A stretch of DNA of 64,000 bases from contig JAQUOE010000001.1 of the NCBI GenBank assembly GCA_028717265.1, forward strand, positions 16,963 to 80,962. The letters are read 5' to 3'. Within the stretch, counting starts at the first letter, position 1. Each line of letters starts with the position of its first letter. The DNA is from Actinomycetota bacterium. Its GTDB lineage: Bacteria; Actinomycetota; Humimicrobiia; Humimicrobiales; Humimicrobiaceae. Below are positions 1 to 64,000 of the stretch, piece after piece. A program made the translations under genes and the position numbers. The notes beneath the pieces were generated by a model that was not told the DNA's origin, did no database searches, and was given only the letters and a program-made list of their open reading frames with translations.

Positions 1-584
1 AAATAAACGGCAGAAAAATTTTAACCTATCCTATTGCCGGAACAAGAAAAAGGGGGCAGAATTCCAGAGAGGACAGGATTCTTACCACTGACCTGTTAAA
101 TGACAGAAAAGAAAAAGCCGAACATAATATGCTCGTGGATCTTTCCAGAAATGATCTGGGGAGGGTATGCCGTTATAACAGCGTGAAGGTTAGAAAATAT
201 ATGAGTGTGGAGAAGTATTCACATGTGATACACCTTGTGTCCCGCATAGAAGGAACCCTGAATAAAAATAATTCGATATACGACGCACTAAAAAGCGTTT
301 TTCCTGCCGGCACATTATCAGGTGCCCCAAAAATAAGGGCGATGCAGATAATAAGCGAACTGGAACCTGACAGGCGGGGACCATACGGCGGAGCCGTGGG
401 ATATTTCGGATACGATGGTAATCTTGACAGCTGCATTACAATCAGGACCGCCATTATTAAAAATGGAACGGCATATATTCAGGCAGGTGCCGGAATAGTG
501 TATGATTCCGAACCTGAAAATGAATATAACGAAACTCTAAATAAGGCAGCTGCGCTCTTTAAGGCCATAAAGTTGATGAAGTGA
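1..584 (+). CDS. trpE: anthranilate synthase component I, C-terminal part (5' end lies outside the window)
   Basis: The frame is open from nt 3. It translates to ...ILTYPIAGTRKRG...LLND...MLVDLSRNDLGRV...GAPKIRAMQII...GPYGGAVGYFGYDGNLDSCITIRTA, the chorismate-binding signature. It sits upstream of trpD. Confidence 0.85.
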   Translation, partial: INGRKILTYPIAGTRKRGQNSREDRILTTDLLNDRKEKAEHNMLVDLSRNDLGRVCRYNSVKVRKYMSVEKYSHVIHLVSRIEGTLNKNNSIYDALKSVFPAGTLSGAPKIRAMQIISELEPDRRGPYGGAVGYFGYDGNLDSCITIRTAIIKNGTAYIQAGAGIVYDSEPENEYNETLNKAAALFKAIKLMK

Positions 585-642
585 ACTTAAGGATATGAAA
601 ACAGAGAAGATTTTTAAATAACAAGAAGGGGAGATTTATTAA

Positions 643-1656
643 ATGAAAGATTTTCTGGAAAAAGTTCTAAGCGGAAATGATCTTGATCAGGATGAAGCAT
701 ACAGTGCAATGGAATTCATAATGGAAGGGAAAGCAAATGACTGCCAGATTGCAGCTTTTCTTACCGCATTGAAAATCAAAGGGGAAACGGCTCATGAAAT
801 AAGTGGTTTTTCAAAAGCTATGCTGGAGAAAGCCATAAAAGTCAAAAGCAGGCACAAAAATCTCGTAGATACGTGCGGCACAGGAGGTGACGGTCTGCAT
901 ACTTTCAATATATCCACAACCGCTGCATTCATAGCTGCCGGAGCAGGGGTACCGATTGCAAAACATGGAAACAGAAGCGTATCAAGCAAAAGCGGAAGTG
1001 CCGACGTACTGGAAGAACTGGGTGTAAATATAGATCTCGAATGCGGTGAGGTTTCTGATTGTCTGGATAATGTGGGGATAGGATTTATTTTTGCTCCCAG
1101 AGCCCATACGGCTATGAAATATGTAGCCAGAGCCAGAAAGGACATGGGTATAAGAACAGTTTTTAATATTCTGGGGCCCATTACCAATCCGGCACAGGCA
1201 AGCGGACGGGTACTGGGAGTTTTTGATAAAAATCTTATGGAGGTCATGATAAATACTCTAAAAGACCTGGATGTAGAGAGAGCATTTGTTGTCAACAGCG
1301 AAGAAGGGCTCGATGAATTTTCGGTTTCAGGTAAGAATTCTGTTGCGGAATTGAGAGATGGCAGGGTAACTCGATATATTCTTGATCCGGAAGAGCTGGG
1401 CTTTAAAAAATCAAAAATTTCGGATCTCGCAGGCGGAGATAAGAAAGAAAATGCGAAAATTTTAATGAATATTCTTACCGGGAAGGAAAAGGGAGCAAAG
1501 ATGGATTCTGCGGTGATTAATGCCGCTGCGGCGATAGTCTCAGGTAAAAGGGCCGACTGCCTGAAAGAAGGTCTGGAAATAGCAATATCATCCATTGAAA
1601 GCGGAAAAGCGCATGAGAAACTATTAAAACTTATAGAATTTACAAACAGGAAATAA
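643..1656 (+). CDS. trpD: anthranilate phosphoribosyltransferase
   Basis: Contains DTCGTGGDGLHTFNISTTAAFIAAGAGVPIAKHGNRSVSSKSGSADVLE, the glycosyl transferase family 3 motif. 337 aa. Confidence 0.9.
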   Translation: MKDFLEKVLSGNDLDQDEAYSAMEFIMEGKANDCQIAAFLTALKIKGETAHEISGFSKAMLEKAIKVKSRHKNLVDTCGTGGDGLHTFNISTTAAFIAAGAGVPIAKHGNRSVSSKSGSADVLEELGVNIDLECGEVSDCLDNVGIGFIFAPRAHTAMKYVARARKDMGIRTVFNILGPITNPAQASGRVLGVFDKNLMEVMINTLKDLDVERAFVVNSEEGLDEFSVSGKNSVAELRDGRVTRYILDPEELGFKKSKISDLAGGDKKENAKILMNILTGKEKGAKMDSAVINAAAAIVSGKRADCLKEGLEIAISSIESGKAHEKLLKLIEFTNRK

Positions 1657-1658
1657 AT

Positions 1659-2471
1659 ATGGATTATCTTAAGGAAATCTTGCTGGCCAAAAAAGAAGAG
1701 ATAAAAAAAATAGGGAAAAATCCCGGGTGGATGAAATCAAGAATATCCGGGACAGTTAAAAGCAAAGGGAATTTTTTAAGAAATATCAAGAAGGGGAAAA
1801 TTAATATAATAGCCGAAATAAAAAAAGCTTCCCCTTCAAGGGGAATCATCAACGGAAGGCTTGATATCGAAAAAACGGCCCTTACTTATAATAAATTTAA
1901 AAGTTTTATTTCAGGGATATCGGTTTTGACGGAACCCATATATTTCATGGGTAATACGAAAGATATCGGTAAAGTCAGAAGCAAGACCGATCTTCCGGTT
2001 CTGAGAAAGGATTTTATTTTCAGCGAAGCTCAGGTCTATGAAAGCGCCGCTATAGAGGCGGATTGTATTTTGCTTATCGCTTCGCTTCTGGGAGGAAAGA
2101 AATTAAAAAGACTTCATGGACTTGCCGAAAATCTTGGACTGGATACGCTGATTGAAGTTCATGATATAAAGGAACTGGACAAAGTGCTGGAGACCGGTGC
2201 GGGGTTTATAGGTATAAACAACCGCAATCTCAGGACCATGAGAATCGATGAAAAAACGATTTATGATTTTCTGGAGTATAGCAGCAACAAGGATCTTTCG
2301 GATAAGATCTTTGTCTGTGAGAGCGGCATCAGAGATGCAGGACACATAAAGGATCTTTTTTCGGAAGGCATAAATGTATTTCTCGTTGGGGAATATTTCA
2401 TGGCGAGTAATAGTCTCGAAGAAAGATTGAAAGAGATTGAACTGGAATTGAAAAAGGATAATCTGATATAA
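1659..2471 (+). CDS. trpC: indole-3-glycerol phosphate synthase
   Basis: 270 aa with IIAEIKKASPSRG and LIEVHD motifs, and it sits in the trp operon position. The start is 3 nt after the trpD stop. Confidence 0.85.
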   Translation: MDYLKEILLAKKEEIKKIGKNPGWMKSRISGTVKSKGNFLRNIKKGKINIIAEIKKASPSRGIINGRLDIEKTALTYNKFKSFISGISVLTEPIYFMGNTKDIGKVRSKTDLPVLRKDFIFSEAQVYESAAIEADCILLIASLLGGKKLKRLHGLAENLGLDTLIEVHDIKELDKVLETGAGFIGINNRNLRTMRIDEKTIYDFLEYSSNKDLSDKIFVCESGIRDAGHIKDLFSEGINVFLVGEYFMASNSLEERLKEIELELKKDNLI

Positions 2472-2529
2472 GGATCAGCGGCAATACCGGGCAGTCGAAA
2501 GATAGGCTAATTTATTTGGAGATTATGAT

Positions 2530-3192
2530 ATGGTCTGGATAAAAATATGCGGGATAACAAACTCAAAGGATGCAGCAGAAATATCCCGTCTTGGAGTAAA
2601 TACTATAGGATTTGTGCTGTCCACAAACAGTCCCAGAAGAGTTGGATCCGATACGGCGGAAAAGATAATCATGACGCTGCGGAGCGGGGGGATCAAAGTC
2701 CCGGTGACGGGCGTATTCGTAAATGAGAAGATAGAAAGGATCACCCGGTGCGTTAAATTATTGGGACTGGACTATATTCAGCTTTCGGGAGACGAAGAAG
2801 AGAATTATATAGAGGATTTAAAAAAAGAATCCGGGAAGACAAAAATCATAAAAGCAATAAGGATCAAGGACAATAATAGAAATCAAGAAGATATGATAGA
2901 TGGATTAGATGAAGAAATAGATAAATTAAAAGGTTATGCGGATTTTATTCTTCTTGACAGTTACAGGAAGGGCATTTACGGAGGAACCGGAGTGCCGCTT
3001 GACTGGGGGACGTTAAAGAATTATTGTAGTAAAATCCCTGTCATATTATCGGGAGGACTCGATCCGGAAAACGTTAAAAAGGCAGTGGATACCGTGGGGC
3101 CATTTGGCGTGGATGCATCTTCCGGGCTGGAAATCTATCCCGGAAAGAAGGATATGGAAAAGGCCGCGAGATTCGTAAACATTTTAAGATAG
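2530..3192 (+). CDS. trpF: phosphoribosylanthranilate isomerase
   Basis: 220 aa with an N-terminal IKICGIT motif. It lies between trpC and trpB. Confidence 0.8.
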   Translation: MVWIKICGITNSKDAAEISRLGVNTIGFVLSTNSPRRVGSDTAEKIIMTLRSGGIKVPVTGVFVNEKIERITRCVKLLGLDYIQLSGDEEENYIEDLKKESGKTKIIKAIRIKDNNRNQEDMIDGLDEEIDKLKGYADFILLDSYRKGIYGGTGVPLDWGTLKNYCSKIPVILSGGLDPENVKKAVDTVGPFGVDASSGLEIYPGKKDMEKAARFVNILR

Positions 3193-3290
3193 ATAATAAA
3201 GATTTTAGATTCAGATTTAATTAAAAATTAAAGATAAAAAAGTTTTTAAAATAGGTGTAAAAAGGTAAAAACAATCGAGGGTAGAATAAT

Positions 3291-4460
3291 TTGAAAAAAT
3301 CAGTAAAAAAAGGATATTTCGGGGAATTCGGAGGCAGTTACGTTCCGGAAATACTGGTCAGTGCATTAAAGGAACTGGAAAAGAATTATTTTAAATATAA
3401 AAGGGATAAGAAATTCAAAGAAGAACTGGCATATTATCTAAAGAATTATGCCGGAAGACCCACTCCTCTATATTATGCTGAAAGACTTTCGAAGAAATTC
3501 GGGAAAGCAAAAATTTATTTAAAAAGAGAAGATCTGTGCCATCTTGGTGCCCACAAAATCAACAATACCATAGGCCAGACTCTTCTTGCACGAAAAATGG
3601 GAAAAAAATTCATAATCGCAGAGACCGGAGCAGGACAGCACGGTGTAGCGACTGCTGCGGCAGCTGCGCTGTTTGATATGAAATGCAAGATTTTTATGGG
3701 AAGCAAGGATATCAGGAGACAGTCTTCCAATGTACACAGGATGAAATTGATGGGGGCAGAAGTGGTAGAAGTTTCATCCGGAAGCAGGACGTTAAAGGAC
3801 GCAGTCAATGAAACTCTGCGGTACTGGGTTTCAAGAGTGGATGACACCTATTACGTTCTGGGCTCCGTGGTGGGTCCACATCCATATCCTGCCATGGTAA
3901 GGGATTTCCAGACGATCATAGGCAAAGAGACAAAAAAACAGATCATGGATATTGAAGGGAGGCTGCCTGATTATATTATCGCCTGTGTCGGGGGCGGCAG
4001 CAATTCCATAGGGATATTTTACCCATTTTTAAAATATGCGGATTCTGTCAGGCTCATAGGGGTAGAAGCCGGAGGAAAGGGTATCAGAAGCAGGAAACAC
4101 GGAGCAACGCTGGGTTTTGGTAAAAAGGGTATATTCCACGGCGCCTTCAGCTATGTACTGCAGGATAATTATGGCCAGATAGAAGAAGCTTACTCAATAT
4201 CGGCGGGGCTTGATTACCCCGGAGTCGGACCTGAACATTCATATTTGAAGGAAAAAGGAATAGTCAAATATGAGTATATTGTTGACAGTGAGGCACTGGA
4301 AGCATTCAGAGTATTATCGGAATACGAGGGTATTATCCCAGCATATGAAAGTTCCCATGCCCTTGCTTATGCAGCTAAGCTCGCGCCGGCACTCGATAAA
4401 AACAAGGTCATTATCGTAAATCTATCCGGTCGCGGAGATAAAGACATCGAAAATAAGTAA
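3291..4460 (+). CDS. trpB: tryptophan synthase beta chain
   Basis: TTG start. Contains the [12 protein letters not shown] lysine motif and GGGSNSIG. 389 aa. Confidence 0.9.
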
Positions 4461-4544
4461 AATTATTTAAAAATATCAAAAACCGGAGATAACAATCAGA
4501 AGTGTTTCCGATTTTAATTTATATAAAGGTGTGGGATTTACATT

Positions 4545-5357
4545 ATGAACAAAAATAAAAGCAGCATCATAGAAAAAGTGTTCGAAGATTTGAGAAAAAA
4601 CGAAAGGAAAGCTTTTATCCCGTTTATAACCTGCGGTTTTCCAACTCCCGATGGTTTTTTCAAATTATTTGAGACTCTGGATAAAAACGGTGCGGATATA
4701 ATCGAGATAGGTATTCCATTTTCGGATCCGCTTGCCGATGGCCCGATCATTCAGACCACTTCAAAAATTGCCCTGGAGAACGGAGTAAATACCGATGTTG
4801 TCCTTAAGTCAATAGCAAAAATAAGAAAAAGCAGCGACACCCCGATAGCCGTTATGACCTATTTCAATACGATTTATCATTATGGTCTTGAGAAGTTCCT
4901 GAAAAATGCCGAAAATGCAGGGATAAATGGATTAATAATCCCTGATTTGCCGCTGGAAGAATTCATCTGCTACGAGAGCTATTTCAGCAGGGTAAGTATC
5001 AACAATATCATGCTTGCTTCCCTTACTTCGGGCAGGGAAAGACTGCACACTATTGTAAAAAAAAGCAGGGGATTCATTTATTGTATTTCGGTAAAGGGAG
5101 TTACCGGAATAAGAAACAGTATAAGTCCGGAAGTAATCGATTTTTTAAAAAATTTAAGAAAAATAACCTCACTGCCTCTCGCCCTGGGATTCGGACTTTC
5201 AAGCAGGGAGCAGATCAGACAGATAAAAGATTATTGTGACGGAATAATAATCGGAAGTAAAATTTTATCTCTTATACTTGAAGCCGATAACTTCAAACAG
5301 GGTATCAGTAAAGTTGAAGATTTCACCCTTGGCGTGAACAACATATTAAAATCTTAA
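4545..5357 (+). CDS. trpA: tryptophan synthase alpha chain
   Basis: 270 aa, TIM-barrel TrpA-like (FIPFITCGFP, GADIIEIGIPFSDPLADGP). It follows trpB. Confidence 0.85.
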   Translation: MNKNKSSIIEKVFEDLRKNERKAFIPFITCGFPTPDGFFKLFETLDKNGADIIEIGIPFSDPLADGPIIQTTSKIALENGVNTDVVLKSIAKIRKSSDTPIAVMTYFNTIYHYGLEKFLKNAENAGINGLIIPDLPLEEFICYESYFSRVSINNIMLASLTSGRERLHTIVKKSRGFIYCISVKGVTGIRNSISPEVIDFLKNLRKITSLPLALGFGLSSREQIRQIKDYCDGIIIGSKILSLILEADNFKQGISKVEDFTLGVNNILKS

Positions 5358-5495
5358 AGATGCAATATCTTATCGGATTTAACGGTAAGATATATTTTAA
5401 TCTATCCCAGACCTCATTAAACAGACCACCTGCTCTGCAATAACTCAAAAGGTGTGATACAATAAATAAGTCATTTAAAGACTAAAGGAGAAAAC

Positions 5496-6524
5496 ATGAA
5501 ACTATTTAAGTTACTTCTAATATCTTTAATGGTGCTGGCAATTTTTATTACTCCTGTTGGATGCACAAAAAAATCAGAAGAAGCAGAAGAAGAAGCAGTA
5601 GTAGAAACGGAAGAGGAAGTGGAAGCGGAAGAGTCTACTGAAAAACCGGGATCAGCTGAAGAAGAAATTACTGAAGAATCCACTGAGGTAACCGGAGAAG
5701 AAGGCAATGGTGCGGGAAATAACGGAAATTTTGGAAAAGCAACCCTGAGTGGAGACTGGGTTTATTACCAGAACAGTTATGATGAAGAAAGTATTTACAA
5801 AATTAAGACAGACAGCAGTGGAAAGGAAAAGATATGTGACGGTTTTTCCGATTATATCAACGTAGTGGGAGACTGGATCTATTACCGGAGTACAAACGCC
5901 TGGATCTCTAAAATCAAAACAGACGGAAGCGGGCAGGAAGTTATAAGTCGTGACGAAACCGATTTTGTCACTGCAGTGGGAGATTGGGTTTATTATGTAA
6001 ACTATTATATTTATAGAATCAGGACAGACGGCAGCGGGCTTGAAAAGATAAATGATGATGATTCCGGTGAATTCAGTGTAGCGGGGGATTGGATTTATTA
6101 CAACAATGATAGTGATAATGATAGAATTTATAAAATTAAAACAGACGGCAGCGGGCGCAATAAGTTAAATGATGACGTGTCTTACTATGTCAATGTGGTA
6201 GGAGACTGGATATATTATTCAATCCCTGAAGCTGATGCCGCAGGGATTTATAAAATTAAAACTGACGGAAGCGGGAAGGAAAAGATAATTGATGACCCTT
6301 CATATTGTATCAACATTTTGGGAGACTGGATTTATTATGGAAACTTTGATGATAACGCTAAGATTTATAGAATTAGAACAGACGGCAGTGGGAAAGAAAA
6401 AATAAATGATGATATGTCTCTTTTTATCAATGTAGCAGGTGATTGGATTTATTACGACAATCTGGATGACCTTAAGGCTTATAGAATTAGAACAGACGGC
6501 AGTGAGCGGCAGCCGGCAGATTAA
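5496..6524 (+). CDS. secreted lipoprotein with seven DUF5050-like tandem repeats
   Basis: It has a signal peptide and lipobox (LAIFITPVGC), then a Glu-rich acidic linker. Seven repeats of about 44 aa follow, each of the form GDW[IV]YY...IY[KR]I[KR]TDGSG[KQ]EKI. The DUF5050 family name is from memory. Confidence 0.6.
   Translation: MKLFKLLLISLMVLAIFITPVGCTKKSEEAEEEAVVETEEEVEAEESTEKPGSAEEEITEESTEVTGEEGNGAGNNGNFGKATLSGDWVYYQNSYDEESIYKIKTDSSGKEKICDGFSDYINVVGDWIYYRSTNAWISKIKTDGSGQEVISRDETDFVTAVGDWVYYVNYYIYRIRTDGSGLEKINDDDSGEFSVAGDWIYYNNDSDNDRIYKIKTDGSGRNKLNDDVSYYVNVVGDWIYYSIPEADAAGIYKIKTDGSGKEKIIDDPSYCINILGDWIYYGNFDDNAKIYRIRTDGSGKEKINDDMSLFINVAGDWIYYDNLDDLKAYRIRTDGSERQPAD
5745..6524 (+). repeat. 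seven tandem ~130-bp coding repeats inside the lipoprotein gene
   Basis: The recurring GDWIYY / YKIKTDGSG peptide blocks are mirrored by recurring gagactggatttattat and aaaattaaaacagacggcagcgg DNA blocks. Confidence 0.7.
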
Positions 6525-6673
6525 CAGATTAATCAGAAATGTTTAAGAGCTATAATTAAATAGTTACGGAAAAGGAGCGATCTGATTAGTTTGAATTTGA
6601 CAGGGAGACTGCTAAAAATTTTAAAATAAAAAATGAAAAAGAGCTATTAGAATTTCTTAAAAGCAGAAATTAG

Positions 6674-6844
6674 TCTTCCATACTGAAGTTAGTTCTTGAT
6701 TCAAATATATATTTTTCCGCTCTTTTATTTGCTGGAATTCCCTATATGCAAAACTCCAAAACGAGTTTTCGAAAGGAGATAAAAAAGCTCTTAAAAATCT
6801 GTTTTCAGCGAATGGCCCATTCGAAACGCTTTCTTCTAAATTAG
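6674..6844 (+). pseudogene. PIN-domain (TIGR00305-like) toxin N-terminal fragment, no start and truncated
   Basis: The frame gives ILKLVLDSNIYFSALLFAGIP, which resembles the M-K-V-V-L-D-T-N-V-L-I-S-A-L-L PIN N-terminus. There is no canonical start, and the ORF stops after about 57 codons, whereas a PIN domain is about 130 aa. Confidence 0.25.
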
Positions 6845-7300
6845 ATCTTGCTTTTTGCGCCGGTTGGATAGATTCGGATGTTTATCATGATATTCGGATC
6901 ATAAAAAACTGAGGAATCATCGTGCCCATTCAATTGAAAATATTTCATCCAATGAAGAAAGAATAAGAAATGAGATTGGAAAATTTTTAGTACCTGAACG
7001 TAAGTTTTATGATCGGGGAAAACAATGGGCGGCTTCTGCTGCTAAAGGTAAGATAATAATTTCAACAGGTAAAAAACCTGAGGATTTAAAAGAAAATTTA
7101 TATACTCCGGGTAGTTTAACATTAGGCATAGCGCTTCCGATAATATTCACAGTTCCGATCAGTAATTTAAAACCCCTCTTCTGTATGAAGAATGATAATA
7201 AGGATAATATCTTTGCAATAGATATTCCTGATTACATGAAAAAACTGATAGAAAAAACATCTGATAAAAGATTGAGATTACTTCTTTATAATAAAAAATA
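6700..7300 (+). pseudogene. HEPN / MtlR-YggD-like protein gene disrupted by frameshifts
   Basis: Frame 1 reads ...LFSANGPFETLSSKLDLAFCAGWIDSDVYHDIRIIKN and then hits a stop at an A6 run (6903-6908). Adding one A continues the reading as ...IRIIKKLRNHRAHSIEN..., an Rx4-6H HEPN motif, with about 130 further codons to the stop at about 7300. There is no canonical start in the upstream frame, and none of this appears in the ORF track. Confidence 0.35.
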
Positions 7301-7560
7301 GTTTAATCGCAAAACGAATAGTATGAAGATTTAAAATTAATATTTATTTATTACTTAAAAACCAATCTTCAGATTAGCTGCATCAAATCCTATAACATAT
7401 ATCCTGAAGACTGAGATATTTTTCTTATGCCAGAGTCAAATCCGAATACATCAGGAATTTTCCTTTAAATATTGTTAATAATAAAAATATGCAATATGGG
7501 TTCAGTGAAAATCCCTTCTGATAAATAATCATCATGCTGATATTTTTTATATAATTAATT

Positions 7561-7610
7561 TCATTTACAATGAAAACATTATATGATATTATTTCATTAT
7601 AAATGAAAAC
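7561..7610 (+). promoter_or_regulatory. 17-nt direct repeat pair, 15 of 17 matching, 15 nt upstream of the AAA ATPase gene
   Basis: TCATTTACAATGAAAAC (7561-7577) and TCATTATAAATGAAAAC (7594-7610) lie in an AT-rich intergenic region just before the start at 7626. Confidence 0.25.
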
Positions 7611-7625
7611 TTTGGAAATAATTGA

Positions 7626-8897
7626 ATGGAAAAAACAACGTTAAAAACTCTGGTGCTGGAACAAAGAGAAAATATCATAGCGAAAGATAAGGGATTAAAA
7701 AGGGATTCATTATCTGAAGTAGCACCCAATCTTAAACTTCCGCATTGCCTGATCATTGCAGGAATCAGGCGTGTGGGCAAATCCACTCTTCTATTGCAGA
7801 TAATCGATTCTTATTTTGGAGAAGATTTTTATTATTTCAATTTTGAAGATGAAAGACTTGTCAATTTCAATATAGAGGATTTCAATCTGCTCTATGAAGT
7901 GATGATCGAGTTCTACGGCGAAAAAAAGACTTTCTTTTTTGACGAAATCCAGAACATCAAAGGCTGGGAAACGTTTGTGCGGAGAATGATGGATAAAAAT
8001 TATAAATTCGTCCTGACCGGTTCAAATGCTACGCTCCTTAGTCGGGAATTGGGCACGAAATTAACGGGAAGATATATCCTTTCAACTTTGTATCCGTTTT
8101 CATTCAAAGAGTTTTTAAAATTCAAAGAATATTCATTGGATAAAAAGGATCTTCTTATTACAGAAAAAAAGGTAAAGATTAAGAAACAATTCGATGAATA
8201 TTTGAAACGCGGCGGTATGCCCGAATATTTAAAATATAATTTCAATACGGAAATACTTCAGAGATTGTATGAAGACATTATTTACAGGGATATAGCAGCC
8301 AGGTATGGGATAAAAGATATGAAAACTTTAAGGGAACTGGCCCTTTATTATCTTACCAATATTACAGGTGAAATATCATATAATAAACTTAAGAATACTT
8401 ATAAAACAGGCAGCGTCAATACAATAAAAAACTATACCGAATATTTGGAGAACAGTTTTTTAGTGGATATCTTAAATATTTTTTCGTATTCCATTAAGCA
8501 ACAAGCTATTGCGCCCAAGAAAGTATTCTGTATAGATAATGGCATAGCGGATTGTATTTCTTTTGCATTTTCGGATAATATGGGAAGATATCTTGAGAAT
8601 CTTGTGTATATCGAGTTAAAAAGAAGAGGTGAAACTCTCTATTATTACAGGACAAAAAACAACAACACGGTTGATTTTGCAGTAAAGAGAGGTAATAAAA
8701 TAAGTGAAATCATTCAGGTATGTTTTGATATTGGAAATGAGAAAACCAGAGAAAGAGAGATTAAAAGTTTGGATCAGGCAATGGAAGAGCTGGAACTCAA
8801 TGAAGGCTTGATTATAACATATGAAAATGAAGAAATAATAAAAATGAATGGTAAATCAATAAAAATAATGCCCGCGTATAAATGGCTGATTGTATAA
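7626..8897 (+). CDS. AAA+ ATPase of the AAA_14 / DUF4143 family
   Basis: Contains the Walker A motif GIRRVGKSTLL and a Walker B-like FFFDEIQ. Its length of 423 aa and its C-terminal region are typical of the widespread 'predicted ATPase (AAA+ superfamily)' orphans. Confidence 0.7.
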   Translation: MEKTTLKTLVLEQRENIIAKDKGLKRDSLSEVAPNLKLPHCLIIAGIRRVGKSTLLLQIIDSYFGEDFYYFNFEDERLVNFNIEDFNLLYEVMIEFYGEKKTFFFDEIQNIKGWETFVRRMMDKNYKFVLTGSNATLLSRELGTKLTGRYILSTLYPFSFKEFLKFKEYSLDKKDLLITEKKVKIKKQFDEYLKRGGMPEYLKYNFNTEILQRLYEDIIYRDIAARYGIKDMKTLRELALYYLTNITGEISYNKLKNTYKTGSVNTIKNYTEYLENSFLVDILNIFSYSIKQQAIAPKKVFCIDNGIADCISFAFSDNMGRYLENLVYIELKRRGETLYYYRTKNNNTVDFAVKRGNKISEIIQVCFDIGNEKTREREIKSLDQAMEELELNEGLIITYENEEIIKMNGKSIKIMPAYKWLIV

Positions 8898-8962
8898 TCG
8901 AAGAATCTTAAATAATTTAAAAAAGGATATGGAGTGATCGAAGCAATGGAGAGATCGAGATA

Positions 8963-9868
8963 ATGCCGGATTTGGAAGAAAAAAAAGAAATTAAAGATCT
9001 GATTATAAGTATCGTAAGCTATAACAGTTTGAATTATTTAAGGGAATGCCTGGATTCCATATTGAAAAATCCTCCCGGATTGGATTATGAGATAATAGTT
9101 ATCGACAATGCCTCCGGTGACGGTACCGTGGAATCAGTAAAAAAGGATTATCCCGGAGTGACCCTGATACCCGGTAATAAGAATGTAGGATTCGCTGCGG
9201 CAAATAACAGAGCCATCGAAAAATCTGATTCAAAGTACATCGTTCTTCTTAATAGTGACTGTATGGTATATAAAAAATCTCTGGACAACCTTGTAGATTT
9301 CATGAATAAACATCCGGGTGCAGGAATAACGGGACCGAAAATAGTAAACAGTGACGGAACCATTCAGTTATCCTGCAGAAGGTTTCCTTCTCTTATGAAT
9401 GCTGCAGCTCATACCATACTGGCCGATATATTCCCCGGCAATCCTTTTTCAAAAAAATACAAACTTGCGGATATCGGCAGGGATGATCCCTCAAAAGTGG
9501 ACTGGGTTTCAGGGTCCTGTATGATAATAAGGAGAGAGGCCCTGGAGGATACCGGAACTCTTGATGAAAGATATTTTATGTATGTAGAGGACCTGGATAT
9601 TTGTTACAGAATGTGGCAGAAAAACTGGGAGGTATATTACAATCCGGAAGCCAAAATAATGCATCATATTGCAGGAAGCAGCGGGCGCGGAAAAATAAAG
9701 TCGAGTTTCAGGATGCAGAGGAGTGTGTTTTATTTTTTCTGGAAAAATTACAGGAAAGATTGGAGAATTATTTTAATACCGCTTCTGATTCTGGCGCTTG
9801 GATTCAGATTGTTTCTTTCTATCATTAAAAGTTGCTTCTCTAAGAAAAATAATATATATAAATCGTAG
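8963..9868 (+). CDS. family 2 glycosyltransferase with a C-terminal TM segment
   Basis: Shows the GT-A fold motifs VIDNASGDGT and YVEDLDICYR (DxD-like), plus a C-terminal hydrophobic helix. Confidence 0.75.
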   Translation: MPDLEEKKEIKDLIISIVSYNSLNYLRECLDSILKNPPGLDYEIIVIDNASGDGTVESVKKDYPGVTLIPGNKNVGFAAANNRAIEKSDSKYIVLLNSDCMVYKKSLDNLVDFMNKHPGAGITGPKIVNSDGTIQLSCRRFPSLMNAAAHTILADIFPGNPFSKKYKLADIGRDDPSKVDWVSGSCMIIRREALEDTGTLDERYFMYVEDLDICYRMWQKNWEVYYNPEAKIMHHIAGSSGRGKIKSSFRMQRSVFYFFWKNYRKDWRIILIPLLILALGFRLFLSIIKSCFSKKNNIYKS

Positions 9869-9991
9869 TTAAAAAGGTTGTATTGGTCCGTTTTTAAAAA
9901 TTTTAAAGAGATTAGAAAAGTTTGGTTTTTTAAATTTAGGATTTTATATTAAAATAATCACAATTAGAAAAGTGCTCCGGGAGAATAAAAT

Positions 9992-10951
9992 ATTTTAAGA
10001 ATTTTAATAACAGGTATTGCCGGATTTGCCGGCAGACATCTTACCTCTTATCTCGCTGGGAAAGATAATAACAAAATTTTGGGAACAGACCTGACTGTAA
10101 AAAATTTTAATCTGGATGATTCTACCGGCGAAATAGAATTTGAAGAAGCGGATATCACCCATAGAGAGAAAATTTTCAGTATAATCAAGAAATTCAAACC
10201 TGATCAGGTATACCATCTTGCCGCTCAAAGCTCTGTAAGTCATTCCTGGGAAGATCCGGTAGAGACCTTCAGAATCAATGTTTTCGGGGGAATAAATATT
10301 TTAGAGGGCCTAAAGATTTTTTGCCCGGAATGCAGGATTCTTATGGCATGCACTGCCGAAGAATACGGAGAAACAGATATTCCGGATAAGCCGGTAGATG
10401 AACAATTCAGGATCTTTCCCCAGAATCCATATGCCATAAGTAAATCGGCCCTGGATTTTTTATCCTCTGTTTATTATGGTGCATACAAACTTCCGGTCTT
10501 TATAAGCAGGGCATTCAATCATATCGGTCCGGGTCAGTCCGAAAGATTTGTATGTTCGGATTTCGCAAGGCAAATAGCCCTTACGGAAAGCGGCAAACAG
10601 GAACCGGAAATATGGGTCGGGAATATACAATCAGAGAGAGATTTTCTGGATGTAAGGGATGCAGTGAAAGCATACTATTTTATAATAAACAAAGGCCGCC
10701 CGGGCCAGGTTTATAACGTCTGTTCGGGAAGGAAATTGAAGATTTCGGATTTACTTGATATGCTCATATCTTTCAGTAAAAGATCGGACATTAAAGTGAA
10801 GATCGACCGGAAGAAATTAAGGGCAATCGATGTCAAATCGATGTACGGAGATAATAGTAAATTAAAAAACCATACCGGATGGATTCCCGGTTATTCCATC
10901 GAAACATCACTAAAGGATACGCTTGATTACTGGAGAGGAAAAACCGGTTAA
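9992..10951 (+). CDS. NAD-dependent epimerase/dehydratase, GDP-6-deoxy-D-mannose reductase (Rmd)-like, with a probable ATT start
   Basis: The Rossmann motif ILITGIAGFAGRHL is encoded at 9995-10040. That is upstream of the first canonical start, TTG at 10079, where the ORF track begins. There is an in-frame stop at 9986, a GGGAGA Shine-Dalgarno at 9979-9984, and ATT at 9992. Downstream motifs are HLAAQSSVSHSWEDP and YAISK (YxxxK). The resemblance to Rmd/Gmd is from memory. Confidence 0.55.
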   Translation: MLRILITGIAGFAGRHLTSYLAGKDNNKILGTDLTVKNFNLDDSTGEIEFEEADITHREKIFSIIKKFKPDQVYHLAAQSSVSHSWEDPVETFRINVFGGINILEGLKIFCPECRILMACTAEEYGETDIPDKPVDEQFRIFPQNPYAISKSALDFLSSVYYGAYKLPVFISRAFNHIGPGQSERFVCSDFARQIALTESGKQEPEIWVGNIQSERDFLDVRDAVKAYYFIINKGRPGQVYNVCSGRKLKISDLLDMLISFSKRSDIKVKIDRKKLRAIDVKSMYGDNSKLKNHTGWIPGYSIETSLKDTLDYWRGKTG

Positions 10952-10983
10952 AGAATCTATTGTTGAGATGAAAAGGAGTTAAA

Positions 10984-12099
10984 TTGAAAGCAGTAATATT
11001 AGCCGGCGGGGAGGGAACAAGATTGCGCCCGATTACCTATTTGAACCCAAAACCGATGCTTCCCCTGGTAAACAGGCCCTTTATGGAAAAATTTGTTTTA
11101 TGGATCAAATCCCATAAGATCGAAGATATAATTTTTTCCACTGGCTATCTTCAGGGGATTTTTAAAAGCTATTTTGGAGACGGAAGCAGATATAAAATGA
11201 AGTTTATCTATGTACAGGAAAAGGAACCCCTGGATACCTGCGGAGGCGTAAAGAATGTGGAGAAATATCTGGATGGTAATAGTTTCATGGTATTTAACGG
11301 TGATATTCTTTCTTCAATCGATCTGACCGAAATGGCAGCCTTTCATAAGAGAAAAAGAGCGGATATAACAATATCGCTTACCAGAGTCGAAAACCCTGAA
11401 TCTTATGGTCTGGTGCCTGTTGATAAAGAAAGCAGAGTGATGCAGTTTCTCGAGAAACCTGAACGTGGTGAAGCCACCACTGATTTGATTAATGCCGGAA
11501 TATATATCATAGAGCCAGATATTATGGGACTGGTACCAAAAGGTAAAAGGTACTCTTTCGAGAGAGATCTTTTTCCCGATGTTCTGGATAAGGGATATAA
11601 AGTTTTTGGTTATGTTTCCGATGAATACTGGCTCGATGTCGGGACACCCCGGAAATATCTAATGGCGCACTGGGATGTTTTATATAAAAAGATAAATTTT
11701 AAATTCCCTTATAAAGAAGTTATGGAAAATATATATATAGGGGAAGATACAGAGTATTCAAAAAATAATTTCGTTTCAGGGCCGGTTGTTATAGGGGAAA
11801 AGACAAGAATGGAAAGCAGCGTAAAGATAATGCCCCTTACGGTAATAGGTGATGATTGTCGTATATCCGGAGGAACAGAAATATCAGAAAGCATAATTTT
11901 TGGCAGCTGCAAAATAGGTGAAAAATGCCTGATAAAAAGGGCAATAATTTCAAATAATGTAAAAATCGATGACAATGTGATAATAGAGGACTATGCCGTT
12001 ATCGGAGATAACAGCAAAATTGGGAAAAATAATATATTGAAAAACGGCGTAAAGATTGGTATAAATTCTAACATTGCACCGGGGCAGATTTCTTTTTAA
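10984..12099 (+). CDS. sugar-1-phosphate nucleotidyltransferase (mannose-1-P guanylyltransferase-like) with a C-terminal left-handed beta-helix
   Basis: TTG start. Has GGEGTRLRPIT (the NTP_transferase G-x-G-T-R) and C-terminal hexapeptide repeats (IGDNSKIGKNNILKNGVKIG). It lies in the GDP-sugar cluster. Confidence 0.65.
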   Translation: MKAVILAGGEGTRLRPITYLNPKPMLPLVNRPFMEKFVLWIKSHKIEDIIFSTGYLQGIFKSYFGDGSRYKMKFIYVQEKEPLDTCGGVKNVEKYLDGNSFMVFNGDILSSIDLTEMAAFHKRKRADITISLTRVENPESYGLVPVDKESRVMQFLEKPERGEATTDLINAGIYIIEPDIMGLVPKGKRYSFERDLFPDVLDKGYKVFGYVSDEYWLDVGTPRKYLMAHWDVLYKKINFKFPYKEVMENIYIGEDTEYSKNNFVSGPVVIGEKTRMESSVKIMPLTVIGDDCRISGGTEISESIIFGSCKIGEKCLIKRAIISNNVKIDDNVIIEDYAVIGDNSKIGKNNILKNGVKIGINSNIAPGQISF

Positions 12100-12156
12100 A
12101 TCAAGTATCTGTCAAAAAGAATTAATTATCAAATTTTTTAGATTTAGGGGGAGATA

Positions 12157-13122
12157 ATGACCAGAGCACTGGTAACCGGAATTACCGGTCAGGATGGTTC
12201 CTACCTGGCGGAGTTTTTATTGGAGAAGAAATATGAAGTCTATGGAATGGTAAGGCGCTCATCTGTAGAGAATTTCAATAGAATAGAACATATAAGGAAC
12301 AAGCTGAAGTTTGTCCAGGCAGATCTGCTGGATCAGTTGTCCATAATAGATGCAATAAAAGAATCCTGTCCCGATGAGATATATAATCTTGGCGCCATGT
12401 CGTTTGTGCCAACATCCTGGAAGCAGCCTGTCCTGACAGGCGAGTTTACCGGATTGGGAGTGACAAGGATGCTGGAGGCGACACGGCATATGAATAAAAA
12501 TATCAAGTTCTATCAGGCATCCAGTTCTGAAATGTTCGGGAAAGTAAAAGAAGTTCCCCAGAATGAGAATACCCCTTTTTATCCCAGAAGTCCTTACGGG
12601 GTAGCAAAAGTCTATGGCCATTACATGACCGTAAACTACAGGGAAAGTTATGATATGTTTACCTGCAGTGGTATACTTTTTAACCACGAATCACCAAGAC
12701 GGGGTCTTGAATTTGTTACTAAAAAGATAACTTACGGGGCGGCTAAAATAAAACTTGGATTGACTGATAACCTGTGTCTTGGAAATCTGGACGCAAAAAG
12801 AGACTGGGGGTATGCTCTGGATTATATCGAAGCAATGTGGCTGATGCTTCAACAGGATAAACCGGAAGATTATGTCATAAGCACCGGAGAGGCACATTCT
12901 GTAAGAGATTGGGTCGAGGCTTCTTTCCGGTGTCTGGATCTTGACTGGGAGAAATTTGTAAAAATCGATAAAAGATTCATCAGGCCGGCTGATGTGGAAC
13001 TTCTGGTAGGAGATTGTTCCAAAGCCAAAGAAAAACTTGGCTGGAAGCCGAAAGTGGGCTTTGAAGAGCTGGTAAAGATAATGGTTGAATTTGATTACAA
13101 TCATTTAAAAAAACAAATGTAA
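12157..13122 (+). CDS. gmd: GDP-mannose 4,6-dehydratase
   Basis: The N-terminus [32 protein letters not shown] is nearly identical in pattern to canonical Gmd. 321 aa. Confidence 0.9.
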
Positions 13123-13151
13123 TTTTTAGCTACCGGAGGGAGTTATATCAA

Positions 13152-14597
13152 ATGAAAGAAACCGCTATAAAATTCGGAACCGATGGCTGGAGAGGTATAA
13201 TAGCTGACGAGTTTACTTTCGACGGAGTAAGAATCGTTACGCAGGGTGTCAGTAATTATCTACGTAAAAAAGTGAAAAAAGAAGCCGAACCATGCGTGGT
13301 GCTGGGATATGATACAAGATTCCTTTCCGATAAATTTGCCGGTGTCTCGGCAGAGGTATTTGCGCGCAATGGTATCAGAGTTTATTTTTCCGACAGGATT
13401 ATAACTTCACCAATCCTTTCTCATGCCGTGCTCGAAAAAAAGGCCGACCTGGGTATTATGATCACTGCCAGCCATAATCCTTATTACTATAATGGTTATA
13501 AAATCAAAGGGCCATTCGGCGGTTCCGCTACCATGGATATAATAAGTGAAGTCGAAAAAGAAGTCAGCGAAGTGTCGGAAAATGTCGAACGTTACAGGGA
13601 ATTTTTATATCCTGGAAGCAAAAAAGATGATACTGTCAAAAAAGCGGATTTTTTATCAAGTTACCGGCAAAATATCCTCGGTCAGGTAGACAGGGAGATT
13701 GTAGAAGGTTTTAATTTCGGACTGCTTCTTGAGCCCATGTATGGTGCGGCTCAGGGCATGTTTAAAGATATCCTTGAGACATTTAACCCCATGAATCTTT
13801 TTGAGATGCATTCTATTTTAAATCCGGGATTCGGAGGTATAAATCCGGAACCTATCGGAGACAATCTGGCTGAAGCCAAACGAACCCTCAGGGAGAAAAA
13901 ATACAAGATGGCAATTTGTCTGGATGGTGACGGTGACAGGATCGCGGCTCTGGGTGAGGAAGGCAATTACATAAGCTCCCATCATCTTTATGCCATAGTT
14001 TTATGGTATCTCGCCAGTATAAAAAAAATGAAAGGCAAAGTGATAAAATCAGTCAATCTATCTTCAATAGTGGATAAAATATGCGCCAGATATGATCTGG
14101 AACTTATCACTACTCCCGTGGGATTTAAATATATAGCGGAGCAAATAATAAAAGGCGGAGTCATTATGGGTGGTGAAGAAAGCGGGGGTTTATGGGCAGG
14201 AGGAAATTTGCCGGAAAGAGACGGCATGCTTATGGGCCTGAGACTTCTGGAAATTGTGTGCAGTACGGAAAAGACCATAAACCGGATTCTCGAAGAAATT
14301 TATAATGAATTCGGATATTTTGTTTTTAACAGGATCGACTATAAAATTGGTCCGGAACAAAAGGCAAATTTAAAATCTCTTCTGGAGAGAGGTATCCCCG
14401 ATATTCTTAAGAAAGCAGGTGCCGGAAAAGTCATCACTATAGATGGTTACAAATATATTATGGAGGACAATAGCTGGATAATGATCAGGCCATCCGGAAC
14501 CGAATCGGTGGTAAGGGTATATACGGAAGGTGAAAGCGATAAAAAGATAAAACATCTACAGGAGCTGGGTAAGGAAGTCATAGACAGTGTTTTTTAA
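13152..14597 (+). CDS. phosphomannomutase/phosphoglucomutase (alpha-D-phosphohexomutase)
   Basis: Contains FGTDGWRG, the TASHNP active-serine motif and the GDGDR metal-binding loop. Confidence 0.75.
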   Translation: MKETAIKFGTDGWRGIIADEFTFDGVRIVTQGVSNYLRKKVKKEAEPCVVLGYDTRFLSDKFAGVSAEVFARNGIRVYFSDRIITSPILSHAVLEKKADLGIMITASHNPYYYNGYKIKGPFGGSATMDIISEVEKEVSEVSENVERYREFLYPGSKKDDTVKKADFLSSYRQNILGQVDREIVEGFNFGLLLEPMYGAAQGMFKDILETFNPMNLFEMHSILNPGFGGINPEPIGDNLAEAKRTLREKKYKMAICLDGDGDRIAALGEEGNYISSHHLYAIVLWYLASIKKMKGKVIKSVNLSSIVDKICARYDLELITTPVGFKYIAEQIIKGGVIMGGEESGGLWAGGNLPERDGMLMGLRLLEIVCSTEKTINRILEEIYNEFGYFVFNRIDYKIGPEQKANLKSLLERGIPDILKKAGAGKVITIDGYKYIMEDNSWIMIRPSGTESVVRVYTEGESDKKIKHLQELGKEVIDSVF

Positions 14598-14655
14598 AAA
14601 ACCTGTATTTAGGGAAAATATATTTTAAATAAGATAAAAAAGAAAGGTAGCTATT

Positions 14656-15726
14656 ATGAATTCTCTGGATAATCAGGACAGAATCAAAGAGATTGATAAA
14701 AATGGAATGCTTGAAGCTGAAGAAAATTTTTATCTTCAGCTCCTGGACGCAAAAGAAATTGCCAGCAGGGCTGATTTAGACAAAATAAAAGGAAAGAAGT
14801 TCGATGGTATTGCTATCCTTGGCATGGGTGGATCCGGATTTTCCGGTGATATTATAAAAGCTCTGATAAAAGATGATATAAGTATACCTGTCGAGATAGT
14901 AAAAGGTTATAATTTGCCTTCTTTTGTAAAAAGAGGATGGTTGGTAATTTCTATGAGTTATTCCGGTAATACGGAAGAGACGATTTCTGCGACCGGTATG
15001 GCTCTGGAACGTGGATGCGATGTTTTTGTTGTTTGTTCCGGCGGTAAACTTGAAGGCATCGGGCGCAGTAATGATAAACCTGTAATAAAGATACCTTCAG
15101 GGATTCAGCCAAGAGGCGCAATTGGTTATTTATTTTTTCCCGCTTATCTCGCACTGGGTTATCTTGATATAGTAAATATACACTCCCCGGATATAGAAGA
15201 AGCCCTTGATCTGATTAAAGAGAAAGCCGGCCTTTACAGAAGGGAAATTGTCAGTGAAGACAATCCTGCAAAGAAACTGGCTTTAAAAATTTCTGATTAT
15301 TTACCCATAGTATATGGAACGGAGGGTCTGCTGGCTGCGATTGCCTACAGGTTGAAATGTGAGTTCAATGAAAATTCAAAGACCCCCTCGTGGTGGAACG
15401 AGTTTCCGGAATTAAACCATAATGAAACCGTTGGCTGGGAGAGGTTAAAAGAGACTACCGGGAAATTTATACTCCTGGTTTTTAGAGAAAAAGAAGAGAC
15501 GGTAAGAATAAAGACACGCATTGAAGTGACCCTGAGTCTTATCAGGGAAAATGTAGGTGAAATTGTAGAAATACCGGTCGAAGGTAAATCCAGGCTTGCG
15601 AAAGCTTTATCAGCTCTGTATCTGGGTGATATAACCTCCGTGTATCTGGCACTCCTGAAAGGTATCGACCCCGGCCCGGTGGAAAAAATAGAATCACTAA
15701 AACGCAAACTGGCAGAATTGAAATAA
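14656..15726 (+). CDS. bifunctional phosphoglucose/phosphomannose isomerase (SIS-domain, archaeal type)
   Basis: 356 aa with the ILGMGGSGFSGDI SIS motif. The size and context fit the PGI/PMI family next to a phosphomannomutase. Confidence 0.65.
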   Translation: MNSLDNQDRIKEIDKNGMLEAEENFYLQLLDAKEIASRADLDKIKGKKFDGIAILGMGGSGFSGDIIKALIKDDISIPVEIVKGYNLPSFVKRGWLVISMSYSGNTEETISATGMALERGCDVFVVCSGGKLEGIGRSNDKPVIKIPSGIQPRGAIGYLFFPAYLALGYLDIVNIHSPDIEEALDLIKEKAGLYRREIVSEDNPAKKLALKISDYLPIVYGTEGLLAAIAYRLKCEFNENSKTPSWWNEFPELNHNETVGWERLKETTGKFILLVFREKEETVRIKTRIEVTLSLIRENVGEIVEIPVEGKSRLAKALSALYLGDITSVYLALLKGIDPGPVEKIESLKRKLAELK

Positions 15727-15750
15727 AATGATATAGAAAGGAAAATTTTA

Positions 15751-17007
15751 ATGGATTTCGATGTAAAAGATATTAGTCTGGCAGGAGAAGGCAAGAATAA
15801 GATAGAATGGGCAGCAAAAGAAATGCCGGTACTGCAGGGAATAAAAAAGGACTTTTCAAAAAACAAACCTCTTAAAAAGCTGGTTATAGGAGCCTGTCTT
15901 CATGTTACTTCGGAAACTGCAAATCTCATGATTGCTTTAAAAGAAGGCGGAGCCGATGTGGCTCTATGCGCATCCAATCCTTTAAGCACCCAGGATGATG
16001 TAGCGGCTTCACTTGTAAAAGATTTTAAAATCAAAGTATTTGCCATAAAGGGAGAGGATAATAAGACATATTACCGGCATATAAATAGTGTCCTTGATAC
16101 CGGACCCCGCATTACGATGGATGACGGTGCAGACCTGATTTCAACCATACACAGCAAAAGAAAAGAATTGCTTAAAAGGGTTTACGGAGGAACGGAAGAG
16201 ACAACAACAGGAGTCATAAGGCTCAAGAGCATGGAAAAAAAAGGCGTGCTTTTTTATCCGATTATTGCAGTCAATGATGCTAAAACAAAACATTTCTTTG
16301 ATAACCGCTATGGAACCGGACAGAGCACAATAGACGGGATCCTGAGGGCAACCAATATCCTGCTGGCGGGTAAAAAATTTGTGGTAGCCGGTTACGGCTG
16401 GTGCGGGAGAGGAGTTGCCGCAAGGGCAAAAGGTATGGGTGCTTCTGTTGTTATACTGGAAGTGGATCCCCTTAAAGCACTGGAAGCCAAATTGGACGGA
16501 TTCGACGTGATGAATTCCAGGGAAGCGGCTAAAATAGGAGATATTTTTTTATCTGTCACGGGCAACAAAAATGTGATAGGCGAGATAATCCTGAAAAATT
16601 GCAGCGATGGGGCGATTCTGGCCAATTCCGGCCATTTCGATGCTGAAATCGACTTGAACTATCTCAGAGTAAACAGCACTTCCAAAAAGAAAGTCAGGCC
16701 ATTTGTCGAAGAATATAATATGAAGGACGGCAGAAAGTTGTATGTTCTTGCAGAGGGAAGGCTTGTGAACCTCAGTGCGGCGGAAGGTCATCCGGCAAGT
16801 GTGATGGATATGAGTTTTGCGAATCAGTCCCTGAGCGCAAAGTATATTTTTGAAAAAAGCGGCAGTCTTTCAAAAAAAGTTTATTCGGTTCCGGAAGACA
16901 TAGATAAAAATATTGCAAAACTTAAACTAAAAAACATGGGGGTTAAAATAGATTTATTGACACCCGAGCAGGAGGAATACCTTAGTTCATGGGAAATGGG
17001 GACATAA
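15751..17007 (+). CDS. ahcY: adenosylhomocysteinase (short archaeal/Thermotoga type)
   Basis: Has the ETTTGV motif and a NAD-binding [10 protein letters not shown] motif. The canonical GYGDVGKG form is recalled from memory. 418 aa. Confidence 0.85.
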
Positions 17008-18089
17008 ACCGTTATCCGGCAGTCAGCAGAGTATGCACACTCAAATGGGAAAGACAGGTTTTAAGGTTAATAGATCAGAGAAGTCTTCCTTTCAAAGAGA
17101 TGTATGTAAGCTGCAGGTCCGTGGAAAATGTGGCAGAAGCTATAAAAGATATGGTAGTAAGAGGGGCCCCTGCTATTGGAGTTGCTGCCGGTTATGGGAT
17201 TGCGCTGGCAGCTCTGCAATTTAAAGGAAAGAATAAAGAAAAATTTATCATTCATATAGATGAGAGTATAAAGTTACTATCCGGAGCAAGGCCAACAGCA
17301 ATAAATTTATTCTGGGCGCTGGACAGGATGAGAGATGTCCTTGATGAAAACAAAAATCTGGAAATTGAAAAAATCAGGGAAAAATTAATCGAGAAGGCGA
17401 TAGAAATCGAAAAGCAGGATCTCGAGATCAACCGGAAAATCGGTCATCATGGAAAGAAGCTATTCAAAGAAGTAAAAGGCAATATCAGGATCCTTACACA
17501 CTGTAATGCTGGTGCACTGGCGACGTCGGGTTACGGAACGGCGCTTGCGGTGATAAGAAGTCTAAGCGCAGAAAGTAAAGTAGCTAATGTGATAGTAGAC
17601 GAGACGAGACCATTTCTTCAGGGAGCAAGACTTACTGCCTGGGAGCTCTATCAGGAAAAAATACCCTTTTTTATCATATCGGATAATATGGCCGGATATT
17701 TTATGTCAAAAGGGGATGTCGATGCGGTACTGGTTGGCGCAGACAGAATAGCTTCAAACGGTGATACGGCAAATAAAATAGGTACCCTGAGCCTGTCGAT
17801 ACTTGCAGAGTATTACAGGATACCGTTCTATGTTGCGGCTCCGATTTCGACTATTGATATGAAAATAAAAAGTGGGGATAATATCCCTATAGAATATAGA
17901 GATAAAAGAGAAGTGAGAGAGATTCTGGGAAAGGTTATCATACCGGACTTTATGGCAGTAGAAAATCCGGCTTTCGATGTCACACCGGCTGATAAGATAA
18001 CCGCGATCATAACTGAAAATGGCGTTGTTTACCCTCCTTACAAAAAAACGTTGGCAAAATTCTTAAAGATGGATAAACAAGGAAATTGA
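16989..18089 (+). CDS. mtnA: methylthioribose-1-phosphate isomerase (eIF-2B alpha/beta/delta family)
   Basis: 366 aa showing the MtnA/eIF2B-like fold pattern ([12 protein letters not shown]..., ...[18 protein letters not shown]). It overlaps the ahcY 3' end by 19 nt. Confidence 0.75.
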
Positions 18090-18096
18090 TAACAGA

Positions 18097-19239
18097 ATGA
18101 CAGTAAATACGAAAAAAGCTATGGTACTGGCCGCAGGTCTCGGAACAAGACTCCGGCCGCTGACCGATTTGATTTCCAAGCCAATGGCTCCCATAGTCAA
18201 CAGGCCGGTAATGGAGCATATTATAAGACTTCTTGTAAAACATAACTTTACTGATATTATTTGCAATCTTCACTGGTATCCGGATGATATAAAAAATTAT
18301 TTTGGGGATGGATCAAAATGGGGAGTAAACATAATTTACTCCTATGAGGAAGAACTGCTGGGAACAGCAGGCGGTGTTAAAAATGTCGAGTATTTTTTTG
18401 GAAAAGACACATTTTTAGTTATAAGCGGCGATGCCCTTACTGATATTAATTTAACGGATGCAGTAAAATTTCATAAAAATAAAGGCGGCGTAGCAACACT
18501 TATTTTGACTGAAGTAGATGATGCATCCCAGTATGGTGTGGTTTTACTTGATGACAACAAAAGAATAATAGGATTCCAGGAGAAACCTTTAAGCGGTGAA
18601 GCGGAATCAAACCTTGCAAATAGCGGAATATATGTTTTCGAGCCGGAAATATTTAATTATTTGCCTCCCCGGGGACAATTTTGTGATTTTGGCAAAAGTT
18701 GTTTTCCGGATTTATTGAAAAAAGATGTTATATACTATGGTTACCGCCATAATCAATATTGGAACGATGTAGGAAGTCTGGACCAGTATCAACAGGGTAA
18801 TTTTGATGCACTTGAAGGTAAGGTCAGAGTCAGCATCCCCGGGAAAAAAATAAAAGAAGGGGTCTGGATGGGAAAGAACTGTAAAATTGAGGAGGGTGTA
18901 ATAATTATCCCCCCGGCTTGCCTGGGAGATAATTGTACAATAAAAAAAGATGCAAAACTTTATGGCCCTATAATTCTTGGTAACAATACAATTGTAGATG
19001 AAAGGGCAGTTTTATATAGAGGTATTAAGTGGGGCAGCGGTTATATAGGAAAAGATACTTCGCTTATTGGCGCGATCATAGGATACGATGCAAAAATAAG
19101 AGATAAAGCTTCGATTCTGGAAAAAGCGGTTATAGGTTCCGGAAGTATCATAAAGGATGGAATAAAAATCCATCCGAGTGTAAAAATCATGTCCGATAAG
19201 ATAATTGATATTGATACAGAAAACACCACAGAAGGTTAA
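18097..19239 (+). CDS. sugar-phosphate nucleotidyltransferase with a left-handed beta-helix domain, a paralogue of the 10984 gene
   Basis: Has AAGLGTRLRPLT and C-terminal hexapeptide repeats. The architecture is the same as in eIF2B gamma/epsilon and GDP-mannose pyrophosphorylase. Confidence 0.65.
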   Translation: MTVNTKKAMVLAAGLGTRLRPLTDLISKPMAPIVNRPVMEHIIRLLVKHNFTDIICNLHWYPDDIKNYFGDGSKWGVNIIYSYEEELLGTAGGVKNVEYFFGKDTFLVISGDALTDINLTDAVKFHKNKGGVATLILTEVDDASQYGVVLLDDNKRIIGFQEKPLSGEAESNLANSGIYVFEPEIFNYLPPRGQFCDFGKSCFPDLLKKDVIYYGYRHNQYWNDVGSLDQYQQGNFDALEGKVRVSIPGKKIKEGVWMGKNCKIEEGVIIIPPACLGDNCTIKKDAKLYGPIILGNNTIVDERAVLYRGIKWGSGYIGKDTSLIGAIIGYDAKIRDKASILEKAVIGSGSIIKDGIKIHPSVKIMSDKIIDIDTENTTEG

Positions 19240-19921
19240 TCAAAATTTCATAAATATTCTTAAAGATATTCTTATCCCACCTTTATGTGCCGTTTGCGGG
19301 AAGGCCGGTTCAGAATTAGTCTGTCGGCAGTGCATATCAAAAATCAATGAAATCGGTGACCTGGTATGCGATTATTGCGGCAGACCATTATCCAGGATCG
19401 ATTCCGGAAATAAAATGTGCAGTTTTTGTAAAAATGAAGATTTTAATTTTTACAGGCACAGGAGCTTTACTGTTTATGAAGGAGAAATAAAAAAAATAAT
19501 AAGGAAATATAAATACAATAAAATATACGGCCTGAAAGAAATTATTGCAGGATTCTTGGAGAGGACATATTTTATAAATTATAAACATGAGGAAATTGAT
19601 TATATGGATACGGTCCCGGGTGAGCATATGGAAATATTATGCAGATCATTATCGGGATTAATTAAAATTCCATTTGCTGGTAATATATTAAGTATAAAAA
19701 AAATAATAAAGCAGCAGGGGCTCGATTATACACAGAGGAAAAATAATATAAAGGAGGCATTTAAGGTTAAAAATTGTGTACTCAGTTATGGCAAAAATAT
19801 ACTGCTGGTGGATGACGTCTGGACCACAGGAAGTACACTGATGGAGATTTCCGGTATTTTAAAAAGAGCAGGTGCGGATAAAATTTATTTATTAACTATT
19901 GCAAGGGGAAAGGATTCATAG
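19205..19921 (+). CDS. ComF-family protein (zinc-finger plus phosphoribosyltransferase domain)
   Basis: Has N-terminal CAVCGK...CRQC and CDYCGRP...CSFC cysteine pairs and the C-terminal PRTase motif ILLVDDVWTTGSTL. The start is uncertain: ATG at 19205 overlaps the previous gene. Confidence 0.65.
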   Translation: MILIQKTPQKVNQNFINILKDILIPPLCAVCGKAGSELVCRQCISKINEIGDLVCDYCGRPLSRIDSGNKMCSFCKNEDFNFYRHRSFTVYEGEIKKIIRKYKYNKIYGLKEIIAGFLERTYFINYKHEEIDYMDTVPGEHMEILCRSLSGLIKIPFAGNILSIKKIIKQQGLDYTQRKNNIKEAFKVKNCVLSYGKNILLVDDVWTTGSTLMEISGILKRAGADKIYLLTIARGKDS

Positions 19922-20136
19922 TGCCAAAATCGAGGGGATTTGTAAAGTGGTTCAGTCCCGAGAATGGATTCGGTTTTATAGAAGCCAAATCCAGAGGAGC
20001 CGGAGAAATATTCGTAAAATATTCTTCCATAGAGTCTGATGGATTCAAAACATTAAAAAAAGGTCAGAGAGTGGAGTTCGAGTTTGAAAAAGACGAGAGA
20101 GGTGGCATAGCCAAAAAGGTTGTGGTAATAAAGTGA
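19921..20136 (+). CDS. cold-shock protein (CspA family)
   Basis: GTG start. Contains FVKWFSPENGFGFIE (the RNP1-like KGFGFI motif). 71 aa. Confidence 0.8.
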   Translation: MPKSRGFVKWFSPENGFGFIEAKSRGAGEIFVKYSSIESDGFKTLKKGQRVEFEFEKDERGGIAKKVVVIK

Positions 20137-20219
20137 TTCGTAAAGTAATATATTTTAAGTAAATCAGGATATTTATAACATTAATTTTTTAATCAGGTCC
20201 GGGGACCAGGGGGAAAAGG

Positions 20220-20780
20220 ATGGAGTTTATTATTAAAAGTAAAAATATCGAGCTGGATGAAAAAATCCGGAATTATGCGGAAAGGAAGATCAAAGATAAA
20301 ATAGTTAAGATTTTGGATAAAGTAATAAAACTGGAAATAAAATTTACTTATGAGAAAAATCCCAGGATTAATTTAAATAATCTTGTTGAAGTAACTGTTT
20401 TTACGGCAGGTGCCGTTATAAGGGCAACTGATTCGGGAACCGATGCCTTCGAAGCAGTAGATAAAGTCAATAGCAAATTAGAGAGACAGGTGAAGAAATA
20501 CAGAGACAAGTTAATAGACAGGGGAAGGAAGAGCGGCAGCCAGAGTGATACCGGACTTATGGGGGAAGAACTCGAAGTTGTCGAAGACGAAATCGATGAA
20601 TCGATAGTAAAGACAAAAACTTTTATTTTAAAACCGGTACTGCCGGAAGAGGCAATATTGCAGATGGAGCTGCTTGGTCATGATTTTTTTGTTTTTATAA
20701 ATTCAGAGACAGGCAGAACTGCGGTGGTATACCTGAGAAAAGATAAAAAATATGGTTTGATAGAACCTACTCTACAATGA
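20220..20780 (+). CDS. hpf: ribosome hibernation promoting factor (long HPF/YvyD type)
   Basis: Has an N-terminal YfiA/RaiA fold (MEFIIKSKNIELDEKIRNYAERKI) and the C-terminal dimerisation extension. It sits immediately upstream of secA, as in B. subtilis. Confidence 0.8.
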   Translation: MEFIIKSKNIELDEKIRNYAERKIKDKIVKILDKVIKLEIKFTYEKNPRINLNNLVEVTVFTAGAVIRATDSGTDAFEAVDKVNSKLERQVKKYRDKLIDRGRKSGSQSDTGLMGEELEVVEDEIDESIVKTKTFILKPVLPEEAILQMELLGHDFFVFINSETGRTAVVYLRKDKKYGLIEPTLQ

Positions 20781-20805
20781 GATTAAAATGATGAAGGTGA
20801 AGTAA

Positions 20806-23373
20806 ATGTTAGGGAAAATTGGAAATATTCTTAAAGTCGGTCAGGGCAAGATAGTAAAACGATATGAAGAAAGTTTAAGCGCAATAAATAATCTTGAGAA
20901 AGAAATAAGCGCACTTACAGACGATCGGTTGGCTGCAAAGACAGAGGAATTCAAACAGAGGTATGAGAAGGGAGAAAAACTGGATCAACTGATGCCGGAA
21001 GCTTTTGCAGTAGTAAGAGAAGCAGCAAAAAGAACCATTGATATGCGCCATTTTGATGTCCAGATACAGGGCGGTATTGTTCTTTTTGAAGGGAAAATTG
21101 CAGAAATGAAAACAGGTGAAGGGAAAACCCTTGTAGCAACACTTCCTGTATATTTGAATTCCTTTACCGGAAAAAGTACGCATCTGGTGACGGTAAACGA
21201 GTATCTGGCAAAGAGAGATAGTGAATGGATGGGTGTTGTTTATAAATTTCTGGGGCTAAAAGTGGGCCTTATCCGGCATGAGACACCCAACCTGGAAAAG
21301 AAAGAACAATATCGCTCCGATGTAGTGTATGGTACCAATAATGAGTTCGGATTTGATTATTTAAGAGATAATATGGTGATGAGTAAAGAAAGTATGGTGC
21401 AGAATGGCCACCATTATGCCATTGTCGATGAAGTTGACAGTATTCTTATAGATGAAGCCAGGACCCCTCTTATTATTTCCGGAATTGCATATGGGACCAC
21501 TGAGATTTATAAAAAATTTGCGCAGATAGTACCGCAACTTGAGATAGATGAAGATTTCGAAATAGACGAAAAATTAAGGACAGCGGCGATTACGGAAATG
21601 GGTGTTGAGAAAGTAGAAGGGATAATGGGTATAGAAAACCTGTACGACCCCTCTAATTATTTATACATACATGCATTAAATCAATCTCTAAAAGCTTATC
21701 ATCTGTTCAAAAAAGATGTGGATTATATGTTAAAAGATGGCCAGATAATCATTGTTGACGAATTTACCGGAAGATTAATGCCGGGCAGAAGATACAGCGA
21801 AGGTCTTCATCAGGCTATAGAGGCCAAGGAAAGAGTGAAAATCAAGGATGAAAACCAGACGCTTGCTACAATCACTATTCAAAATTATTTTAGGATGTAT
21901 GAGAAACTGGCGGGAATGACCGGTACCGCACTAACTGAAGCAGAAGAGTTCAGACGTATTTATAATCTTCAAACTGTGGAGGTACCTACTAATAGACCAA
22001 TGATAAGGAAGGATCTTCCTGATTTGATTTATAAGACCGAAAATGCCAAATTCGATAAGGTAGTGGAAGACATAGCCGGCAGATATGAAAGAGGTCAGCC
22101 TGTGCTTGTGGGGACCATATCAATTGAAAAATCCGAAAAGTTGAGCGGTATGTTGAAAAGAAAAGGCGTACCCCATGAAGTCTTGAATGCAAAATATCAT
22201 GAAAAAGAAGCCGAGATCATAGCGAAAGCCGGACAAAAAAATTCAGTTACAATTGCAACAAATATGGCAGGAAGAGGTACCGATATAGTTCTTGGCGAGG
22301 GAGTTGTGGATCTTGGCGGTCTTCATGTGCTGGGGACTGAAAGGCATGAAAGCAGAAGAATCGATAATCAGCTAAGGGGAAGGGGCGGCCGTCAGGGAGA
22401 TATAGGGTCCAGCCAATTTTACCTCAGTACCGAAGATGATCTGTTAAGGCTTTTTGGGTCAGAAAGAATTTACAGGGTCATGGAAACATTTAATTTTCCA
22501 AATGATATACCGATACAGCACCCCATGATAAACAGGGCGATTGAAAACGCTCAGAGGCAGGTCGAAGCTAGAAATTTCGAAATAAGGAAGCATGTACTTG
22601 AATATGATGACGTTATGAACAAACAGAGGGAAATAATCTACGCCAGAAGAAAGAATATTCTGGAAGGGGAGAACTTAAAGCCTGCGGCTCTGGATATGAT
22701 AAAAGATGTAGCGGCAAAAGGTATTGATATTCATATAAATCCGGGAGATTACCCTGAGAATTGGGATCTTGACGCATTGTCCAATTATATGAATCCTATA
22801 TTTTCCACTGATATAGTAGCCGATGTCATAGAAAAGAAGAAAGCTGGTATAGATAAATTGAGCATAGGCGTTTTAAAGGAAAAATTGACAGAAAGAGCCT
22901 ACCGGATCTACGAGGAAAGAGAAAAAAATTATTCATCTCCTGTTATAAGGAGACTTGAAAAAATAGTGATGCTGAACGTTATCGATAATATGTGGAGAGG
23001 CCATCTGCTGGAAATGGATTACCTCAAGGAAGGTATAAGTCTCAGATCTATCGGTCAAATGGATCCTCTTGTCGAGTATAAACGCGAAGCATTTATTTTT
23101 TTTAAGGAACTCATAGAGGAAATAAAATTTGATACGGTAAGATTATTATTTAATGTAAAGATAGTCACCAGAGAAGAACAGGAAAAACAAAGCGAACATG
23201 ACAAACAAAATGTCGTAAGGGGGCAGCAAGTGACGAATATACAGGCCAGCGGTCCGGTGAAATCTACTGTCCAAACTTTAAATACGAGGACAGAGACTGT
23301 AAAAAAAATCGGAAGAAATGCTCCCTGTCCATGCGGAAGCGGGAAAAAGTATAAGAAATGCTGTGGTAAATAA
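20806..23373 (+). CDS. secA: preprotein translocase ATPase SecA
   Basis: 855 aa carrying DEAD-like motor motifs and a C-terminal zinc-binding [14 protein letters not shown]. Confidence 0.95.
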
Positions 23374-23405
23374 CTTTAATATGAATAATAAACCTGGAGG
23401 ATTCT

Positions 23406-24510
23406 ATGTTAGAGGATTATGATACGAAATTGGATAAATTACTGAAAAAACTCGTTTTTTTAAGGGACTGTCTTTGAAATAGATAATAAAATAAAGAGTC
23501 TTAAGGACCTTGAGAGCAGGGCTCTATCAGAAAAATTCTGGGAAGATCACGATAAAGCCCAGAAGATAATCCGGGAGATTTCGGAGCTTAAAGAAACAAT
23601 TGCTGATATTAAAAATTTAGAGGAAAAAGTAGAGGATAGCAGATTAGCATTGGAAATACTTAAAAGCGAGGAAGACGGAAGTCTTGAAAAAGAGCTGGCA
23701 GAAAATCTTACCGACATAGAGGGTTCACTTAATGGTCTGGAAGAAAAAGTAATTTTAAGCGGCAAATATGACTCCTATCCTTCGGTAATAAATATTCACC
23801 CCGGAGCGGGCGGGACAGAATCACAGGATTGGGCGGAGATGCTGTTCCGGATGTATACACGCTGGATCGATAAAAGAGGGTTTTCTTATATTGTCAATGA
23901 CTATCAGGCAGGTGAAGAGGCGGGTATAAAGAATATTACTTTTACAGTTACCGGGAGAAATGCATACGGACTTTTAAAATCGGAAAAAGGGATCCATAGA
24001 CTGGTAAGGATCTCACCCTTTGATTCTTCCAAAAGAAGGCATACTTCTTTTGCATCTGTTGACGTGATACCGTTTTTCGATAAAGATATAGATATAAAAA
24101 TTAATAAAGAAGATCTAAAAATCGAGACCTTCAAATCGAGCAGTGCAGGTGGCCAGCATGTAAATGTCACCGATTCAGCAGTGAGGATCACGCATCTTCC
24201 CACCAATATTGTGGTGCAGTGCCAGAATGAAAGATCACAGACGCTGAACAAGCAGACAGCCATACAGATTTTGAAATCAAAGCTTTTCGAGCTGGAGAGG
24301 AAGAAAAATATCGAAGAAATAGATAAAGTAAGAGGAGAAAAAAAAGAAATCGGATGGGGCAATCAAATAAGAAGTTATACTCTTCAACCTTACCAGCTGA
24401 TCAAGGACCACAGAACCGGAATCGAGATAGGAGATGTAGGTTCGGTACTGGATGGTAATATAGATATGCTTATCAGAGGTTTTCTTGAAAAAAAATTATA
24501 CAAAGCGTAA
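23406..24510 (+). CDS. prfB: peptide chain release factor 2, needing a programmed +1 frameshift at CTT TGA (23472-23477)
   Basis: Frame 0 reads MLEDYDTKLDKLLKKLVFLRDCL then TGA. The +1 frame continues as EIDNKIKSLKDLE... and carries the SPF and GGQ motifs. AAGGGA lies 5 nt upstream of the slip site. Confidence 0.85.
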
Positions 24511-24554
24511 ACTCTTGAGTATTAAAGTCAGGGAGTATAAAGAGAAAATAAGAA

Positions 24555-25241
24555 ATGAACATGATCGAATTCAAACAGGTCAGTAAAATATACGAAGACA
24601 ATACGGTCGCGCTTAAGAATATTAATCTGGAAATCAAGAAGGGAGAATTTCTGTTTCTGGTCGGCCCAAGCGGATCGGGTAAGTCCACTTTCATAAAATT
24701 ACTTATAAAAGAAATTGAAGAAACTGAGGGCAGTATATTCATAGCAGGAAGAAATATTTGCAATCTCAAGTCAAATAGAATTCCGCAGCTAAGGAGAAAT
24801 ATAGGATGTGTGTTCCAGGATTTCAAACTTCTGCCAAATAAAACCATATTTGAAAATGTAGCATTTACACTTGAGGTTATCGGCAAACCTGTTTACGAGA
24901 TAAAAATCCAGGTGCCCCAGGTTTTAAAACTTGTAGGCATTTTTAGTAAAATAAATTCTTATCCCCATCAATTATCCGGTGGTGAGCAGCAGAGAGTTTC
25001 TATTGCAAGGGCATTTGTAAACAGGCCTCCGATACTTCTTGCCGATGAACCCACTGGCAATCTGGATCCGGGAACGTCGGAAGGAATCATGAAGATATTA
25101 TCACGTATAAATCTTATCGGTACCACTGTCCTTATGGCCACACATGACCGGAATATCGTAAACTCAATGCGAAGAAGAGTAGTGGAACTGGAGGAAGGAG
25201 AAATAATCAGGGATCAGAAGAGAGGAGTATACGGAGACTGA
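24555..25241 (+). CDS. ftsE: cell division ATP-binding protein FtsE
   Basis: Carries Walker A GPSGSGKST, the ABC signature LSGGEQQRV and Walker B ILLADEPTGNLD. Confidence 0.85.
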   Translation: MNMIEFKQVSKIYEDNTVALKNINLEIKKGEFLFLVGPSGSGKSTFIKLLIKEIEETEGSIFIAGRNICNLKSNRIPQLRRNIGCVFQDFKLLPNKTIFENVAFTLEVIGKPVYEIKIQVPQVLKLVGIFSKINSYPHQLSGGEQQRVSIARAFVNRPPILLADEPTGNLDPGTSEGIMKILSRINLIGTTVLMATHDRNIVNSMRRRVVELEEGEIIRDQKRGVYGD

Positions 25242-26149
25242 TGGTAAGGCCCAGATATTTTTTTAGTGAAACATTTATCAGCCTCAGAAGAAACTTTTTT
25301 ATGGGATTTACTGCTATTACCACTGTGGCCATTACTCTGTTTGTCGTCGGGTTTTTTACAATAATCGTATACGATATACAGGGTATTATAAGTTCGGTAG
25401 AAAGTGAAGTCGAGTTGGCCGTATATCTTGAGGATGAAATCTCGGAGGAGCTAAAGGACTATATAGAAAAGGAAGTATTAAGCTGGGAAGAGACTGATTC
25501 CGTAAATTATGTATCCAAAGACCAGGCACTTGAGAGATTCAGGGAGCAGAATGAAGGGAGCGATATTTTAAAAGAAATAGAAGGCAATCCGCTGCCGGCA
25601 TCTTTTGAAATAACATTAAGCAGCCCAGAAAAAATCGATCAGGTAGCGCTGCGTTTTTATGATAAAGATGGAAACTATATAGAAGGTGTCAATGATGTAA
25701 TATATGGCAAGAATTATGTAAATAAATTGTTTTCCATAACGGCAATCGTAGGAACCATAGCGCTTCTAATAATAATAGTGCTGCTTCTGGCAGCTATTGT
25801 ATTGATATTCAACACGATAAGACTGTCTATCTATGCCCGCCGGAAAGAGATCGAGGTGATGAAACTGGTTGGGGCCACTAACTGGTTCGTAAGGGTTCCT
25901 TTTTTATTCGAAGGATTTTTTGAAGGATTTGTAGGCAGCGTCATTTCAATTATCCTGCTATATTTCGTAGGTAATTTTCTGTTGATCAGAGGCGAGAGGG
26001 TGATCGTGGACACGATGCGCATAAAAGAGCTGGCCATAGTCGGAAGCAGCGGTGTCGTATTGTATGTGTATATAGGTGTAGCGGTGCTGGGAGGTCTTAT
26101 AGGGATTTTAAGCAGTGCCATCGCCCTTAGAAGGTATGTAAAGATATAA
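25241..26149 (+). CDS. ftsX: cell division permease FtsX
   Basis: It follows ftsE with a 1-nt overlap. It has four TM segments and a periplasmic loop, typical FtsX topology. Confidence 0.8.
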   Translation: MVRPRYFFSETFISLRRNFFMGFTAITTVAITLFVVGFFTIIVYDIQGIISSVESEVELAVYLEDEISEELKDYIEKEVLSWEETDSVNYVSKDQALERFREQNEGSDILKEIEGNPLPASFEITLSSPEKIDQVALRFYDKDGNYIEGVNDVIYGKNYVNKLFSITAIVGTIALLIIIVLLLAAIVLIFNTIRLSIYARRKEIEVMKLVGATNWFVRVPFLFEGFFEGFVGSVISIILLYFVGNFLLIRGERVIVDTMRIKELAIVGSSGVVLYVYIGVAVLGGLIGILSSAIALRRYVKI

Positions 26150-26225
26150 AAAACACACTTAAATCTTTTGAATTTTCAATTTCTCTTGATTAGTATTAAA
26201 ATATTTCCTGAAAAAATGAAATAAT

Positions 26226-27407
26226 ATGAAGCTTAAAAGTAAAAACATCATAGCCATAATTGTAACAATTATTATAGCACTCTCCGGCTTTAATATTGTT
26301 TATGCTGCATCCCCTAAATCTATTCAGGCTCAATCCTACGAGGAAAAATTGGAGCAGATACAAAAGGATAGAGAAGCGACCCAGGAAAAAATCAAAGACG
26401 TAAAAAAACAGGAACAGGAATATATTAACCAGGTAAATGAAGTAGAAACTCAGCTGACGGATGCACTATCGGAATTGAATGCTCTTAATCAAAGACTGGC
26501 TGATGCAAAAAGCGAAGTAGATAAGGCGACCATAGAGCTTGTTTTAAAAGAAGAAGAACTCAAAAAGATAGAAGATGAACTTGAAGGAAAAGTAAAAATA
26601 TTGAATGACAGGGTCACCGCAATCTATAAAAATGGCGGCAGCAATATAATGGAAATCTTGCTCAAAGCACAGGATTTCCTGGATTTCATATCCAAGCTGA
26701 AGCTCATGAATCTTTTTGCGGAACAGGATACCGAAAATATTCAATCAATCAAACAGAAAAGAGATGCAACCATAGGGATAAAAAAATCCATAATCGATTT
26801 AAGAGAAGAACAAAAGGAATATAAATCGAAAGTTGAAAAACTGGTCGCTCAGGCTGAGGAGAAAGCCAGTGAGATAAATGGAATATATGATGAAAAGCAA
26901 GATTTGCTTCATAAAGCTACTGCCAATAAAAATGCTCTTATACAGATGGATAAGCAGCTCGAGATACAGGAAGCCGAGGTTACAAGAATACTCGAGAGCT
27001 ACAAGTACGGGTCCGCTCCTTCGGGAAAATTCGCATGGCCCGTGGCCGGCAGAGTGACGTCCGGTTTCGGAACGAGATACCATCCCATACTTGGTTACAA
27101 CAGGTTTCATTCAGGAATAGACATCGCAGCTTCCTATGGGACCCTGGTAAAAGCAGCGGATGGGGGTCAGGTGGTACAGGCTGCCTATTCCAGCGGATAT
27201 GGTTATTATATTATACTTTATCATGGAGGAGGTTTTGCTACCTATTATGCGCATCTTTCCAGCTTCAATGTTTCTGCGGGTCAAATGGTACAGAGGGGAC
27301 AGGTGATAGGACTGGTTGGTTCCACTGGATTAGCCACAGGACCGCATTTGCACTTCGAGGTCAGGATAAACGGGACTCCTCAGAATCCATATGCTTATTT
27401 ACAATAA
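26226..27407 (+). CDS. coiled-coil M23/LytM-family peptidase (EnvC-like, possible FtsEX-coupled activator)
   Basis: Has a signal peptide, a long coiled coil, and a C-terminal M23 domain with HSGIDIAAS...HLHFEV. It lies directly after ftsEX. Confidence 0.75.
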   Translation: MKLKSKNIIAIIVTIIIALSGFNIVYAASPKSIQAQSYEEKLEQIQKDREATQEKIKDVKKQEQEYINQVNEVETQLTDALSELNALNQRLADAKSEVDKATIELVLKEEELKKIEDELEGKVKILNDRVTAIYKNGGSNIMEILLKAQDFLDFISKLKLMNLFAEQDTENIQSIKQKRDATIGIKKSIIDLREEQKEYKSKVEKLVAQAEEKASEINGIYDEKQDLLHKATANKNALIQMDKQLEIQEAEVTRILESYKYGSAPSGKFAWPVAGRVTSGFGTRYHPILGYNRFHSGIDIAASYGTLVKAADGGQVVQAAYSSGYGYYIILYHGGGFATYYAHLSSFNVSAGQMVQRGQVIGLVGSTGLATGPHLHFEVRINGTPQNPYAYLQ

Positions 27408-27448
27408 TAATTTAAATACTTAATGTTAACGGACAGGATGATAATGTT

Positions 27449-28660
27449 ATGAAAAAGAATATCTTGATAGCGGTAATCTCGGTTATTGTTATTATTTTTG
27501 TTTTCTCCACCGGACTATGGGTAGGAATCAATTTTGATTCTCTTAAGGGAGATTTATTAAATACTGACCGAAGTGATACTTCAGCAGTTGATGATACATT
27601 CAATTTAGATGCTTTTAAAGAAGTATGGAAGCTTATTTCCGCTAATTCACTGGTAGAAAAAAGCAACAGGGCAATAGTCGAAGCAGGCCTGGAGGGTATG
27701 CTTTCGGTTCTTGATGATAGATATGCAGAATATTTCACAGCTGAAGAATATAGCAAGATAATGGAAGCCTACAGCGGCACTACAAGCGGCATAGGAGTCG
27801 TGGTAACGCTTAATGAAGAAGGGCAGGTTCTGGTAATAAGAATACTTGAGGATGCACCTGCTTATGGAGCGGGCATCATGGAAGGAGATATTATAGTCGA
27901 AGTAGATGATATAGAAATAAAAGATATGGAACTTGAAAATGTAGTGGCTATGATTAAAGGTAAAGAAGGAACCGGAGTAAGTTTGAAGATCTTCAGACCT
28001 TCCGAGGACAAAATATTGGAAACCGATGTCACCAGAGCGAGATTTTATATTCCCAATCTGATTTCCGATATTTTTGAAGGAGACATAGGCTATGTATGGT
28101 ATTACGACTTCCAGGTCAATGGGGCCACACAGCTTGATAAAGAGATTCAAAAACTGATTGATGATGGTGCCAGTGGTCTGATACTGGACCTTCGAAATAA
28201 TCCCGGCGGTACATGGGATGATGCAATCGAGGTTTGTGATTTATTTATAAACGAAGGCATAATTTCAACTATTGAGGGAAGAAACGATAATAAAGTAAGG
28301 ACCGACGAGTTTGTAGCAAGAGAAGGAAAATATACCGAGATTCCACTGGTAGTATTGATAAACAGCTTTTCAGCGAGTGCTTCCGAACTTGTTGCGGGTG
28401 CATTAAAAGATAGTGGCAGAGCCACTCTGGTTGGAGAGACAAGCTATGGCAAGGGTGTCATTCAGGGACTTTATGAGCTTTCGGACGGCTCGGGAATCAA
28501 ATTTACGACTGCAAAATATTTTTTACCTTCAGGAGCATCCGTGGAAGGGGTAGGGGTAAAACCTGATATAATGATCGAGCTAAAAGAGGATGACACCGAA
28601 GATGTTCAATTAGCCAGAGCTATCGAGGAACTTAATATTCTTATAAGTGAGATTGAATGA
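27449..28660 (+). CDS. ctpA: carboxy-terminal processing peptidase (S41)
   Basis: Has an N-terminal TM, a PDZ region and the S41 catalytic region (INSFSASASELVAGAL with Ser, ...GKGV...). 403 aa. Confidence 0.8.
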   Translation: MKKNILIAVISVIVIIFVFSTGLWVGINFDSLKGDLLNTDRSDTSAVDDTFNLDAFKEVWKLISANSLVEKSNRAIVEAGLEGMLSVLDDRYAEYFTAEEYSKIMEAYSGTTSGIGVVVTLNEEGQVLVIRILEDAPAYGAGIMEGDIIVEVDDIEIKDMELENVVAMIKGKEGTGVSLKIFRPSEDKILETDVTRARFYIPNLISDIFEGDIGYVWYYDFQVNGATQLDKEIQKLIDDGASGLILDLRNNPGGTWDDAIEVCDLFINEGIISTIEGRNDNKVRTDEFVAREGKYTEIPLVVLINSFSASASELVAGALKDSGRATLVGETSYGKGVIQGLYELSDGSGIKFTTAKYFLPSGASVEGVGVKPDIMIELKEDDTEDVQLARAIEELNILISEIE

Positions 28661-29139
28661 AAAAACCAAAAAAGAAAAATAGTTACGAAGAGAATAAAAT
28701 GATAATAGCCCTGAATAAAAAAGCATTCAGGGATTTTTTTATTTTAAACACGTATGAGGCGGGAATAGCACTGGAAGGCTGCGAAGTCAAGTCTATACGT
28801 GATCACAGAGTGAACCTGAGGGATAGTTACAGCAGAATAAGGGACAGTCAGCTATTTCTTTACAATATGCATATATCTCCATACAGTAAAAGCAGAATCG
28901 GGGATATAAATCCCACCAGGACCAGAAGACTTCTTATGCACCGGAGGGAGATCGATAAAATAGAAGGTAAGTTGACTGACAGGAGCCTGACCCTTGTTCC
29001 CTTAAGAGTATATATGATCAAAAACAGGGTCAAGATCGAACTGGCACTGGTTAAAGGCAAAGCCGGAAGAGATAAGCGGCAGGATATTCAGGAAAGAGAA
29101 CATAAGATCGAAATGAAGAGGGCTTTGAAAAAATATTGA
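28657..29139 (+). CDS. smpB: SsrA-binding protein
   Basis: Contains IALNKKAFRDFFILNTYEAGIALEGCEVKSIR, the SmpB signature. The start is either ATG at 28657, overlapping the ctpA stop, or the ATG at 28696-28699. Confidence 0.85.
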   Translation: MKKPKKKNSYEENKMIIALNKKAFRDFFILNTYEAGIALEGCEVKSIRDHRVNLRDSYSRIRDSQLFLYNMHISPYSKSRIGDINPTRTRRLLMHRREIDKIEGKLTDRSLTLVPLRVYMIKNRVKIELALVKGKAGRDKRQDIQEREHKIEMKRALKKY

Positions 29140-29196
29140 TTTTGATGTAAAATAACCTCCGCACTTAATCCGGAGTTAATTCCCACGCTAAAATAA

Positions 29197-29549
29197 GGGG
29201 GCGACCTGGATTCGACGGGGACAGGTTGAGCTTAAATTGCAAGCCGAGTATCAGAACTCGTAAATAACTGAAAATAAACATAAAAGCTAATAATAATAAA
29301 TTAGCATTAGCAGCCTAATTTAAGCTGCTACGTCTGTGAAAGGTTTCCTGCGCTTTTCAACAGGCGCCGGTTAGCAGGATACTCCGGTATGATATGTCTG
29401 CGGTAGTACCGGAGGAAATTTAAAGCGGGCTGGCTTTTTTGATCGTGTCCATGCGAGCAAAAAAGTGAGACTTAAAATGTGGAATAAGCTTGTAGGCGTT
29501 TAAGTGTCAATGTCTTCGGACGCGGGTTCGATTCCCGCCGCCTCCACCA
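29197..29549 (+). ncRNA. ssrA: tmRNA (SsrA)
   Basis: It lies directly downstream of smpB. The 5' GGGGGCGACCTGGATTCGACGGGG pairs with the 3' ...GGACGCGGGTTCGATTCCCGCCGCCTCCACCA, giving a tRNA-Ala-like acceptor, T-arm and CCA. The internal tag ORF is GCT AAT AAT AAT AAA TTA GCA TTA GCA GCC TAA, encoding ANNNKLALAA. Confidence 0.85.
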
Positions 29550-29632
29550 TATAATAACTATAAATTTTATGTCCATATAAAAGAGAACTACAAAATCATT
29601 TAATGCCTGCTATATCTTAACAAGAAAATAAT

Positions 29633-29657
29633 GTATTCTTTGTAATACAAAGAATAC
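29633..29657. promoter_or_regulatory. perfect 25-bp palindrome (GTATTCTTTGTA A TACAAAGAATAC), probably an operator
   Basis: Two 12-bp inverted-repeat arms, 12/12 matching, sit 6 nt before the AAAGGAG Shine-Dalgarno of the RHH gene. Confidence 0.45.
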
Positions 29658-29670
29658 AAAGGAGTTTAAT

Positions 29671-29889
29671 ATGTCTAAGATCATTGCCATAAGGTCGCCT
29701 GAAGAAGTATCGGAAAAACTGGACGATTTATCCCTTGAGATTAGAAGAAAAAAAAGTTCTATAATAAAGTCTGCATTGGAACAGTATTTGGATGAATATA
29801 CAGATTATCAGATTGCTCTGGATAGGTTAAAGGATAAACAGGATAAAATAATAATTTCAGAAGATCTAAAGAAAGAGCCTGGAATATAA
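29671..29889 (+). CDS. ribbon-helix-helix antitoxin-like protein (RelB/DinJ/ParD-type) with no cognate toxin gene
   Basis: Shows the RHH pattern IAIRSPEEVSEKLDDLSLEIRRKKSSIIKSALEQYL and a C-terminal tail ending ...DLKKEPGI, like toxin-binding antitoxin tails. The next gene, 16 nt downstream, is an alpha/beta hydrolase. Confidence 0.5.
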   Translation: MSKIIAIRSPEEVSEKLDDLSLEIRRKKSSIIKSALEQYLDEYTDYQIALDRLKDKQDKIIISEDLKKEPGI

Positions 29890-29904
29890 TATCGTATATA
29901 TAAA

Positions 29905-30714
29905 TTGAACTTCATTATGAATAAAAAAAATCTAAGAAAATACGGAAAACCTCCTTTTAGTATCGCACTATTACATGGCGGACCAGGAGCACCAGGTGAA
30001 ATGGCTCCGGTGGCGAGAGAATTATCCTCGTATTGGGGTGTCCTGGAACCACTCCAAACAAAATCATCCATTGAAGAACAGGTTAATGAATTATATTACA
30101 TCCTTGCAAAAAATGGAGATCCGCCTGTCACTTTAATTGGCTGGTCCTGGGGAGCAATGCTCGGATTCATTTTTACTGCAAAATATCCTCGAATGGTGAA
30201 GAAACTCATACTTGTGGGAAGTGCTGTATTCGAGCAGAAATATGCAGAGAAGATTATGAAAACAAGGCTAAACCGCCTTGATAAGGAAGAAAGAATAGAA
30301 ATGCAGGATTTGATAGAAAACTTGAATAATCATTTAATCGAAGATAAAGAAAAGAATATTTTAATATCACGCTTTGGAAAACTTTTATTTAAATCCGATT
30401 CATATAATCCTTTGCCTTATAAGAATGAAATCCTGGAATATCGGTATCATATATACAGGTATGTATGGAAGGAAGTGGAGAACCTCAGATCCAGCGGGAA
30501 ATTATTAAAGATGGGAAAACAAATCAGTTGTCCGGTAGTGGCTATTCACGGTGATTATGACCCGCACCCCTTTCAGGGAGTCCTGAAACCTCTTTTGCGC
30601 ATCATAAAAAATTTCCACTTTATCATTCTGGAAAAATGCGGACACGAACCCTGGATTGAACGCATGGCGAAGGACAGGTTTTATGGCGCTATTAAAAAAG
30701 AATTAAAATTTTAG
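29905..30714 (+). CDS. alpha/beta-fold hydrolase
   Basis: Contains the nucleophile elbow IGWSWGAMLG (GxSxG) and a C-terminal His region (CGHEPW). Confidence 0.6.
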   Translation: MNFIMNKKNLRKYGKPPFSIALLHGGPGAPGEMAPVARELSSYWGVLEPLQTKSSIEEQVNELYYILAKNGDPPVTLIGWSWGAMLGFIFTAKYPRMVKKLILVGSAVFEQKYAEKIMKTRLNRLDKEERIEMQDLIENLNNHLIEDKEKNILISRFGKLLFKSDSYNPLPYKNEILEYRYHIYRYVWKEVENLRSSGKLLKMGKQISCPVVAIHGDYDPHPFQGVLKPLLRIIKNFHFIILEKCGHEPWIERMAKDRFYGAIKKELKF

Positions 30715-30868
30715 AAATTATCAGAAGAGAATTTATTACCCCGGGTGTTATATAACTCGATTTCCTATTAATATTTTAAACCTATCTGCTATAATATTAT
30801 GAATTTTGCTTTAGTTTTAAATATCATAGTCGGAAAATATCATAACCGGGAAAAAAGGTACAATTAAA

Positions 30869-31693
30869 TTGCTTGATCATAAAATATTATATAATTCGGA
30901 ATCTATTTCCGATGAATATGCAAAAAGGGATTACCTTGAGGGCGCCGAATCTGCCATAATTAAAAAATTTGGCAGCAGGTTCAAAAAAATGGATATGCTC
31001 GATATGGGAGTCGGAGGAGGACGCACCACTAAATATTTCGCTCCTCTGGTAAAAAGTTACATAGGAGCGGACTATGCACCTAATATGATAACCAGATGCA
31101 GGGTCAAATATAGAGGTAAATACTCGTTTATGGAGAGCGATGTAAGATCGATGAACATGTTTGGAAGCAATATGTTTGATTTCGTGCTGTTCAGCTATAA
31201 TGGAATAGACAGCTTCAGCCATGAAGATAGGTTTGCAGCTCTAAAAGAAATAAAAAGGGTACTCAGAAGTAATGGATATCTCTATTTTTCTTCGCACAAT
31301 TTAAACTGGGAAAATCTTTCGGATCTCTTTAACTTTAAATCGGGCGGAATGGGCACAGATAAAAAAAATGGTTCCAGGGATTTTATAAGGTTACTTGGCA
31401 GCAGTATTAAATCCGGATTTAAAAAACTTCGCTTGAATATTTTAAATAGAAACCTTCGCAGTAAAGATTTTGTTCAACATTTAAAGGAAAAGCAGAGGGG
31501 CTTGATATATGATAATTCACTTAATGGAAAGGCAAGTGTCTATTATATAACCAGAGCCGAACAGATAAGGCAATTGGAAGATGCCGGTTTTAAAAATATA
31601 ACCACTTATTCCAGAAACGGTACTAATACCGGGAATGAAGAAAAGTTAAATGAAGATGGTTGGATATATTACCTTTGCGAGGCAGATAAATAA
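30869..31693 (+). CDS. class I SAM-dependent methyltransferase
   Basis: Has motif I LDMGVGGGRTT and post-I/II acidic residues. 274 aa. Confidence 0.6.
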   Translation: MLDHKILYNSESISDEYAKRDYLEGAESAIIKKFGSRFKKMDMLDMGVGGGRTTKYFAPLVKSYIGADYAPNMITRCRVKYRGKYSFMESDVRSMNMFGSNMFDFVLFSYNGIDSFSHEDRFAALKEIKRVLRSNGYLYFSSHNLNWENLSDLFNFKSGGMGTDKKNGSRDFIRLLGSSIKSGFKKLRLNILNRNLRSKDFVQHLKEKQRGLIYDNSLNGKASVYYITRAEQIRQLEDAGFKNITTYSRNGTNTGNEEKLNEDGWIYYLCEADK

Positions 31694-31880
31694 GATCTTT
31701 AAAGGCCAGAATGTTAATTAAGCGCATCAGGATACGGCTGATTTCTTATTTTTATTTTAAAATTATATAATTAGTTGGTTGCAGACCTTAAGGTTGATTA
31801 ATTATTTTTTATGGTTACTGCAGTTTTACAGGGTGTTAAAGTTCTAAAAGGGTTTAATAAATAATTCCGAAAGAGTAAAT

Positions 31881-32684
31881 TTGGACAATAGAGCAATAGG
31901 AATTTTTGATTCAGGTGTCGGTGGCCTCACAGTTTTATGGGAAATAATGAAGGCCATTCCCAATGAAAGCACCATATATTTCGGGGACACAAAAAGATTT
32001 CCTTACGGCCCGAGGGATTTGGATGAAGTCAAAAAATTAGTTTTTAAAATAACCAGATTCCTTTACGATAAAGATGTCAAACTTATCGTGATTGCCTGCA
32101 ATACTTCCACTGCTGCTGCCCTTGATGATTTGAAGCGGCAGTATGATATACCGATCATAGGGGTTATAGAGCCCGGAGCAAGGACAGCTGTTTACAATAC
32201 CAGAAATAAAAGGGTCGGTGTGATTGCAACCGAGGGTACTGTCAAAAGCAATGCATATCCGAATGAAATCGAAAGGATAAATCCGGGCATAAAGACATTT
32301 TCCGTTCCGGCTCCTTTGCTTGTGGATTTCGTAGAGAAAGGTATTCTTAAGGGCAGCGGTCTTGATAAAGTAATCAAAGGTTACCTGAAACCATTATACG
32401 ACGCCGGTATCGATGTATTAATACTGGGCTGTACCCATTTCCCGTTGATAGAAAAGAGGATTTTAGCCTGCAGCGGCAATGGGATAAAGGTTATAAGTTC
32501 AGCAGTCGAAACTGCAAAGGATGTCAGGGAAATTCTTGAGGAAAGAGGATTATGTGCGGATAAAGGGAAAACGCCCGAAAGATTTTTTTATGAAACAGGG
32601 ATAAAAAGCAAATTTTTTGAAGTGGGAAATATGTTCCTGGGCGAAGAGATAAAGGAAGTCATAAAAATAAAATTGGATATCTGA
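31881..32684 (+). CDS. murI: glutamate racemase
   Basis: TTG start. Contains IGIFDSGVGGLTV and CNTSTA, the Asp/Glu racemase motifs. Confidence 0.85.
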   Translation: MDNRAIGIFDSGVGGLTVLWEIMKAIPNESTIYFGDTKRFPYGPRDLDEVKKLVFKITRFLYDKDVKLIVIACNTSTAAALDDLKRQYDIPIIGVIEPGARTAVYNTRNKRVGVIATEGTVKSNAYPNEIERINPGIKTFSVPAPLLVDFVEKGILKGSGLDKVIKGYLKPLYDAGIDVLILGCTHFPLIEKRILACSGNGIKVISSAVETAKDVREILEERGLCADKGKTPERFFYETGIKSKFFEVGNMFLGEEIKEVIKIKLDI

Positions 32685-32731
32685 AATAATAAAATACCTT
32701 AAAATGTCATTAAAGAGAAAGGTTTCCGGTA

Positions 32732-33460
32732 ATGATTAAAAGAATAGATGGCAGAAAAAAAGACGAAATAAGAAAAATAAAAATAACAAGGAATTATATA
32801 TCGCACAGTGACGGTTCGGTATTTATCGAGATGGGGAAAACCAGGATCATATGCACTGCTACCGTGGAAGATAAAGTTCCCAGGTTTTTGGCAGGTAAGG
32901 GTTCGGGCTGGATCACGGCCGAATACGATATGATTCCAGGTTCCGCTCCGCAGAGGATCATACGGGCTCAGACCACCGGAAGAATTAATGGAAGGACTCA
33001 TGAGATCCAGAGACTGATTGGCAGGTCACTCAGGAGTGTGGTTGACTTGAATAAGATTGGCGAAAGAACCATCTGGATAGATTGCGACGTGATCGAAGCA
33101 GATGGCGGGACAAGGACCGCCTCGATAACCGGCAGCTTTGTTGCTCTTTTCGACTGCATGCACTCTTTAATAGAGAGGAAAATTGTAGGGGTGATGCCCA
33201 TAGAAAATTTTTTAGCTGCAATAAGCGTGGGCATAGTCAATGGGGAGATACTGGTAGATCTCTGCTTTGAAGAAGATTCGAAGGCACAGGTAGATATGAA
33301 TGTAGTAATGAATTCTAAAGGCGAACTCATAGAGGTGCAGTCTACTGCAGAGACCACTCCTTTCAGCAGAGAAAATTTCGATAAGATGATGGAAAAAGCA
33401 ACTGATGGTATTAAGGAAATCATAGAAACTCAAAAAAATATATTGAGTCAGGATATATAA
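32732..33460 (+). CDS. rph: ribonuclease PH
   Basis: 242 aa with GSVFIEMGKTRIICTATVEDKVPRFL...GWITAEYDMIPGSA, the RNase PH pattern. Confidence 0.85.
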   Translation: MIKRIDGRKKDEIRKIKITRNYISHSDGSVFIEMGKTRIICTATVEDKVPRFLAGKGSGWITAEYDMIPGSAPQRIIRAQTTGRINGRTHEIQRLIGRSLRSVVDLNKIGERTIWIDCDVIEADGGTRTASITGSFVALFDCMHSLIERKIVGVMPIENFLAAISVGIVNGEILVDLCFEEDSKAQVDMNVVMNSKGELIEVQSTAETTPFSRENFDKMMEKATDGIKEIIETQKNILSQDI

Positions 33461-33494
33461 TTTTTATATCATCTATTCACATGGGTGTTTATCA

Positions 33495-34091
33495 TTGCAG
33501 ATAGTTATAGCTTCAAAAAATAATGGAAAGATCCGGGAAATAAAATCATTTTTTAGCAATTTACGAAAAGTGCAGTGGCTGACTTTCGAAGATTTCGAAA
33601 GATTTCCGGATATAAAAGAAGAAGGAAAAAGCTTTGCAGAGAATGCAGGGTTAAAGGCCCGCGGTATTTCTCTTTATACAAATAAAATCGCTCTTGGCGA
33701 TGACTCCGGACTGGAAGTGGATTTTTTAGGAGGCAGGCCGGGAATAAAGTCGTCAAGATATACCGGAGTAAATGCTGCTGATAAGGAGAACAGGGACAAG
33801 CTTCTCGAAGAAATGAAAAATGCCGGGGATATTTCGGAGAGGTCAGCGAGATTTATCTGCAGCATGGTTCTCTGGGATCCGGTAAAAGGTTTTATCTTCG
33901 GGGCGAAGGGCATCTGTGAAGGTTTTATAGGTTTTAAGGAAATAGGTACCGGCGGTTTCGGTTATGATTGTATCTTCAATCCGACAGGATATAATAAGAC
34001 GATGGCCCAGTTGACACAGGTTGAAAAAAATATGATCAGCCACAGAGGCAAGGCTCTCAAAGCTGTATATGGATTTATTGTAAATTTATAA
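33495..34091 (+). CDS. rdgB: non-canonical purine NTP pyrophosphatase (RdgB/HAM1)
   Basis: TTG start. Contains IVIASKNNGKIREIK and FGYDCIFNPTGYNKTMAQL. It lies downstream of rph, a conserved pair. Confidence 0.8.
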   Translation: MQIVIASKNNGKIREIKSFFSNLRKVQWLTFEDFERFPDIKEEGKSFAENAGLKARGISLYTNKIALGDDSGLEVDFLGGRPGIKSSRYTGVNAADKENRDKLLEEMKNAGDISERSARFICSMVLWDPVKGFIFGAKGICEGFIGFKEIGTGGFGYDCIFNPTGYNKTMAQLTQVEKNMISHRGKALKAVYGFIVNL

Positions 34092-34132
34092 AATTATGTT
34101 ATTATTTTTCTGCTAAAGAATCGGTTTTAAAT

Positions 34133-34211
34133 CGGGGTGTAGCGCAGTTTGGTTTAGCGCACCTGCTTTGGGAGCAGGGGGTCGGAGGTTCAAATCCTCT
34201 CACCCCGACCA
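34133..34211 (+). tRNA. tRNA-Pro (anticodon TGG), CCA encoded
   Basis: Cloverleaf with acceptor CGGGGTG/CACCCCG, anticodon loop TTTGGGA and T-loop TTCAAAT. Confidence 0.85.
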
Positions 34212-34217
34212 TTTCGG

Positions 34218-34293
34218 GCGGGAATAGCTCAGTTGGCTAGAGCGTCAGCCTTCCAAGCTGAAGGTCGCGGGTTCGAGGCCCGTTTCCCGCTCC
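34218..34293 (+). tRNA. tRNA-Gly (anticodon TCC), CCA encoded
   Basis: Acceptor GCGGGAA/TTCCCGC, anticodon loop CTTCCAA, T-loop TTCGAGG. Confidence 0.85.
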
Positions 34294-34334
34294 ATTTTTT
34301 AGTAATGAATTTTAATTTGTTATAATATTTGCGT

Positions 34335-34411
34335 GCGCCAGTAGCTCAGCTGGATAGAGCAACGGATTTCTAATCCGTGGGTCGGGGGTTCAAATCCCTC
34401 CTGGCGTACCA
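34335..34411 (+). tRNA. tRNA-Arg (anticodon TCT), CCA encoded
   Basis: Acceptor GCGCCAG/CTGGCGT with G1-U72, anticodon stem ACGGA/TCCGT, loop TTTCTAA. Confidence 0.85.
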
Positions 34412-34419
34412 GAAATTTG

Positions 34420-34478
34420 GGTATCGCATTATAAATTCAGGTAGCGTACCATAAAGTTGGTATTGGCTGTATAATTTT
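34420..34478 (+). repeat. three tandem imperfect ~19-20-nt repeats in the tRNA-Arg/tRNA-His spacer
   Basis: GGTATCGCATTATAAATTC, GGTAGCGTACCATAAAGTT and GGTATTGGCTGTATAATTTT share the GGTA...C...ATAAA pattern. Confidence 0.35.
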
Positions 34479-34490
34479 AATTAAACATAT

Positions 34491-34567
34491 GGTGAGAATA
34501 GCTCAGCTGGGAGAGCACAGGATTGTGGATCCTGGGGTCGCGGGTTCGATCCCCGTTTCTCACCCCA
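34491..34567 (+). tRNA. tRNA-His (anticodon GTG) with encoded G-1, CCA encoded
   Basis: An extra 5' G precedes the GTGAGAA/TTCTCAC acceptor, and the discriminator is C. Anticodon loop TTGTGGA. Confidence 0.85.
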
Positions 34568-34580
34568 TTTTTTAAACCTT

Positions 34581-34657
34581 GCGCCTGTAGCTCAGTTGGA
34601 TAGAGCGTCGGACTTCGAATCCGTGCGTCGGGGGTTCGAATCCCTCCAGGCGTACCA
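34581..34657 (+). tRNA. tRNA-Arg (anticodon TCG), CCA encoded
   Basis: Acceptor GCGCCTG/CAGGCGT, anticodon loop CTTCGAA. Confidence 0.8.
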
Positions 34658-34666
34658 TATTTAAAT

Positions 34667-34742
34667 GGGCCGTTAGCTCAGCTGGTAGAGCACCTGACTC
34701 TTAATCAGGGTGTCACAGGTTCGATCCCTGTACGGCTCACCA
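34667..34742 (+). tRNA. tRNA-Lys (anticodon CTT), CCA encoded
   Basis: Acceptor GGGCCGT/ACGGCTC, anticodon stem CCTGA/TCAGG, loop CTCTTAA. Confidence 0.85.
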
Positions 34743-34747
34743 TCTCT

Positions 34748-34834
34748 GCGAGAGTGGCGGAACTGGCAGACGCGCTAGACTTAGGATCTAGTGGGGTAAC
34801 ACCTATAGGGGTTCAAGTCCCCTCTCTCGCACCA
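34748..34834 (+). tRNA. tRNA-Leu (anticodon TAG), long variable arm, CCA encoded
   Basis: Acceptor GCGAGAG/CTCTCGC, anticodon loop CTTAGGA, extra arm TGGGGTAACACCTATA. 87 nt. Confidence 0.85.
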
Positions 34835-34987
34835 GAAAAGAAACAATTTTTGGAATGAAATTTAAAACTAACAGTAGAAAACATGCTGAATGCATATTTT
34901 CGGGACTTGAAAAGACGGACCGAGTGTTAATGAGGGAATCTGCGTTTCTTAAGTCATTTTTTAATGATTTACCTTAATTAGAAACCC

Positions 34988-36073
34988 TCAATATTTATCG
35001 GTTACAACACCAAGAGAGGAAGCTTTTATAAAAGGCAATCCTGTTAAAGCCTTAAGGCCTTCCGAGTCTCCGGTGACTACTGCTCCCATTATCTTTATAT
35101 CATCCTGTGTAAGTTTACCATCATCGCCTACAATGTTGTTGTATATTCTGTCAAATTCATTTCCTTTGTGGTATTCATCTCTGCTATTTACAATAGAGTT
35201 AATAAACAGTTCCACGGCCGTAGATCCGGATATTTCCCTCCCATCATTATAATATAGCTTTATGCCGTAGGCTGTATATTCAGATTTCACCGGCGGGAAT
35301 ACTACAGGAAATTCCATCTCTTCCTGTTTTCTGAGAGGGATCTTCAACATCTCTTTTTCATTTTCACTCAGGTCGTCAACCCAGTACCAGGTTACTGTGA
35401 TGTTCTCAGGCAATATATTTCGAACTTCTTCTGTGGTATATTTCCTGTCAAATGAAAGCGCCATCTCCATATACTTGTCATTGCCAATATCATCAAGTAA
35501 ATCAAGGTCATTCAGACACTCGCCGGCGTTATATTTTACGAAAGGATAGAAAAATACCATCACCCTCTGGCCGAGCTCATTGTATCTCCTGTATCCCAGA
35601 TCCTCTATAGCATAACTGGAATCAAAATCATGATCCAAAATTGAGGGACATGTTTCACAAATCATTCCATGGCGGGGATAGATAGCAAATTCGGATTCTT
35701 TTTCACCTGTATATATAACTTTTCCCTCTATAATTTTGTACATGGTGTAATATATTTTATCTTTATAGCCACGAGTTTCCCATACCTCTTTTCCTATATA
35801 TTTATCAGGAGCGGAAATTTTGTAAATTTCATGTGTATAATTGTTTGTCTCCTTCTCCCATTTATGAATGGAGTTAGCTACAAGATCTGATGCAGCCATA
35901 GCGGCGGCACATAACACACAAAAGACTAAAAAACTTATTCCAATAATTTTCAATATGGTCCACCATCTTGCTTTTTTAACAACTATGCCGAGCTTCTTAC
36001 TTTTGAACTCATCAAAGATTTTGTCCATATCCTTCTTAGTATCTTCTGACTTTTTTTCCATTTTAAAATTCAC
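34988..36073 (-). CDS. putative anti-sigma factor: single TM with a ~290-aa extracytoplasmic domain
   Basis: It sits immediately downstream of an ECF sigma gene on the same strand and overlaps it by 11 nt. It has a short basic cytoplasmic N-terminus, one TM (WWTILKIIGISFLVFCVLCAAAMA) and a large C-terminal domain with no motif I recognise. Confidence 0.5.
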   Translation of the reverse strand: MNFKMEKKSEDTKKDMDKIFDEFKSKKLGIVVKKARWWTILKIIGISFLVFCVLCAAAMAASDLVANSIHKWEKETNNYTHEIYKISAPDKYIGKEVWETRGYKDKIYYTMYKIIEGKVIYTGEKESEFAIYPRHGMICETCPSILDHDFDSSYAIEDLGYRRYNELGQRVMVFFYPFVKYNAGECLNDLDLLDDIGNDKYMEMALSFDRKYTTEEVRNILPENITVTWYWVDDLSENEKEMLKIPLRKQEEMEFPVVFPPVKSEYTAYGIKLYYNDGREISGSTAVELFINSIVNSRDEYHKGNEFDRIYNNIVGDDGKLTQDDIKIMGAVVTGDSEGLKALTGLPFIKASSLGVVTDKY

Positions 36074-36563
36074 TCCTTTCCCATAACTTTTTGAATTTTT
36101 TTCTTGCTCTGTAAAGATAGATCTTTACTTTTTCCTCACTGTATCCTTTAAACTCCGAGATATCCCGGTACGAAAAACCTATTATGTACTTCAGGATTAG
36201 CAATTCCTTAAATACTGGTTGTAATTTTTCTAATGTTTTTCTGATATCTTTCACTTTTTCTGAAATAATTGCAGTATCCTCCGAACTCTCTGTTGCAAGA
36301 TCCGTAATATCTATATCACTCAGGTTTATGGATACATTTTTCTTATTTTTCCTGCATAAATTATAAAATTCATTAAAAGCTACACGGAAAAGCCATGCTC
36401 TGGCTGCTCCAACTTCTATAGAATCGATATATTTCAATGCTTTATAAAGTGTATTCTGAACAATATCTTCCGTGTCTTCTTTCGTAACACCCATTTTGAT
36501 AAGGGACCTAAACACAATCTTCATCTCATTTATCAGGACCTCTTCAAGGGGTTCTGCGCCCAT
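36063..36563 (-). CDS. RNA polymerase ECF-type sigma-70 factor
   Basis: Region 2 is EDIVQNTLYKALKYIDSIE...ARAWLFRVAFNEFYNLCRK, and region 4 is an HTH (FSYRDISEFKGYSEEKVKIYLYRARKKFKKL). 166 aa. Confidence 0.75.
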   Translation of the reverse strand: MGAEPLEEVLINEMKIVFRSLIKMGVTKEDTEDIVQNTLYKALKYIDSIEVGAARAWLFRVAFNEFYNLCRKNKKNVSINLSDIDITDLATESSEDTAIISEKVKDIRKTLEKLQPVFKELLILKYIIGFSYRDISEFKGYSEEKVKIYLYRARKKFKKLWERSEF

Positions 36564-36892
36564 TCCTCACCATCCGCTCACTGAAATAAATCTTGATAGG
36601 TATTTATTCCCACTCTTATAAAACAAACAAAATGTAAAAATGTATACAAATATCAATTTTAAAAATATAGAATAATGTTTTATCAATATATCAAATTATA
36701 ATATATAAAAATTATAAAAATTATATATAGTTCATAATATGCAGAAACCGGAAAACAGACGATAGATATGAAGGTTAAAGAACTTTTTTGCAACGAGTAC
36801 CCTGGTTTGTATTTTATTTATTTTCTATTATAATATGTGTCTTAATGTGAAACTGGGTTAATTTTATTTGTAGTATTTGAGGGGGAATTTTA

Positions 36893-38314
36893 TTGAGTTA
36901 CAAGATAAAAAGTCAGAAAAAAATCGACTTAAACAAGGTTAAATTAGAAATAGAGATTACAAATAACTATTTAAAGAAAAATATCGGTAAAGCTTATAAG
37001 AATATATCCGATAAAGCAAATATTCCCGGTTTCAGGAAAGGAAAGATTCCTTATCAGGTAATAGATGTAAAATTCGGTAAACAATACGTATTAAATGAGG
37101 CAGCCAGTCTTTCGATTTCAGAACTATATCCTGACATAATAACGCAGTCCAAACTGATGCCGATTGATTACCCAAGAATAAAAATCAATCAGTTATCCGA
37201 GGATTTACCTCTGGGATTCGAGATGGAAGTGGAACTGGAACCTGAAGTAGAATTACCGTCATATAAAGGAGTAAAAGTTTCGAGTATCTCGACTGATGTG
37301 TCCGATGAAGAACTGGAAAGGCAGATAAATAATATAAGAAATAATTTTGCATCACTCGAATCTGTCGAAGACGGCAAACCAGTATCAAAAGGCGATTATG
37401 TCACCCTGGATTTCAGTGGCGAAATCGAAGGAAAAGCATTTGAAGGTGGCAATGCTGAAGATTATCTTCTGGAAGTCGGTTCTAATACATTGTTCGCAAA
37501 ATTTGAGGATTCCCTTATCGGAATGAAAAAAGGTGAAAAGAAAAATGAAGTCCTTACACTGCCGAACAATATCAAAAATACCGGCCTTGCAGGCAAAGAG
37601 GCAAATTTTAGTATTTTTATAAAGGAGATAAAGAGGAAAGTACTGCCTGAAATAAATGAGGAATTTTTAAAGAGTCTGGGTGATTTTAAAGATGCCGATG
37701 ATTTTAAGGATAATATCAAAAAGAAGCTGGTCGAGCAGAAAGAAAGTTTTAGAAGGGCAAAGATAATTGAAGAAATCCTCAATCATATAGTGGATAATAT
37801 GAAGACCAGAGTTCCTGATGTCATGGTAACTAACCGGATAAAGCAGATAAACGAGGAGATCGATGAGGATTTAAAAAGACAGAAAGTAAGCAGGGATAAT
37901 TATCTCAGAGCCATAAATATTACAGAAGACAAATTTAAGGAAGAAATAAAGGAGAAAGCTGCCAGAGAAATAAAAGAATACCTGATCTTCAGGGCATTGG
38001 AAAAAGCAGAAAAGAAGAATATAGAACCTTCCGAAGAAGAGATTAAAAAAGAGAAAGATAATATTATCGGCAGATGTAAAAAAGAGGAAGACATCAAAAA
38101 GGTAAAGGAATTTTTTGAAAATCCCGAAGGGCAGAGGACCATTGTCGAGAATATCAGGCGAAGAAAAATAATAGATTTACTGATAGCCAGTGCCCGGGTG
38201 GTAGAAGAAAAAAGCACAGGTGGCAAAGATACAGAGGAGATATGGACACCTGATAAAGATAAGACAGGAGACGAAAAAAGAGCAAAGAAGCTCTGGACTC
38301 CTGGCTCAAAATAA
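36893..38314 (+). CDS. tig: trigger factor
   Basis: TTG start preceded by a GGGGG Shine-Dalgarno. Contains the ribosome-binding signature GFRKGKIP and a central FKBP-like domain. It lies upstream of clpP-clpX. Confidence 0.85.
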   Translation: MSYKIKSQKKIDLNKVKLEIEITNNYLKKNIGKAYKNISDKANIPGFRKGKIPYQVIDVKFGKQYVLNEAASLSISELYPDIITQSKLMPIDYPRIKINQLSEDLPLGFEMEVELEPEVELPSYKGVKVSSISTDVSDEELERQINNIRNNFASLESVEDGKPVSKGDYVTLDFSGEIEGKAFEGGNAEDYLLEVGSNTLFAKFEDSLIGMKKGEKKNEVLTLPNNIKNTGLAGKEANFSIFIKEIKRKVLPEINEEFLKSLGDFKDADDFKDNIKKKLVEQKESFRRAKIIEEILNHIVDNMKTRVPDVMVTNRIKQINEEIDEDLKRQKVSRDNYLRAINITEDKFKEEIKEKAAREIKEYLIFRALEKAEKKNIEPSEEEIKKEKDNIIGRCKKEEDIKKVKEFFENPEGQRTIVENIRRRKIIDLLIASARVVEEKSTGGKDTEEIWTPDKDKTGDEKRAKKLWTPGSK

Positions 38315-38326
38315 TTAGAAAGAGAG

Positions 38327-38926
38327 ATGAATGAAATGTCTAATGATTATTTAATTCCGATGGTGATTGAACAGACCAGCAGAGGGGAACGCTCTTTCGA
38401 TATTTACTCACGCTTACTCAAGGAGAGAATAATTTTTCTGGGAGTGGCAATAGATGATAATGTCGCAAATCTGGTAATGGCACAGATGCTGCATCTGGAA
38501 GCTGAGGACCCGGAAAAAGATATTCAGCTGTATATAAACAGCCCGGGTGGGATTGTGACATCCGCTCTTGCGGTTTATGATACCATGCAGTTCATAAAAT
38601 CACCGGTATCAACCATATGCATAGGCCAGGCTGCAAGCGCCGCTGCGGTACTGCTTCTGGCAGGAGCAAAAGGTAAAAGATTTTCACTGCCTAATTCGAG
38701 AGTCATGCTTCACCAGCCATCCGGAGGTGTTTCCGGAACCACAATCGATGTGGAAATCCATGCAAAAGAAATGGTAAGAATTCGTTCTCTATTAAATGAA
38801 ATAATAGCAAAACATACCGGCCAGGAAGTAAAAAAGGTAGAGAAGGACACCGAAAGAGACTTTATATTGAATGCAGAGGATGCCAAAAAATACGGCATAG
38901 TGGACGAAGTCATATATAAAAAATAA
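38327..38926 (+). CDS. clpP: ATP-dependent Clp protease proteolytic subunit
   Basis: Contains the GQAAS active-site Ser context and the HQPSGG His motif. 199 aa. Confidence 0.9.
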
Positions 38927-38948
38927 TAACGCTAAGGAGTGCATAAAC

Positions 38949-40229
38949 TTGTCAACAAATGATGGAAAAAAAAGTGATTTTTTAAAATGTTCTTTTTGCG
39001 GTAAATCCCAGAATCAGGTAAAAAAATTGATTGCGGGTCCGGGGGTTTATGTTTGCAATGAATGTGTGGATCTGTGTAACGAGATCATAGATGAAGAATT
39101 AAAAGAACAAAGGGAAGTCGACTTCAAGGATCTTCCCAAACCAAAAGAAATATATTCGATATTGAACGAGTATGTAATAGGCCAGGAAAGGGCGAAAAAG
39201 GTCCTTTCCGTAGCAGTGTATAATCATTATAAAAGAGTAAAATATGAAGGCAGCCTGAGTGAAGATGACATAGAGATCCAGAAAAGCAATATTTTGCTCA
39301 TTGGTCCAACCGGCTGCGGTAAGACTCTTCTTGCCCAGACCCTTGCAAGGATATTAAATGTCCCATTTTGCATCGCAGATGCGACCGCACTTACCGAGGC
39401 GGGTTATGTCGGAGAAGATGTGGAAAATATATTGCTTAGACTGATACAGGCTGCAGATTTTGATATCAAAAGAGCTGAAACCGGTATAATCTATCTGGAT
39501 GAGATTGATAAGATCAGCCGTAAATCCGAAAATCCCTCTATTACGCGTGATGTATCAGGCGAAGGGGTGCAGCAGGCGCTTCTTAAGATTCTGGAGGGAA
39601 CCGAAGCCAATGTTCCTCCGCAGGGAGGGAGAAAACATCCTCATCAGGATTTTATACAGATCAATACCAGTAATATTCTTTTTATATGCGGAGGTTCTTT
39701 CAGCGGTTTGGAAAAGATAATAGAAAAAAGAATCAATGAAAGCAGCGTAGGATTTATTTCAAGAAAAACTCCTGCCAAAGTCGAAAAGATCGATAAGCTT
39801 CTCCCCCTGACAATGCCGGAAGATCTATTAAAATACGGTCTTATACCGGAACTGATCGGGAGGCTGCCAGTTGTAAGCACGCTCTCCAATCTTACTGAGA
39901 GCGATCTCATTAAAATTCTGGTCGAACCTAAAAATTCTCTGGTAAGGCAATACGTAAAGATGTTCAGGATGGATAAGGTCGAACTGGAGTTTACAAAAGA
40001 TGCCCTGAGAGAGATTTCAGGGCGGGCCCTGAAAAGAGGAACAGGAGCAAGAGGACTGAGGGCCATTATGGAAGAAATAATGCTTAATATAATGTTTGAG
40101 ATACCCCAGCGTAACGATATAAGAAAATGTATCATAACCAGAGAGGTTGTAGAGAATAAAACCGAACCCGAGATAATCGGTAGATCAAACAATAAAGTTT
40201 TTTTGAAAGATGAGGAAAAATCAGCCTAA
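38949..40229 (+). CDS. clpX: ATP-dependent Clp protease ATP-binding subunit ClpX
   Basis: TTG start. Has an N-terminal C4 zinc finger (CSFCGK...CNEC), Walker A GPTGCGKT and the GYVGEDVEN pore loop. Confidence 0.9.
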
Positions 40230-40230
40230 A

Positions 40231-42906
40231 ATGTTCGATGAGATCAAGGATAAATTCAATCCTTCGGCATTTGAACAGAAAATCTACCGTTACTGGTTAG
40301 AAAATAAATATTTTTCTGCAAAAATCGATAAATCAAAAGTCCCATTCAGCATGGTAATTCCTCCTCCCAATGTAACCGGTTATCTCCATATCGGCCATGC
40401 TCTGAATAATACTCTTCAGGATGTAATCGTAAGATATAAAAGGATGAAGGGGTTCAATGCGACCTGGGTACCGGGGATAGATCATGCGGGTATAGCTACC
40501 CAGAATGTTGTTGAAAGGGCCCTGAAAGAAAGAAATACGGACAGATTTCAACTGGGAAGAAAAAAGTTCGTAGAAGAAGTATGGCACTGGAAAGAAAAGT
40601 ATGGAAGCCGGATCATAGATCAATTGAAGTCACTGGGCTGTTCATGCGATTGGGACAGGGAAAGGTTTACCTTCGACAGAGAGTACAGCAAGGCAGTGAC
40701 AAAAGAGTTCGTTGTCCTCTACGAAAAAGGTTTGATTTACAGGGGAAATTACATGGTCAACTGGTGTCCCAGGTGCAGGACCGCGATTTCGGATATCGAA
40801 GTAGAACATGTGGTAAAAAAGGGTAATTTATGGGATATAAAGTATCCCCTGATCGATCCTGAGACCGGTAAACCCTGTGACAGCGAATATATAGTTGTTT
40901 CGACTACAAGACCCGAGACGATGCTCGGTGATACTGCAGTTGTTGTGAATCCCGGTGACCGGAGGTATAAAAAATATAAGGGCAGAACCGTTTATCTTCC
41001 TTTAGTGGGAAGAAAAATTCCCCTGATTGAAGATGATTTTGTCGATATGGAATTCGGAAGCGGAGCCGTTAAGGTCACTCCGGCCCATGATCCCAATGAT
41101 TTTGAAATAGGAAAAAGACATAAACTTGAAGAAATCAATATCTTCAACGAAGATGCTACCCTGAATCCAAATGCAGGAAAATATGAAGGCCTGGAACGTA
41201 ATTCCGCAAGACAAAAGATCCTGCAGGATCTGGAAGAACAGGGCTGCCTCCTGGGCAAAAAAGATCACGATTCCCAGGTTGGAACTTGCTGCAGGTGCAA
41301 TACCGTGGTGGAGCCAAGGATCTCGATGCAGTGGTTCATGTCTATGAAAGAACTGGCTGGTCCGGCAATCCGTGTGGTTAAAGAAGGAAAGGTAAAAATA
41401 ATACCAAAAAAATGGGAGAAACTATATTTTAACTGGATGGAAAATATCAGGGACTGGTGCATATCCCGTCAGTTGTGGTGGGGGCACCAGATTCCGGTAT
41501 GGTATTGCAGGGATTGCAATGAAATGATAGTAAGCGAGGGTAAACCTGAGAGTTGTCCCAAATGCGGCTGCAGCAGTATGGAACAGGATCAGGATGTTCT
41601 CGATACATGGTTCAGTTCCTGCCTGTGGCCATTTGCGGCTTTTGGCTGGCCGGAAGAAACAGAGGATCTTAGATATTTTTTTCCGACAGATGCTCTCATT
41701 ACTGCTCATGATATTATCTTTTTCTGGGTTGCGAGAATGATCATGATGAGTCTTTATTTCAGGAAGGATATTCCTTTCGGAGAAGTTTTTATAAATCCTC
41801 TGGTAAACGACGTATTTGGTCAGAAAATGAGCAAATCCAAAGGCAATGCGGTGGATCCTGTGGACTTGATCAATCAAAAAGGAGCCGACGTCCTGAGATT
41901 TACCCTTACTTCTCTGACCACCCCGGGAAGAAACCTGAGTATGGGCGATGAGAAGATAGAAGGAGTAAGAAATTTTGCAAATAAATTATGGAATGCATCG
42001 AAATTCGTAATAACAAATTTAAATGACGAAGATATAGCTGATATCGATATCAGCCGGTTAAATCCGGATCTATGGGACAGATGGATACTCTCCAGGTTAA
42101 ACAGGGTAATAAGGGGGATTGAAAAATATCTGGAAAAATATAATTTTTCTTTTGCTTCACGGATACTTAATACTTTTCTCTGGAATGATTATTGTGACTG
42201 GTACATAGAGTCCGCAAAGGTTAAGATCTACTCTCCAAAAAATAGCGGTAAGAAAAAAAATGCTTTATTTATATTGTGGTATGTCCTTGAAAAATATCTT
42301 AAGCTTCTTCATCCGTTTATGCCTTTTATAACCGAACAGATCTGGCAGAATATTCCACACAGCGGTGAAAGTATAATGGTAGAGAGCTTTCCGGAACCCG
42401 AACGAGCAAGAATCGATCAGCATATCGAAGATGAAATAAAAATACTATTTGATGTCATAGGCGAGATAAGAAAAATAAGGTCCGAGTTTAAAATAAATCC
42501 GTCCAGCAGAATCAATATAAGCCTTATGGCGAGTGAAGATAGAAGTAAGGCCGTACTGGAAGAAAACAGCGAATATATATGCAGCCTGGCGAAAACAGGG
42601 GAACTCGAGTTTAAGGATTTTACAGGTAAAAAGGGGTATATAAAAGCTGCCGCGGCAAATGTGGATATATTCATCAATATTGCCGATGCGATAGATGTAG
42701 AATCTGAAAAGAAAAGAGCAGGGGACCGGATCAAAAAAGTGAATCTTGATATCGAAAAAAGTAAAAAAAAGTTATCAAATACCGATTTCTTACATAAGGC
42801 ACCACAGGAAATAATCCAAAAACAAAAAAATAATCTTGACCGGGCAGAAAAACTCCTCGAAGTACTGAAAGATCAATTAAACAGGATAAAGGACATAAGC
42901 GAATAA
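40231..42906 (+). CDS. valS: valine--tRNA ligase
   Basis: Contains PPPNVTGYLHIGHALN (HIGH) and KMSKSKGN (KMSKS), with a C-terminal coiled coil. The ORF track starts at 40210 inside clpX. ATG at 40231, 2 nt after the clpX stop, is the more likely start. Confidence 0.9.
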   Translation: MFDEIKDKFNPSAFEQKIYRYWLENKYFSAKIDKSKVPFSMVIPPPNVTGYLHIGHALNNTLQDVIVRYKRMKGFNATWVPGIDHAGIATQNVVERALKERNTDRFQLGRKKFVEEVWHWKEKYGSRIIDQLKSLGCSCDWDRERFTFDREYSKAVTKEFVVLYEKGLIYRGNYMVNWCPRCRTAISDIEVEHVVKKGNLWDIKYPLIDPETGKPCDSEYIVVSTTRPETMLGDTAVVVNPGDRRYKKYKGRTVYLPLVGRKIPLIEDDFVDMEFGSGAVKVTPAHDPNDFEIGKRHKLEEINIFNEDATLNPNAGKYEGLERNSARQKILQDLEEQGCLLGKKDHDSQVGTCCRCNTVVEPRISMQWFMSMKELAGPAIRVVKEGKVKIIPKKWEKLYFNWMENIRDWCISRQLWWGHQIPVWYCRDCNEMIVSEGKPESCPKCGCSSMEQDQDVLDTWFSSCLWPFAAFGWPEETEDLRYFFPTDALITAHDIIFFWVARMIMMSLYFRKDIPFGEVFINPLVNDVFGQKMSKSKGNAVDPVDLINQKGADVLRFTLTSLTTPGRNLSMGDEKIEGVRNFANKLWNASKFVITNLNDEDIADIDISRLNPDLWDRWILSRLNRVIRGIEKYLEKYNFSFASRILNTFLWNDYCDWYIESAKVKIYSPKNSGKKKNALFILWYVLEKYLKLLHPFMPFITEQIWQNIPHSGESIMVESFPEPERARIDQHIEDEIKILFDVIGEIRKIRSEFKINPSSRINISLMASEDRSKAVLEENSEYICSLAKTGELEFKDFTGKKGYIKAAAANVDIFINIADAIDVESEKKRAGDRIKKVNLDIEKSKKKLSNTDFLHKAPQEIIQKQKNNLDRAEKLLEVLKDQLNRIKDISE

Positions 42907-42932
42907 TATAACGTTAACCAAAGCGAGAAATA

Positions 42933-44255
42933 GTGAACTACGGGCAAGTAAACAAATATCTCGACAGTTGCCTTATTTTCGGAATAAAAACAAATCTTGT
43001 CAGAATACAAAAGATACTCGAGCTTCTTGGTGATCCTCAAAAAAAGACCGACTTTATTCATATCGTAGGGACCAATGGTAAGACTTCCACTACTAAAATG
43101 ACTGCTGCAATATTAAAAAGCCACGGCATTCATACCGGTTATCACATTTCTCCCCATATTGATAGTTATACGGAGAGAATGTGGGTAAACGGCAGGAATC
43201 TTTCGGAGAAAAAATTTACCGGAGTCTTTAATGAGATATATCCCGCAATCCTGGAAGTAAACAGGATGGATCTGGGCGGTCCGGTTACCCAGTTCGAGAT
43301 AATATCTGCAATGGTATTCAAATTGGCTGAGAATGAAAGTATCGAAGTTATGGTTCTCGAAGCAGGAATGGGAGGAAGATGGGATGCCACAAATATCGCT
43401 GATTCAAAGGTTGTGGGACTTACAGGTGTGAGCCTTGAACATACGGAAATACTGGGCAGGACAATAAGGGATATAACCCTGGAGAAAGTAGAGGTAATAA
43501 AAGAAAAGGCACTGGTTGCAACCACAAGCAGCAATAAAGAGGTCCTGGAGATTTTAACTGGAAAAGTAGAAAAGACCGGTTCCGGACTTTTCTTATATGG
43601 AAAAGATTTTCATATACAAAAGAAGGTAAGTCTGGGGCTGAATGGATGGTCCCTGGACATCAAAGGAGTAAACAGCACTTATAAAAATCTGGCATTGCCG
43701 CTTCTCGGCCAGTATCAGCCCATGAACCTTTCACTGGCGGTAATCCTTGCAGAACTTTATCTGGGAACCGGAGGGGAGAAAATAAATGAAGAAAGATTAA
43801 GAAAGGGCATATCCGGTATCAGGGTAAAAGGAAGATTCGAAATTATCAGAGAAAGGCCCATGGTAATCCTGGATGCCGGTCATAATCCCGAAGGAACAGA
43901 TAATTTCATTAAAAACATCTCCTATTATTTTGGAGAAAGAAAAAAAATAATAATTTTTGCTGTCCTGGCGGATAAAGATTATGAAAGTATGGTCGGGGGG
44001 ATAATCAGTGTAAGCGATATTTTGATTTTAACTTCAAGTCAGAATACCAGAAGCCTTAGCGCTGATCAGCTTGAAAAAGTGGTAAAAGGAAAAATAAAAT
44101 TGTTAAAAAATAAGATTCACCGGCCTGCCGGAGTATATAAAATAGATACTATAGAAAATTCCATAAAATTTGCTTTAAAAATTTCCGCTATAAATGATAT
44201 TATATGCATTACTGGTTCAATAACTAATTTAGAGAGGGCAAAATATAAACTTTAA
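42933..44255 (+). CDS. folC: folylpolyglutamate synthase / dihydrofolate synthase
   Basis: GTG start. Contains the Mur-ligase-family P-loop IHIVGTNGKTSTT. 440 aa. Confidence 0.8.
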   Translation: MNYGQVNKYLDSCLIFGIKTNLVRIQKILELLGDPQKKTDFIHIVGTNGKTSTTKMTAAILKSHGIHTGYHISPHIDSYTERMWVNGRNLSEKKFTGVFNEIYPAILEVNRMDLGGPVTQFEIISAMVFKLAENESIEVMVLEAGMGGRWDATNIADSKVVGLTGVSLEHTEILGRTIRDITLEKVEVIKEKALVATTSSNKEVLEILTGKVEKTGSGLFLYGKDFHIQKKVSLGLNGWSLDIKGVNSTYKNLALPLLGQYQPMNLSLAVILAELYLGTGGEKINEERLRKGISGIRVKGRFEIIRERPMVILDAGHNPEGTDNFIKNISYYFGERKKIIIFAVLADKDYESMVGGIISVSDILILTSSQNTRSLSADQLEKVVKGKIKLLKNKIHRPAGVYKIDTIENSIKFALKISAINDIICITGSITNLERAKYKL

Positions 44256-44267
44256 CCTGGAGGATAG

Positions 44268-44726
44268 ATGGATTTATTTGGATATTTCAATGATATTATG
44301 GCTTTTTTTAAAAATCCGATATGGAGATATCTGTATTACGGATTGATTTTTATTTTGATTATTGTCTGGCTTGCTTTTGTTTATTGGACCTACAGAGATG
44401 CGAAACTCCGGGTCGAAAGTCAGGCCTCTGCTATTTTCTGGGCACTTGTTGTATTGATACTGAATTTTTTGGGATTGATACTTTATTTGATATTAAGACC
44501 CCCTGAGTTTATAGATGATGTAACAGAAAGGGACCTCGAAATAGAAAGAATGGAAACGCTTCTTGATAGCGAGGGATTCAGCTGCCCCGCCTGCGGGAAT
44601 CCCGTGAAGGACGATTTTTTGATTTGCCCTTACTGCAGAAAAAAATTAAAAAGTTCCTGTATCAGTTGCGGTAAACCTTTAAATTTAAACTGGAAAGTTT
44701 GTCCCTATTGCAGAAATACACAATAA
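44268..44726 (+). CDS. membrane protein with a PLD-nuclease N-terminal (PLDc_N)-like TM domain and two tandem zinc ribbons
   Basis: The TM hairpin contains FLGLILYLILRPPE. The C-terminus reads CPACGNP...CPYCRKK...CISCGKP...CPYCRN, four CxxC pairs. The PLDc_N assignment is from memory. Confidence 0.45.
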   Translation: MDLFGYFNDIMAFFKNPIWRYLYYGLIFILIIVWLAFVYWTYRDAKLRVESQASAIFWALVVLILNFLGLILYLILRPPEFIDDVTERDLEIERMETLLDSEGFSCPACGNPVKDDFLICPYCRKKLKSSCISCGKPLNLNWKVCPYCRNTQ

Positions 44727-44744
44727 ATTAATGGGAGATTTTTA

Positions 44745-45212
44745 ATGAGCGGATGCGGGAATTCTGGAAAAAGTGACATCCGGGGTGAAATCGATAATAA
44801 TATCGAAAAAAGCCTTGTCGTAGTCAAACCGGATGGAGTGAGGAAAAAAGTAATCGGAGAGATCATATCCCGTTTTGAAAAAGAGGATCTTAACATTGAA
44901 AAGTTAAAAATGTTAAGAATTAGCAGGGAACTTGCACACAGGCATTACCAGGATCATAAAGATAAAAGTTTTTTTGATATATTGATAGAGTATATAACGT
45001 CGGGTCCCGTAGTAGCAATGGTAATAAGCGGTGAAAACGCAATTGCCAGAGTAAGGGGACTTATTGGACCGACTGATCCCAGAAAGGCGGAAAGAGGGAC
45101 CATCAGAGGTGATTTTGGCGATGATATTACTGTAAATGTAATTCATGGTTCGGATTCCATGGAAAATGCGCGGAGAGAAATAGAATTATTTTTTGGTCAG
45201 AGTAAATGGTAA
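44745..45212 (+). CDS. ndk: nucleoside diphosphate kinase
   Basis: Contains KSLVVVKPDGV and the active-site NVIHGSDS with His. The only in-frame start, ATG at 44745, gives an 18-aa N-terminal extension. Confidence 0.85.
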   Translation: MSGCGNSGKSDIRGEIDNNIEKSLVVVKPDGVRKKVIGEIISRFEKEDLNIEKLKMLRISRELAHRHYQDHKDKSFFDILIEYITSGPVVAMVISGENAIARVRGLIGPTDPRKAERGTIRGDFGDDITVNVIHGSDSMENARREIELFFGQSKW

Positions 45213-45231
45213 AAAATCTTAAAGGTGGCGA

Positions 45232-45486
45232 ATGGGTAAAAGAAGAGGGAAAATAGTTTTTTTAATAGTATTGGCTGGAGGCATAATAGGAGCTATTTTG
45301 GGCCATGTCCTTAAAGATATCGTTCCGATTTTGGATAAGGGATTAAAAGTAGGCACTGACTCTCTAAGCCTTAATTTATATTTAATCGATATAAGTTTTG
45401 GCATTCATATAAATATTACACTTGGTGCCATCATAGGGTTACTTATAGCTTTTTTATTAGCGGATGTTGGAAGAAGAAGATCGTAG
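45232..45486 (+). CDS. small two-TM membrane protein (DUF4321-like)
   Basis: 84 aa with two hydrophobic helices separated by LDKGLKVGTDSLSLNLYLI. It overlaps the maf start. The family assignment is from memory and tentative. Confidence 0.4.
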   Translation: MGKRRGKIVFLIVLAGGIIGAILGHVLKDIVPILDKGLKVGTDSLSLNLYLIDISFGIHINITLGAIIGLLIAFLLADVGRRRS

Positions 45487-46099
45487 TAAAAAAATTATTT
45501 TAGCTTCTGCTTCTCCGAGAAGGAAGGAAATACTGAAGCTATTAAAGCTGGATTTTGGTGTAATCGAGCCAAAAAATTGTGAAGAGAAGCAGTATAAAAA
45601 TCCCTACCATACCGTAATCAGCAATAGTATCATTAAAGCCAAAAATGTTTATAATTATATAAAAGAACAAAGCCTGACGAAGCAGGATCCGTATTACGGG
45701 AAAGGATTTCTTATTGCCGGTTTCGATACTATTATACATATGAATAATAGATACATGGGCAAACCGGCAAATATTGAACAGGCAATTGAGTTTTTAAATA
45801 TTTTTTCAGGCAGGATCCATCGGGTGGTAAGCGGAGTTTGTGTTCTGGATAGCATATCCGGCAAGTATTATTTTGATACCGAAACGACTAAAGTCAGATT
45901 CAGAAAGCTTACGGAAGAAGATATCAAAGCTTATACAGACAGGGAAGATGTGCTTGATAAAGCGGGAGCTTATAATATATTTGGATTCGGAAGTCTGCTC
46001 GTGGAGAGAATAAATGGTTGTTTTTATAACATAGCAGGATTCCCGGTTAAAAAATTTGCGGATCTGGCAGGGAAGTTTAAATTTAATATTTTAAGTTAA
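45464..46099 (+). CDS. maf: Maf-like nucleotide pyrophosphatase (septum formation protein)
   Basis: Contains IILASASPRRKEILK, the Maf N-terminal signature. It lies upstream of mreBCD. Confidence 0.8.
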   Translation: MLEEEDRSKKIILASASPRRKEILKLLKLDFGVIEPKNCEEKQYKNPYHTVISNSIIKAKNVYNYIKEQSLTKQDPYYGKGFLIAGFDTIIHMNNRYMGKPANIEQAIEFLNIFSGRIHRVVSGVCVLDSISGKYYFDTETTKVRFRKLTEEDIKAYTDREDVLDKAGAYNIFGFGSLLVERINGCFYNIAGFPVKKFADLAGKFKFNILS

Positions 46100-46122
46100 A
46101 TTAAGGAGTCAGTGTATTTAAT

Positions 46123-47151
46123 ATGTTTGATTTTTTCTTAAACGTAGTTGGCAGGGATATGGGCATAGATCTTGGAACGGCTTATACGCTGGTATATGTT
46201 AAGGGTAAGGGAATAGTTCTTGACGAGCCATCCATAGTGGCAATCGACAGGGAGCGCAAGAAAATACTGGCGGTAGGCAAAGAAGCCAAGAGGATGGTGG
46301 GAAGAACCCCGGATAATATCGTTGCAATCAGACCCTTAAAAGACGGGGTGATTGCGGATTTTGAAACAACGGAAAAAATGCTCCGGTATTTTATACAAAA
46401 AATTCACAAAAATGTCGCTTTTGCCAGACCCAGGATTGTTATTTGTGTTCCCTCCGGGATCACTCCGGTTGAGAAGAAAGCAGTTATCGAAACTGCGGAG
46501 CAGGCCGGAGCGAGAGCTGCTTATATAATAGAGGAACCTCTGGCTGCGGCTATAGGCTCAGGTTTACCCATAGATGAACCAAAGGGCAGCATGATCATAG
46601 ATATTGGTGGAGGGACTTCCGAGGTGGCTGTTATATCGCTGGGAGGAATAGTCGTCAGCCAATCACTGCGTATTGGCGGGGATGAAATGGATGAAGCCAT
46701 AATATATTATCTGAAAAAAGAACATAATCTGTTTTTAGGTGAAAGTACCGCGGAGAAAGTAAAGATAGAGATAGGATCTGCGTTCCCTCTGGAAAATGAA
46801 GAAAAAATGGAAATAAACGGAAGAGATCTGGTGACCGGGCTTCCTAAAACAATTATTATTACCAGTCAGCAGATAAGAAAAGCACTGGAAAAAGTATTAA
46901 GTGATATTGTCAATGCAATTGTGGAGGTACTTGATGTCACACCCCCTGAACTTTCTTCGGATATAATGAAGAGAGGTATTTTTATGGCGGGGGGCGGATC
47001 ATTGCTCAAAGGATTAACAGAAAGAATAAGCAGGGAGACACATTGCCCCGTTTATATGGCCGAAGATCCTATGGCAGCAGTAGCTATCGGGGCAGGAAAA
47101 TGCGTCGAAGATTTTAACACTCTAAAAAAATACCTCAAATATTCGAAATAA
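46123..47151 (+). CDS. mreB: rod shape-determining protein MreB
   Basis: Shows the actin-fold motifs GIDLGTAYT and [13 protein letters not shown]. 342 aa. Confidence 0.9.
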
Positions 47152-47182
47152 CTGTTTTAAATTCAATCTATAATATTAACCG

Positions 47183-47992
47183 ATGGTCACATTAAACAGA
47201 AGATTCAGAAACTATATCGTTCTTGCCATAATAATTGTTTTATGTCTGATAATTATAACCGCAAGTTTTAAAGAATCCGATTTTATCAAAAATATCAAGA
47301 CCAGGACCGTTGATTTTTTCAAGCCCATTCAGGAGAAGTTTCATTCTTTCATCAGTCCGTTCACCCGCTTTATAAATTCAATAAGAGACTATATAAACCT
47401 GAGGCAGAAATATCTGGACCTTCAGGAGGAAAATTCTCTCTTAAGACAAAAATACAGCGAAGATATAAACATTAAAGTGGAAAATGATTCGCTGAGAAAG
47501 TTGCTGGGAGTAAAACTGAGAGAAGACTATGAGACCATAACTGCCAGAGTAATAGGATATTCTGAAAGTAAATGGCAATCTGAAATCATTTTAAATGCCG
47601 GAAAAAGCGATGGGGTACTGGAGGGAATGGGAGTGATTAATGAAGATGGACTTATCGGAGTGGTAATACTTGCCGGTAATAATTCATGCAATGTACGCAT
47701 CATAGATGATCCCCGGAGCAATATCGGAGTGAGAATACTTTCTTCGAGAAAACTCGGAATCATCCAGGGCAGCCAGGACAGGAAAGTCACTTTAAATTAC
47801 ATTTCAAGCGAAGAATCGGTGTTTAAGGGGGATATAATAATTACATCCGAATATGGAAATTTACCGGGTGAAATACTGATAGGGCGGGTAAGTAAAGTGA
47901 ACGAAAATCCCGGTGATCCATATAAAACAATTGAGGTCGAACCTTTTGCGGATTTTAAAAAAATAGAATATGTTCTGATCATAAAGCAGTAG
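47183..47992 (+). CDS. mreC: rod shape-determining protein MreC
   Basis: Has an N-terminal TM, a coiled coil and a C-terminal beta domain. It follows mreB. Confidence 0.75.
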   Translation: MVTLNRRFRNYIVLAIIIVLCLIIITASFKESDFIKNIKTRTVDFFKPIQEKFHSFISPFTRFINSIRDYINLRQKYLDLQEENSLLRQKYSEDINIKVENDSLRKLLGVKLREDYETITARVIGYSESKWQSEIILNAGKSDGVLEGMGVINEDGLIGVVILAGNNSCNVRIIDDPRSNIGVRILSSRKLGIIQGSQDRKVTLNYISSEESVFKGDIIITSEYGNLPGEILIGRVSKVNENPGDPYKTIEVEPFADFKKIEYVLIIKQ

Positions 47993-48007
47993 ACATTATT
48001 TATAATC

Positions 48008-48532
48008 ATGAAAATTTTTTATAAATTTTTGCATTTCTTCATACTTATAATCTGCCTGTTGCTTCAAATAGTTTTTTTTGAATATATTAAGACATTTTCG
48101 ATAAATTTCGATCTGGTCATGGTGGTCATAATAGCAGTTGTTATTTTTGACGGTACATTCTGGGGAATTTTATTTGGATTTGCTGCAGGAATGATGCTGG
48201 ATCTTTTGATAGGAGATATTATTGGAGTAAGCGCTCTCATTTATTCGTTAAATGCCTTCATAGTATCAAAACTTATTACCTCGGGTTTTAAATTAAAGTA
48301 TTTGACATATTCATTCATCGTTTTTCTGGTCACTGAAATCAATATAATTATAGTAAGCCTGATCCGTTATTTGTTTAATTTCAGCAGCAACTGGATGCAA
48401 ATGGGATTGGAACTTACAACAAAGCCGGTTTTAAATATAGTTTTAATGTTTATTATTTTTCCTGTTATAAGTATAAGTTCGGGAATGGCAAGGGAGACCG
48501 AATTTGGGTTTAAATATAAAAATAAGATTTAG
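48008..48532 (+). CDS. mreD: rod shape-determining protein MreD
   Basis: 174-aa polytopic membrane protein after mreC. Confidence 0.6.
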   Translation: MKIFYKFLHFFILIICLLLQIVFFEYIKTFSINFDLVMVVIIAVVIFDGTFWGILFGFAAGMMLDLLIGDIIGVSALIYSLNAFIVSKLITSGFKLKYLTYSFIVFLVTEINIIIVSLIRYLFNFSSNWMQMGLELTTKPVLNIVLMFIIFPVISISSGMARETEFGFKYKNKI

Positions 48533-50357
48533 AATAGTACTTTATTTACTGGCAATACTCGCGGTAGTGCTTATATTGAGGCTTTATTTTTTACAGATAA
48601 TGAGCGGCGGACTTTATGCTGAGCTGGCATCGGAAAATATAAGCAGAGAAAAAACCGTATCGGCCCCGAGGGGAAATATATATGACCGTAACGGAAAACT
48701 GCTGGTTAAAAGCGTTCCTGTAAAAGCCGTGGCCATAGAACCTCTTATTGTTTCAGAAAATGAAGACGTGATGAGGATTTTAAGCGAGTGTTTAAATATA
48801 TCATATGAAAAAATAAAGGAGAAGGTGGAGAAGAGCAATTTACCTTATACGGATAGATTGATTTTAAAACAGGATATTGATACCGCTACGATGATCTATC
48901 TTAAAGAAAACAGCGATAAATTACCGGGAGTGGAAGTAATCGACTTATATCTCAGGGAGTATGATTTTGGTTTTCTTGCATCACATCTGCTGGGATATAC
49001 AGGAGAAATCGATGAAGAAAGGCTGCAGTCGGAAGTATATATGGATTATGAGGGCGGGGATCAGATCGGACTGACCGGACTGGAAGAGGCTTACGAGAGT
49101 CTGCTTACGGGTAAAAAAGGTAAAATAATATATGAAGTCGATCCTCTGGGGAGACCGGTAAACATACTGGAAGAAACAGATCCTATCAGCGGGAACGATC
49201 TGTATTTGACAATTGATATAGATTTGCAGAGATTCGTAGAAGAAGCTCTTTATCAATCCATACTTGAGGTGAGACAGAAGAAAATCACCAATACGGATGA
49301 GTATTATAAAGTACCAGGAGGAGCGGTTGTGGTACTGGACACAAGAAACGGTCAGGTACTGGCCATGGCGAGTTATCCAACATATAACCCCGAACTGTTC
49401 GTAGGAGGGATATCGCAGGCTGAATATGCTGAATTAGAGGATCCGGAAAATCATTCCCCTCTTTTAAATAGAGCCGTTATGTCTTTTCCTCCCGGTTCGG
49501 CAATAAAAATAGTTCCCGCGTATGCAGGACTTACAGAGGGGATTATCAGCGAGTACAGCAGGTTCACCTGTGCTGGAGTGTGGTATGGATTAGGACCGGA
49601 TTTTCCAAAATATTGCTGGCAGAGAGGTGGACATGGCAGTCTCGATATCAGAGGGGCCATTAAAAATTCCTGCGATATCTATTTCTATCAGGTAGGATAC
49701 GGACTTCTATTGAAAAATAATAATACGGAAGAACTTCTGCAACAATATCTGAGGACCTTTGGATTTGGTTCGGCAACCGGGATCGATCTTCCCAACGAGG
49801 ATGAGGGATTGGTTCCGGATAAAGAATGGAAAAAAGATTATTTTAAAGATCAACCGGGATATACCGTATGGTTCCCGGGAGATACGGTCAATATGGCAAT
49901 AGGGCAGGGAGATTTACTGGTAACACCGCTTCAGCTGGCTCAGGCCTATTCGATTCTGGCAAATCGGGGGCTGGAATATAAACCGTATTTGGCCAAAGAA
50001 ATAAAAGATTCCGAAGGAAATTTATTTCCTGATAGTTCAGAAGATGATTATCAGGATCTGAATCTGGATGAATCTTTCGTAAAGATCATAGAGGATGGTA
50101 TGGTCCAGGTGGTTAGTCCGGGAGGAACAGCAGCAGGCACTTTTTGGGACTTTCCCCTGAGTGAAATACAAATTGCAGGAAAAACGGGAACCGCGGAATT
50201 TTTTGGAAAACAGGACTATGCATGGTTCGCAAGTTATGCTCCGGTAGGCAGTCCGCAGTATGTGGTCGTAGCGATGCTCGAAGAGGCCGGTTCAGGAGGA
50301 AGCAATGTGGCGCCAATGATTGAGAAAATATATAGATATTTATTTAATATTGATTGA
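48504..50357 (+). CDS. mrdA: penicillin-binding protein 2 (elongasome transpeptidase)
   Basis: Has an N-terminal TM and the dimerisation domain, then SAIK (SxxK), SCD (SxN-like) and KTGTA motifs. Confidence 0.85.
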   Translation: MGLNIKIRFRIVLYLLAILAVVLILRLYFLQIMSGGLYAELASENISREKTVSAPRGNIYDRNGKLLVKSVPVKAVAIEPLIVSENEDVMRILSECLNISYEKIKEKVEKSNLPYTDRLILKQDIDTATMIYLKENSDKLPGVEVIDLYLREYDFGFLASHLLGYTGEIDEERLQSEVYMDYEGGDQIGLTGLEEAYESLLTGKKGKIIYEVDPLGRPVNILEETDPISGNDLYLTIDIDLQRFVEEALYQSILEVRQKKITNTDEYYKVPGGAVVVLDTRNGQVLAMASYPTYNPELFVGGISQAEYAELEDPENHSPLLNRAVMSFPPGSAIKIVPAYAGLTEGIISEYSRFTCAGVWYGLGPDFPKYCWQRGGHGSLDIRGAIKNSCDIYFYQVGYGLLLKNNNTEELLQQYLRTFGFGSATGIDLPNEDEGLVPDKEWKKDYFKDQPGYTVWFPGDTVNMAIGQGDLLVTPLQLAQAYSILANRGLEYKPYLAKEIKDSEGNLFPDSSEDDYQDLNLDESFVKIIEDGMVQVVSPGGTAAGTFWDFPLSEIQIAGKTGTAEFFGKQDYAWFASYAPVGSPQYVVVAMLEEAGSGGSNVAPMIEKIYRYLFNID

Positions 50358-50375
50358 CATGATTATAAAGAGTAA

Positions 50376-51572
50376 ATGATAAGAAGAAGAAAAAGTCTCA
50401 GGGATTTTGCCAGTTTCGATAGGGAGAAGAGAAAGATCCGGTTTGATTTTATACTATTTTTCCTGGTTCTTGCTATCTCTTCATGGGGGGTCCTGGTGAT
50501 TTACAGCGCAACCAGAGAGACCCTGCCCGGAGGAGTATCGGATCCAGGGTATTATATGAAAAGACAATTGATCTGGCTGGGAGCAGGGATCATTATATTT
50601 ATTGTAATTCAATTTATAAATTACAGGAAAATCCAGAGATACTGGTGGCTGATTCTGGCCCTGGGGATCTTTTCGCTTGTAGCCGTGCTTCTTTTTGGCT
50701 ATGAGGTTCACGGATCGAAAAGCTGGATAGATTTGAGATTCACTACCATTCAACCCTCGGAATTTTCAAAGATTTTTATGGTAATAGTTTTATCCGCCAT
50801 CATGTCAAAATGGAGAAGTGAAAAGGTATCCAATGTTACTTTCAGGAAAGTTGTAATTGCATCATTTGCGGCACTCACATTTGTTGTACTGGTTTTACTG
50901 GAACCTGATTACGGGACCGCCCTTATATACTTTATAGTATTTATTGGTTTATTATTCATATCCGGGGCTAATTTTCTGTATATCCTCTCAATACTGGGAC
51001 TTACGGCCGGAGGATTTTTTCTTGCTCTGAATGCCGGCTTCATAAAGCAATATCAGCTGGACAGGATTCTTGTTTTTCTAAAACCGGATGTGTCATCAAT
51101 GGAAGGTGCCGGGTATAATTTATATCAGTCCAAACTGGCGATTGGTTCCGGCGGACTGTTAGGCAAGGGTCTTTTCCTGGGAAGGCAGACAAATCTGAGT
51201 TATGTTCCGGAGCACCATACCGATTTTATATTTTCCGTTATCGGAGAAGAAGTGGGATTCATAGGGGCAATTCTGGTAATATTAATACTCGGAATAATTA
51301 TCTGGAGGTGCTTCTATATAGCTTCGAATTCTTCCGATACCTTTGCAATGCTGCTTGCTTCGGGAATAGGTTTTATTATTTTATCTCAGGTAGTTATAAA
51401 TATAGGCATGACCATAGGTATTATGCCAATCATAGGAATTCCTCTGCCTTTCTTGAGTTCCGGCGGCTCCAGCCTCATAAGTATGTTTCTGGGTGTTGCA
51501 CTTGTGGAAAATGTGTTTATATGGAGGGAAGTAAGAAAAAGTCATGTGATCGCTTATCAGGAGTTCAAATAA
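50376..51572 (+). CDS. rodA: peptidoglycan glycosyltransferase RodA (SEDS family)
   Basis: About 10 TM helices of FtsW/RodA/SpoVE type, directly after mrdA. Confidence 0.85.
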   Translation: MIRRRKSLRDFASFDREKRKIRFDFILFFLVLAISSWGVLVIYSATRETLPGGVSDPGYYMKRQLIWLGAGIIIFIVIQFINYRKIQRYWWLILALGIFSLVAVLLFGYEVHGSKSWIDLRFTTIQPSEFSKIFMVIVLSAIMSKWRSEKVSNVTFRKVVIASFAALTFVVLVLLEPDYGTALIYFIVFIGLLFISGANFLYILSILGLTAGGFFLALNAGFIKQYQLDRILVFLKPDVSSMEGAGYNLYQSKLAIGSGGLLGKGLFLGRQTNLSYVPEHHTDFIFSVIGEEVGFIGAILVILILGIIIWRCFYIASNSSDTFAMLLASGIGFIILSQVVINIGMTIGIMPIIGIPLPFLSSGGSSLISMFLGVALVENVFIWREVRKSHVIAYQEFK

Positions 51573-51589
51573 TCTCCGGGGAGTCAAAT

Positions 51590-53374
51590 ATGGATAAAAT
51601 CAAAAGGCTGGATTCTGATCTGCTTGGAAGGCTCTTAAAAGATATTGAAAAACCGGGCAGGTATATAAATAACGAAATAGGAACCAAAAGTAAAAGTCCG
51701 GGGACAATGGAAGATTTTCAGGATTTAATCCTTATGGCCCTTGTGTTTCCGGATATATATGAAGTCGGCATGTCTAATCTGGGTCTCCAGATCCTGTATG
51801 AAATTATAAATAAACATAAGTGTTTTTCGGCGGAAAGAGTTTTTTCTCCATGGATAGATTTTGAAGAGAAGCTCAGAAAAGAGAAAGTAAAAATCTTTTC
51901 ACTTGAAAACCGGATATTTCTGGACTCTTTTGATTTGATTGGTTTTACGGTCCAGCACGAATTCTTATATACAAATATACTGAATATACTCGATATGGGC
52001 GGTATAGGCATAAGGGCCGTAGACAGGAGAAATAGATTTCCTCTTGTGTGTGCCGGAGGACCTGCGATTGTCAATCCTCAGCCGCTTTCAAGATTCATGG
52101 ATTTTTTTGTTATCGGGGACGGGGAAGAAGTTGTCATTTCCATTTTGCAGAGAGTTAAAAAATACAGGGAGAACAATAAAGATAAAAACTGGTTCCTGAA
52201 AGAAATCAGCAGGCTCGATGGGATATATATTCCCGGGTTCTATAGATTCTATTATTATCCGGATGGGCGGATCAAGAGCATAGAACCGGGGGAAAAGGTA
52301 AAAAAAGCAGTAATAAAAAACCTTAATGAATTTCAGATAGTCCAGGATCCAATAATACCTAATATTAAAACGGTACATGATAGATTTGCAGTAGAGATTA
52401 TGAGGGGATGCAGCAGGGGCTGCAGGTTCTGTCAGGCAGGTATTATCTACAGACCGGTGCGAAAGAGGGAAGTCGGCTCTCTCGTCAGGCAGTGTATTGC
52501 CGGACTAAAAAAAACGGGTTATGACGAAATTTCATTTTTGTCGCTGTCTTCCTCGGACTATGGTGAAATAGGGCATTTATTGGATAAAATCACGGACCCT
52601 TCAAAACACGGCCGACTTTCGATTTCAATGCCTTCTATGAGACTTGATAGTCTCAATTTGAAGTTATTCGAGCTTATTCAGAGCGGAAGAAAAACAGGAC
52701 TCACTTTTGCTCCCGAAGCAGGCAGCCAGAGAATGAGGAATATAATCAATAAAAATATAGAGGAAAAAGAAATGCTCGACTGCATAAAAATGGCTTTCAG
52801 CAGCGGTTGGGACAAAATCAAGCTTTATTTTATGATCGGCTTGCCGTATGAGAACGATAAAGATATCCATGAGATAACATTACTTGTGGAAAAGATAATA
52901 ATGGCGGCCAGAGAAAGGCTTTCAGGGAAAAAACTTGCCAGACTGAAAATCAACATCAGTATAAATGTATTTTGTCCCAAACCTTTTACACCCTTCCAGT
53001 GGGTGTCCCATGACAATCCGGGGAATCTTGATAGTAAGTTTGATTATATTTTAAAAAATGTATCCAAAAGGTATGTGAATATAAATTGGACCGATTCTAA
53101 AAAAAGCAGGATAGAATGCGCGTTAGCCAGGGGCAATGAAAGGGTAGGCGAGGTTATAGAGAGTGCATGGAAAAAAGGGGCCAGATTTGATAACTGGACG
53201 GATTTTTTCAAATTATCTGTCTGGGAGGAAGAATTCGTAAAAGCCGGCCTGGATATTGATCTTTTTACCAGAAAGTTTTCGGTAGATGAAATATTGCCCT
53301 GGGATATCATTGATATAGGAGTAAGTAAGGATTTTTTATTAAAAGAATATGACAGAGCAAGAGAATGTTTGTGA
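51590..53374 (+). CDS. radical SAM protein with an N-terminal B12-binding-like domain (TIGR03960-like)
   Basis: ATG at 51590 with a GGGGAG Shine-Dalgarno, just after the rodA stop. The N-terminus is MDKIKRLDSDLLGRLLKDIEKPGRYINNE and the cluster motif is CSRGCRFC. The ORF track's earlier start at 51308 overlaps rodA and is rejected. Confidence 0.7.
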   Translation: MDKIKRLDSDLLGRLLKDIEKPGRYINNEIGTKSKSPGTMEDFQDLILMALVFPDIYEVGMSNLGLQILYEIINKHKCFSAERVFSPWIDFEEKLRKEKVKIFSLENRIFLDSFDLIGFTVQHEFLYTNILNILDMGGIGIRAVDRRNRFPLVCAGGPAIVNPQPLSRFMDFFVIGDGEEVVISILQRVKKYRENNKDKNWFLKEISRLDGIYIPGFYRFYYYPDGRIKSIEPGEKVKKAVIKNLNEFQIVQDPIIPNIKTVHDRFAVEIMRGCSRGCRFCQAGIIYRPVRKREVGSLVRQCIAGLKKTGYDEISFLSLSSSDYGEIGHLLDKITDPSKHGRLSISMPSMRLDSLNLKLFELIQSGRKTGLTFAPEAGSQRMRNIINKNIEEKEMLDCIKMAFSSGWDKIKLYFMIGLPYENDKDIHEITLLVEKIIMAARERLSGKKLARLKINISINVFCPKPFTPFQWVSHDNPGNLDSKFDYILKNVSKRYVNINWTDSKKSRIECALARGNERVGEVIESAWKKGARFDNWTDFFKLSVWEEEFVKAGLDIDLFTRKFSVDEILPWDIIDIGVSKDFLLKEYDRARECL

Positions 53375-54059
53375 AACCAGGATAAGATTTAAATTCTATA
53401 AAAAAGATGAATTTAAATATCTATCCCACCTTGATATTTCAAGGATAATGATCCGTGCCATAAGAAGAGCGGAACTGGAAATCAAATATAGTCAGGGATA
53501 TAATCCAAAACCAAAGATTGGTTTCAGTCCGCCTACTCCCCTGGGTGTGGAGAGTATGGCAGAATATGCAGATGTCCTGCTTGAAGGTAATATTGATGAA
53601 AGAACCTTCAAAAAGAAACTAAATTCGGAGTTGAAACCGCAGATGCTGATTTCAGAAGCAAGAATAATTACGGAAAAAACTGAAAATCTTATGAATGCAG
53701 CAGCAGTGGTTCTCTATGGTTTTGAACTTCATATCTGTTCTTCAGATAATAAGGGCATGCCCGGAAGATTTTACACGGGATTGAAAAAAGACTTAACCAC
53801 CGGGCCTGATTTTTGCAACTCGATATTTGATCTAAAAATAATAACGGCAGAGGGATCTTCCGATATTATCCTTCTAAAACTATTCGGATATGTTAAAATT
53901 TTCAAAGAAGAAAACAATGAAATTTTTAAATTCAATAATTTCTACGGATTTTTTGAAAATTGGTTAAAAAAATATTGCATTGATATCAAAAATGTAAAAA
54001 AAGAAGAGTTATTTGTCTTGTGTGGAGGTATACTTAAAACGCCGATGGAGGTAGTCTGA
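53349..54059 (+). CDS. radical-SAM-associated DUF2344/TIGR03936-like protein
   Basis: 236 aa, immediately downstream of the rSAM gene and overlapping it. N-terminal RIRFKFYKKDEFKYLSHLDISRIMIRAIRRA. The family name is from memory. Confidence 0.55.
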   Translation: MTEQENVCETRIRFKFYKKDEFKYLSHLDISRIMIRAIRRAELEIKYSQGYNPKPKIGFSPPTPLGVESMAEYADVLLEGNIDERTFKKKLNSELKPQMLISEARIITEKTENLMNAAAVVLYGFELHICSSDNKGMPGRFYTGLKKDLTTGPDFCNSIFDLKIITAEGSSDIILLKLFGYVKIFKEENNEIFKFNNFYGFFENWLKKYCIDIKNVKKEELFVLCGGILKTPMEVV

Positions 54060-54090
54060 ATTCTTAGAGTAAAGGAGATCTGAGATTAAA

Positions 54091-55764
54091 TTGGATAAAG
54101 AAATGTTAGTAAGTTCGGATAAAAATGAAACCCGGATTGCTATTTTAGAATCAAAAAAGGTTACCCAGCTTTTTTTTGACCGCAAGAATAAAAAATCTCT
54201 TGTTGGAAACATATATATGGGCAGGGTTAAAAATATTCTTCCGGGACTGGATGCGGCTTTCGTTGATATAGAAGAGGATAAAAATGCTTTCCTGTATATC
54301 AATGAAGTCGGTCCGGATATGGATGATGAAAATGCTGCGGAGATACCAAAGAAAATACAATATGTTCTTAAGCCAAATCAAATAGTATTGGTCCAGGTAA
54401 CCAAGGATCCCATGAAGACAAAGGGTGCCAGGATAACTACTTATATATCTATTCCTGGCAGATATCTTGTCCTGGCACCCTTTAATAAGGGCATTGGAAT
54501 CTCCAGGAAAGTCTACGGAGAAGAAAGAGAGAATTTAAAAAAGATTGCAGCAGAAATAAAAAGTGAAGATTACGGATTAATTGTCAGGACCGCGGCCAGG
54601 GAAGCAGATAAAAACAAACTAAAAAAAGATTTAAAGCAGCTTTTAAAAAAATGGAATTTTATAAAGAAAAAAGCTTCTGCTTTAAATAAGCCCGGTATCG
54701 TTTTTAATGAATATTCAGTGATTTTAAAGTTGATGAGAGATGTATTTTCTGAGGAGTTTAGCACCATACATGTAGATAAGAAAGTGCTTAAAAGAGAAAT
54801 TGGCCGGTACCTGTACTCTGTCGGGATCAAATTCAACAATATAATAGTCCATCATGGGAAAGAAGATTTGTTTGAAGCCTTTAATGTCAACGAGGTTATA
54901 GAAGGTGCCCTCGAAAGGAAAGTCTGGCTAAAATCCGGAGGATTCATAGTAATAGATCATGGAGAGGCAATGACCACAATAGATGTCAATACCGGTAAAT
55001 ATACTTCAAATAAAAGTTCATCCCAGACCATACTGAGAACGAACCTGGAAGCAGCGGAAACAATTACCAATCAATTAAGGCTGCGGGATATCGGTGGTAT
55101 CATAGTGATAGATTTTATCGATATGGCCAGTGAGAAAGACAGAAAGAAGGTTTATAGCAGATTTTTACAGTGCCTTGAAAATGACAGGACCAAAACTGAA
55201 ATACTTCAATTTTCAAAATTGGGTCTGCTGGAAATGACAAGAAAAAATGTCTCGGACGGGATCCTTGACACGATGTGTAAAATCTGTCCCTGCTGCGGCG
55301 GTTCCGGCCATATAAAATCTGAGGAAACAATAAGACTTGAAACGGAGAGAAAGATCAGAAGACTTGCAAGAGAAAGCAAGTCAAAAGGTTTCTTAATAAA
55401 ATTGAATACAAATATAGCGGCGCTTGTAATCGGTACAGACGGCAGAAATTTAAAACATCTTGAGAACATAACAAAAAAATATATCAATATTCAGGGCGAT
55501 TCAAAATTACCGGTCGATACTTTTATAATATCAGCAGAGGGTTCGATTGCTGAAATAAAAGAAGCTTCCAAACCATTTAAAACCGGTGATATTCTTGATT
55601 TACTGGCAGAAGAACAGTATTTTCATAATAAAAATGATGCTATATCAAGAGTTGACGGATATATTGTGCAGATAATCGATGGAGGAAAATATATTGGCCA
55701 GAGACTCAGGGTAGAGATTAAGTCCGTATCCAAGACCAGTGCAGTAGCGGAAATCAGGAATTAA
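54091..55764 (+). CDS. rng: ribonuclease G/E family endoribonuclease
   Basis: Has an S1 domain (GNIYMGRVKNILPGLDAAFVDI), the catalytic region and a Zn-link CPCCGGSG. 557 aa. The start is TTG at 54091 or ATG at 54103. Confidence 0.8.
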   Translation: MDKEMLVSSDKNETRIAILESKKVTQLFFDRKNKKSLVGNIYMGRVKNILPGLDAAFVDIEEDKNAFLYINEVGPDMDDENAAEIPKKIQYVLKPNQIVLVQVTKDPMKTKGARITTYISIPGRYLVLAPFNKGIGISRKVYGEERENLKKIAAEIKSEDYGLIVRTAAREADKNKLKKDLKQLLKKWNFIKKKASALNKPGIVFNEYSVILKLMRDVFSEEFSTIHVDKKVLKREIGRYLYSVGIKFNNIIVHHGKEDLFEAFNVNEVIEGALERKVWLKSGGFIVIDHGEAMTTIDVNTGKYTSNKSSSQTILRTNLEAAETITNQLRLRDIGGIIVIDFIDMASEKDRKKVYSRFLQCLENDRTKTEILQFSKLGLLEMTRKNVSDGILDTMCKICPCCGGSGHIKSEETIRLETERKIRRLARESKSKGFLIKLNTNIAALVIGTDGRNLKHLENITKKYINIQGDSKLPVDTFIISAEGSIAEIKEASKPFKTGDILDLLAEEQYFHNKNDAISRVDGYIVQIIDGGKYIGQRLRVEIKSVSKTSAVAEIRN

Positions 55765-55825
55765 TATTCGAACTTCTTAATAAGAATAATTTATCGGAAG
55801 ATGTATTTACAGGAGATGTTTTAAA

Positions 55826-55861
55826 TTGACAGAGCAGCAATATATATGATAGTATGTCACT
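55826..55861 (+). promoter_or_regulatory. sigma-70-like promoter candidate for rplU-rpmA
   Basis: The -35 TTGACA (55826-55831), an 18-nt spacer and an extended -10 TGaTAGTAT (55847-55855) lie about 40 nt before the rplU start. Confidence 0.4.
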
Positions 55862-55894
55862 CTGTAATTTGAAGAGAAAACAGGGAGGAATAAA

Positions 55895-56212
55895 ATTTAC
55901 GCAATAATCACAAGCGGCGGAAAACAATATAAGGTAGAAGAAAATAAAGATATAGTAGTGGAAAGAATCGAGGGTAAAGAGGGTGATAAAATCACACTTT
56001 CGGAAGTCAACTTTATCAGTGATGGTGATAATATAGAAATAGGCAATCCTTTGATTTCCAAAGCTGCGGTAAATGCTACTATAAAGAAACAAATAAAAGG
56101 GGATAAAGTAATTGCATTCAAGTATAAACCCAAGAAAAGATACAGAAGAAAAGTGGGGCACAGGCAATTGCTTACAATATTACATTTGGACAGGATAAGC
56201 CTGAAGGGATAA
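55895..56212 (+). CDS. rplU: 50S ribosomal protein L21, with a probable ATT start
   Basis: The conserved N-terminus YAIITSGGKQYKVEENKDIVV is encoded upstream of the first canonical start, the GTG at about 55958 where the ORF track begins. An in-frame stop lies at about 55864, AGGGAGG lies 6 nt before the ATT, and the 3' end is ...HRQLLTILHLDRISLKG. Coordinates are +/- 1 nt (see rejected note). Confidence 0.8.
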   Translation: MYAIITSGGKQYKVEENKDIVVERIEGKEGDKITLSEVNFISDGDNIEIGNPLISKAAVNATIKKQIKGDKVIAFKYKPKKRYRRKVGHRQLLTILHLDRISLKG

Positions 56213-56224
56213 AAGGAGGAAGGT

Positions 56225-56476
56225 ATGTCCAGTAAAAAAGGTGTGGGAAGCAGTAGAAACGGCAGAGACAGCAACCCAAAATTTTTAGGATTAAAAAAAT
56301 CCGGAGGCCAGATGGTGACTGCCGGAAATATTATTTTAAGGCAGAGAGGAACCAGGTTCAGACCGGGTATCAATGCAGGTGTGGGCCGGGATCATACTAT
56401 TTTTGCAAAAGCCGATGGTAAAGTAGAATTTATAAAACACAGTAAAAAAGGTAAAGTAGTAAATATCATTTCTTAA
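56225..56476 (+). CDS. rpmA: 50S ribosomal protein L27, with no N-terminal propeptide
   Basis: Starts [16 protein letters not shown]...[11 protein letters not shown]. 83 aa. Confidence 0.9.
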
Positions 56477-56489
56477 AATTTCTTCTTTT

Positions 56490-57086
56490 TTATAGTACTC
56501 CTACAAAATGCAATATAATCCCAATTGCGCCGGCTGCCAGGATTACCAGAATTGGGTGTATTTTGGTTAAAAATAATACTAATAAACTTACCGCTGTAAT
56601 TGCTATGGCAACAGGATCTATGGTCTCTAAAAAATGACTTCCCGAACTTATATTCAATAAATCCCTGATACCCGTTCCCTCTTTAAAGTATGTGTTTACG
56701 GCTACGAATATAACAGCCTGTATGATTAACGCCAGCACCACGGGTCTGATTCCATAAATAGCGTCTTTTATTATCTGTCTTTGTTGATATTTTGATAAGA
56801 AAATATAAATACCTAAAATCAGAATAAATGACGGCAGGACCACTCCGATAGTAGCCAATGCTGCACCTGGAATTCCCCCCAATCTGTACCCGATAAAAGT
56901 AGCTGTGTTTATAGCAATCGGACCCGGGGTCATTTCCGAAATCGATATTATATTTACGAATTCCTGACCGGTAAGCCAGCCGCGGATTACTATCTCTCTT
57001 TCGATAATGGGGATCATCCCGTATCCTCCGCCAAAACTAAATAGGCCTATTTTGAAGAAAATAAGTAATAATTCAGGGTAAATCAT
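56490..57086 (-). CDS. chromate transporter (CHR) family half-size protein, second of a pair
   Basis: Contains FFKIGLFSFGGGYGMIPII (the CHR motif) and 5-6 TM helices. It overlaps the upstream partner by 4 nt. Confidence 0.65.
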   Translation of the reverse strand: MIYPELLLIFFKIGLFSFGGGYGMIPIIEREIVIRGWLTGQEFVNIISISEMTPGPIAINTATFIGYRLGGIPGAALATIGVVLPSFILILGIYIFLSKYQQRQIIKDAIYGIRPVVLALIIQAVIFVAVNTYFKEGTGIRDLLNISSGSHFLETIDPVAIAITAVSLLVLFLTKIHPILVILAAGAIGIILHFVGVL

Positions 57087-57640
57087 TTTTGCTTTTTCCT
57101 TATCTTAATGATCCTGAATCCGTAATATATAAGACCAAATAAAATTCCCATTATGACAATATAGACAGGATGAATCCTGGTTCCAAGGAGCAGTATCAGG
57201 GCTGCTGCTGTTATTATCGGACTTATTTTATCTCTTATGCCTGCTTTCCATATTCTAACGACTGCGAAAATCAGAAGTGCCACAATAGCCGCGCTTATTG
57301 CTTTGAGAGCGGCTATGACTGCTCCAATATTGCTTATATGGATAAATAATCTTGCTACGAGAAGGATAATCAGAAAAGATGGAAGTGTTACACCAAGAAG
57401 AGCAAATAAGGCTCCCGTATATCCTCCGGTTTTTCTCCCTGTCAATATAGCCAGGTTTACGGCAACTGCTCCGGGGAAAGCCTGTGAAATAGATAGAATG
57501 TCGACCATCTCATCCGGCGAGATCCATTTCTTCTTATCGACCAGTTCCCGTTCGATTAAAGGAATCATGGCAAATCCCCCTCCGAACGTAAAACTGCCTA
57601 TCTTAAGAAAAGTCAGGAATAATATCCATATTTTTTTCAT
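57083..57640 (-). CDS. chromate transporter (CHR) family half-size protein, first of a pair
   Basis: Contains FLKIGSFTFGGGFAMIPLI. 185 aa, polytopic. Confidence 0.65.
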   Translation of the reverse strand: MKKIWILFLTFLKIGSFTFGGGFAMIPLIERELVDKKKWISPDEMVDILSISQAFPGAVAVNLAILTGRKTGGYTGALFALLGVTLPSFLIILLVARLFIHISNIGAVIAALKAISAAIVALLIFAVVRIWKAGIRDKISPIITAAALILLLGTRIHPVYIVIMGILFGLIYYGFRIIKIRKKQK

Positions 57641-57821
57641 AATTTCTTATTTTAGAGAATAATCGCAAAAATTTACATGCTAAGGTGAAGATTTTATTTA
57701 TTATATGCGAATTATATGCGAATTATCAATTTTTATTTGCTTGACTGGTAAAATTCTTTCTGTAATATTTAAGTAATATATTTAATAGTTAATTTCTATG
57801 GCAATTCTGCAGGATTGATTT

Positions 57822-58868
57822 ATGAAGAGTAAAATGAAGGCACAGTTATTCTATGGACCGAAAGATATAAGATTTGAAGATATAGATATGCCGATCATAG
57901 GCAGCGATGAGGTACTGGTTAAAATAAAAAGTGCCCTTACCTGTGGTTCGGATCTCAAAACATATAAAAGAGGTCACCCTACTATGATAAAAAAGGCCTC
58001 GGTTTTTGGCCATGAATGGGCCGGCGATATTGTAGAGGCAGGCTGCGAGGTAGATGGCTTTAAAGTAGGCGATAGGGTTACAGCTGCGAACAGTGTTCCA
58101 TGCTTTAATTGTTATTACTGTAAAATTGGGAGATATTCTCTTTGTGAGAATATCAAATACAATAACGGCGCTTATGCAGAATATATAAAGATACCGTCAG
58201 ACATATTAAGGAAAAATACATATAAGATACCGGATGATATAGGCTATAGGGAAGCTGCGCTTTTGGAACCGCTGGCGTGTGTGGTGCATGGAATCGAAGA
58301 ATCCTGTATAAAAGCGGGGGATAAGATAGCGATTAACGGAGCGGGACCAATAGGGCTTATGTTCATAGCTGTTGCCAGGTTAAAAGGTGCAACAGTGATA
58401 TCTCTGGATTTATCGGATGAGAGATTGGAGTATGCCAGGCATTTCGGGGCCGATTATACAATTAATGTTAAAAAGGTGGATGACCAGATAAAAGCAGTAA
58501 AAAACCTGACTGAAGGAGGAAGGGGCGTGGATGTGGCAATTGATGCCACCGGGATACCCCGGGTATGGGAAATGGCCATATTTATGGGAAGGAAGGGAGC
58601 GATTATAAATCTATTTGGAGGCTGCATGCCGGATACTTCCATCAATATAGATACCGGACTGGTTCACTATTCGGAACTTACTGTAAAAGGGGTTTATCAT
58701 CATACTCCTTCTCATGTAAAACAATCATTCGATCTGATAACTTCAAAGAGGATCAATGTGAGTAATTTTATAACTGCCGACATACCTCTTGAAAAACTTA
58801 TAACAGCGCTGGAACTAATGGACCAGCAAAAGGGTATAAAATACAATATCGTTGCTTCACCATTATGA
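57822..58868 (+). CDS. zinc-dependent alcohol/polyol dehydrogenase (MDR family)
   Basis: Has the catalytic Zn motif CGSDL...GHEWAGDIVEAG, a structural Zn Cys cluster (CFNCYYCKIGRYSLC) and a GAGPIGL Rossmann motif. Confidence 0.75.
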   Translation: MKSKMKAQLFYGPKDIRFEDIDMPIIGSDEVLVKIKSALTCGSDLKTYKRGHPTMIKKASVFGHEWAGDIVEAGCEVDGFKVGDRVTAANSVPCFNCYYCKIGRYSLCENIKYNNGAYAEYIKIPSDILRKNTYKIPDDIGYREAALLEPLACVVHGIEESCIKAGDKIAINGAGPIGLMFIAVARLKGATVISLDLSDERLEYARHFGADYTINVKKVDDQIKAVKNLTEGGRGVDVAIDATGIPRVWEMAIFMGRKGAIINLFGGCMPDTSINIDTGLVHYSELTVKGVYHHTPSHVKQSFDLITSKRINVSNFITADIPLEKLITALELMDQQKGIKYNIVASPL

Positions 58869-59881
58869 AAGCTTTATTCTGTTACAGCCAGGATGAATTT
58901 AAACTGGAAGAAATAGACAGACCCGGAATACTGGAAGATGAAATGTTGATCGAAATGTTATACACGGGTCTGTGCGGTTCCGACATCGTAAAGATAATGG
59001 ACCCTGAAGTTAAAAAGCCGGCGGTCTTCGGTCATGAAGTCGCAGGAAGAGTAATAGAAACCGGGAAGAATGTAAAAGAGTTTAAAAAAGGTGATATAGT
59101 TGTAACGGCACATCATATACCATGTTACAAGTGCCATTATTGTCTGCATGGCAGTCATTCTATGTGCAGGCATTTTAAAGAAACAAATATATATCCGGGT
59201 TCATTTTGCCAGTATATAAGACTTTCGGGAGAACATATAAAATATACAACCTTTAAAGTTCCTCAGGAGCTTAACCCTGTAGCAGCATTATTCATAGAGC
59301 CTCTTGCCTGCTGCATAAGGGCTATGGATAGAATCGCATTTCGCAAAAACGATATATTTTCCGTAGTCGGGACCGGGGTCATAGGAATGTTGTTCATACA
59401 GCTGATTAAATCATCGGGAGGAATAGTCGCAGCAATTGACCTGAATGATGAGAGACTATCTCTGGCAAGAACACTGGGGGCGGATTACATTATAAATCCG
59501 TCAAATGAAATAGTGACCGGTGAGATTAAGAAAATTACAGCCGAAGGCATAGATGTTGCCATACTTACGGTGACAAATAAAAATACGCTGGGTGATGCGC
59601 TTTCATATCTTAGAGATGGCGGAACGGTCAGTATTTTCGGAGCATCAGGAAAGGAAAGCAGGTTCGAAGTAGATTTAGAAAATGTATATAAAAGAGAACT
59701 TACAATAATGAGTTCTTATTCGGCTACGCCTGAGTCGTTAAAACGTGCTTTTGACATCATAACCGGTGAAAAATTGAAGATATCCCCTCTGCTTTCGGAA
59801 GTATTGCCGCTTTCGGATTTTAAAAAAGGATTGGATCTGATGATGCGGAAAAAAATATATAAGGCAGTTTTTAAATTGTAA
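58865..59881 (+). CDS. second zinc-dependent alcohol dehydrogenase (MDR family), a tandem paralogue
   Basis: Contains CGSDI...GHEVAGRVIETG, CYKCHYCLHGSHSMC and GTGVIGM. Its start overlaps the stop of the first ADH gene. Confidence 0.7.
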   Translation: MKALFCYSQDEFKLEEIDRPGILEDEMLIEMLYTGLCGSDIVKIMDPEVKKPAVFGHEVAGRVIETGKNVKEFKKGDIVVTAHHIPCYKCHYCLHGSHSMCRHFKETNIYPGSFCQYIRLSGEHIKYTTFKVPQELNPVAALFIEPLACCIRAMDRIAFRKNDIFSVVGTGVIGMLFIQLIKSSGGIVAAIDLNDERLSLARTLGADYIINPSNEIVTGEIKKITAEGIDVAILTVTNKNTLGDALSYLRDGGTVSIFGASGKESRFEVDLENVYKRELTIMSSYSATPESLKRAFDIITGEKLKISPLLSEVLPLSDFKKGLDLMMRKKIYKAVFKL

Positions 59882-59930
59882 ATTATAATCTTTTTAAACT
59901 ATTTTATTTAATCTGATTTTAGGAAATACT

Positions 59931-61238
59931 ATGTTTTTGGATGAAGCTAAAATTAATATAAAAGCAGGAGACGGCGGAAATGGCATGGTCACCTTTTTCA
60001 ATTTGAATAGCGGAGCAAGAAAAATTCCCAGCGGAGGAAGCGGAGGAAAAGGTGGAGATGTAATAATAAAAGCAACAGTAAGCTTAAGCACATTATATGT
60101 ATTTAAAAAGAAAATACATTTTAAGGCCGAAAACGGTAAAAATGGCGCGTTCAATAACAGAAATGGCAAAGCCGGGATGGATCTGATAATAGATGTACCG
60201 ATTGGTACAGTCATCAAGGATGAGGATGGAGATGTGATTGCCGACCTGGATGCTCCGGGAGATGAAATTATTATTGTGGAAGGCGGAATAGGCGGTAAAG
60301 GAAATTCCAGTTTCGTGTCCTCAAAAAGAAGATTTCCTGCATTCGCGGAGTTGGGGGAAAAAACAGAGGATTTCTGGATAGGTCTCGAACTCAGGCTGGT
60401 CGCAGATGCGGCACTGGTCGGATTTCCTAATTCCGGCAAGTCTACTATAATCAGCAGAATATCCTCTGCAAGGCCGAAAATTGCAGATTACCCATTTACT
60501 ACTTTGACCCCAAATCTGGGCGTGGTAACGGTTGATGATGATAATTTTATAGTGACTGATGTCCCGGGACTTATAAAGGGTGCATATAAAGGAATAGGCC
60601 TTGGGGATAAATTCCTCAAGCATATAACCAGAGCTGCGGTGCTGGCAATAGTCCTGGACGGGCAGAGGATCATAGATAAGAGCGAGGACATAATCGATAC
60701 TTTTGATATTTTAAGGGAGGAATTAAGGCTATATAATATAGAAGTATACAAAAAAGACTATATAGTTTTAATCAATAAAATCGATTTGATAACAGATGAT
60801 ACCGTACTGCATGGAATTAAAAAAATATTGGAGGAAAAGAGCGGCAAGGATGTTTTTTTAATTTCAGCGGTCACGGGCAAGGGCCTTGAAGGATCGGTCT
60901 GGAATTTATACGAAAAAGTAGATAGATACAGGAAAGAAGTAAGGAAAGACAGAGACATAGAGTTTAAAAAACGTGAGATGACCAGAGTTTATGGTCCGGA
61001 TAAAAAAAGTCCCGGGATTGAAAAAATCGAAATCGAAAAAAACAATAATGAATATACGGTAAAGAATAAAAGATTAGAAAGAATGGTGGCCATGACTGAT
61101 CTGGAAAACGAAGAAGCGCTGGATTATTTAAAAGAAAGACTGAAAAAAATCGGAATTGCCGATACGTTGAAGAAAATGGGCATCAGCGAAGGCAGCACCA
61201 TAATTATCGGCAGACTTGTTTTTTCAATGACAGAATGA
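59931..61238 (+). CDS. obg: GTPase Obg/CgtA
   Basis: Has an N-terminal Obg fold (DEAKINIKAGDGGNGMVTF), G motifs (GFPNSGKST, DVPG, NKID) and a C-terminal OCT-like domain. Confidence 0.9.
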   Translation: MFLDEAKINIKAGDGGNGMVTFFNLNSGARKIPSGGSGGKGGDVIIKATVSLSTLYVFKKKIHFKAENGKNGAFNNRNGKAGMDLIIDVPIGTVIKDEDGDVIADLDAPGDEIIIVEGGIGGKGNSSFVSSKRRFPAFAELGEKTEDFWIGLELRLVADAALVGFPNSGKSTIISRISSARPKIADYPFTTLTPNLGVVTVDDDNFIVTDVPGLIKGAYKGIGLGDKFLKHITRAAVLAIVLDGQRIIDKSEDIIDTFDILREELRLYNIEVYKKDYIVLINKIDLITDDTVLHGIKKILEEKSGKDVFLISAVTGKGLEGSVWNLYEKVDRYRKEVRKDRDIEFKKREMTRVYGPDKKSPGIEKIEIEKNNNEYTVKNKRLERMVAMTDLENEEALDYLKERLKKIGIADTLKKMGISEGSTIIIGRLVFSMTE

Positions 61239-61259
61239 ATTTTATTCGAGGGGTAATAA

Positions 61260-62396
61260 ATGGAAGATAGAAAAAAGTATTTAGAGAATATTAAAAGAAT
61301 AGTCATAAAAATAGGCTCGAGCAGCCTGACCTTAAAGGCGGGCGGACTTGATAGAACCAGCATAAAGAAATTTGTTGATGAAGTAAGTTATCTGGCAAAC
61401 AGGGGAATAGAAGTGATCATAGTGACCAGCGGAGCAATTGCCGCGGGTCTGGAGAGTTTAAAGATTAAAAAGAAACCTGAAGATATTACTATGTTGCAAG
61501 CTGCTGCGTGTGTGGGGCAGCTGGAACTTATGAGTATTTATAGCAGCTTATTTCTTAAGAATAATTTAAAGAGCGGCCAGATACTTCTGACGCATGAGGA
61601 CACAACACGGAGGAAGCAATATCTAAATATAAAAAATACAATAAAAAATTTAATTGGTTTGAATATCATACCGATCATCAATGAAAATGATAGTGTGGCC
61701 GTCGATGAAATAAAATTCGGCGATAATGATCAGCTGGCTGCTCTGGTCGCTATTCTGGCGGAAGCCGACACTCTAATAATCCTGACCGATATAGATGGAG
61801 TATATGATAAGGATCCAAGAATTTACGGCAGCGCGAAGCTGATTCCATATATTGACAAAATAAGTGAAGATATGGAACGTGCCGCCGGTGGAATCGGGTC
61901 CACATACGGTATAGGCGGAATGAAATCTAAAATGAAAGCGGCCAAGATCTGTTCCTTTTCCGGTATAAAGACAATAATAGCAAACAGCAGAAGGAAAGAC
62001 ATTTTAAATAAGATTATTGCCGGAGATGACGCAGGGACTTTTTTTGCGCCTCAGACTGCAAAAAAAATAAAAAGCATAAAAAAATGGATAGCATTTGGGA
62101 AAAAGACAAGAGGGGCAATAGTAATAGACCGGGGAGCGGAAGAAGCCGTGCTGAATAAAGGCAAAAGCATACTGGCAGTCGGAGTGGTAGGCGTGGAGGG
62201 TAAATTTGATAAAGGCGATACATTGCAGGTATTTTCGCTTGACGGTAAGTTAATTGCCAGGGGAATATGTAACTTTTCGAGTGAAGAAATACAAAAAATA
62301 AAAGGTAAGAATAAAAAGAAAATTCTCTCAGAATTTGACGATTCCGTGTGCACGGAGGTGATTCACAGGGATTGCCTGGTAGTTTTTAATGAATGA
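61260..62396 (+). CDS. proB: glutamate 5-kinase with a PUA domain
   Basis: Contains VIKIGSSSLT and a C-terminal PUA (RGAIVIDRGAEEAV...). 378 aa. Confidence 0.85.
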   Translation: MEDRKKYLENIKRIVIKIGSSSLTLKAGGLDRTSIKKFVDEVSYLANRGIEVIIVTSGAIAAGLESLKIKKKPEDITMLQAAACVGQLELMSIYSSLFLKNNLKSGQILLTHEDTTRRKQYLNIKNTIKNLIGLNIIPIINENDSVAVDEIKFGDNDQLAALVAILAEADTLIILTDIDGVYDKDPRIYGSAKLIPYIDKISEDMERAAGGIGSTYGIGGMKSKMKAAKICSFSGIKTIIANSRRKDILNKIIAGDDAGTFFAPQTAKKIKSIKKWIAFGKKTRGAIVIDRGAEEAVLNKGKSILAVGVVGVEGKFDKGDTLQVFSLDGKLIARGICNFSSEEIQKIKGKNKKKILSEFDDSVCTEVIHRDCLVVFNE

Positions 62397-62440
62397 TTTT
62401 CACCGGGTTTTTTATGTTATAATAACTAAAACCGGAGGGA

Positions 62441-63700
62441 TTGATGGATTTAATACTGGAAATAGCAAAGAAGGCAAAAGAAAATACGAAGTTTATCTCT
62501 AGTGCCGGAACCAGAATCAAAAATAAAATATTATCCGGCATATCAAAGCATCTTACTGGCAGTGCCGAAGAGATTATAAAAGAAAATGAAAAGGATATGA
62601 GGGCATCCAAAGAAAAGGGAGTGTCCGAAAGTCTGTTTGACAGGTTGAAACTGAGCAGGGAAAGAATAGAAAGAAAAGCTGAAAGTATAGATAAAATCAT
62701 CAAATTCGAGGATCCGGTAGGAGAAGTAATTTTTGGTTATAACCTTCCGAATGGACTGATCTTAAAAAATATAAGGGTACCTCTGGGAGTTATCGGAATA
62801 ATATATGAAGCCAGACCTGATGTCACCATAGATGCTTCGGTTCTATGCATAAAAGCAGGAAATTGTATTATTTTGAGAGGCAGTTCTCATGCACTCAATA
62901 CAAATAAAAAATTGGTAGAGGTAATGGGCAGGGGTCTGGAGGATAATGGTTTTCCTAAAAGTATCATACAGATTGTTCCTTCGGCAGGCAGAGAGGATGT
63001 AACCAGATTAATGCAATTAAGGCAATATATAGATGTCCTTATTCCGAGAGGAGGAAAGAGTCTGATTGAAAGCGTTGTGGAGAACTCCAGAATACCGGTA
63101 ATCGAGACCGGGATTGGAAATTGTCATATATATATTGACAATGTACTGAATGGAATAAGCACAGATATCATTACCGGTATAGTGGTAAATGCAAAGACAC
63201 AGCGTCCAAGCGTATGCAACGCTGCTGAAAAATTATTAATACATAAAGATGTTGCCGAAGGAATATTGCCTCCGGTGCTAAAAAAGCTCGAAGAAAGAAA
63301 TGTAAAGCTTTTTGGATGTCCTGAATCCAAAAAAATTCATCCTTCCATAGAGCTGGCTTCTGAAAAAGACTGGTATGAAGAATATCTGGATTATAAAATG
63401 GCGGTCAGGGTAGTCGGCAGTATCGAAGAAGCTGTAAATCATATTAATAAATACGGTTCCCACCATACTGAAACTATAATAACATCGGACTATGGAAACT
63501 CTATTTATTTTACGAATAAAATAGATTCCGCATCGATTTTTGTGAATGCTTCAACCAGATTCACGGATGGCGAGGAATTTGGGCTTGGTGCAGAAATCGG
63601 AATAAGCACCCAGAAACTTCACTGGAGGGGCCCTATGGGACTGCGGCAACTAACGACCAATAAATTCATAGTTCTGGGTCAGGGCCAGATAAGGGAATAA
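62441..63700 (+). CDS. proA: glutamate-5-semialdehyde dehydrogenase (gamma-glutamyl phosphate reductase)
   Basis: 419 aa, ALDH-fold, follows proB. Contains ...CNAAEKLLIH... with the catalytic Cys. Confidence 0.85.
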   Translation: MMDLILEIAKKAKENTKFISSAGTRIKNKILSGISKHLTGSAEEIIKENEKDMRASKEKGVSESLFDRLKLSRERIERKAESIDKIIKFEDPVGEVIFGYNLPNGLILKNIRVPLGVIGIIYEARPDVTIDASVLCIKAGNCIILRGSSHALNTNKKLVEVMGRGLEDNGFPKSIIQIVPSAGREDVTRLMQLRQYIDVLIPRGGKSLIESVVENSRIPVIETGIGNCHIYIDNVLNGISTDIITGIVVNAKTQRPSVCNAAEKLLIHKDVAEGILPPVLKKLEERNVKLFGCPESKKIHPSIELASEKDWYEEYLDYKMAVRVVGSIEEAVNHINKYGSHHTETIITSDYGNSIYFTNKIDSASIFVNASTRFTDGEEFGLGAEIGISTQKLHWRGPMGLRQLTTNKFIVLGQGQIRE

Positions 63701-64000
63701 ATGGGAAAAAATAAGAAACAATATAAAAAAATAGGTATTATGGGGGGCACATTCAATCCAATCCATATTGGCCATCTGGTCACAGCTGAGGAAGCTTTGA
63801 GCCAGTTTAAACTGGATATAGTGATTTTTATACCTACAGGAGATCCGCCGCACAAAATTGAAAATGATACAGCAAGTGCCGAGGACAGGTATATAATGGC
63901 TGTTATTGCTACTTCTTCGAACAGCAGTTTTTTTGTTTCAAGAATGGAAATAGACAGGAAAGGAAAGTCGTATACAATAGATACTGTCAGGCAGTTAAAA
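63701..64000 (+). CDS. nadD: nicotinate-nucleotide adenylyltransferase, N-terminal part (3' end outside the window)
   Basis: ATG directly after the proA stop. Reads MGKNKKQYKKIGIMGGTFNPIHIGHLV (the (H/T)xGH motif). The frame is open to the window end. Confidence 0.8.
   Translation, partial: MGKNKKQYKKIGIMGGTFNPIHIGHLVTAEEALSQFKLDIVIFIPTGDPPHKIENDTASAEDRYIMAVIATSSNSSFFVSRMEIDRKGKSYTIDTVRQLK

Follow-up and report, generated by a model that had tools for sequence, protein, structure and literature searches.

In Escherichia coli about two genes among some 4,300, infC and pcnB, start with ATT. The initiator tRNA can decode AUU, and discrimination against this codon by initiation factor IF3 underlies the autoregulation of infC. 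The gene, which encodes IF3 itself, carries AUU or AUA as a phylogenetically conserved start codon in E. coli and many other bacteria, and it is well expressed despite its AUU. IF3 proofreading disfavours AUU, and mRNAs led by this codon are poor competitors when the temperature is low, nutrients are limiting or ppGpp is present (PMC5499595). In two further cases, the AUU of pcnB in E. coli and the ATT of ebpA in Enterococcus faecalis (PMC4447247), the start codon holds down the expression of one specific gene, the products being low-abundance or accessory proteins. Conserved non-canonical starts have also been described in Deinococcus, where rpsL, encoding ribosomal protein S12, begins with CTG and dnaA begins with ATC (Baudet et al. 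2009, PMC2830850), and start-codon changes are known from the rsb genes of Listeria (PMC13068326). In rplU of Firmicutes, the gene for ribosomal protein L21 (bL21), the 5′ region holds the L21 leader (RF00559), a cis element presumed to control the same operon.

The rplU gene analysed here, located in a 64-kb stretch of DNA (the window), has a putative AUU start and can be set against each of these systems. It resembles infC in being a translation-machinery gene with a phylogenetically conserved AUU, a codon of the class that IF3 discriminates against (PMC5499595, PMC2830850), and the good expression of infC from such a codon is a further likeness. It differs from infC in that no start-codon proofreading by L21 is known, and any feedback would be indirect, by way of IF3 or ppGpp levels, and not autogenous. 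With rpsL of Deinococcus it shares a lineage-conserved non-canonical start on the gene of a universally conserved ribosomal protein, together with gene models that were mis-annotated as extended or truncated and were recognised by aligning orthologous loci (PMC2830850), whereas the codon (CTG), the protein (S12) and the phylum are different, and the Deinococcus start has peptide-level proof while that of rplU is known purely from comparison. Unlike the products of pcnB and ebpA, L21 is a stoichiometric component of the ribosome and is needed in large amounts. The Firmicutes L21 leader is absent from the rplU of the window, whose clade has a short leader and AUU instead, whereas many Firmicute outgroup loci carry a leader sequence of the GGCGAGTCT type together with ATG. 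Literature searches returned no published report of an ATT start at rplU or L21, or of translation in the Humimicrobiia. It is unusual for the gene of a stoichiometric ribosomal protein to keep AUU so strictly as its start, and together with the CTG of Deinococcus rpsL this suggests that start-codon choice may regulate ribosome synthesis in some lineages; no new mechanism is called for, AUU initiation and its sensitivity to IF3 being textbook knowledge.

The coding sequence of rplU (105 aa) runs from 55895 to 56212 on the forward strand and ends with the TAA at 56210–56212. Upstream, the frame is closed by a TAA at 55865–55867, ten codons ahead of the ATT at 55895–55897. After this stop it reads TTT GAA GAG AAA ACA GGG AGG AAT AAA as far as the ATT and then TAC GCA ATA ATC ACA AGC GGC GGA AAA, which translates around the ATT as K-I-Y-A-I-I-T-S-G-G-K, and no in-frame ATG, GTG or TTG occurs between the TAA and the GTG at 55958–55960, which is codon 22. 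The Shine-Dalgarno sequence AGGGAGG (55882–55888) is followed by an A-rich spacer of 6 nt, AATAAA, and then by the ATT. The product matches TIGR00061 (L21) with 109.1 bits against a cut-off of 43.7, residues 2–101 falling on model positions 1–100 of 101, and PF00829 is recorded for all homologues. Its residues 1–102 align with residues 1–101 of solved bL21 chains, for example 4wce_O and 3j3v_R, and the chains that align residue 1 to residue 1 come from S. aureus, B. subtilis, E. coli, T. thermophilus and others. The original prediction had placed the conserved L21 N-terminus ahead of the first canonical start and had taken the ATT behind AGGGAGG as the apparent start codon; the sequence is as it described, and the ATT falls on the Met1 position of bL21 both in TIGR00061 and in the solved structures. 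The motif GGAGG-N4-8-ATT occurs no more often in the 64-kb window than chance predicts (16 observed against 19.4 expected) and thus proves nothing alone, and a genome scan for ATT starts therefore needs a homology criterion. The case for the putative rplU start rests on homology and on what relatives conserve, rather than on the motif.

RNase G/E (54091–55764) lies directly before rplU, within the gene order radical-SAM protein, DUF2344, RNase G/E, rplU, rpmA, two chromate-transporter genes on the opposite strand, two zinc dehydrogenases, obg, proB and proA. A consensus scan predicts a forward-strand promoter for rplU-rpmA, consisting of a −35 element, TTGACA (55826–55831), and, after an 18-nt spacer, an extended −10 element, TGaTAGTAT (55847–55855). 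TTGACA or a one-off variant of it occupies the corresponding place in all 22 relatives whose DNA we read (see below), and TG-n-TAnnAT is kept in them. The predicted 5′ UTR of rplU is about 33 nt in the window, and predicted leaders among the relatives are 30–78 nt long. At the predicted transcript start lies the motif TGTAATT (55863–55869, forward strand), which contains the stop TAA at 55865–55867 and has the clade consensus CAnTnTGTRATTT; apart from the promoter and this motif, the sequences upstream of rplU in the clade are unrelated. A helix between TGTAATT and codons 4–6 (AATTACA) was considered and rejected, as 6–7 of the 7 pairs can form in most sequences but every change introduces a mismatch or G-U pairing, with no compensatory change among them. 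No Rfam leader RNA reached its gathering threshold in the window, the L21 leader RF00559 included, and RF00559 had no match at E ≤ 10 in 55760–56000. Downstream, rpmA (bL27; 56225–56476, forward strand) matches TIGR00062 with 111 bits and starts with ATG behind its own Shine-Dalgarno sequence, AAGGAGG, in the 12-nt gap after rplU; the order rplU-rpmA is common to all 22 relatives.

A protein-collection search with L21 returned about 100 cluster representatives belonging to the same clade, with 62–98% identity, and where the source names them they are Actinomycetota or Ca. Humimicrobiaceae, a family that NCBI taxonomy assigns to the class Ca. Humimicrobiia. Named members of the 90% cluster to which the L21 of the window belongs are Ca. 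Humimicrobiaceae bacterium, and the source organism of the window, an uncultured actinobacterium, groups with this family. We then read the DNA of 22 clade relatives, namely 7 GTDB species representatives (L001–L007), 5 metagenome contigs (L081–L085) and 10 loci from exact-protein look-ups (L161–L170), which are independent NCBI, JGI, ENA and Logan assemblies with 65–96% protein identity. At the Met1 position the codon is ATT in 21 of the 22 and ATA in one (L006), and ATG, GTG and TTG are absent, so that the comparison with close relatives that the original prediction had proposed as a check came out in favour of ATT; with the window counted, 22 of the 23 clade sequences have ATT at this position and the remaining one has ATA. 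Nearly all 23 have a GGAGG-type Shine-Dalgarno core at a spacer of 5–7 nt, and in 14 of the 23 loci the frame holds no canonical start from the upstream stop to the ATT. L21 genes from beyond the clade (identity of 56% or lower) have canonical starts, as a rule ATG and in a few cases GTG or TTG, as read from all 73 outgroup genome loci and from the 13 most similar metagenome loci; where a few of these loci appear to deviate, a canonical codon stands one or two codons earlier.

The conservation of this codon was then compared with that of its surroundings. The 23 clade sequences of rplU are all distinct, their mean pairwise identity at third positions is 0.46, and synonymous sites are near saturation. 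Isoleucine codons elsewhere in these genes are ATT in 33%, ATA in 56% and ATC in 11% of cases, against ATT in 22 of 23 at codon 1, and ordinary isoleucine codons such as 5, 20, 25 and 49 vary between ATA, ATT and ATC. On a neighbour-joining tree built from rplU without its first codon, parsimony requires a single change (T to A in L006) at the last base of the start codon, whereas the third positions of codons 2–100 average 6.1 changes, a count that lessens, and does not remove, the problem that the 23 sequences are related and do not represent independent events. Third positions as conserved as that of the start codon number only 3 among the other 99. Neighbouring genes also keep their start codons, with ATG at rpmA (23 of 23), ATG at DUF2344 (8 of 8), TTG at RNase G (11 of 13) and ATG at obg (7 of 7). 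Judged from these substitution patterns, the ATT of rplU is held by purifying selection across the Ca. Humimicrobiaceae-like clade of Actinomycetota, and selection would be for AUU specifically, since ATA, the commonest isoleucine codon, is rare at codon 1. That ATG is missing argues less strongly for selection against it than would appear, because AT-biased mutation (the GC content of the window is 38.6%) makes T-to-G changes rarer. AUU is not absolutely required at rplU, as L006 has ATA.

To find other genes of this kind in the window, stop-to-stop translations of every long open reading frame were compared with Pfam and NCBIfam, and conserved N-termini lying upstream of the first canonical start were sought. 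Three genes stand out: rplU, prfB and a gene for a GDP-sugar reductase/epimerase. The prfB gene was dismissed as an ATT-start case, being explained by the classic +1 frameshift, with an ATG at 23406 and the CTT TGA A site at 23472–23478. The reductase, on the forward strand, has a stop-to-stop frame of 9989–10951 and a probable coding sequence of 9992–10951, and its start region (9979–9994) reads GGGAG-AATAAAAT-ATT TTA AGA ATT TTA ATA ACA GGT, that is, GGGAG at 9979–9983, the 8-nt spacer AATAAAAT and the ATT at 9992–9994, which has a TAA two codons ahead of it. The first canonical codon (TTG 10079, codon 30) comes only after the Rossmann motif of the protein, GIAGFAG, and position 1 of the Pfam Epimerase model aligns at residue 5 of the stop-to-stop frame. 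Relatives with 56–78% identity start with M/L-(R/K)-ILITG, placing their ATG or TTG at the TTA codon of the window, one codon after the ATT, and the DNA of one of them reads GGGGAG-aatacgctt-TTG AGA ATT. Across the window and seven close relatives (85–100% amino-acid identity) the former start codon is TTA in six sequences and ATA in two, and the in-frame ATT is kept in all eight. Loss of a TTG start is therefore a recent event in the reductase gene, which stays intact, most plausibly, by way of the ATT at 9992. The NCBI model of this protein, MDD5621556.1 (314 aa, beginning MTGIAGFAG), starts at ATA 10007, 23 nt from the Shine-Dalgarno sequence, which would delete the first beta strand; it probably picks the wrong non-canonical codon.

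The suggestion in the original prediction that ATT starts are used repeatedly in this genome thus gains support from the reductase, with two cases among about 58 genes of the window, a rate far above that of E. coli although the sample is small. Since the reductase lost its TTG recently and keeps an intact, conserved reading frame behind an in-frame ATT, the clade seems to be generally tolerant of AUU starts. An ATT at 54085, 8 nt after an AGGAG ahead of RNase G, was rejected, as TTG 54091 is kept in 11 of 13 sequences whereas relatives do not share the ATT and one of them has a stop in the frame of that position. A Shine-Dalgarno heuristic flagged ATT 36887 of the trigger factor gene and ATA 38943 of clpX, both of which have a canonical TTG two codons downstream at acceptable spacing, and homology offers no argument for the non-canonical codon at either gene. 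The NDK gene, where the Pfam domain begins 20 residues after ATG 44745, was also set aside, a good Shine-Dalgarno sequence indicating a genuine N-terminal extension. By the first-canonical-start heuristic, TTG starts account for about one fifth of the genes of the window; infC is absent from its 64 kb.

Several explanations would dispense with AUU initiation at rplU altogether. The original prediction itself had named a systematic sequence error, the true codon being ATG, which could appeal solely to the general rarity of ATT starts; 22 independent assemblies with ATT (21) or ATA (1) and never ATG, differing from one another at many nearby synonymous sites, exclude it in practice, and with the reductase gene conserving its ATT likewise we regard an error as vanishingly improbable. 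It would also have counted against the ATT if L21 of this lineage lacked its first ~21 residues, that is, if translation began at GTG 55958–55960 to give 84 aa, as Prodigal-type callers predict and as the 84-aa models P0021 and P0241 of the protein collection have it. Codons 2–21, however, are conserved as protein among the clade sequences while their synonymous sites vary, and are therefore translated; in solved ribosomes, the residues they encode make up the N-terminal portion of the bL21 fold. The GTG, the false start of the truncated models, is preceded by no Shine-Dalgarno sequence, and it is a non-conserved start, because the first downstream canonical codon shifts between relatives (codon 20, 21, 22, 33, 40, 46 or 59) and in L007, L167 and L168 is absent or too near the 3′ end for a functional L21. 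A truncated L21 is accordingly highly improbable. A start further upstream, by an N-terminal extension or by frameshifting from a small upstream reading frame, would make the ATT an ordinary isoleucine codon; extended models of 108–128 aa are called in relatives, and prfB provides a genuine +1 frameshift in the same window. Yet the frame of the window is closed by the TAA at 55865–55867 with no start codon after it, the extensions of the relatives are unrelated and many begin inside or upstream of the conserved promoter, no conserved upstream reading frame or slippery site of the prfB type was found among the clade loci, and an ordinary isoleucine codon would be expected to vary like codons 5, 20, 25 and 49, so that we give an upstream start very little credence. 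As a start of rplU, only the AUU at 55895–55897 fits the sequence, the homology and the conservation together.

How AUU would work in this gene, and why it has been kept, leaves more room for alternatives. A short mRNA leader would be made from the consensus-like promoter (TTGACA, 18 nt, TGaTAGTAT), and the strong AGGGAGG with its 6-nt A-rich spacer would put the P site of the 30S subunit on the AUU, which initiator fMet-tRNA would decode with a third-base mismatch to give a protein that begins with Met followed by YAIITSGG; L27 would be made from its own Shine-Dalgarno sequence and ATG, 12 nt downstream. The AUU could then act as a built-in throttle or sensor that makes L21 production depend on the condition of the initiation machinery, its low basal efficiency being offset by the strong Shine-Dalgarno sequence and promoter. 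Building on what is established for infC and pcnB and on in-vitro results for AUU (PMC5499595), we infer that the codon most likely persists because it serves as such a throttle, one that would respond to IF3 or ppGpp. Translation of rplU from the AUU at 55895–55897, with this promoter and Shine-Dalgarno mechanism and the presumed throttle included, is in our judgement very likely the best overall explanation. A wider reading, that AUU is actively used and selected in the clade, that rplU, and so production of the 50S subunit, is under start-codon control of the infC type by IF3, temperature or ppGpp, and that lost starts are readily rescued by a neighbouring ATT, is put forward tentatively, as a possibility that we would not expect to hold in full; if it were true, gene calls of the Prodigal type would be systematically wrong for a fraction of the genes of this class. 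The ATT may instead be a tolerated weak start with no regulatory role, fixed once in the ancestor of the clade by AT-biased mutation or drift and made harmless by the strong Shine-Dalgarno sequence and promoter, with back-mutation rare and of little benefit. Such tolerance would suit an AT-rich genome (38.6% GC) in which weak TTG starts are frequent, at about one fifth of the window genes, in which the reductase survives the recent loss of its TTG and in which the Shine-Dalgarno sequence of rplU is stronger than most in the window, as well as the relative that carries ATA. Drift, however, predicts plenty of ATA, with 56% of isoleucine codons, where 22 ATT to 1 ATA were observed; by conservation, the last base of the start codon ranks in the top 4% of third positions in the gene; ATG is never seen although other third positions average 6 changes; and the characteristic start codon that each neighbouring gene keeps points to selection on initiation strength. 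We regard a merely tolerated start as possible, if somewhat doubtful.

The selected AUU start also bears on public gene models. Most of those for L21 in this clade are wrong and only NCBI records are correct, the JGI, ENA and Logan models being either truncated (83–91 aa) or extended by junk (108–128 aa), and ribosomal-protein marker sets used for phylogeny or for completeness of these MAGs inherit the errors. All 56 extended clade models have an isoleucine right before YA(I/V), and their extensions are unrelated in sequence and in length. Among the 120 L21 models listed, 41 are without the YA N-terminus, most of them clade models truncated at internal starts, and only four begin with MYA, all of them NCBI records. 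Two of these proteins, P0015 and P0044, have ATT at this codon in their DNA, and so these records reflect a call of the ATT start and no real ATG. For the window itself, NCBI MDD5621599.1 is the identical 105-aa L21 starting with M at the ATT, and the ATT start of rplU is already present in GenBank as an automatic annotation.

The bacterial ribosomal protein L21 gene, rplU (55895-56212, forward strand), begins with an ATT codon at 55895-55897, and codons are numbered here from this ATT. Across the window (55898-55906) and its 22 clade relatives, codon 2 is TAC in all 23 sequences and TAT in none, and in codon 4 of the clade sequences the third position is nearly invariant too. Judged from this sequence conservation, the AUU-UAC-GCN-AUA start context of rplU appears to be under constraint beyond its coding role. 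Further upstream, a CAnTnTGTRATTT motif (55856-55872 in the window) is conserved in the same set of loci directly 3' of the -10 box, where the rplU transcript is predicted to begin. This motif is complementary to rplU codons 4-6; no compensatory changes between the two were found in the window and the 22 relatives. An additional hairpin is found immediately 5' of the rplU Shine-Dalgarno in a subgroup of three relatives (L005, L084 and L085), and its stem varies in compensatory fashion, CTAAAAG/CTTTTAG versus CTCAAG/CTTGAG.

Inspection of the protein collection, in the clusters of the L21 representatives P0001-P0095, revealed that nearly all public clade L21 models outside NCBI are erroneous, being either junk-extended to 108-128 aa or truncated to 72-101 aa, and such faulty models could distort marker-gene phylogenies and completeness estimates. 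Downstream of the gene, the distance from rplU to rpmA, which encodes L27, ranges from 3 to 97 nt across the relatives. In the window (56213-56476) and the relatives, the ysxB/Prp protease gene is absent between the two genes, and the L27 N-terminus is MSSKKG, without the Firmicute-type N-terminal extension.

A reading of the GDP-sugar reductase/epimerase frame against its Rossmann motif (9979-10951, forward strand, including the ATT start region) revealed no canonical start upstream of the motif in the window. The in-frame ATT at 9992 is conserved and spaced 8 nt from an upstream GGGAG, and TTA now stands where the ancestral TTG was. The NCBI model, MDD5621556.1, is 314 aa long and begins at ATA 10007; this start would cost the protein its beta strand 1 and is probably wrong. 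Weak starts seem to be common in this genome. Judged by the first canonical start per gene, TTG is the apparent start in about one fifth of the genes window-wide, for example at 3291, 10984, 19205, 29905, 30869, 31881, 33495, 36893, 38949, 48504 and 54091, and conservation of the TTG start of RNase G was confirmed in 11 of 13 relatives.

The gene for RF2, prfB (23396-24510, forward strand; Shine-Dalgarno GGAGG at 23396, ATG at 23406), is decoded by way of a programmed +1 frameshift of the classic type: the 23 codons of frame 0 end at a CTT TGA A site (23472-23478) with AGGG 6 nt 5' of it, and the PCRF and RF-1 domains are carried on in the +1 frame.

Elsewhere, a 1.1-kb AT-rich block at 6525-7625, with GC as low as 25%, holds no ORF of at least 50 aa and no Rfam match, and is flanked by the genes for a DUF5050 protein and an AAA_14/DUF4143 ATPase. 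This block looks like an insertion, since in the glycosyltransferase/trpA neighbourhood of a relative (L178) the glycosyltransferase lies directly 3' of trpA. A tmRNA (29197-29549, forward strand; tag ANNNKLALAA) is located directly 3' of smpB, and seven tRNAs (Pro, Gly, Arg, His, Arg, Lys and Leu) are clustered at 34133-34834 on the same strand. The nucleoside diphosphate kinase (44745-45212, forward strand) has a normal ATG and a good Shine-Dalgarno, and an N-terminal extension of 20 residues (MSGCGNSGKSDIRGEIDNNI) precedes its NDK domain.
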